DNA from: a virus | Taxonomy: Duplodnaviria > Heunggongvirae > Uroviricota > Caudoviricetes | Length of the DNA: 15,448 nucleotides | Direction: 5' to 3' (one strand) | IMG/VR virus record: IMGVR_UViG_2703718838_000010 | Shown: piece after piece, positions 1 to 15,448 of the stretch | Numbering within the stretch: the stretch's first letter is position 1 | Layout of the letters: each line of letters opens with the position of its first letter | Notes under the pieces: model-generated | The model's database searches: none | The model's input: the letters and a program-made list of their open reading frames with translations, nothing else | Told to the model about the DNA's origin: nothing | Position numbers and translations under genes: made by a program

Positions 1-137
1 CACAACTTCCGAGGACAGCATCGTCCGCTGGCCCACAGAAGTCCGGAAAGTCATGGAAGGTCGTTGTTGGGAGGAGGTACAAATTCTCTCATGCAAAAAA
101 TACGTAAAATCGATAATAGCTGGAAATAATTCAATAC

Positions 138-198
138 ATGCACTCTCGAAAGTGCATCAGCCAACCGCAGAACGTTATTGCATACAACGTTTCTGCGG
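138..198. other. Two adjacent inverted repeats downstream of tfa (atgcact-ctcgaa-agtgcat at 138..157; ccgcagaacgtt...aacgtttctgcgg at 165..198); possible terminator structures between tfa and whatever lies beyond the window start
   Basis: Read directly from sequence: a 7-bp perfect stem with 6-nt loop, and a roughly 12-bp stem with a 1-nt bulge and 9-nt loop, 15-75 nt downstream of the tfa stop. No clean U-tract follows either on the minus strand. Confidence 0.35.
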
Positions 199-212
199 CA
201 TAATCCCAATGA

Positions 213-797
213 TTACTCCCTGACAGGGTTCGTAGGCCACTCAATATCAGGTGCAGTTGACGTATCAACACGGTTCAGCAATACCCGATACTTTTTCCAT
301 GCTTCCAGCAACGAGATTTCTTCCTCCGTTGCAATTTCCAGATCTGCAGCATCCTGAAGCGGCGCAATATGCTCACTGGCTACCTGCATCAGGTTGTTTT
401 TTGTTTCTTCCGCCTCCCGGATCCGGAACAGTTTTTCTGCTTCCGTATCCTTCACCCAGGCTGTGCCGTTCCACTTCTGAAACTCCCCTTCCGGCGATAA
501 CCAGGTAACATTTTCCGGTAACGGACCGAGTTCAGAAATAAATAACGCGTCGCCGGAAGCCACGTCATAAACCGTTTTACCCCGATGATCTTCAACGAGA
601 TGCCACGATGACTCATCACTGTTGAAAACAGCCACGAAGCCTGCCGGAATATCTGGCGGTGCAATATCGGTACTGTTTGCTGGCAGACCTGTATGAGGCG
701 GAATATATGCATCACCTTCACCAATAAATTCATTAGTTCCGGCCAGCAGATTATAAATTTTTATGGTCCGTGGTTGTTCACTCATTCTGAATGCCAT
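213..797 (-). CDS. tfa: Tail fiber assembly protein (lambda Tfa-like, 194 aa)
   Basis: ORF track 213..797 (-). Translation [24 protein letters not shown]... matches my recollection of lambda Tfa almost throughout. ATG at 797..795 shares one nucleotide with the stf TAA stop (799..797), typical translational coupling. Stop TAA at 215..213. Confidence 0.9.
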
Positions 798-3700
798 TAT
801 GCAAGCCTCACAATATAGTTAAATGCGATGTTTTTGACGGTGTTTTCCGCGTTACCAGCTGCGTTAACGGTGATGGTGTGTCCATGTGAACCAATCGCAA
901 CGGAGTGCGTATGCGCACCAATACCTACAGTATGTGCGTGTGCACCTGCGCTTGCAGCAGTACCCGATACAGAGTGCGTATGAGCGCCTGCAGAAGAAGT
1001 GTTAACACTGTATTTAGAATAATCAGGTGATCCACTTCCCGGAGCACCTTTGGTGCCACCTGAAACAAATGTTATCGAATGGGTATGTGCACCGGCTGAA
1101 GCAGCCGTACCGCTAACACTATGGGTATGCGCCCCGGTGTTATTCGTGGATTTAGTGCCGTAATCAAACGACGATGTGGTTTTCGTCCCCAAATCCGTAC
1201 TGGATGCGCTGGCGCTGTGGGTGTGCGATTTAATGCCGTCCTGTTCCTGAGACAATACGGCCCGACCACTGGCAGGTTTGCCCTTAATCGTCCAGCCACG
1301 CATATCAGGGATCACACCTGACGGATAAGCGGCTGCAAGTTTCGGGTAAGCAGATTTGTCAAAAGTCTGCCCCTGCATCAGGGCATAACCAGACGGAACG
1401 GTATCTGATGGCCACGGGATTGGTGCACCGACTGGATAAAACTCTGCAGGAGGATGAGCTGAGGTGTAAAGCTGCGCCCACGGCGACCAGTTTGCGTCGG
1501 TCGTATCCCGTCGTGAACGAATAAATGCCGGAGCATGAGCACCGCTTGTACCACTCCAGCCGATGAGTAACTCACCTTCGCCAACGGCTGTCATCCCTTT
1601 CAGGTGAATGATATTTCCATACGCTGTTGGATATCCGTTGTTATACACCTCGTATAACTCAAGACCTGTTGCCCCCTGCGTATTGTCTGTCAGCGCGGTT
1701 ACCCGACCTTTTGAAGCCAGATTAACTGATGATACTGCTGTTCCACCTGACGGTAACGCCCCGATCTCTGATGCCGTTGGCTTATTTCTGGAGTTATAGT
1801 CCCTTCGCCAGCCAGGTGAATAATCTGTTCCGTGATTAATATAGGTAAACTGGGCGTTAGTTGTTCCACCACCAGTGGAGGTGGTCGGTGTGGTAATGCG
1901 GATCGTCATCGCTGACTTTATCCCCATTACTTCAATGACAGCTCCGGCGAGATGAATATTACCGCAGCCAGTATCAGTAATGATTTTATTATTGCCATAA
2001 GACCAGGAACCCTTGCACATCCAGTATGGATGGTTAAATGCTCCCTGAGAATCCAGCCACTCGATAAACTGTGCAGTCGTCCAGTCTCCTGTTGTTGTGC
2101 TTACTGACCCACCGAAGGCGCGGCAGGCACCAATATTTTTCGTAAAGGTGTCTTTGCCAGGGATATCCGCACCGTTCTGATCTTTCTGCAGACGTTTCTC
2201 AGCATTGTCATTGGCTGCTTTTACTGCCTTTGGCGTTGCCGCCAGCGTTTCAGACGTGCTGTTGGTCGCGCTGCTTAGCTGGATTATCCCTTTCTGTGCT
2301 GTCGTTGCATCCTGTGCGGTGTATTTCCCGTTAGCCAGGTCATACGCGGCCTTAACGGCTTTTGGCGTTGCCGCCAGTGACTCGGAAGTGCTGTTGGTCG
2401 CACTGCTGAGCTGTACTATCCCCTTTTTCGTCGTGCTCGCATCCTCAAGCGCCACGGCGGATGCAATATCCTCTGCCCGTTTTGCCGCTGTCTCAGCGCG
2501 CGTTGCTGCAGATTCCGCCGTACTTTTGCTCTGAGCTGCTGCCGTCGCACTGCCAGCTGCCTCTGTCGCCTTCGTGGATGCCGTCGTGGCGCTACCCTTC
2601 GCTGCTGACGCCTGTCTGGTCGCCTCATCTTTTGAAGCAGACGCCGATGAGGCCGATGACGACGCCGAACTGGCTGACGATGCGGCAGCCGTTTTTGAGG
2701 ATTCTGCGCTGGTTTCCGACGCTTTCGCGTTCGTTTCGGATGTCTTCGCTGCGGAAGCAGACCTCGCTGCTGCGCTGGCCTGTTCAGTGGCTTCGCCAGC
2801 CTTCGTTGTGGCTGTTGAAGCAGACGATGCGGCGCTTTCTGCCGATTTTCCGGCGGCGGTGGCACTGGCTGAGGCCTGCCCGGCACTTGTTGACGCTGCA
2901 CTGGCAGACGACGCAGCCGCTGTTTTTGAGCCTGCCGCAGCCGAGGCGCTCTGTCCCGCTGCCGTTTCAGAAGACCTGGCGTTCGTCTCTGACGTTTTTG
3001 CCGCCTTCGCGGAATTTCCTGCCGCTGTTGCCGAGGAAGCTGCGCTACTGGCGCTCGAGGATGCGTTCGTTTCTGATGATTTTGCCGCCTCTTTTGAAGC
3101 CGCCGCATCCCGGGCTGAGGTGGCAGCTTCTGACGCTTTCGTAGTCGCGGTGGATGCAGAAGTGGCTGCTGATTGTTGTGACGCTGCAGCATTCGTTTCT
3201 GACGTTTTCGCGGCACTGGCACTGGTAGCTGCCGCGCTTTTTGAGGACTCTGCAGCGGCAGCACTTTTTGATGCTTCAGTGGCCTTTGTTGATGCCGTTC
3301 CTGCGCTGGAAGTCGCTGACTGAGCCGACGACGCGGCCTGTCCGGCTGACGTGCTGGCTGCGCGTGCTGAGCCTGCAGCATCAGTCGCATGGGTTGCCGC
3401 CTCACGGGCTGATGTGCTGGCATCACTGGCTGACTTCTTCGCGGCTGCCGTGTTCTGTGCCACCACGGACGCGTTACGCGCCACCTCTTCCACCATCAGC
3501 TCAAAACGGCGCAGTGCCTCCGGACGGGCATCATCCTCCGTCATGGCACCGAGAAAATCATTCAGCGTACCGGGTCGGGAATCTTCATACACTGTGATGG
3601 TCCCGGCATGTGACGGCGGGAATCCTTCCACCAACAGAATAACGCTGTACTGACCGTACTCAACGTCCATACTGTAACGCCCGGCTTCATCCGGATTTTC

Positions 3701-3820
3701 AGATGCCAGCGTGTTCACCACCACCGTGGTACTGTTACGTTTTGCTTTCAGCTGGATTGTGCAGTTCTGTACCGGTTTTCCTGTGCCGTCTTTCAGTACA
3801 CCTGAAATTTTTACTGCCAT
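797..3820 (-). CDS. stf: Side tail fiber protein, intact long form (about 1007 aa), with Ala/Ser/Thr-rich quasi-repeats and a C-terminal His-x-His repeat domain
   Basis: ORF track 797..3826 (-) begins MNMAVKISG; the track start at 3826 is GTG, while the ATG at 3820..3818 gives [26 protein letters not shown], the lambda Stf N-terminus as I recall it, and is preceded by GGGGTGA. C-terminus has repeated GAHTHS / GAHAHT / GSHGHT motifs and ends [11 protein letters not shown]. Confidence 0.85.
2228..2421. repeat. Two imperfect direct repeats of about 63 bp (2228..2290 and 2359..2421, period about 131 bp) inside stf, encoding the repeated motif [11 protein letters not shown](S/T)[11 protein letters not shown]
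   Basis: Seen in sequence: ctttggcgttgccgccagcgtttcagacgtgctgttggtcgcgctgcttagctggattatccc versus cttttggcgttgccgccagtgactcggaagtgctgttggtcgcactgctgagctgtactatccc. Confidence 0.8.
2430..3430. repeat. Low-complexity, internally repetitive GC-rich segment of stf encoding the Ala/Ser/Thr-rich shaft ([12 protein letters not shown]-type quasi-repeats)
   Basis: Translated stf ORF shows degenerate repeats ([43 protein letters not shown]...). The same DNA yields long spurious ORFs in other frames (2416..3426 -, 2574..3323 +), a hallmark of repetitive GC-rich sequence. Boundaries approximate. Confidence 0.6.
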
Positions 3821-3828
3821 ATTCACCC

Positions 3829-3858
3829 CACAAAAAAGCCCGCCTGAACCGGCGGGCT
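3829..3858 (-). terminator. Rho-independent terminator-like hairpin downstream of lom (stem gcccgcc / ggcgggc, loop 6 nt, then T6 on the minus strand)
   Basis: Plus strand 3832..3858 is aaaaaagcccgcctgaaccggcgggct; on the minus strand this is agcccgccggttcaggcgggcttttttgtg. It lies 27 nt after the lom stop (TGA at 3887..3885) and directly before the stf RBS and ATG at 3820. Confidence 0.6.
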
Positions 3859-3884
3859 GTCATAACACTGTGTTACCTGGCTAA

Positions 3885-4484
3885 TCAGAATTTATAACCA
3901 ACACCCACGATGAACCCGTCAGTGCGCCAGTCACCACTGCCGGAGCCTTCATAAGCGACATCAATGGCCACGGATTCGGTCGGGTTAAACTGCACGCCAG
4001 CTCCCCACGCCAGAGACGTGTTGCTGTGGCGACCGTCATCACTTCCGGTCAGCACATCGTGCTTTTTCCCCTTGTTGTCAGTTACGCGGAGATAATCCCC
4101 GGAGAAAGTCGACACACGGCTGTAAGCCACACCCGCCATCGCATACGCGCTGAACCATTCATTCACGCGCACAGACGGCCCCGCCATTACGCTGAACCAG
4201 CGGTTACGAACGGAATCTTCATGCCAGCGGGTATCGCTGTAACGGGTAATCTGGCGATTCTTGTCTCCTGCATAGCTGAACGACGTCACCATCCCCAGTG
4301 TGTCCGTAAACTCATAACGGTATTTCACGTTAATCCCGTTCAGATCATCACTGCCGGGAACGTTCGTCCGGGCATGAAGATACCCCGCGCTCAGCGTGGA
4401 CTGATGTTCAGACGCCCATGCAGGCGCACCGGATACGGCCAGACAAATGGCTGCGGACAAAATGGCGGCATAAAGTTTACGCAT
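3885..4484 (-). CDS. lom: Outer membrane protein Lom (Ail/Lom/PagC-family beta-barrel; lysogenic-conversion moron)
   Basis: ORF track 3885..4484 (-), 199 aa. N-terminal signal peptide [24 protein letters not shown] and C-terminal ...[10 protein letters not shown] ending in Phe, typical of outer-membrane beta-barrels; matches lambda Lom as recalled. RBS GAGAGG 5 nt upstream of ATG (4484..4482). Confidence 0.9.
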
Positions 4485-4506
4485 AATTACCTCTCGCTTT
4501 TCTGCA

Positions 4507-4532
4507 ATAAAAAAGGCGTCATTTCTGACGCC
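4507..4532 (-). terminator. Rho-independent terminator-like hairpin between J and lom (stem ggcgtca / tgacgcc, loop tttc, then T-run on minus strand)
   Basis: Plus strand 4509..4532 is aaaaaaggcgtcatttctgacgcc; on the minus strand the hairpin is followed by ttttttattgcag. It sits 19 nt downstream of the J stop (TGA 4553..4551) and about 30 nt upstream of the lom ATG. Confidence 0.55.
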
Positions 4533-4550
4533 CGTTCTGGGTTATAAAAT

Positions 4551-7952
<3,402 letters not shown>

Positions 7953-7971
7953 TCACGCTCCATAAACGACA

Positions 7972-7991
7972 AAACCGCCCGCAGGCGGTTT
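7972..7991 (-). other. Perfect 8-bp stem / 4-nt loop hairpin (aaaccgcc-cgca-ggcggttt) in the 60-nt I-J spacer
   Basis: Seen in sequence at 7972..7991. On the minus strand it is followed by tgtcgtttatggagcgtgagg and then the J ATG. Could be a weak intrinsic terminator or RNA-processing structure. Confidence 0.4.
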
Positions 7992-8009
7992 CACATAAAA
8001 CATTTTGCA

Positions 8010-8681
8010 TCAGCGACCAATCACCACAACCTGACCACCGTCCCCTTCGTCTGCCGTGCTGATCTCCTGAGAAACCACCCGCGACCCCACACGCATTTCA
8101 CCGTACAGAACAGGCAAAACATTGCCCTGAGCAACCATGTTATCCAGTGAGGAGAAATAGGTGTTCTGTTTGCCGTTATCCGTTGTCTGTGTACGGGGAG
8201 TTCTGGCTTTCGGTGCCAGCATCTGCGCCACACCACCGAGCACCATACTGGCACCGAGAGAAAACAGGATGCCGGTCATACCACCGGCCCCAATGGCTGC
8301 CCCCCATGCTGCAAGGGTGGCTCCGGCAGTAAAGAATGATCCGGCAATGGCGGCAGCTCCCAGGACAATCTGGAATACGCCACCTGACTTGGCCCCGGCG
8401 ACTCTGGGAACAATATGAATCACAGCACCATCAGGCAGAGTCTCATGTAACTGCGCCGTTAACCCGGACGAGCTGACGTCCCGCCCGGCAATCCGTACCT
8501 GATACCAGCCGCCGCACAGTTTCTGACGAAACGCCGGGAGCTGTGTGGCCAGTGCCCGGATGGCTTCAGCCCCCGTTTTCACACGAAGGTCGATGCGGCG
8601 GCCAAATCGTTGTAAATCCCCGTAAAGGCAGATGCGCGCCATGCCCGGTGACGCCAGAGGGAGTGTGTGCGTCGCTGCCAT
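8010..8681 (-). CDS. I: Tail tip assembly protein I (223 aa)
   Basis: ORF track 8010..8681 (-). MAATHTLPLASPGMARICLYGDLQRFGRRIDLRVKTGAEAIRALATQL... matches lambda gpI as recalled. C-terminal half is a Gly/Ala-rich hydrophobic segment. Its 5' end overlaps the 3' end of K by 103 nt in another frame. Confidence 0.9.
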   Translation of the reverse strand: MAATHTLPLASPGMARICLYGDLQRFGRRIDLRVKTGAEAIRALATQLPAFRQKLCGGWYQVRIAGRDVSSSGLTAQLHETLPDGAVIHIVPRVAGAKSGGVFQIVLGAAAIAGSFFTAGATLAAWGAAIGAGGMTGILFSLGASMVLGGVAQMLAPKARTPRTQTTDNGKQNTYFSSLDNMVAQGNVLPVLYGEMRVGSRVVSQEISTADEGDGGQVVVIGR

Positions 8682-9322
8682 TTGTCGGTATACCTCTCTC
8701 GTTTGCTCAGTTGTTCAGGAATATGGTGCAGCAGCTCGCCGTCGCCGCAGTAAATTGCGGCGTGATTCGGCACCGATGAACCAAAACAGCACAGCAGCAC
8801 ATCGCCAGGCTGCGCCTCTGTCAGTACGACACGGTAAAAACCCGTTGCCTCCAGATTATCCAGATAGAGATTCTGACCGTGACGCCACCAGTCATCCCCG
8901 CGATGAAAATCCGGCATCTCAATTCCCGCCAGATGGTAAGCGTCCCGGAACAGCGTGTAACAGTCCGTCACCCCGTGCTCAAAGCGCCGCCCGGTGAGAT
9001 GCGGCACACAGCGGAACTTATGAATCGCCCCCCGGCAGACCAGCAACCACGGCAAATCACTCTGCACCTGCAGCCGCCGGTCAGCCTCACTCAGCCAGGG
9101 CAGACCACCGGGGTGGCTGTGGACCAGCGCCACAATCTCACCCTGCATTTCTGCCTGCAGCCAGTCCTCCGGCGACATCCGGAAATACGCCTCCGGCCTA
9201 CCGGAGATATTCACGCCGGGAAAATATCTTTCCCCCTCCGGCGTTCTCACCACGAAGCCGCACGACTCCGCTGGCGCACATCGCCGGGCGTGCGCCAGAA
9301 TCGCTGATTCTGTCTCTGTCAT
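8579..9322 (-). CDS. K: Tail tip assembly protein K, long form (247 aa) with N-terminal MPN/JAMM-like domain and C-terminal NlpC/P60-like domain; the classical 199-aa form would start at 9178
   Basis: ORF track frame 8579..9364 (-). ATG at 9322..9320 (MTETESAILAHARRC...) lies 4 nt after the L stop (TAA 9329..9327). The classical start MSPEDWLQAEMQ is the ATG at 9178..9176. A JAMM-like motif HSH-x7-S-x2-D (VHSHPGGLPWLSEAD) is visible, and a Cys/His pair typical of NlpC/P60 (GVTDCYTLF ... NHAAIYCGDGELLHH) lies in the C-terminal half. Confidence 0.8.
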   Translation of the reverse strand: MTETESAILAHARRCAPAESCGFVVRTPEGERYFPGVNISGRPEAYFRMSPEDWLQAEMQGEIVALVHSHPGGLPWLSEADRRLQVQSDLPWLLVCRGAIHKFRCVPHLTGRRFEHGVTDCYTLFRDAYHLAGIEMPDFHRGDDWWRHGQNLYLDNLEATGFYRVVLTEAQPGDVLLCCFGSSVPNHAAIYCGDGELLHHIPEQLSKRERYTDKWQRRTHSLWRHRAWRASAFTGIYNDLAAASTFV

Positions 9323-9326
9323 GGGT

Positions 9327-10025
9327 TTACTGCGAAAGTTTGTTAATGGAAAGGAAGCCGCCAAAGTTGCCGACGTTATTGCGAAACTTACAGCCGCTCA
9401 GGCATTTGCTGCATTTATCCTTCGTGATATCGGACGTTGGCTGGTCATATTCATCCGCGACCGCCGGACCGTGATAACCGCACTCATCACCGCGATAGGT
9501 CCAGGTGCAGGTATTAGCAAGCATGATGCGCCCCGGAAAAACAGCGCCGTCCGTTTCCGTCGGCGTGGACAGTACAAAGGAGGCACTGACCGCGCTCAGT
9601 TCGCTGCACTGCTCAATACGCCAGCGGCTGATCACCTCCTGCTCCGGATCGGCGTCACTGTTTCCGTTGACGAAGTTCACCGCATCCAGAAAACGGGCGT
9701 AAACCTTACGCCTGACCACCGTTCCGCCGACCAGACTCTGCAGGTCTTCCGCCATCCCGGTGACCATGCCGTGCAGATTAGAGACTTTCAGCGTTGGCCT
9801 TGCACTGGCACCTTTGCCGTTCATCTCAAATCCACTCCCCTGAATGGGATAGGCCTGATACTGCCGACTCTGCCAGGTGACAGACTCTCCTTTCTCGTTC
9901 TGCTCATTGCAGAAAAAGTAGCGATCCCCGCCTACCTCGGTCAGGTCGATTTCCCAGAGCACCACGCTGGCCGACTGCTCCGCACGAATGCATTCATTCA
10001 GCGTTTCCTGTTGTATGTCCTGCAT
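9327..10025 (-). CDS. L: Tail tip assembly protein L (232 aa), with a C-terminal Cys cluster
   Basis: ORF track 9327..10025 (-). [33 protein letters not shown]... closely matches lambda gpL as recalled. C-terminal cysteines (CTWTYRGDEC ... KDKCSKCLSGCKF) fit the iron-sulfur-binding gpL family. ATG of L shares a nucleotide with the M stop (ATGA overlap at 10025). Confidence 0.9.
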   Translation of the reverse strand: MQDIQQETLNECIRAEQSASVVLWEIDLTEVGGDRYFFCNEQNEKGESVTWQSRQYQAYPIQGSGFEMNGKGASARPTLKVSNLHGMVTGMAEDLQSLVGGTVVRRKVYARFLDAVNFVNGNSDADPEQEVISRWRIEQCSELSAVSASFVLSTPTETDGAVFPGRIMLANTCTWTYRGDECGYHGPAVADEYDQPTSDITKDKCSKCLSGCKFRNNVGNFGGFLSINKLSQ

Positions 10026-10363
10026 CAGATCACCACTTCGTCAAACTGACACGAAAAATCGGTATAGGTGATATGTTCTGTCGCTGACCACGTTCGACAC
10101 ACCACTCTGATTTTTCTGTTAATACCCGGCGGGCGCCAAAAAAAAGATTTATAGCCTTCATGCCGGGCTAAAAATTTTTCAAATGAATCACGTTCATTCG
10201 CCTCAACTTTGAAATCACAGGTGAAAACGCGCAGAGAATGATTAAGTCCATTTGGACTTCGTTGCTCATAACCATCATCAAATCTTACAGTTTTTATCGA
10301 TGGTTTATTTTCTGTTTTCATTCCATCCTCTGGTAACCAGTGAAATTCTTCCGTATTAGCCAC
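10025..10363 (-). CDS. M: Minor tail protein M homolog (diverged from lambda gpM); start uncertain between GTG at 10363 (112 aa) and ATG at 10321 (98 aa)
   Basis: ORF track 10025..10363 (-). Position between tape measure and L, and conserved core [10 protein letters not shown] / KSFFWRPPG recalling lambda M (VRFGDGYSQR / KSFLWTPP). The GTG start overlaps the tape-measure stop by 8 nt; ATG at 10321 has GAGG 5 nt upstream. Confidence 0.75.
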
Positions 10364-13300
10364 TTAACATTCCCCCATCACGTCGCATATTTAACAGATT
10401 GCCCTGCACCCGCTGATCAACCATCCCCATAAGTGCTTTTATTGCCTGAGGGCCAATCTCTCCATTCTGGCCGTCATTTTGAATAGTGATTTGGTATACA
10501 GGGGCATAGGTAATATCTCCGCCTCCATTACCACTTTTACTATTAATAGCTCTGACACCAAGAGAACCATCGGAAGTTCGTGTTAATGGCATAATGGCTT
10601 CCGGTCCAGCCTCACCAAAAACACCAGCCCCTTTTGCAAAAGCAAAAAATTGCGGGGAATCATAAATACCGTTCGAATACGTGCTCAATGACGGAGACTC
10701 ATAAACACCGCCCTTTGCATTCGGAATAAATTTACTAATAGCACTCCCGATAGTTCCTAAAATCCCCCCAGAAGAACTGTTACTAATGCTGTCGATAATC
10801 CCAGTAATTGAAGCCTTTAATGCTATTCGACTAAGATCCGAAATCACGGAAGTAGCGAAAGAACGAAAATTTGCCTTGCCTGTCGTGACAAAATCACCCA
10901 GCGCATCGGTCATCCCATCAAACATCTGAGTCGTGGTTGATTTTATCTGCTCACTGATATCCTTAGTGTCATCCAGCCAGTTATTGAATCCCTGGGAGGC
11001 ACCACTAACCCAGTCTCCTGCCTGAATATCGAGCTGCTCGTTTTTCTGTCTGACAATTTCTTTTTCCCGTTCCAGAGCATCATTCAGAGCCTGCATTTTC
11101 TCTTGAAAAACATGATCTGACATTCCACGGGATTTATCTGCATAGTCACGTTCAAGTTGCAGACGCTGATTGTTATATCCATGTTCAATCCGCAGTAATT
11201 CCTGCTGGCGTTGCTGATTTTTATCGCCAACCCCATAACCAGCAATCTGAATATCATACCCCTGCTGACGATTATCAATCGAAGCCTGCAATGAATCACG
11301 CCATGCTGTTATTTCGGCGGATTCCTTGATTAGCCTGTTATTTTTTTCAATCGCAACATTTTTCTCCATCAACGTGGTTATTTCTTCCCGGTGTAAGAGA
11401 AGCGATTTCTGATCCTGGGTTAATTTCGATGATGGTCGTGACTCTAGGTCGGCAATCCGCTGACGCCACTTAACCAGTTCCTGTTCAGAGGAACTTAATT
11501 TAACGGTCAACTCAGCTTGTGAACTTAGTAACGCATTCTGTTGATTCAGATGATCAATCATTCGTTGGGCTGCATCATCAGAATAACCTTTCGCCTTTGG
11601 TTGCTTTGGATCTTTATAACGCTCATTTATTTGAGCGATAAGATTATTATATTCTTCCTTTGAATACTGATTCTTTAGCTTTTCCAGTTTTGCAAGTTCA
11701 CTAGCTCTCTGCTGCTCCCGGGTCTGATATTGTTTTGAAAAGGCATCTGCTCTCTGTCTGAGTTCAATTCCTTCCTGTTGTCGCTTGTTGTAATCGTTTA
11801 TTGATGAATTTAGTACGTCCTGAGCAATTTTTTCTGCTTGAAGTACGCCCAATTGCTGCTTTAATCGTGCCAGCCTTTTATTTTGAGCTCCGCCATCTCC
11901 AATGCCACCTAACCCGAAAACTCCGGGTCGGGTATTTTTTTCTATTTCATCAATTTGACGGAGAACATCTGAGATTTTTTGATCAAGGGAGGCCTCACGG
12001 CCAATATCCAGCATGGAATCCCATGCCCATTTTGCGGAGTCTGCGACAGCTTTCCATGCAGTCTCAAGATAACCAAGATTTTCTTTAATCTGGTTGGTGC
12101 GCTGGATCATTGAGGATGAGTATTCTTCTGTCGCAATGCGGGCGGCCTCCTGCTGGTTCCCTTCATCCTGTAGCGCCTTAATCTGGTTATAAGTCGCAAG
12201 TGTCAGAAAATGGTACTGATCATTAAGTTTTGATATGGCACTGACAGGATCCTTTGCAATTTCATTGAAGTCATTAACCAGTTGTTCGGTTGATATTCCT
12301 GTTACTTCGCTCGTTTTTACTATCGCTGTCGTCACTTGCTCCAGCGAACTGCTCGCTACCTTTCCCGAACGCACAAGCTGATTTAATACTGCCGCCGCAG
12401 CACCAGTTGTCGAATCAGCCGCATTCCCGGCACGTTGAGCTATATCGCCCAATTGCCCGCTGGTTGTCCCCAACTGATTTCCGGTAAGAATAAGAGATTT
12501 ATTAAATTCGTCCTGCTCCTGAGAGCCTTTATAGTAAGCCAGTCCTAAGACCCCAACGGCTGCTGCGGCCAGGGTAAAAGGATTAATTAATCCCAGCACA
12601 TAAGAACCTACACCTTTGATCGCCGGGCCAATCCCACCGAACATATCTTTTAGCTGGCCGCCCTGCTGCATTAACACCATAAATGGCGACTGACCAGTGG
12701 ACAACCCAACAACAATATCCGTCATTTGTGCAGGCAACATGCGCATAGCAAAAGCCGTTTGTTTTGCCGACATTCCGGTTTTGCTTAATTGTGATTGAGT
12801 AACCTCAAGCTCACTCCGCATAGCACGAAGTTTTCCAGAAAGCTCCTCATACATTTCAGGAGAAAGCATCCCCTTAGCTTTTGCTTCATTGAGCTGTTTC
12901 TGTTGTTCTACCAGACGATTAAAAGCAGTTCCGACAGGATCAAGTTGAGCAATCAGACGTTGCAAAGCAACAACCTGTTCATCATGCGCTTTTGCTGCTT
13001 CTCGCTCTGCCTGAGCCTCTCCGGTAAGCTCTCGCCGTGTTTCCTGTATTTTTCGGCTATAATTCTCAAACTGAGAACCATTTATTTTCCCGGATGCAAA
13101 CGCAGCATTAAGTTCATCATGCTGTTGTTCAAGATTTCTTAGCGCCGCAGCCAGAGGGTCGATCTTGTCCAGCATTCTTTGAAAGGCCTGAGCCTGCGCT
13201 TCCTGCTGGGCGGCAGCAAGTTTTCCGGCCTTCTCGGCTTCTCTCTGCGCTTGCGCAACCCCGCTCAATTCCTCTGTGGTTTCATTAAGTTTACGGACAA

Positions 13301-13589
13301 GAAATTCATATTCTTCTTTATCAATAAGCCCTTTATCGAAAAATTTCTTTAATTCAGAATAGCGTCGACCGACAGTATCAATTGCGGCACCAACTGGATC
13401 AATAGCTGCTTTTAATTTTGCGAGCGCGTTCTTCTCATCTTCTGTTGCCTTAGTCACTTTCCCTGCGCTATTTGCAGCAGTTTCCCCAGCCTGCGTCATT
13501 TTGACTAATGAGGAGGTCAGATTGTCAGCATTATTTTTCGCTCCAGTGCTATCAATAATTATTGCGAGACGCGAGGTTTGCTCTGCCAT
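10356..13589 (-). CDS. Tail tape measure protein (1077 aa; functional equivalent of lambda gpH but a different, more AT-rich lineage)
   Basis: ORF track 10356..13589 (-). Largest gene, between the chaperone pair and M. N-terminal about 55-aa tandem coiled-coil-like repeats (…[20 protein letters not shown]…, …[20 protein letters not shown]…, …[20 protein letters not shown]…) and a hydrophobic Gly-rich central segment ([19 protein letters not shown]...[14 protein letters not shown]). ATG 13589..13587 preceded by AGGAG. Confidence 0.85.
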
Positions 13590-13607
13590 TTATTAAAACT
13601 CCTGACA

Positions 13608-13634
13608 ACAAAAAACCCACCGCGAAGTGGGTTT
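13608..13634 (-). terminator. Rho-independent terminator-like hairpin between the chaperone T-frame and the tape measure gene (stem aaacccac / gtgggttt, 6-nt loop, T-run on minus strand)
   Basis: Plus strand 13610..13634 is aaaaaacccaccgcgaagtgggttt; on the minus strand it reads aaacccacttcgcggtgggttttttgttg and ends about 20 nt before the tape-measure ATG. Confidence 0.55.
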
Positions 13635-13754
13635 CAGGCGACATAATAGTAGATATAGCGATTACGAGGCCACGCAATGCTTTTCTCCAGGAGCATCATC
13701 GATTTAATTAAAGACACCATCACATCTCTGTAACAGAGTGTACGTAATTAACAA

Positions 13755-14071
13755 CTACACACACTGCTCCTGAAAATACTGGTCATCCAGTGCAAAGATC
13801 ACTGCTTCAAATTCATCGCGCTCAATCAATACCGGATGAGTGGCTAAATATTCATTTATCTCTGTCAGAGATAAAGGCAAAGGCACCCCAGCCATTCCAG
13901 CATAACGTCGGGCACGGTATATTACCGAATAGGCGTACAACAACTCCTTAAGCACCGGGTCTATTTCTGGTTCCGGTATCGGTGGCAACCTGAGTTTTTC
14001 TCGCTTCCATCTTGCCTTTTCCCCCCTTTCTCCCCCGAACTCCGATAACCACCGCTGGGCAGCTATGGCTT
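13755..14071 (-). CDS. T-like -1 frame extension of the tail assembly chaperone (expressed only as a G-T fusion, about 105 aa added; fusion about 255 aa)
   Basis: The ORF track lists 13755..13988 (-) from a TTG start, but the same frame is open upstream to 14099 and overlaps the end of the G-like gene, exactly as in the lambda G/GT arrangement. Stop TAG at 13757..13755. Confidence 0.65.
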
Positions 14072-14524
14072 TTTTATCGTATCCTGCTTCTGCTGCTCTT
14101 TACCCTGGGCGATGCTGGCTGCTTCTGCAAGGATCTGCCAGTACAACTCTGGATTCTGCTTAAGCAGCGCGATCCCTCGTTCTGCCGTATATTCCAGTGC
14201 AACCTCAACACCATTAACCAGTTCACCAACCCCTTTCCAGTCTTTCAGCAGATAACGAGCGGCATTATCAATGAGTAAATCATCAACAGAATCCACCTCG
14301 GAAACCTTTGAAATATCAAACTCCTTCGTTCCGACGTGCAAACTGGCATCCATTTTCTCAATGTGGCGACGGATTAATGCATTACGGGAGCGATACTGAT
14401 CGTTATCGCTGCTTGCCACCAACAGTTTTAACCCGTCTACAGGTTTTAAGTCCTTCATTGGCGTAAACCAGCGTTCTCCACCAATGATAATTTTCTGATT
14501 AAGAATAAACATCCATAACCTCAT
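14063..14524 (-). CDS. Tail assembly chaperone (gpG analog, about 150 aa); start either ATG 14524 or ATG 14512
   Basis: ORF track 14063..14524 (-). Sits between the major tail protein and the tape measure gene, ends ...KEQQKQDTIKKP-stop (TAG 14065..14063), and carries an A_AAA_AAG slippery heptamer 2 codons before its stop. No similarity to lambda G itself; the call is by synteny plus the frameshift architecture. Confidence 0.7.
   Translation of the reverse strand: MRLWMFILNQKIIIGGERWFTPMKDLKPVDGLKLLVASSDNDQYRSRNALIRRHIEKMDASLHVGTKEFDISKVSEVDSVDDLLIDNAARYLLKDWKGVGELVNGVEVALEYTAERGIALLKQNPELYWQILAEAASIAQGKEQQKQDTIKKP
14069..14075 (-). promoter_or_regulatory. Programmed -1 ribosomal frameshift slippery heptamer A_AAA_AAG (minus strand) joining the G-like frame to the downstream T-like frame
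   Basis: Minus strand reads ...GAT ACG ATA AAA AAG CCA TAG in the G frame. A -1 slip on A AAA AAG enters a frame that I translated by hand as open from 14099 to the stop at 13755 (…KKAIAAQRWLSEFGGERGEKARWKREKLRLPPIPEPEIDP…). The same heptamer is the classical E. coli dnaX slip site. Confidence 0.7.
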
Positions 14525-14572
14525 TCAATGCGTCCCCCTGTAGGGCAGTACCACAGGAGGAATAACGGAAAA

Positions 14573-15436
14573 TCAACTAATCGCCTCAGCACTGGCTTTT
14601 GCGATCACGGCAGCCGGGGAATTTTTTTTTCTGGTTATCGTAGGTGCTTCATCTGCTGCGGTAATGCTCAATTGAACCTGGATAATGTCGCTATTACCCC
14701 CATCAGGCCATTCACCTGACACCTGAACCTTCGGGAAACTGAAAGTGTATGCCCCCTCTCCATTCGAAAGCGTGAAGCTGAACGGAACTGTTTCTCCAGT
14801 CAGTGTTTTACTCCAGATTTCCCACGCGGCTTTAGACCATGAAAGCGTCACCGTACCGGACGGTGTAAAAGTAGTCGGAATATTTGCTCCTGCATAAGGC
14901 GAGCCAGTCCCGATACAACGCTGTGTCTGGAGTTTGTTATCGAACTGAATATCAAAACTGTCGATACAAAAACCGTTACCTCCGGCAACACCATTCAGGC
15001 TTACTGCTGAAACCTCCTTAAACGAATAACGTAGCTTTCCTGCACTATCCACAGGTTCGCCTTTGATAAAATTCGTATCATCGGCCTTTGATTCCCAGTC
15101 CAGTCCGGCAAAGGTTACGGTCGCTGTAATATCGCCGTCGTTAGGGATCTGCATTTTCCATGAGCCAACCTGCGCTCCTCTGACGACAGAGGCAATTCCG
15201 ACATCGGACGCATAGGTCGCCAGAGAAAATGTTATTCGCTCATTCCCCATTGTCAGAGAATCGCCTGACCATTCCGCGCCGAAACAGGATGCAAGAAAAT
15301 CATCATGTTGACCCCAGCGAAATTTGGTACCAACATCACCGCCGACATCCACAGTGCCAGGCGTCGCCCCCTGAGCCATCCGGGAGCCACCAATCTCATT
15401 ATTTTCGCCTTTATTCTGGGTGGGTTTTACTCCCAT
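14573..15436 (-). CDS. Putative major tail (tube) protein, about 270-287 aa; start uncertain (ATG 15436, internal ATG at 15379, or beyond the window edge)
   Basis: ORF track 14573..15436 (-). Lies immediately upstream of the chaperone pair, the usual position of the major tail protein in siphovirus tail modules. The frame stays open to the window end (15448). Not similar to lambda gpV by eye, so the call is by synteny. Stop TGA 14575..14573. Confidence 0.6.
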   Translation of the reverse strand: MGVKPTQNKGENNEIGGSRMAQGATPGTVDVGGDVGTKFRWGQHDDFLASCFGAEWSGDSLTMGNERITFSLATYASDVGIASVVRGAQVGSWKMQIPNDGDITATVTFAGLDWESKADDTNFIKGEPVDSAGKLRYSFKEVSAVSLNGVAGGNGFCIDSFDIQFDNKLQTQRCIGTGSPYAGANIPTTFTPSGTVTLSWSKAAWEIWSKTLTGETVPFSFTLSNGEGAYTFSFPKVQVSGEWPDGGNSDIIQVQLSITAADEAPTITRKKNSPAAVIAKASAEAIS

Positions 15437-15448
15437 AAGCGCTAACTT

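Follow-up and report, generated by a model that had tools for sequence, protein, structure and literature searches.

An intact, modular side tail fibre gene of a lambda-like prophage with a T4-type receptor-binding tip

Side tail fibre genes of the lambda type are well described and are found in most E. coli genomes. In laboratory lambda, stf is split, as an earlier note on this DNA had correctly stated, the two parts being orf-401 and orf-314 (PMC12617516). Stf of Ur-lambda binds OmpC and makes adsorption 10-30 fold faster; its N-terminal domain has a tail-docking role, and a trimeric coiled-coil model was published for the part homologous to the shaft described below (PMC12617516). Stf of Gifsy-1 binds the LPS core (PMC12312913). 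According to PMC11705849, which cites the crystal structure of T4 gp37, seven aligned His-x-His (HxH) motifs coordinate seven iron ions. The 'T4/lambda RBP family' was reported to diverge in the head region, which determines the specificity of T4 (PMC9659904). Published work on T4 gp37, on Stf of Ur-lambda, and on the 'T4/lambda RBP family' already covers the architecture of such fibres, their homology to gp37, what the HxH motifs do, the chaperone Tfa, and how fibre genes evolve as mosaics (PMC12617516, PMC9659904). The gene analyzed here is an ordinary intact gene of this kind, belonging to a lambda-like prophage, modular, and provided with a T4-type receptor-binding tip.

The analyzed window, a DNA stretch of 15,448 nt, carried on its minus strand the genes J (4551-7949), lom (3885-4484), stf (797-3820), and tfa (213-797) in this order, all intact; its tail genes from the tube gene through tfa were all open and of normal length. 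The earlier note gave the coordinates of stf correctly and omitted the strand. According to the ORF list and translation, stf was a single ORF of 1007 codons without internal stops, with ATG at 3820 and TAA at 797-799. A GTG codon at 3826, two codons upstream of this ATG, falls within a Shine-Dalgarno-like GGGGTGA; therefore, ATG 3820 was taken as the start. The product translated from it begins with MAVKISGV, the same as lambda Stf. Independent E. coli genomes contained stf of the same 3024-nt length, which excludes a sequencing error as the source of the open frame: the gene is one continuous ORF, as had been claimed. E. coli genes of equal length, annotated as 'phage tail protein', had 99.2% DNA identity with stf. 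Pfam confirmed that the two genes are a lambda-type stf, here intact, and behind it tfa: phage_tail_N (PF08400) matched Stf over its full length (aa 1-134, to nt 3419; E 1.4e-71), and Caudo_TAP matched Tfa (E 3.8e-44). No family was returned by NCBIfam for Stf or Tfa.

The start of tfa overlaps the stop of stf by one base (TAATG). Tfa was 94% identical to lambda Tfa (183/194 residues), and the exact tfa sequence was present on at least 1000 public contigs. Downstream of tfa the window ends after 212 nt; sitD occupies this place in the closest genome. Between lom and stf, a consensus scan revealed a terminator-like hairpin, separated from the stf start by 16 nt, which may act as a transcription terminator. 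The long ORFs that run antisense to the shaft are probably not genes but an expected by-product of stop-poor codons rich in GCN, AGC, and ACN. The features of the region are listed in Table 1.

Table 1. Features of the stf-tfa region, with positions in the window
Feature	Position	Strand	Basis
tfa, tail fibre assembly chaperone, 194 aa	213..797	-	PF02413, E 3.8e-44
stf, complete side tail fibre CDS, 1007 aa	797..3820	-	ORF list, translation, DNA matches in E. coli
Needle of gp37-type tip, aa 866-1007	800..1225	-	seven HxH motifs
Hypervariable head loop, 29 aa, aa 915-943, between HxH 3 and 4	992..1078	-	tip alignment, sliding identity map
Collar domain of gp37-type tip, aa 798-845	1286..1429	-	PF07484, E 7e-12; aligned to 2XGF
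Middle globular region, aa 547-793	1442..2182	-	part 1 homologous to Mu S' fibre
Phage_fiber_2 unit 2, aa 503-546	2183..2314	-	PF03406; holds DNA repeat copy 2207-2313
Phage_fiber_2 unit 1, aa 459-502	2315..2446	-	PF03406; holds DNA repeat copy 2339-2445
Proximal shaft (aa 104-461), 51 heptads without a break in register x-x-A-x-x-S-A	2438..3511	-	autocorrelation, constant phase
N-terminal tail-attachment (collar) domain, aa 1-94	3539..3820	-	PF08400, E 1.4e-71; 9e7m
Terminator-like hairpin, lom/stf gap	3837..3858	-	8 pairs, 7 G-C, then T6; consensus scan

Residues 1-94 of Stf aligned at all 94 positions, with few differences, to the N-terminal chain of lambda Stf resolved by cryo-EM (9e7m, E 1.3e-51). 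The degenerate repeat region of about 1 kb, described earlier as encoding an Ala/Ser/Thr-rich shaft, was found to be a heptad coiled coil (aa 104-461). Ala, Ser, and Thr made up 70-80% of residues across about aa 150-450. Self-blastp of Stf with composition correction gave no internal hits; therefore, periodicity was measured by autocorrelation (500 shuffles). The 7-residue period was strict, with z = 7.5-10.4 at each multiple of 7 to lag 56. One core register was Ala in 47 of the 51 heptads, and the phase was constant throughout the shaft. These constant-register heptads agree with the coiled-coil shaft published for Stf of Ur-lambda. At the DNA level the shaft was weakly repetitive, its best internal matches covering 28 nt (89% identity) and 39 nt (82%).

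The length of the coiled coil is strongly conserved, not variable, and length change there is rare. Among the best 120 matches listed of a large protein search, the anchor distance over the coiled coil was 340 aa in 111/118 protein clusters, while 28 aa (4 heptads) were missing in 5 clusters. Since these matches were nearly all close and often partial relatives, biased for length variation, 60 rows spread across 4455 E. coli records were added as a second sample; every full-span shaft match in it (89-100% identity) had exactly the query length. Ur-lambda Stf is shorter in the shaft by 105 aa, which equals exactly 15 heptads. The near-invariant length of 51 heptads across thousands of prophages, in spite of repetitive coding DNA, might reflect strong selection on fibre length, which would serve as a geometric ruler set against the central fibre. 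The conservation of shaft length is a small, checkable point on fibre geometry.

Two Phage_fiber_2 stretches were identified in Stf (PF03406, E 5.8e-37), and this region matched the Mu S structures 5yvq and 8ju3. The units, 44 aa each, shared 30/44 residues. Two direct DNA repeats of about 63 bp reported earlier (2228..2290 and 2359..2421) are real but longer: they comprise 107 nt each (2207-2313 and 2339-2445), with 77% identity and a spacing of 132 nt, and were recovered by self-blastn of stf as a pair of 87 nt at 80.5% (E 5e-18). Two units were present in 112 of the 120 protein clusters among the best matches listed. Comparison of copy numbers, suggested in the earlier note, did reveal variation among relatives: the fibre of PhiR29_1 contains a single hybrid unit instead of two, with the crossover in a shared identical 17-nt run, CTGGCGGCAACGCCAAA. 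The repeats had also been proposed as substrates of recombination; unit loss (PhiR29_1) and domain shuffling were indeed seen in relatives, whereas shaft length was nearly invariant.

The first part of the middle globular region was approximately 70% identical to the S' fibre of phage Mu: aa 539-695 aligned with residues 178-334 of the S/S' construct (G(-) orientation, PDB 8ju3) at 237.8 bits with 108/155 identical residues. Mu S also matches the Phage_fiber_2 unit preceding this Mu-like module, whereas the receptor-binding C-terminal domain of Mu is replaced in our Stf by a further module and the gp37-type tip. No solved or curated relative of the second part (aa ~696-793) was found: a search of PDB sequences with aa 690-800 at E <= 10 returned none, and the sole return of Pfam for aa 541-800 at E <= 10 was a sub-threshold hit to Gp34_trimer. 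An AF2 model of aa 541-800 from the single sequence had a mean pLDDT of 29.6; the homologues of this region obtained were all >90% identical, so that no useful alignment could be built. K-12 StfR and phage 2H10 have another module in place of the middle region.

The tip (aa 794-1007) was ~71% identical to the crystallised tip of T4 gp37 (2XGF; E 1.3e-87, 152/213 residues), with collar, needle, and head in common over 214 aa and an identical C-terminal stretch of ~30 aa. Seven HxH motifs (aa 866, 898, 912, 947, 961, 970, and 979) account for all 14 His of the last 214 aa; none of 20,000 shuffles reached this number, and all seven columns were in register with T4 gp37. Thus, the repeated C-terminal His-x-His motifs noticed earlier are genuine, and the likeness to the T4 tip proved to be stronger than proposed, since the C-terminal region and the crystallised tip of gp37 are directly homologous, with 7/7 motifs aligned. 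The degree of similarity suggests that the tip adopts the interdigitated trimeric needle fold of gp37; by analogy, it would be trimeric and bind metal (iron) at the HxH motifs. Outside the tip, gp37 is unrelated to our Stf, and the head loops are completely different. The chaperone of the window is a lambda-type Tfa, in contrast to gp38 serving gp37 (30% identical), and the gp37-type tip is located here on a siphovirus side fibre, whereas that of T4 belongs to a myovirus long tail fibre.

According to the tip alignment with six relatives and the sliding identity map, divergence in the tip was confined mainly to the specificity (head) region, the head loop being the main divergent block. Its DNA identity was below 75% with three relatives, while the flanks were mostly >=90% and in many cases >=97% identical. 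A 21-aa direct repeat flanks the loop, with 18/21 identical residues yet 40/63 identical nucleotides. By its pattern of divergence, the head loop is presumed to be a receptor-contact cassette. Its DNA was detected in 624 of 5426 complete E. coli genomes (~11%), and the allele was absent from all 50,697 sequenced phage records; hence, no cultured phage offers a phenotype that could be borrowed.

Ur-lambda Stf (P03764, 774 aa) shares with the window the locus order J, lom, stf, tfa, as well as the N-terminal domain, the heptad coiled coil, the Phage_fiber_2 unit, and the gp37-type HxH tip. Our Stf is longer by 233 aa, with 15 additional heptads and one additional fibre unit; where lambda has its hinge and distal segment, it carries another, larger middle region. 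It has seven HxH motifs versus eight in Ur-lambda, the head loops are unrelated, and the overall DNA identity of the genes is 56%; therefore, the OmpC specificity of lambda is not transferable to our Stf. StfR of the K-12 Rac prophage (1120 aa) has the same N-terminus, an identical 340-aa anchor distance, a coiled coil with 96% DNA identity, a gp37-type tip with seven HxH motifs, and tfaR downstream. It differs in having one fibre unit, an unrelated middle module (aa ~480-800), and another head loop.

Of 5426 complete E. coli genomes, 638 contained at least 80% of the stf gene; the number of stf-like places per genome had a median of 2 and a maximum of 16. The exact Stf protein was absent from a collection of 15 billion proteins. 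Its nearest RefSeq protein, WP_024195673.1 (strain MLI104K1), and WP_071686011.1 (strain E275a) are both 1007 aa long, differ by 7 and 10 residues, respectively, and have the same head allele type; three differences from the RefSeq alleles lie in the head loop (I916M, T923S, K924S). Both RefSeq proteins are annotated generically. The E275a prophage has the same neighbourhood, next to sitABCD. The middle and head modules were exchanged between relatives, T4-like phages included. The Stf protein is a mosaic.

The ORF, domain homologies, motif register, module boundaries, and recombinant relatives observed at the locus point with high confidence to a lambda-like side tail fibre acting together with Tfa, a trimeric fibre making the reversible first contact and carrying its specificity in the head loop. 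By homology, three Stf chains would form one fibre, with residues 1-94 docking at the tail tube/tip junction and the Ala/Ser-core coiled coil of 51 heptads, about 50 nm, as the proximal shaft. Past the shaft would follow two Phage_fiber_2 units and two globular modules, and the last 214 aa would form the collar, needle, and head of the T4 gp37 type. As in homologues, the seven HxH motifs of each chain would stack and hold seven metal (iron) ions on the trimer axis, while Tfa, encoded by the overlapping downstream gene, would aid folding of the tip. The role in adsorption is likewise derived from homologues: the fibre would touch the cell surface first and reversibly, quickening adsorption, and only then would J, the central fibre, bind a receptor of its own. 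Specificity would reside in the 29-aa head loop; as this is a swappable cassette, the allele probably binds a surface epitope other than that of lambda or T4. By analogy with the receptor classes of homologues, its receptor is most likely either a loop variant of an OmpC-type porin or the core of the LPS. A widespread, uncharacterised receptor specificity of the head allele, unlike the OmpC and LPS-core ones of lambda, T4, and Gifsy-1, is conceivable, if somewhat doubtful. No relevant receptor data were found in the literature on the PhiR/mEp phage set.

Alternatively, stf could be an intact but idle relic of a defective prophage, serving infecting phages as a reservoir of modules through recombination. 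The remainder of the prophage lies beyond the window; thus, it may be defective and its fibre never assembled. Such a relic would be consistent with the multiple stf-like places in E. coli genomes, with the full-length stfR of the same architecture retained by the defective Rac prophage, with the clear exchange of fibre modules, also with T4-like phages, and with the head allele being present in bacterial genomes but absent from the records of isolated phages. However, none of the tail genes in the window is interrupted or of abnormal length, head genes follow in the closest prophage (E275a), and near-identical stf alleles occur in PhiR29_1 and mEp460, which are inducible, plaque-forming isolates. 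We consider an idle relic unlikely; moreover, the roles of working fibre and reservoir are not mutually exclusive.

Two further readings treat the locus as a source of variation. In a contingency locus, unequal recombination between the Ala/Ser/Thr repeats and between the fibre units would often alter fibre length as an adaptive variable, and the loss of exactly one 44-aa unit in PhiR29_1 with a crossover inside the repeat, the 15-heptad difference from Ur-lambda, and the five clusters lacking four heptads among the best matches listed could be read in this way. The constant shaft length in the spread E. coli sample, the prevailing anchor distance and two-unit arrangement among the best matches listed, and shaft DNA repeats too short and too diverged for frequent homologous exchange make it very improbable. 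A switch of host range by Gin/Cin/Pin-type inversion, known from Mu, P1, and e14, is even harder to credit. The Mu S' variable part is matched from its first residues, and an invertase gene directly follows tfa in Rac (pinR adjoining tfaR), in a Qin-position prophage, in mEp460, and in 2H10. Nevertheless, the invertible segment of Mu has no counterpart at our locus: the window contained no recombinase ORF up to its end 212 nt past tfa (a place taken by sitD in the closest genome). A search allowing up to 1 mismatch detected no crossover core of the AAACCNNGGTTT type, and the ORF list had no second, inverted fibre-tip or tfa ORF. The switch at this locus was therefore rejected, unless an invertase acts in trans on an unrecognised site.

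A side tail fibre gene of known type carries little weight for discovery. Junctions like the edges of the head cassette, together with conserved flanks, have been used for engineering lambda-based delivery particles (PMC11338833). The sharply bounded head cassette, with an allele common in E. coli genomes, gives the gene modest practical value.

On its minus strand, the window encodes the tail module of a lambda-like prophage. The stf frame was unbroken over 1007 codons, from an ATG at 3820 to the TAA at 797–799, in both the ORF list and the translation, which bears out the intact ORF and the coordinates reported in the earlier note, where the minus strand had been left unstated. A GTG at 3826, also listed, falls inside a Shine–Dalgarno-like GGGGTGA; the ATG was therefore taken as the start. 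The stop codon overlaps the ATG of tfa by one base (TAATG).

Strong terminator-like hairpins of eight pairs followed by a T run were found on the minus strand at 3837–3858 (lom/stf) and 4514–4533 (J/lom), the number of sites in a whole-window scan being no higher than in shuffles; bracketed by these two, lom fits a separately bounded "moron" within the late operon. Long ORFs (227–336 aa) overlapped the shaft coding region at 2416–3426 (minus), 2461–3144 (plus), and 2574–3323 (plus), and lambda's annotated orf206b occupies the equivalent antisense place. The shaft codons are stop-poor, repetitive, and GC-rich (58–63%), with a strong AT skew, and these ORFs are probably a by-product of such codons, not genes.

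Features of the stf locus and of the Stf protein
Feature	Position	Strand	Description
tfa	213–797	minus	194-aa tail fibre assembly protein, directly after stf
stf	797–3820	minus	side tail fibre, 1007 aa
lom	3885–4484	minus	upstream of stf
J	4551–7949	minus	upstream of stf and lom
phage_tail_N (Pfam)	aa 1–134	minus	E 1.4e-71
Shaft	aa 104–461		51 heptads, fixed register x-x-A-x-x-S-A
Fibre units	aa 459–546	minus	two Phage_fiber_2 units; also match Mu fibre structures 5yvq, 8ju3
Middle part 1	aa 539–695		108/155 identical to residues 178–334 of Mu S/S' construct 8ju3
Tip	aa 794–1007	minus	matches crystallised T4 gp37 receptor-binding tip 2XGF, E 1.3e-87
Collar domain (Pfam)	aa 798–845		within tip

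Residues 1–94 matched the lambda Stf chain of cryo-EM entry 9e7m with few differences (E 1.3e-51). The roughly 1-kb degenerate Ala/Ser/Thr-rich repeat noted earlier is real, as a heptad repeat at the protein level: residue autocorrelation over aa 118–455 peaked at all multiples of 7 up to lag 56 (z = 7.5–10.4 against 500 shuffles) and was flat or negative elsewhere. Three positions of the register were occupied by Ala in 47, by Ser in 37, and again by Ala in 35 of the 51 heptads, and no phase shift in register was seen across aa 104–461. Self-similarity of the shaft DNA was weak, the best pairs (28 nt at 89%, 39 nt at 82%) being spaced at multiples of 21 nt. In 60 rows taken at even steps through 4455 E. 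coli records matching a 1111-nt shaft query, every full-span match (89–100% identity) was one ungapped piece of query length. The distance between the two anchor motifs used to gauge the shaft was 340 aa in 111 of the 118 protein clusters carrying both; deviating values were 312 (four heptads fewer) in five clusters and 306, 337, and 343 in one each, and Ur-lambda, at 235, was an outlier with exactly 15 heptads fewer. The length of the coiled coil is conserved, not variable, and length change through the shaft repeats is rare.

The two direct repeats, previously put at about 63 bp, proved longer: 107 nt at 77% identity (2207–2313 and 2339–2445; spacing 132 nt), or 80.5% over 87 nt by self-blastn (E 5e-18). 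They are the coding DNA of two Pfam Phage_fiber_2 units of 44 aa each, with 30/44 identical residues. The Stf of PhiR29_1 carries one unit only, whose 5' part resembles unit 1 and whose 3' part resembles unit 2 of the window; the switch lies within CTGGCGGCAACGCCAAA, the sole 17-nt run common to the window's two units. Such a hybrid is the product expected from unequal homologous recombination. A single unit is likewise present in lambda, StfR, and 2H10. The region of aa ~480–800 was replaced wholesale in StfR and 2H10, with junctions at the fibre unit and the collar start. The proposed recombinational length change or domain shuffling is thus supported at the level of the fibre unit and of entire modules, with length change in the shaft being rare. 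Residues 696–793 had no relative among PDB sequences and one sub-threshold match only in Pfam, and a single-sequence AF2 model covering them was unusable (pLDDT 29.6). Their C-terminal motif (...RRD...W..W..LYTS...PPE) is similar to the one closing the module before it and to that in the counterpart modules of StfR, 2H10, and Mu S', from which we infer another globular fibre module.

The tip was identical to T4 gp37 at 152/213 residues. All 14 of its histidines belong to seven HxH motifs (aa 866, 898, 912, 947, 961, 970, and 979), a number reached in 0/20,000 shuffles, and in a multiple alignment each motif column is one of the seven of T4 gp37. The resemblance to the T4 fibre tip is therefore direct homology, and the HxH-type fold, whose absence had been named as counter-evidence, rests on 71% identity to a solved structure, with no prediction involved. 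Seven iron ions are held by those motifs in the T4 crystal structure, according to the summary in PMC11705849.

Stf was compared with Ur-lambda, K-12 Rac (StfR), mEp460, PhiR29_1, 2H10, SPF_0923, and two E. coli prophages. Tip differences were mostly confined to the head loop between the third and fourth HxH motifs (aa 915–943, nt 992–1078), where DNA identity to SPF_0923, mEp460, and PhiR29_1 fell below 75% against mostly at least 90%, often at least 97%, in the flanks. Divergence in the T4/lambda receptor-binding protein family is reported in this loop region, the T4 specificity determinant (PMC9659904). The gp37 of the T4-like Mosigvirus vB_EcoM_G2285 bears the PhiR29_1-type loop (SVTGASA...NGS.H.VV.A..VNTSA) on the common HxH scaffold, which indicates that the cassette moves between phage families; this pair, a myovirus and a lambdoid siphovirus, is a concrete case of cross-family cassette exchange. 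On either side of the loop lies one copy of a 21-aa direct repeat (929–991 and 1076–1138, minus strand; aa 944–964 and 895–915), identical at 18/21 residues and 40/63 nucleotides; its synonymous divergence would hinder loop deletion via intragenic recombination.

Of 5426 complete E. coli genomes, 638 carried at least 80% of stf, with 105 records at least 99% identical; head-loop DNA occurred in 624 of the 5426 and in none of 50,697 phage records, the best phage tip (90.7% identical) differing mainly in the loop. The exact 1007-aa Stf was not found in a 15-billion-protein collection; at least 1000 contigs carried the exact Tfa. In RefSeq, the nearest protein was WP_024195673.1, with seven residue differences, three within the loop. 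Many partial Stf proteins in NCBI (P0013, P0015, P0029, P0037, P0041, and other clusters) are named "short-chain fatty acid transporter", evidently an annotation error spreading via the Ala/Ser/Thr-rich fragment, and the label "partial" applies to the majority of the top 120 clusters, so draft assemblies commonly break within stf.

The whole window was 98.2% identical to a prophage of E. coli E275a (L012) whose end adjoins the iron/manganese transporter genes sitABCD; the sitD end coincides exactly with the window start (window 1–212; L012 1643–2500). A SitD CDS also follows tfa in Salmonella phage record SPF_0923, and in relatives located at the Rac or Qin position tfa is followed by a pin invertase instead. 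Lambda-like character is limited to the tail-tip set (M, L, K, I, J, lom, stf, tfa). Within window 10356–15436, the tape measure has 1077 aa with TMP_2, TMP_4, and Tape_meas_lam_C domains, the tube protein belongs to the Phage_tube_2 family, and ydaY and a 77-aa ORF occupy the chaperone region; the adjoining head gene in E275a (L012 17044–20405) is P22-type; the prophage is therefore a mosaic.

All these structural and evolutionary features have been described previously, and the finding is correct and ordinary. Mosaic tail fibre genes were reportedly the subject of classic studies by Haggard-Ljungquist (1992), Sandmeier (1994), and Hendrix and Duda (1992), and Tetart et al. (1998) are said to have described "His boxes" as recombination sites in T-even fibres. 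Publications cover the Ur-lambda Stf architecture (PMC12617516), divergence confined to the specificity region with a conserved chaperone in the T4/lambda family (PMC9659904), and Stf chimeras engineered at conserved junctions (PMC11338833).

That the locus is an idle relic or a fibre-module reservoir seems unlikely, although the window comprises tail genes only. A repeat-driven contingency locus is highly improbable given the conserved shaft length, and an invertible switch still more so, no invertase, crossover core, or alternative tip having been found at the locus. By homology with Ur-lambda, a working side fibre with a Tfa-dependent gp37-type tip is very probable. Three Stf chains would form one fibre, with the N-terminal domain as its anchor at the tube/tip junction; four such fibres would mediate fast reversible adsorption ahead of J binding its receptor. 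A gp37-type tip would be expected to depend on the chaperone encoded downstream, Tfa, which shares 94% identity with lambda Tfa and 30% with T4 gp38; the chaperone role of gp38/Tfa has been described (PMC9659904). The Stf of Ur-lambda attaches to OmpC and makes adsorption 10–30 fold faster (PMC12617516), and that of Gifsy-1 attaches to the LPS core (PMC12312913). For the head allele of this prophage, the receptor we favour is either a variant OmpC-type porin or the LPS core.

Follow-up and report, generated by a model that had tools for sequence, protein, structure and literature searches.

Gene K lies on the minus strand between genes L and I in the tail-tip operon of a lambdoid prophage from E. 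coli, in a 15,448-nucleotide stretch of DNA that was analysed as a whole and is called the window here. The order of the genes, H-M-L-K-I-J, matches that of lambda, with L, I and J assigned from Pfam matches and annotation. The window is nevertheless not lambda itself but a lambdoid prophage whose H protein has 1077 residues. The K frame runs from ATG 9322-9320 to TGA 8581-8579, and gene I overlaps its end by 103 nt. Our check of the coordinates agreed with the earlier reading that this frame is open to an ATG placed 4 nt past the L stop, and that the Met of the 'classical' MSPEDW start (ATG 9178-9176) is codon 49 of the 247-codon frame. The features of the locus are collected in Table 1.

Table 1. 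Features of gene K and its surroundings in the window
Feature	Position	Strand	Evidence
Gene K, full-length CDS, 247 codons plus TGA	8579..9322	-	ORF and translation
L stop TAA (9327-9329) and 4-nt spacer ACCC (9323-9326)	9323..9329	-	sequence
N-terminal 48 codons, absent from the classical 199-residue gpK	9179..9322	-	conservation, AF2 model, dN/dS
GGAGG (9190-9194) and ATG (9176-9178), 'classical' K start, codon 49	9176..9194	-	anti-SD energy
G absent from the lambda reference	9188	-	junction alignment
Predicted JAMM/MPN (Prok-JAB) domain, residues about 1-105	9008..9322	-	Pfam PF14464, residues 4-98, 49.9 bits
E19 codon, predicted JAMM catalytic Glu, P-x-E-x-C-G motif	9266..9268	-	conservation, alignment
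Predicted JAMM metal-binding motif H68-S69-H70-x7-S78-x2-D81	9080..9121	-	conservation
Predicted NlpC/P60 (C40) papain-like peptidase domain, residues 111-224	8651..8992	-	Pfam PF00877, 47.6 bits
C121 codon, putative triad	8960-8962	-	at least 90% conserved
H187 codon, putative triad	8762-8764	-	at least 90% conserved; alignment to 8idc_E
H199 codon, putative triad	8726-8728	-	at least 90% conserved; alignment to 8idc_E
Gene I	8010..8681	-	Pfam Lambda_tail_I PF06805, 98.6 bits

A K coding sequence with the same 744-nt extent was called by PGAP in an E. coli copy of 99.5% identity (WP_061360072.1), the exact 247-residue protein was found in NCBI and UniRef on 84 contigs, and it matches PHROG 30 with an E value of 6e-159. 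Its ortholog is lambda gpK (TIPK_LAMBD / AAA96551, annotated at 199 residues), and identity to K of resequenced lambda is about 94% over 247 residues, with C36G and E42R among the substitutions between window and lambda K. The lambda reference entry is 48 residues shorter than the window protein, and the L-K spacer is 4 nt in the window compared with 5 nt in lambda. Upstream of ATG 9322 there is no Shine-Dalgarno sequence (anti-SD duplex of +0.7 kcal/mol over 24 nt), and K is therefore presumably initiated by coupling to the end of L translation. For the internal ATG 9178 the anti-SD energy is -9.5 kcal/mol at a spacing of 11 nt.

The N-terminal part of the protein contains the motif H68-S-H70-x7-S78-x2-D81 (VHSHPGGLPWLSEAD) that had been proposed to mark a JAMM domain. 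H68, H70 and D81 do not vary among 88 homologues, and at least 90% of these keep S69 and S78. A further claim, that the candidate upstream glutamates lie only in the 48-codon extension, held in part. E52, E58 and E62 are located between M49 and H68 and contradict it as worded, whereas the residue equivalent to the JAMM catalytic glutamate, E19, is confined to the extension. E19 is Glu in 87 of 88 distant homologues, and it aligns with the E-x-C-G motif found in the JAMM structures 2kks, 2kcq and 5lda. A profile of the K family matched JAMM domains in the PDB with E values of 1.8e-14 to 7.7e-12. The stand-alone JAMM proteins, PfJAMM1 (5ld9/5lda, with SAMP2), AfJAMM (1r5x/1oi0), 2kks and 2kcq, have the E...H-S-H-x7-S-x2-D motif and the fold in common with K, with profile E values down to 1.8e-14 over K residues 2-107 at an identity of about 25%. 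Unlike these proteins, K carries a second, fused peptidase domain and is encoded within a virus assembly operon, and its substrate is putative.

The AF2 model of the 247-residue protein reached a pLDDT of 97.3 and a pTM of 0.91 when built on the 88-sequence alignment; a single-sequence run gave a pLDDT of 32.9. Foldseek comparison of the N-terminal domain of the predicted model returned PfJAMM1 (5ld9_A, TMt 0.65), and also AMSH, AMSH-LP, CSN5 and Rpn11. With the extension, the Prok-JAB profile PF14464 was matched at 49.9 bits over profile positions 4-103 of 114, well beyond what chance would give. Without it, the 199-residue form gave 22.8 bits over positions 63-103 only, which is under the 25-bit cut-off and bears out the earlier suggestion that the short form would carry a truncated JAMM domain. 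Taken together, motif, profile and model indicate that residues 1-105 form a complete JAMM/MPN domain, a predicted zinc metallopeptidase with H68, H70 and D81 as the predicted metal ligands.

Several observations argue that the 48-codon extension is coding. In the AF2 model it supplies the JAMM/MPN fold with its first helix (residues 3-15) and two strands (21-27 and 30-36). Across the 88 homologues G22 and N38 do not vary, conservation of P17, E19, C21 and F47 is 90% or more, and six of the most conserved alignment columns fall within the extension. The dN/dS of the extension was 0.08-0.16 in diverged pairs, similar to the rest of the gene; these values are usable only for the diverged PPompW comparisons, as the close pairs (window with lambda, phage 21 and ev099) have 0-3 synonymous changes in the 47-codon extension and are uninformative, and the value for Stx2a_F349 is inflated by a rearranged N-terminal junction. 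A tblastn search with the 247-residue form returned 1750 phage records, 1719 of them covering at least 80% of the query, and in 59 of the 60 records listed the alignment begins between query residues 1 and 8, also where identity is as low as 28-50%. Distant K homologues of six phages (Mannheimia, mEp013, phiE125, HK544, T1-like Shfl1 and Pseudomonas D14Q) are annotated at 236-260 residues and start at most 20 nt from the end of L or overlap it. The long start proposed in the earlier note was thus upheld, with family-wide conservation, domain completeness, predicted structure and synteny all favouring ATG 9322.

The C-terminal half had been described as carrying a Cys/His pair typical of NlpC/P60 peptidases. 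C121, H187 and H199 are present, and the NlpC/P60 profile PF00877 was covered over its full 105 positions at 47.6 bits, relative to a cut-off of 23, so that both Prok-JAB and NlpC/P60 were above cut-off in the Pfam check of the 247-residue translation. H187 and H199 align with the H-A-G-I-Y and V-H positions of the M. tuberculosis NlpC/P60 endopeptidase 8idc_E; the assignment of C121 is based on conservation and on its place at the start of helix 121-131, not on a residue-level alignment. The predicted model's C-terminal domain was matched by Foldseek to MepS (7v6t, TMt 0.71), and the matches to MepS (7v6t, 7v6s, 8xud), Spr (2k1g) and Acd33800 (9ubf) span TMt values of 0.58-0.71 and rmsd values of 2.4-3.9 Å. 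Further PDB matches are CwlO, LytE and RipC-like proteins. K shares the fold and the positions of the Cys-His-His triad with enzymes of the NlpC/P60 family (MEROPS C40) such as E. coli MepS/Spr, from which it differs in sequence (identity of 17-20%) and in being cytoplasmic, with no signal peptide annotated. Residues 111-224 are therefore predicted to be an NlpC/P60 papain-like cysteine peptidase domain. Collectively, we put the probability at about 0.88 that gene K encodes a 247-residue two-domain peptidase translated from ATG 9322, a figure that concerns the identity and start of the protein (not its substrates) and derives from sequence comparison and structural modelling.

The origin of the shorter form was traced to the lambda reference. 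There the extension is not in frame with classical K, as one G is absent between positions 14266 and 14267 of the reference (J02459/NC_001416). In NC_001416 the upstream ORF begins at ATG 14133 and K at ATG 14276, which are 143 nt apart, and the upstream ORF is thus out of frame with K. At this junction GGAGGCGTATTTCC is read in five lambda-derived genomes from separate records (PV340536, OM418626, KT232076, DE3 EU078592 and LC730321) and GGAGGCTATTTCC in the reference. A variant table for the MutaMouse lambda-gt10 transgene lists 14266 C>CG (PMC6760142). Without this G the first 48 codons lose the K frame, and the internal Met after the GGAGG is left as the only apparent start. The 199-residue start would accordingly exist because of one base absent from the lambda reference sequence of 1982, and this comparison of junctions identifies the 'classical' gpK as an annotation artefact of that reference. 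The missing G may also be a real polymorphism of the stock sequenced in 1982; the reference-type junction is shared by OR474059 (marked UNVERIFIED) and OR974322 (which has reference-identical coordinates), two records presumed to be derived from the lambda reference. Programmed frameshifting in lambda K was considered and rejected, since the resequenced lambda genomes simply contain the extra G. Literature searches turned up no paper stating that the annotated start of lambda K is incorrect, nor one that ties the 14266 insertion to K.

Other accounts of the start were weighed against the long form. The view that the 199-residue protein alone is real, with the upstream 144 nt an untranslated spacer open by chance, has behind it the legacy lambda annotation (J02459, NC_001416 and UniProt TIPK_LAMBD) and the strong internal Shine-Dalgarno sequence. 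We give it almost no credence, because the extension is conserved as protein down to 28% identity, holds invariant residues and the predicted catalytic Glu, is under purifying selection and is needed for a complete, confidently modelled JAMM domain, and because the missing reference base accounts for the legacy start. Production of both proteins, with the short one made from ATG 9178 as an NlpC/P60-only isoform, is unlikely but deserves greater weight. The GGAGG located 11 nt before this ATG, at -9.5 kcal/mol, equals or exceeds the sites of H, I and J in strength, and gene callers often pick this start, with 199-residue clusters of 1684-4936 members each. However, only 13 of 88 homologues have Met at position 49 (56 have Ile), PPompW has the GGAGG with ATC at codon 49, and Stx2a_F349 has the ATG with the GGAGG lost, a pattern which argues that the pair is not under joint selection. 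The GGAGG also arises as a by-product of P-E-A codons, and in a protein made from M49 the MPN fold would be missing its first helix and two strands, with about 57 residues of an incomplete domain remaining. A dual K was likened to the nested lambda products S105/S107 and C/Nu3. A start at TTG 9364, upstream of ATG 9322 and within the end of L, would yield a 261-residue protein; the frame is open back to this codon, and 67 of 87 aligned homologues have 1-16 residues N-terminal to the M1 position. This start is very improbable, given that it has no Shine-Dalgarno sequence (-1.7 kcal/mol), that its extra 14 residues would sit inside the conserved C-terminus of L, and that ATG 9322, the first ATG, follows the L stop where a coupled start is usually found, an arrangement also seen in lambda, phage 21 and the PGAP calls.

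A different question is whether the NlpC/P60 domain is a cell-wall hydrolase that digests peptidoglycan at infection rather than an assembly protease. The closest solved folds are peptidoglycan endopeptidases (MepS/Spr, CwlO, LytE and RipC-like proteins). Gene transfer agents have related NlpC/P60 tail proteins that are described as virion-associated peptidases, which also counts for a hydrolase. In addition, the peptidoglycan-cutting enzyme of lambda was called unidentified by Ge and Wang in 2024 (PMC11101478). Against this, mass spectrometry of lambda virions did not detect gpK (PMC10721106), three cryo-EM studies did not resolve it, and its absence from virions makes a peptidoglycan substrate doubtful. 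The fusion to a JAMM domain and the pairing with a ubiquitin-like protein point to protein processing, and we regard the hydrolase role as having a small chance of being correct.

The earlier note had placed the two peptidase domains beside a ubiquitin-like gpI, and this arrangement is real: gpI matches Lambda_tail_I, and the pairing has already been published (PMC1779556). The ubiquitin-like beta-grasp domain of gpI covers approximately residues 14-97 and terminates in ...AGAKSGG (G100-G101), and alignment with distant I homologues gave a conserved G-S/A-K-S-G-G that closes the domain at G100-G101. Past the Gly-Gly, a hydrophobic linker leads to a C-terminal plug domain. In the virion, gpI was resolved by cryo-EM only from residue 101 in one study (PMC11101478) and only from 134/135 onward in other work (PMC12617516), although absence of the N-terminal domain from the maps may be simple flexibility. 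A virion mass spectrometry table contains a single gpI peptide, with its position not given, and is thus no guide to the presence of the ubiquitin-like domain in virions. gpK is reported to be necessary for lambda tail assembly yet absent from the virion (PMC10721106). In the proposed mechanism translation of K would be coupled to termination at the L stop, which lies 4 nt upstream, and gpK would then act catalytically in tail-tip assembly and not be retained in the virion. The likeliest reaction is the one put forward by Iyer et al. in 2006, in which the JAMM domain would cut the neighbouring gpI right after the Gly-Gly that ends the ubiquitin-like domain, so that the membrane-active C-terminal portion of gpI would remain as the tail-tip plug. 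Cleavage after G100-G101 by the JAMM domain is a tentative proposal that we judge somewhat less probable than an even chance. A two-substrate tail-tip maturation protease, in which the JAMM domain removes the gpI ubiquitin-like domain at G100-G101, is rather unlikely as a whole; the JAMM half of this reading is the 2006 hypothesis and the second half is speculation. Counter-defence by the JAB domain against bacterial ubiquitin-like conjugation systems was also considered and was rejected, as there was no evidence for it in this analysis. K is necessary for assembly also in hosts that have no such conjugation systems.

Much of this picture has precedent. Lambda K was placed among the JAMM proteins by Ambroggio et al. 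in 2004 (PMC300881), and the pairing of JAB and ubiquitin-like domains, together with the predicted cleavage of gpI (TAPI) by the JAB domain, was described by Iyer, Burroughs and Aravind in 2006 (PMC1779556). The arrangement in the window is an exact match to their phage system, JAB plus NlpC/P60 beside a ThiS/MoaD-like ubiquitin-like domain with a C-terminal Gly and followed by J, and the window K is a member of their set with no differences. No test of TAPI cleavage by JAB was reported in the accessible literature after the 2006 prediction. The JAB and NlpC/P60 architecture and its pairing with a ubiquitin-like gpI were published in 2003-2006, and the 247-residue form is already annotated by the NCBI PGAP pipeline. 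The observation on K is thus correct but already known, and biologically nothing is new, as the architecture and pairing are about twenty years old and current pipelines call the 247-residue gene.

The practical value of the finding is in curation. The reference records J02459, NC_001416 and UniProt TIPK_LAMBD still give gpK without its first 48 residues, which include the predicted catalytic Glu, and Goulet et al. (2020), using the 199-residue form, described a peptidase domain only, at residues 52-182. Expression or mutation of gpK to test ubiquitin-like processing in phage assembly would call for the 247-residue construct.

Several independent lines, from sequence comparison and structure modelling, indicate that the 48 codons upstream of the classical gpK start (the extension) are translated as part of K. 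On the minus strand, the L stop codon (TAA 9329-9327) is followed by ACCC and then by ATG 9322, and the frame is open from this ATG, 4 nt past the stop, with the MSPEDW methionine of the classical 199-aa protein (ATG 9178) in frame at codon 49, as the earlier note had read it.

Tail genes of the prophage, in window coordinates
Gene	Positions	Strand	Description
H (tape-measure ORF)	10356-13589	minus	ORF, 1077 aa
M	10025-10363	minus	ORF
L	9327-10025	minus	ORF; stop TAA 9329-9327
K	8579-9322	minus	ORF, 247 codons then TGA 8581-8579
I	8010-8681	minus	ORF, 223 aa from ATG 8681
J	4551-7949	minus	ORF

These genes belong to a lambda-like prophage distinct from lambda itself, since H encodes 1077 aa here compared with 853 aa in lambda and the best full-length matches to the whole window are E. 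coli chromosomes (~98% identity). In the K region the window shares 99.5% identity with a prophage of E. coli strain E1 and 94-95% with lambda, 21, and 434. A longer tape-measure protein usually gives a longer tail, and by this ruler rule the H length predicts a tail longer than that of lambda. Three ORFs lie 3' of J on the same strand within 213-4484, of 199 aa (3885-4484), 1009 aa (797-3826), and 194 aa (213-797), and 'prophage tail fiber N-terminal domain-containing protein' is among the RefSeq feature names of the E. coli regions that best match the whole window. Plus-strand ORFs facing K and L at 8632-8997 (121 aa), 8879-9307 (142 aa), and 9321-10049 (242 aa) look like by-products of coding-strand composition; no sign that these antisense ORFs are genes was found.

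The earlier note had held that the first domain is truncated without the extension and had proposed a Pfam search of the 247-aa translation. This search matched both expected domains. The 247-aa form scored 49.9 bits against Prok-JAB (PF14464), covering profile positions 4-103 of 114 and exceeding the 25-bit cut-off, while the 199-aa form fell under it with 22.8 bits at positions 63-103 only; NLPC_P60 (PF00877) gave about 48 bits with either form. A tblastn search of 50,697 phage records with the 247-aa K matched 1750, of which 1719 reached at least 80% query coverage. Of the 60 records listed, 59 had alignments beginning at query residues 1-8, even at 28-50% identity, and the listed records included T1-like phages and phages of Klebsiella, Burkholderia, Ralstonia, Mannheimia, Moraxella, Pseudomonas, and Rhizobium. 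All six distant phages that were fetched have a K homologue annotated at 236-260 aa, starting within 20 nt of the L end or overlapping L. A search of 1.84 billion representative proteins returned 2697 matches, and the full-length ones (35-59% identity) pair their own first residues with K residues 1-12. In an alignment of 88 full-length K-type proteins from this search, the extension contributes six of the columns that are most conserved over the full length of K: P17, E19, C21, and F47 reach 90% conservation or more (E19 is Glu in 87 of 88), and G22 and N38 are invariant. Comparisons with the diverged E. coli phage PPompW gave a dN/dS of 0.08-0.16 for the extension, matching the rest of the gene. 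Codons 36 (9215-9217) and 42 (9197-9199) of the window K encode Gly and Arg, whereas Cys and Glu stand at these positions in lambda, 21, and ev099; 59% of the 88 homologues have Cys in column 36.

The AlphaFold2 model of K built with the 88-sequence alignment (pLDDT 97.3, pTM 0.91) places a helix at residues 3-15 and strands at 21-27 and 30-36, and because these elements lie in the extension the model makes it integral to the first domain. The K family profile matched the solved JAMM domains 2kks, 2kcq, and P. furiosus JAMM1 (5lda, 5ld9) from profile position 2 or 3, with the E-x-C-G motif aligned in each. Foldseek matched the model to PfJAMM1 (TMt 0.65), AMSH, AMSH-LP, CSN5, and Rpn11 in the JAMM/MPN class and to MepS (TMt up to 0.71) in the NlpC/P60 class. 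The H-x-H-x7-S-x2-D pattern was found as proposed, in H68-S-H70-PGGLPWL-S78-EA-D81. The further claim that candidate Glu residues are confined to the extension held in part: E52, E58, and E62 come after M49, but the homologous catalytic Glu, E19, does sit in the extension. The assignment of the C-terminal half to NlpC/P60 was borne out by family-profile matches to MepS/Spr, CwlO, and LytE, and in alignment with an M. tuberculosis NlpC/P60 enzyme H187 and H199 fall on its catalytic His positions. Both domains were thus recovered as members of their families, and it is well supported that the JAMM site and the NlpC/P60 triad are both complete, conserved family-wide, and encoded beside a Ubl gene. 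In every testable respect the window K belongs to the gpK/TAPK family.

The lambda reference differs at precisely this point. In NC_001416 an ORF encoding MTQTESAILAHARRCAPAESCGFVV... begins at ATG 14133, 5 nt past the L stop, and is out of frame with K because 143 nt separate this ATG from the K start downstream at 14276. The junction reads GGAGGCTATTTCC in the reference versus GGAGGCGTATTTCC in the window; one G at lambda 14266/14267, matching window G 9188, is missing. This G is present in all lambdoid relatives examined and in the five lambda-derived genomes read (PV340536, OM418626, KT232076, EU078592, and LC730321), in which it gives a 744-nt K. The exact reference-type junction occurs in only four records of the phage collection: J02459, NC_001416, an engineered strain marked UNVERIFIED, and another whose coordinates are identical to those of the reference. 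At least 22 others, among them the five that were read and including lambda, lambda hybrids, DE3, HK629, and HK630, align 293 bases to 292 of the reference. The identical insertion has reportedly also come from resequencing of commercial lambda DNA. The MutaMouse lambda-gt10 transgene paper reports this difference as 14266 C>CG, together with a one-base deletion near the left end, 137 AG>A (PMC6760142), which would compensate the insertion and explain why corrected genomes are nearly equal in length with downstream coordinates unchanged. The simplest reading is that one base was probably omitted from the 1982 sequence inside a G/C-rich run. A mutation private to the stock sequenced in 1982 is less likely, as it would leave an essential gene minus a conserved catalytic domain. 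The missing base explains why a 'classical' K start exists.

A minor internal product from ATG 9178 is a possible addition to the 247-aa protein. GGAGG stands 11 nt before this ATG (-9.5 kcal/mol), which is why people and programs pick it, but three observations speak against a selected start: PPompW keeps GGAGG with ATC at codon 49, Stx2a_F349 keeps the ATG and has lost GGAGG, and most distant homologues carry Ile or Leu at this position (in the 88-protein alignment, Ile in 56 and Met in 13). Initiation of the long form is likely coupled to L, since ATG 9322 lacks a Shine-Dalgarno sequence (+0.7 kcal/mol) and lies so close to the L stop. The start of I is also inconsistently annotated, by PGAP as 573 nt from GTG 8582 (a 4-nt overlap with the K stop) versus the classical ATG 8681, which has a good Shine-Dalgarno (-9.3 kcal/mol) and gives a K/I overlap of 8579-8681. 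The GTG start would cost the gpI Ubl domain its first strands, because Lambda_tail_I covers residues 14-97 of the long gpI and distant homologues align from residue 14 on; these alignments make ATG 8681 or ATG 8642 (M14) the probable true start.

Current annotation routinely uses the long gene model. K is called as 744 nt by PGAP in E. coli, in phage 21, and in one lambda record, and at least 1000 contigs carry the exact 247-aa lambda K, under the names 'C40 family peptidase' or 'metal-dependent protease of the PAD1/JAB1 superfamily'. It is still 600 nt in NC_001416, DE3, and lambda imm434 and 636 nt in KT232076; 199-aa calls form large clusters, the 199-aa gpK is AAA96551 (UniProt TIPK_LAMBD), and Goulet et al. 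2020 worked with that form and saw a single peptidase domain. The architecture and Ubl pairing were published by Ambroggio 2004 (PMC300881) and Iyer 2006 (PMC1779556), the latter crediting the two peptidase domains to Anantharaman and Aravind 2003. With these publications and the routine gene model, the earlier note's long K, carrying JAMM and NlpC/P60 domains beside the Ubl protein gpI, is correct and already known.

K is required for lambda tail assembly, and gpK was not detected in virions (PMC10721106). Iyer et al. predicted that the JAB domain cuts gpI at the C-terminal Gly of the Ubl domain and so sets the latter free (PMC1779556), and in our alignment the Ubl domain terminates in a conserved ...GSKSGG (G100-G101, window 8379-8384), a Gly-Gly end like that of ubiquitin. 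One cryo-EM study of the closed tail tip resolved gpI from residue 101 on (PMC11101478), others from 134/135 only (including PMC12617516), and the N-terminal domain has never been seen in a map. This is consistent with cleavage after the Ubl domain, although a merely flexible N-terminal domain would explain it equally well. We put the probability that the gpK JAMM domain cleaves gpI at about 35-40%. A peptidoglycan role for the NlpC/P60 domain is less likely given the absence of gpK from virions, and gpK may, speculatively, be a candidate for cutting gpH to gpH*, as that enzyme is not known (PMC12617516). What the analysis adds is the explanation of the truncated lambda reference entry and a reminder that, in the papers reached, Ubl processing in tail assembly is still a predicted step.

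Follow-up and report, generated by a model that had tools for sequence, protein, structure and literature searches.

The window analysed here (15,448 nt) raises the question of where a tail operon passes from a non-lambda to a lambda-like lineage, and whether it does so only once. An earlier note proposed a single junction in or near M, joining one non-lambda module (tube, chaperone, tape measure and M) to one lambda-like module (L through tfa).

Tail operon of an intact Rac-type prophage

An intact E. coli lambdoid prophage of the Rac type has the window as its tail operon, the half that holds the tail genes; its P22-like head genes lie beyond the window. Every gene is encoded on the minus strand, the order being tfa-stf-lom-J-I-K-L-M-H-(T/G)-tube. 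Relatives of the window adjoin trkG, with uspF, ompN and nifJ as neighbours, the chromosomal neighbourhood of the cryptic Rac prophage of K-12. K-12 Rac matches 12655–14414 at 99.9% DNA identity (G, the T part and the first 311 tape-measure residues; ydaY and ynaA, the latter being those 311 residues) and also keeps 235–4280 (lomR, stfR and tfaR; 92–98% over lom, stf and tfa), but 4281–12654 (most of the tape measure, M, L, K, I, J and the 5′ part of lom) and the head-to-tube genes are deleted, and both joints described below are missing from K-12 Rac as a result. A Rac-like phage, KingRac, makes particles (PMC6731689).

The whole window is collinear, at ≥80% coverage, with 349 E. coli genomes, and 98% of it is matched at 96.9% identity by one phage record in GenBank. 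The earlier note had named such a collinear match as evidence against mosaicism; the matches show that the arrangement is fixed and known, not that it is unmosaic with respect to lambda.

The joint between M and L

On the lambda-like side, gene order and Pfam families are those of the lambda tip module, and L, K, I and most of J are 89–98% identical to lambda at the protein level. L (9327–10025; tail tip hub protein; Phage_tail_L, E = 1e-98) and K (8579–9322; tail tip assembly protein with JAB and NlpC/P60 domains) each have 94% amino acid identity, I (8010–8681; tail tip plug protein, lambda allele) has 98%, and J (4551–7949; central tail fibre) has 89.5% overall, being near-lambda down to 4993. 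A TTG at 9364 was rejected as the start of K in favour of the ATG at 9322. The proposal that L through tfa are all close to lambda holds for these genes and for tfa (95%), but not for lom (46% identical to lambda Lom), for the 3′ end of J (no lambda DNA match over 4551–4992) or for stf, itself a mosaic (N-terminus 81% and C-terminus 68% identical to lambda, middle non-lambda). Lambda homology in intact Rac-type prophages is patchy over ~10 kb between tfa and the 3′ end of M, 5 kb of it (4993–10047) being continuous at 94.6% DNA identity.

Identity to lambda DNA becomes undetectable beyond 10047, a position within M and 22 nt from its 3′ end, placing the outer joint at 10025–10047 (minus strand), across the last 22 nt of M and the overlap of the M stop with the L start. 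G+C content is 0.575 over 4993–10047 vs 0.455 over 10048–15448 (means of 100-nt windows 0.576 vs 0.456; Mann-Whitney p = 1e-14), the maximum-likelihood change point lies at 9987, and GC3 is 0.67 in J, K and L vs 0.34–0.38 in M and H, passing from 0.67 in L to 0.34 in M. Among 13 non-randomly chosen Rac-type loci, nucleotide diversity drops about six-fold at the outer joint, from 0.057 on the L-to-J side to 0.009 on the M/H side, with the last mismatches at 9939–10012. A switch in or near M and a more AT-rich tube/chaperone/tape-measure/M side, both anticipated in the earlier note, were thus borne out, and composition is not uniform across the window. The M/L joint is a real and sharp recombination joint. 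Counted where a single alignment spans the junction, it is present in 717 of 5426 complete E. coli genomes (about one in eight) and was also found in Shigella flexneri and Escherichia ruysiae, leaving an assembly or contig-joining artefact, in favour of which nothing was found, with a practically negligible probability.

M (10025–10363, minus strand; distal tail ring protein) is, as had been noted, only distantly related to lambda M (41% identity; 49% to M of Stx phages), with the VRFxDGY and KSFxWxPP cores present. It nevertheless belongs to the lambda family (Phage_min_tail, E = 3e-30; PDB 8iyk_M, lambda gpM, E = 2e-24), and the M/L boundary parts divergent from near-lambda versions of one tip module. 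This sequence gradient might arise with no recombination at M/L if M and H merely evolved much faster than L, K, I and J. Both do appear intrinsically faster-evolving, since between lambda and an Stx2 phage identity is 75% for L and 87% for K, but 45% for M and 27% for the C-terminus of H. With L at 94%, however, the same gradient predicts an M far above 41%; DNA identity goes from 95% to undetectable within a few bases, with GC3 falling from 0.67 to 0.34; and Rac-type loci show the opposite pattern, M and H being nearly invariant and L to J diverse. A difference in rate alone is therefore very improbable as the source of the joint.

A change of family inside the tape-measure gene

At the other end of the window, the tube gene (14573–15448, minus strand) is cut at its 5′ end by the window edge; position 15436, previously taken as a boundary, is an internal ATG, and the protein has 320 aa in relatives. 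It matches Phage_tube_2 (E = 9e-32), PHROG_290 and PDB 8xan_B (‘major tail structural protein’, E = 2.5e-12), with no BLASTP match to lambda V (Phage_TTP_12 plus Big_2), and shares about 70% identity with tubes from a Siccibacter prophage and two Klebsiella phages, 5 LV-2017 and ST16-OXA48phi5.1. The tail assembly chaperone gene G (14063–14524, minus strand; PHROG_313, E = 4e-46) is the homologue of K-12 Rac ydaY (99.9% DNA identity), with no Pfam match and none to lambda G. A heptamer, A_AAA_AAG (14069–14075, minus strand), two codons ahead of the G stop, is a candidate −1 frameshift site. The T part (13755–14068, minus strand; PHROG_1189, E = 3e-36) lies in the −1 frame relative to G, a frame that runs uninterrupted between the slippery site and the stop codon at 13755, and the predicted G-T fusion matches positions 36–246 of the 258 of PHROG_313 unbroken. 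T gave a weak match to Phage_TAC_18, under the curated cut-off, and no BLASTP match to lambda, so that chaperone and tube are indeed not recognisably lambda. The 165-nt spacer between T and H contains a terminator-like hairpin (13612–13635, minus strand; 10-bp stem, 4-nt loop, then a U-run), which is part of the minimum free energy fold of the spacer, the spacer as a whole not being unusual (z = −1.46).

The tape measure (H) has 1077 aa vs 853 aa in lambda, as had been read, the 224 additional residues being accompanied by an N-terminal extension and a TMP_4 domain. A different repeat architecture was not confirmed: no DNA tandem repeats were found, and neither H gave BLASTP self-hits. Nor can H and M be classed as non-lambda, since TMP_2, Tape_meas_lam_C and Phage_min_tail are the Pfam families of the lambda proteins, and H is 28% identical to lambda H over residues 270–1077 (BLASTP).

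Residues 1–737 (11379–13589, minus strand; TMP_2 and TMP_4) are of a shaft type also seen in Klebsiella phages ST16-OXA48phi5.1 and Kpn_R1 (both 63% identity) and 5 LV-2017 (42%), and in Erwinia phage Gungnir39 (36%), which also share head, neck, tube (66–71%) and chaperone (50–65%); residues 200–737 are 52% identical to the tape measure of the Siccibacter prophage. By tblastn, matches to Klebsiella, Erwinia and Vibrio tape measures all end at residue 737. The inner joint (11379–11423, minus strand) is a conserved 15-residue motif (residues 723–737) at the end of TMP_4, beyond which likeness to Klebsiella-type tape measures is lost (alignment and 30-residue sliding identity). Residues 738–1077 (10356–11378, minus strand), with Tape_meas_lam_C at 858–932, have as best relatives the H proteins of Stx phages (41%; 59 of the last 90 residues identical), mEp460 (37%) and lambda (27%), and no BLASTP match to Klebsiella or Erwinia tape measures. 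Tape_meas_lam_C is found in H of Rac-type prophages, lambda and Stx phages despite three different N-terminal architectures, and is absent from the Klebsiella and Erwinia tape measures, which accompany a DUF1833-type tip. The genes after the tape measure in the three annotated records examined (ST16-OXA48phi5.1, 5 LV-2017 and Gungnir39) encode a ~154-aa protein (present as two short ORFs in ST16-OXA48phi5.1), a DUF1833 protein, a small hydrolase-like protein and a ~920–1020-aa tail protein, with no M or L.

As residues 1–737 are shaft-type and residues 738–1077 and M belong to lambda tip families, domain content and alignments place a change of protein family inside the tape-measure gene, after residue 737. 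A weak change point in G+C content within the right half of the window falls at 11987 rather than 11378 (logLR 6.1), and tape-measure regions are known to differ greatly in evolutionary rate, so that mosaic signals in them can be false positives (PMC10684548). The single junction of the earlier note would account for the sharp break in DNA identity and GC3 at 10047 and for tube and chaperone families different from lambda V, G and T, but it is unlikely given that H and M are lambda-family proteins, that the closest relatives of the shaft both lose likeness at residue 737 and bear a different tip, and that the lambda-like side is itself patchy. That a tube of another family would work with a lambda-type tip still stands; the tape measure is split, however, and the non-lambda module is not one unit. 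Among tape measures in the PDB, H is also similar to 9l9p_B (E = 3e-57) and 25vf_5 (E = 1e-20; Tape_meas_lam_C), and M matches 25vf_6. The papers carrying these codes describe a conserved lambda-like tip in phage T1 and F-pyocin (PMC11945409, PMC13455828), so a lambda-type tip on a different shaft is already documented, although these are distant relatives whereas the tip in the window is partly near lambda itself.

Probable histories of the three segments

The window probably consists of three segments with different histories in an intact Rac-type tail operon, the inner joint being the functional module boundary, the first two segments old and the third lambda-like by exchange. Segment A (15448 to about 11379) would comprise the tube, the G/GT chaperones with their candidate −1 site and tape-measure residues 1–737, forming with the P22-like head genes a shaft type common to Klebsiella, Erwinia and Siccibacter prophages; segment B (11378–10048), tape-measure residues 738–1077 and M, would represent divergent, AT-rich versions of the tip-proximal parts of the lambda family; and segment C (10047–4993), L, K, I and most of J, ~95% identical to lambda, would have been kept lambda-like through repeated homologous exchange with the many other E. 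coli lambdoid phages and prophages. Of the tape measure, the C-terminal third would travel with the M-L-K-I-J tip, and the N-terminal two thirds with chaperones and tube.

Segments A and B appear to have been together for long, as suggested by their similar G+C content (0.464 and 0.431; head genes 0.479), their equally low diversity (0.0083 and 0.0097), the Siccibacter prophage, in which the same shaft type is collinear with a full but very divergent H C-terminus (37% identity) and M-L-K-I-J (27–35%), and near-equal counts in complete E. coli genomes (721 for segment B, 717 for the inner joint, as for M/L), which are consistent with a single fixed arrangement. The Klebsiella lineage may be the one that swapped tips. 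Separate and fairly recent capture of segment B from an AT-rich lambdoid donor, making the operon a three-parent mosaic rather than an old A and B with an imported C, is possible but doubtful. Segment B has the lowest G+C content in the window and is closer to E. coli lambdoids than to Siccibacter (H C-terminus 41% vs 37%, M 49% vs 27%), its nearest known relatives being Stx-converting/HK97-like tails (e.g. Stx2_EH1846; M 49%, C-terminal 420 residues of H 36%), with the same M-L-K-I-J order but a TMP_3 plus Phage_HK97_TLTM N-terminal tape measure and lambda-like tube and chaperones. However, a search of 185,579 species-representative genomes gave no donor, relatives outside Escherichia and Shigella being at most 41% identical; Rac-type loci vary as little in segment B as in A; and its composition is near that of A and the head genes, unlike its lambdoid relatives (nearest protein relatives 0.57–0.59; Stx-converting/HK97-like tails 0.57 vs 0.43).

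Exchange in segment C would, on the three-segment reading, still be going on. Five loci differ from the window by 4–83 nt over 10048–15434, yet by 243–372 nt over 4993–10047, as much as lambda itself does, and these differences fall in patches; for example, the I allele of the window is 97% identical to lambda at the DNA level vs 74–78% to I of four otherwise near-identical Rac-type loci. M is the same protein (WP_000024051.1) in 8 of 9 RefSeq-annotated loci examined, where L has six accessions. The mechanism proposed for segment C, relaxed homologous recombination of lambda with Rac, has been shown experimentally by De Paepe et al. 2014 (PMC3945230), only in the stf-tfa homology and only for the defective K-12 Rac. 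The reach of exchange would be limited to DNA homology, which ends at 10047, in the conserved 3′ part of M.

In lambda, one face of the gpM ring contacts gpV and the opposite face gpL/gpJ, and the C-terminal helix of gpH rests on the trimer of gpI (PMC10721106, PMC12617516); the C-terminal third of gpH lies in the tip lumen, on this gpI plug. By analogy with these structures, the divergent M ring of the Rac-type virion would have near-lambda L and J stacked against one face and, against the other, a tube whose sequence family is unrelated. The M/L arrangement is that of the standard intact Rac-type prophage, neither a singular event nor a new one: the window is a case of ordinary lambdoid mosaicism, and its M/L joint, sharp and real but an ordinary recombination joint, is the edge of a zone still exchanging alleles with other lambdoid prophages.

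An intact Rac-type tail operon

All long orfs of the window read on the minus strand. From the fiber end they are tfa (213-797, 95% protein identity to lambda), stf (797-3826; 1009 aa, mosaic relative to lambda), lom (3885-4484, 46% identical to lambda Lom), J (4551-7949, 89.5%), I (8010-8681, 98%), K (8579-9322, 94%), L (9327-10025, 94%), M (10025-10363, 41%) and H, the gene for a 1077-aa tape measure (10356-13589, 28% to lambda H over residues 270-1077), giving the H-M-L-K-I-J order of a lambda-type tail tip module. These are preceded by a 77-aa orf (T part, 13755-13988), a 153-aa orf (chaperone G, 14063-14524) and the tube gene (14573-15448), none of which has a lambda match. The tube gene had been started at 15436 in an earlier note drawn from the sequence, but the ATG there is internal: the gene is cut by the end of the window, and the full-length protein has 320 aa in relatives (e.g. 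29544-30506 in the related locus L002).

The Pfam families of the tip genes (Phage_min_tail, Phage_tail_L, JAB plus NlpC/P60 and Lambda_tail_I) all exceed curated cut-offs. In H, TMP_2 (residues 267-471, E = 1e-81) and a C-terminal Tape_meas_lam_C (858-932, E = 2.5e-26) place the protein in the lambda tape-measure family, with TMP_4 (671-748) as an extra domain, and H matches lambda gpH in the PDB (E = 1e-70). For both the tape measure and M, which the earlier note described as non-lambda, the Pfam families are thus shared with the lambda proteins (TMP_2, Tape_meas_lam_C, Phage_min_tail). The tube protein is of the Phage_tube_2 family, with PDB 8xan as a solved relative; the Phage_TTP_12 and Big_2 domains of lambda gpV were not found at the sequence level, and BLASTP against gpV gave no match. 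Neither lambda chaperone family (Phage_TAC_2 for G, Phage_tail_T for T) was detected, G being without any Pfam match and the T part having a weak, sub-cut-off match to Phage_TAC_18; the PHROG families of the chaperones are 313 and 1189.

Tail assembly chaperones are encoded by the 153-aa orf together with the orf in its -1 frame, in a lambda-style layout of overlapping G/T orfs upstream of the tape measure with a putative programmed -1 frameshift. A candidate slippery heptamer (A_AAA_AAG; 14075-14069, minus strand) lies two codons ahead of the G stop, the -1 frame relative to G is open as far as 13755, and the predicted G-T fusion, which would read ...DTIKK/AIAAQ... across the site, aligns with PHROG_313 (tail assembly chaperone) as one stretch. 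RefSeq labels G ‘YdaY’ and the T part as a separate ‘hypothetical protein’. The 165-nt spacer between T and H (13590-13754), absent at this position in lambda, carries a strong terminator-like hairpin (13612-13635, minus strand; 10-bp stem, 4-nt loop, U-run), which lies within the late operon. Apart from this hairpin the fold of the spacer is unremarkable (z = -1.46), and its interpretation as a structured RNA was rejected.

The window represents the tail operon of the E. coli Rac prophage in its intact form. Of this, K-12 Rac (L009) retains 12655-14414 at 99.9% identity, comprising ydaY (chaperone G), the T part and ynaA (tape-measure residues 1-311), as well as 235-4280 (lomR, stfR, tfaR; 92-98% identical), so that all of the remnants ydaY, ynaA, lomR, stfR and tfaR are nearly identical to the window; 4281-12654 and the head-to-tube genes have been deleted. 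The K-12 orphan genes ydaY and ynaA are identified as the chaperone and the N-terminal tape-measure stump of this operon; given the candidate frameshift joining YdaY to the T part, ydaY looks like what remains of a tail assembly chaperone. In L009 (7622-9599), the end of ynaA is a deletion fusing the tape-measure N-terminus to lomR (window 12655 to 4280), while in a second deletion, which removed the head-to-tube genes, ynaK (ParB-like) directly abuts ydaY.

Collinear relatives with 97-98% identity are present in 349 complete E. coli genomes. The prophage type is known and widespread, and its intact tail operon is still frequent in wild E. coli; strains with the intact prophage include E. coli E275a (NZ_CP035865) and NCTC9064. 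In the collinear relatives the operon is continued by a P22-like capsid module, trkG and lysis genes of lambdoid type, and adjoins sitABCD-uspF-ompN-nifJ; such chromosomal flanks are absent from the window itself. The sitABCD iron/manganese transporter operon ends exactly at window position 1 in relatives (L002, 11551-15000). As it fills the place of pinR-ynaE in K-12 Rac, sitABCD looks like cargo at the fiber end of this prophage type.

A single GenBank ‘phage’ record is collinear with the window, ‘Salmonella phage SPF_0923’ (L001, ON032529.1), in which nifJ, ompN, uspF and sitABCD lie beside the tail fiber genes, as in E. coli chromosomes. The record has the look of a predicted prophage plus flanking host DNA, its Salmonella host is doubtful, and it was rejected as evidence of particle formation, as were the vB_EcoS-* records, which are in silico prophages of clinical isolates (bioRxiv 10.1101/2022.06.29.498070). 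KingRac, a Rac-like prophage, produces tailed particles (PMC6731689).

The outer joint at the M/L boundary

Over 4993-10047 the DNA is 94.6% identical to that of lambda; the match ends at 10047, 22 nt within the 3′ end of M, to the right of which no lambda match was detectable even with a blastn word size of 11. Identity of at least 90% was reached only in this stretch and in parts of stf and tfa, not across the tail operon. Composition changes close by: G+C content is 0.575 over 4993-10047 vs 0.455 over 10048-15448, GC3 drops from 0.67 (J, K and L) to 0.34 (M) and 0.38 (H), 100-nt GC windows differ (p = 1e-14), and the change point of maximum likelihood falls at 9987. The junction noted earlier, with its more AT-rich tape-measure side, is real and has solid statistical support. 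Its account of a distant M (41% identical to lambda, with both named motifs present), a 1077-aa tape measure (orf 10356-13589) and tube and chaperone proteins not recognizably lambda (no protein match) was also borne out, while the proposed difference in tape-measure repeat architecture was dropped, since TRF and BLASTP self-comparison found no tandem or internal repeats in either tape measure. The proximity to lambda proposed for L through tfa holds for L, K, I, J and tfa (89.5-98%) but not for lom, for stf or for the 3′ end of J. The lom gene is of the lomR type (97.6% identity to the K-12 lomR fragment, window 3885-4993 region), and the part of J without a lambda DNA match (4551-4992) suggests a different receptor-binding domain. 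Stf shares 93% identity with the lambda Stf collar domain over residues 1-100 and 68% with lambda Stf at its C-terminus, while the stretch of stf from ~1440 to 2900 gives no more than weak or short lambda matches.

Variation among Rac-type loci changes abruptly at the same boundary. Across 13 loci, nucleotide diversity is 0.057 in segment C (L, K, I and most of J; 4993-10047), 0.0097 in segment B (H residues 738-1077 plus M; 10048-11377) and 0.0083 in segment A (tube, chaperones and H residues 1-737; 11378-15434), so that B is as invariant as A and a six-fold step falls at M/L. Over 10048-15434, five Rac-type loci are only 4-83 nt away from the window, vs 243-372 nt over 4993-10047, the latter as distant as lambda itself and in allele-sized patches; their last mismatches lie at 9939-10012. 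Among nine RefSeq-annotated loci examined, eight share one M protein accession, while L has six accessions. Gene I of the window is 97% lambda-like, vs 74-78% identity to I of four of the five loci. These four are 98.5-99.9% identical to the window right of 10047, with a small I allele swap within the tip module (8001-8500).

Different rates of divergence in M and L might alone have produced such a contrast. Between lambda and a Stx phage, however, L is 75% and M 45% identical, so that an L at 94% predicts an M far above the 41% found here; within the Rac type, moreover, the pattern is reversed, and rate heterogeneity alone was rejected. Segment C would instead have been exchanged repeatedly with other E. 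coli lambdoid prophages by homologous recombination, bounded on the M side by the end of DNA homology, and repeated exchange limited in this way is the simplest explanation for the position of the outer joint. Recombination between lambda and Rac within stf-tfa homology has been measured at ~2e-6 and was mostly Red-beta-dependent (PMC3945230).

A second joint inside the tape-measure gene

The nearest non-Escherichia relatives of the tube protein (66-71%) are in Klebsiella prophage-derived phages and Erwinia phage Gungnir39, which have in common with the Rac type the head, neck, tube, chaperone and tape-measure residues 1-737; the window carries the shaft of these P22-like-head siphoviruses, with Phage_tube_2, a PHROG_313 chaperone and a TMP_2 plus TMP_4 N-terminus. 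Tape-measure identity is 63% in ST16-OXA48phi5.1 and Kpn_R1, 42% in 5 LV-2017 and 36% in Gungnir39, and all of these matches stop at residue 737. Beyond this residue the tape measure takes a different course in the three annotated records examined, and the genes after it encode a DUF1833-type tip lacking M and L, where the window has M-L-K-I-J. Residues 738-1077 match lambdoid H only (Stx phages 41%, mEp460 37%, lambda 27%), with 59/90 of the last residues identical to Stx-phage H. The switch comes directly after a motif at the end of TMP_4 (LTQDQKSLL...) that is conserved in all lineages. Tape_meas_lam_C is found in Rac-type H (TMP_2 plus TMP_4), lambda H (TMP_2) and Stx-phage H (TMP_3 plus HK97_TLTM), and is missing from the Klebsiella and Erwinia tape measures, a distribution in which the C-terminal third of H co-segregates with the M-L-K-I-J tip rather than with the shaft. 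The best second GC change point, at 11987, was weak and was not used as evidence for this joint.

Tube, chaperones and tape measure are of this type also in a Siccibacter colletis prophage (L014, NZ_JMSQ01000039.1; 1280-12757), at 46-69% identity (tube 69%, G 62%, T 57%, H residues 200-737 52%); the lambda-family distal genes that follow collinearly form a full set, though a very divergent one (H C-terminus 37%, M 27%, L 31%, K 35%, I 33%, J 34%). This arrangement indicates that the combination of this shaft with a lambda-family tip is old, and makes the prophage a useful outgroup for dating the joints. G+C content is 0.431 in segment B, 0.464 in A and 0.479 in the head genes, vs 0.57-0.59 in lambdoid relatives of B. 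No donor of segment B was found among species-representative genomes, where Shigella and E. ruysiae had copies of the same prophage and other relatives reached at most 41% identity. The exact M/L junction is spanned in 717/5426 E. coli genomes (a lambda-type M/L junction in 3534), segment B alone is present in 721 and the tape-measure-internal joint in 717, near-equal counts that are consistent with one fixed architecture. We infer a long-standing partnership of A and B, and a near-lambda origin for L-J (segment C) only. The earlier note's proposal of a mosaic junction in or near M holds broadly, but it puts the family boundary in the wrong place and makes the event more singular than it is.

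One possible reading of both joints, which we hold tentatively and at slightly less than even confidence, is that the cut site for tip swaps is, instead of a gene boundary, the conserved motif at the TMP_4 end (residues 723-737), the C-terminal third of H being a tip-specific adaptor exchanged together with M-L-K-I-J, and that M/L is a population-level recombination wall, with the genes on its left an allele pool common to E. coli lambdoid prophages and those on its right clonal. If general, this would provide a design rule for chimeric tails, and would document tape-measure mosaicism, which has been suspected, while a survey failed to confirm recently emerged cases (PMC10684548).

Module interfaces and phage mosaicism

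In lambda, the gpM hexamer sets its beta-sandwich face on the last gpV ring and its E-loops on the gpL/gpJ ring (PMC10721106, PMC12617516), the C-terminal helix of gpH (residues 818-842) lies on the gpI trimer in the tip lumen (PMC10721106), and the N-terminal collar of Stf clamps the V/M junction, contacting gpV E63 and gpM R80, K2 and W6 (PMC12617516). M of the window retains the tryptophan and arginine equivalent to W6 and R80. By analogy with these structures, module boundaries of the Rac-type tail would most likely be crossed where the tube meets M, where M in turn meets near-lambda L and J, where the H C-terminus rests on near-lambda I, and where the Stf collar holds a non-lambda tube-M junction. 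If tail length follows tape-measure length, as is established for lambda gpH, this tail would be ~1.26 times as long as that of lambda. Lambda-like tips on other shafts are documented in T1 and in F-type pyocins (PMC11945409, PMC13455828).

The phenomenon is textbook lambdoid mosaicism (PMC9836094, PMC3945230); what is modestly new is the module boundary within the tape-measure gene and the abrupt change of diversity at M/L. The value of the analysis is mainly one of clarification, locating the true module limits of the operon without overturning current understanding of lambdoid phages. Both joints suggest cut points for engineering tails with new tips, and the inner joint and the M/L diversity step are examples of phage mosaicism being shaped jointly by structural constraints and by the reach of DNA homology.

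Follow-up and report, generated by a model that had tools for sequence, protein, structure and literature searches.

We have found that two adjoining open reading frames in a 15,448-nt stretch of viral DNA (the window, by which we mean the whole of the stretch analysed), every gene of which is carried by the minus strand, very probably encode the two paired tail assembly chaperones of a Rac-type lambdoid E. coli prophage, as judged from profile matches, gene order and comparison with relatives. We are similarly confident, from the patterns of conservation set out below, that ribosomal frameshifting by -1 yields a fused product of the two frames at this locus. What is new is that the Rac-type E. 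coli pair, including ydaY of E. coli K-12, belongs to the G/GT class and stands unannotated, and that a series of interchangeable and imperfect heptamers occupies one codon. The frameshift itself is of a well-known kind, the case is one of an annotation gap and not of new biology, and the understanding of frameshifting and of tail assembly is left unchanged by it; the 252-aa fusion can be added to the proteomes of these prophages.

The gene pair and its putative slip site

The longest form of the first reading frame runs from 14524 to 14063 (minus strand; 153 aa), and the second, as listed by an ORF caller, runs from 13988 to 13755 (minus strand; 77 aa) from a TTG start, sizes and a start codon that agree with those in the first-pass annotation. 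The ATG at 14524 lies four codons before another at 14512, which has GAGG 6 nt upstream of it and is the start shared by all homologs (MF/ML). Because the homologs all begin at ATG 14512, the likely products are a G-like protein of 149 aa, encoded by 14512..14063 on the minus strand with its stop, TAG, at 14065..14063, and a fusion of 252 aa; initiation at ATG 14524 would instead give products of 153 and 256 aa. The fusion of about 255 aa that was originally predicted comes close to the product from ATG 14524, and the product from ATG 14512 is the likelier one.

The first frame ends GAT ACG ATA AAA AAG CCA TAG, and within this stretch the heptamer A_AAA_AAG (14075..14069, minus strand; the plus strand at 14069..14075 reads CTTTTTT, that is, AAAAAAG on the coding strand) begins at a third codon position. 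It is therefore in the X_XXY_YYZ phase of the frame of the first gene, which we refer to as the G-analog, and the stop of that gene lies two codons past it (CCA TAG), so that both the phase and the position first described for it were correct. Between 14099 and 13755 the -1 frame stays open (114 codons, with the stop TAG at 13757..13755) and overlaps the end of the first gene by 37 nt. That this frame is open upstream of TTG 13988 and reaches into the first gene had also been pointed out, and is so, with the difference that the opening extends for 37 codons upstream of the TTG and not for 34; 27 codons separate the slip point from the TTG. The segment that we refer to as the T-analog (14069..13755, minus strand) comprises 104 codons in the -1 frame and a stop, and its first 27 codons precede TTG 13988, the earliest possible start. 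The conceptual GT-analog fusion (252 aa) joins 14512..14069 to 14069..13755 on the minus strand, with base 14069 read twice. We also note that residue 51 of the T-analog (approximately 13917..13919, minus strand) is Tyr here (SVIYRARRY) and Ser in >90% of homologs, including the near-identical copies in E. coli, K-12 and SPF_0923.

The identification of the pair as tail assembly chaperones, initially made from the sequence without database searches, is borne out by profile searches and by gene order. The first protein matches the PHROG 313 'tail assembly chaperone' profile with an E value of 4e-46 and the fusion does so with an E value of 1e-50, covering phrog_313 positions 13-246 of 258, and the two frames lie between the tail tube and tape measure genes. 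Since the fusion matches across both of its parts, the phrog_313 profile already spans the G and T portions. When the -1 part is searched alone it matches phrog_1189 (E 1e-35), the function of which is unassigned in PHROG, and Phage_TAC_18 (PF23812) aligns with residues 183-251 of the fusion below its gathering threshold (18 bits vs 27; E 0.003). Pfam and NCBIfam profile searches returned nothing for the G-analog; homologs appear in a large protein-database table under a newer Pfam accession, PF27119.1. The proteins had been said not to be lambda G and T by sequence, and we agree, since lambda G and T give no BLASTP alignment with the pair at E <= 100 and are assigned to different PHROG families (phrog_42, 32165 and 39, as against 313 and 1189 for the pair here); nor was any Pfam lambda G/T family matched at E <= 0.01.

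Searches of the PDB by sequence and by profile gave zero matches. An AlphaFold model of the G-analog, built with 29 close homologs, has a pLDDT of 48 and is too poor for a chaperone fold to be assessed. The model of the T-analog is all-helical (pLDDT 75) and has no significant fold match in BFVD, where the best E values are 0.07-0.7; the top three of these non-significant matches are to a 'pre-tape measure chaperone' of CcrColossus (E 0.07), a tail assembly chaperone of Loki (E 0.53) and a 'tape-measure chaperone' of Sansa (E 0.72). Pell and colleagues are said to have described, in 2013, a spiral structure of a tail assembly chaperone.

Conservation of the frame, the site and the coding signal

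The locus was compared with two sets of relatives, one of 24 loci drawn from annotated phages and from genomes sampled once per species, representing 13 genera, and the other of 80 IMG/VR loci. The 24 loci come from phages or prophages of Escherichia, Shigella, Citrobacter, Klebsiella, Scandinavium, Pectobacterium, Serratia, Pantoea, Mixta, Erwinia, Pseudomonas and Acinetobacter. In every one of them the T frame is -1 relative to the G frame, and the same is true of 79 of the 80 IMG/VR loci; the sole exception, L026, shows two single-base deletions in homopolymers beyond the slip site. At the aligned codon the heptamer is A_AAA_AAG in Escherichia, Shigella, Citrobacter, Klebsiella and Scandinavium, G_GGA_AAG in Serratia, Pantoea, Mixta and the Acinetobacter phages, and G_GGG_AAG in Pectobacterium, with imperfect forms in Erwinia phage Gungnir39 (C_GCA_AAG, followed by TAA) and in the Pseudomonas phages phiPSA1 and Aurca01 (G_GAA_AAG). 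The heptamer is invariant in 79/80 IMG/VR loci and the third positions of neighbouring codons vary: in the A_AAA_AAG group the flanks take the forms ACG/ACC/ACA, ATA/GTA and CCA/CCT/CCC/CCG/TCA, and AAA AAG is found there without any synonymous alternative. The position of the zero-frame stop shifts among relatives from 1 to >30 codons past the site. The suggestion in the first-pass annotation that homologs would share the arrangement is thus upheld, a -1 overlap and a slippery site being retained at the same place in both sets, and the family offers a clean case for comparison, with canonical heptamers substituting for one another at one codon. We note that the Pseudomonas phages have a GGGAAAG 25 nt downstream of the position that aligns with the heptamer; it is in phase with the +1 frame only, and we therefore discarded it as the place of the shift.

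Taken simply as a word, the heptamer shows no excess in the window, where four copies are seen on the two strands together against 3.0 expected. Counted in phase over the genes of the window (4,890 codons), X_XXA_AAG is present at just two places, and the odds of an in-phase site arising by chance within the 12-codon overlap are roughly 0.003-0.005. Chance is ruled out by the conservation of the position of the heptamer across genera.

Over the 34 codons that follow the heptamer, substitutions relative to the window fall 87:74:213 at positions 1, 2 and 3 of the -1 frame, and amino acid identity is 65-85% in that frame vs 21-33% in the other two, which mostly contain stops over the same interval. 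The fusion aligns end to end with fusions rebuilt from nine other genera or phages, and ten reconstructed fusions (23-70% identity to that of the window) have nine invariant columns, among them the Lys at AAG. When the T part was used as a query against 1.84 billion proteins, 55 representatives were obtained, and no start codon for the second frame is conserved either among these or among close relatives: the T-only proteins called in close relatives are of 60-138 aa with scattered starts, and the 55 representatives are fragments of 52-180 aa without a consistent N-terminus. Taken together, the frame, the site, the coding signal and the lack of a start of its own argue that ribosomes translate the -1 segment from the slip site onward, and that they would reach it only via the upstream gene.

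It could be supposed instead that the pair consists of two independent genes, with the second protein made from its own start (TTG 13988 or GVG 13955) and the heptamer incidental, and a separate ORF of 66-77 aa is indeed what ORF callers and RefSeq annotate. We consider this very unlikely. The 27 codons from the heptamer to the TTG are conserved as -1 protein with third-position-biased substitutions, the relatives have no start position in common, and the slippery site is kept, or is exchanged for another slippery site, at the same codon; moreover, direct reading of the sequence ahead of TTG 13988 finds no spaced Shine-Dalgarno sequence.

Homopolymer runs can induce slippage by RNA polymerase (reviewed in PMC5009743), and a run of six A is present at the site. 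A polymerase that dropped or added an A in this A6 run would produce a fused-frame mRNA that the ribosome could translate without slipping. We regard slippage of this kind as most improbable here, because it would require the homopolymer itself, and the exchange of heptamers among relatives argues against such a requirement: the G_GGA_AAG and G_GGG_AAG of relatives contain no long homopolymer and are classic sites of tandem tRNA slippage. In addition, the conserved feature is phase-specific (X_XXA_AAG in the zero frame), and phase is relevant to the ribosome only. Efficient slippage by bacterial RNA polymerase also usually needs runs longer than six A.

Lastly, the prophage might be defective and the gene once continuous, its split into two frames being due to a frameshift mutation or to an error of sequencing. 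Many of the carriers are cryptic prophages, the Rac copy in K-12 is 5'-truncated, damaged copies are known, namely L026 with its two homopolymer indels and L045, in which an IS1 has inserted, and in an E. coli protein, P0001, a deletion fuses both frames. The chance that the arrangement as a whole is the product of decay seems to us negligible, since the identical -1 arrangement recurs in 24/24 and 79/80 loci and in many genera, is found in functional isolated phages (SPF_0923 of Salmonella, Klebsiella phages, Gungnir39, phiPSA1 and TRS1), and has no continuous in-frame counterpart among the representatives found with the T part.

The IS1 insertion in L045 (recognized by an InsA-like translation) lies within the T-analog, and the damage in L026 and L045 could reflect either decay or sequencing errors. 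P0001 (240 aa) is a natural variant with both frames fused in the genome, apparently through a deletion between two copies of GCAGAAGCAG (...ILAEA joined to GYDKKAIAAQ...); it would yield the fusion without the short product, and so probably comes from a defective prophage.

The proposed slippage and its likeness to known systems

In the mechanism that we envisage, most ribosomes would finish the first gene (14512..14063) at its stop to give the 149-aa chaperone, and a small fraction would slip one base back on A_AAA_AAG, with the P- and A-site tRNA-Lys re-pairing from AAA-AAG to AAA-AAA; the slipped ribosomes would then read 104 further codons in the -1 frame to give the 252-aa fusion. By analogy with lambda, the N-terminal part shared by the two products may coat the tape measure protein, the C-terminal domain encoded in the -1 frame may recruit the tail tube protein, and a fixed low rate of slippage would set the ratio of the two products. 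G-T frameshifting is conserved in most long-tailed dsDNA phages (PMC5009743, PMC5313236), and for lambda, where it has been the subject of a series of studies (Levin 1993, Xu 2004, 2013, 2014, in the summary of them given in PMC5009743), the products are made in a ratio of 30:1 that matters for assembly (PMC5009743). A_AAA_AAG, as well as G_GGA_AAG, is highly shift-prone in E. coli (PMC5009743), and for this reason the exchange of one for the other among relatives fits slippage by tandem tRNAs.

We find no conserved element that might stimulate the slip. The 84 nt after the site fold worse than shuffled sequences (z = +1.5), the consensus fold of 13 sequences has an energy of -0.76 kcal/mol with no covarying or compensatory pair, and no hairpin or pseudoknot is conserved 5-9 nt after the heptamer, the placement of the dnaX/IS911 type; the stimulatory structure that the first-pass annotation had thought might follow the slip site was thus not found as a conserved feature. 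A local hairpin in the E. coli sequence was rejected as a stimulator, as it begins 0 nt after the heptamer and is not kept in relatives. Many relatives have AGGA 6 nt upstream of the site, and it is absent from Pectobacterium, Serratia and one Acinetobacter phage; being neither universal nor separable from the conserved Gln-Glu/Asp codons that it overlaps, it was rejected as a Shine-Dalgarno-like stimulator. With no conserved stimulator, the efficiency of the slip would rest on the heptamer alone, and, as is described for lambda G-T, slippage is probably low-level, at a few percent, and heptamer-driven.

The pair resembles gpG/gpGT of lambda in being flanked by the major tail and tape measure genes, in having a short product and a -1 extended fusion, in the placing of the slip site a few codons before the first gene's stop, in an A-site codon, AAG, that is decoded by tRNA-Lys, and in the lack of a conserved downstream stimulator at the locus here. 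The heptamer of lambda, G_GGA_AAG, is used by some relatives of the pair, and the window pair has A_AAA_AAG. The two systems differ in that they have no detectable sequence similarity and fall into different PHROG families, in that the T-analog is of 104 codons here vs about 144, and in that the tube protein that would be the partner here is a Phage_tube_2-type one and not gpV.

A closer parallel is found in TRS1_18/TRS1_19 of Acinetobacter phage vB_AbaS_TRS1 (NC_031098), where the first gene is likewise in PHROG 313, the two T parts are homologs with 39% identity in a tblastn comparison and the -1 arrangement lies at the aligned position and is represented in GenBank by a two-piece joined CDS. 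This joined CDS is a predicted annotation, and its span of 746 nt fits a -1 shift, given that 746 + 1 = 3 x 249. TRS1 differs from the pair here in that identity over the fusion is 23-25%, in its heptamer (G_GGA_AAG) and in a zero-frame stop that lies 26 codons past the site vs 1 here. The joined CDS of TRS1, in the same PHROG, indicates that the arrangement has already been recognised in the family. The description of the frameshift as unannotated accordingly holds for E. coli RefSeq and for the closest phages and does not extend to this distant relative.

The dnaX gene reaches an efficiency of about 50% by means of an upstream Shine-Dalgarno-like element and a downstream hairpin. It and the elements of the IS911/IS3 family share with the locus described here the heptamer A_AAA_AAG and tRNA-Lys slippage in E. 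coli (PMC5009743), which in dnaX underlies the tau/gamma pair. The locus here differs from dnaX in having no conserved downstream structure, in that its AGGA lies upstream at a distance of only 6 nt and is not universal, and in that what is made is an extended fusion and not a truncated product.

The one part of the signal kept without exception throughout the family is its A-site half (A_AAG), which tRNA-Lys reads. The imperfect heptamers are those in which the P-site half departs from the canonical form (C_GCA_AAG, G_GAA_AAG) and the A-site AAG is kept, which suggests that the slip of a single tRNA-Lys may suffice. P-site re-pairing may therefore be dispensable in the chaperone family, and the slip in Gungnir39 may be aided by the adjacent stop codon. 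If this were true, the family would constitute a natural series with which to gauge the contribution of each half of the heptamer.

The tail operon and ydaY of E. coli K-12

By synteny the genes run from the tube gene through the G-analog, the T-analog and the tape measure gene to M, L, K, I and J. The tail tube gene (14573..15448, minus strand) matches Pfam Phage_tube_2 (E 1e-27) and has its 5' end cut by the edge of the window; the length of the complete gene in RefSeq is 963 nt. The tape measure gene (10356..13589, minus strand) matches Pfam TMP_2, TMP_4 and Tape_meas_lam_C, and past it lie lambda-like M, L, K, I, J, Lom, side tail fibre and fibre assembly genes. Over a 1.1-kb region containing the locus, Salmonella phage SPF_0923 and many E. 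coli chromosomes show 99.9% identity to the window, and the locus is present in 1,073 of 5,426 complete E. coli genomes (approximately one in five).

The tail module is a mosaic, in which the tube and chaperone genes (13755..15448) are of a non-lambda kind (Phage_tube_2, phrog_313) and the 213..13589 side, with M, L, K, I, J, Lom, the side tail fibre and the fibre assembly genes, is of lambda type. In the tape measure protein TMP_2 is found together with a C-terminal domain of lambda type, and a recombination joint may therefore fall inside this protein. The contrast between a non-lambda block made up of tube and chaperone and lambda-like genes from M onward fits a model, put forward by analogy, in which tube protein and chaperone are partners, and might be taken as one small, indirect hint in its favour.

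Several other features of the operon are of note. Between the stop of the T-analog and the start of the tape measure gene is a gap of 165 nt, which holds a 29-aa ORF with a GTG start (13723..13634, minus strand), the end of which is overlapped by a terminator-like hairpin and T-run (13635..13612, minus strand). Klebsiella relatives have one or two additional genes in the same gap, for example a 'membrane protein' in L003, and the gap looks like a moron insertion site within the tail operon. The tail tube gene has a run of nine A (14622..14630, minus strand) 19 codons before its stop, which gives in-phase A_AAA_AAA and A_AAA_AAT; the -1 frame after the run ends at 13 codons and the +1 frame at 6, and so a slip there would swap only the C-terminal tail of the tube protein, without extending it. 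The tape measure gene, too, contains the heptamer of lambda, G_GGA_AAG, in phase (12360..12366, minus strand), probably by chance, as the -1 frame beyond it is open for only 28 codons.

In RefSeq the first gene, for which an internal start is often assigned, bears either the name 'protein YdaY' or the name 'phage-derived protein YdaY family protein', and the -1 ORF in E. coli is a 'hypothetical protein' or is uncalled; no joined CDS or slippage annotation was found in E. coli RefSeq or in the records of the closest phages. The ydaY gene of the Rac prophage of K-12 (b1366) has 99.9% nucleotide identity to the window over 825 nt, and both the heptamer and the entire 104-codon -1 frame are intact there, unannotated. 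In K-12 MG1655 (Rac locus L025, 4378..5455) ydaY lacks its first ~30 codons and immediately follows the ParB-like ynaK, the gene for the tail tube has been lost, and the tape measure gene is reduced to the remnant ynaA. These comparisons lead us to conclude that K-12 ydaY is a remnant of the Rac tail assembly chaperone, one which, in a difference from the window pair, can have no assembly role in Rac. Our search of the literature found no paper tying ydaY or Rac to a tail assembly chaperone. As the signal is intact in the truncated gene, a YdaY-T fusion could be produced from the cryptic Rac prophage. The joint proposition that a single tRNA-Lys slip suffices in the family and that K-12 ydaY makes a YdaY-T fusion is one that we put forward tentatively, as possible and somewhat doubtful. 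We note, finally, that a 474-nt unannotated gap before ynaA holds the complete -1 frame of the T-analog, and that two database proteins, P0019 and P0040, are chimeras in which other N-termini are joined to the C-terminal part of YdaY.
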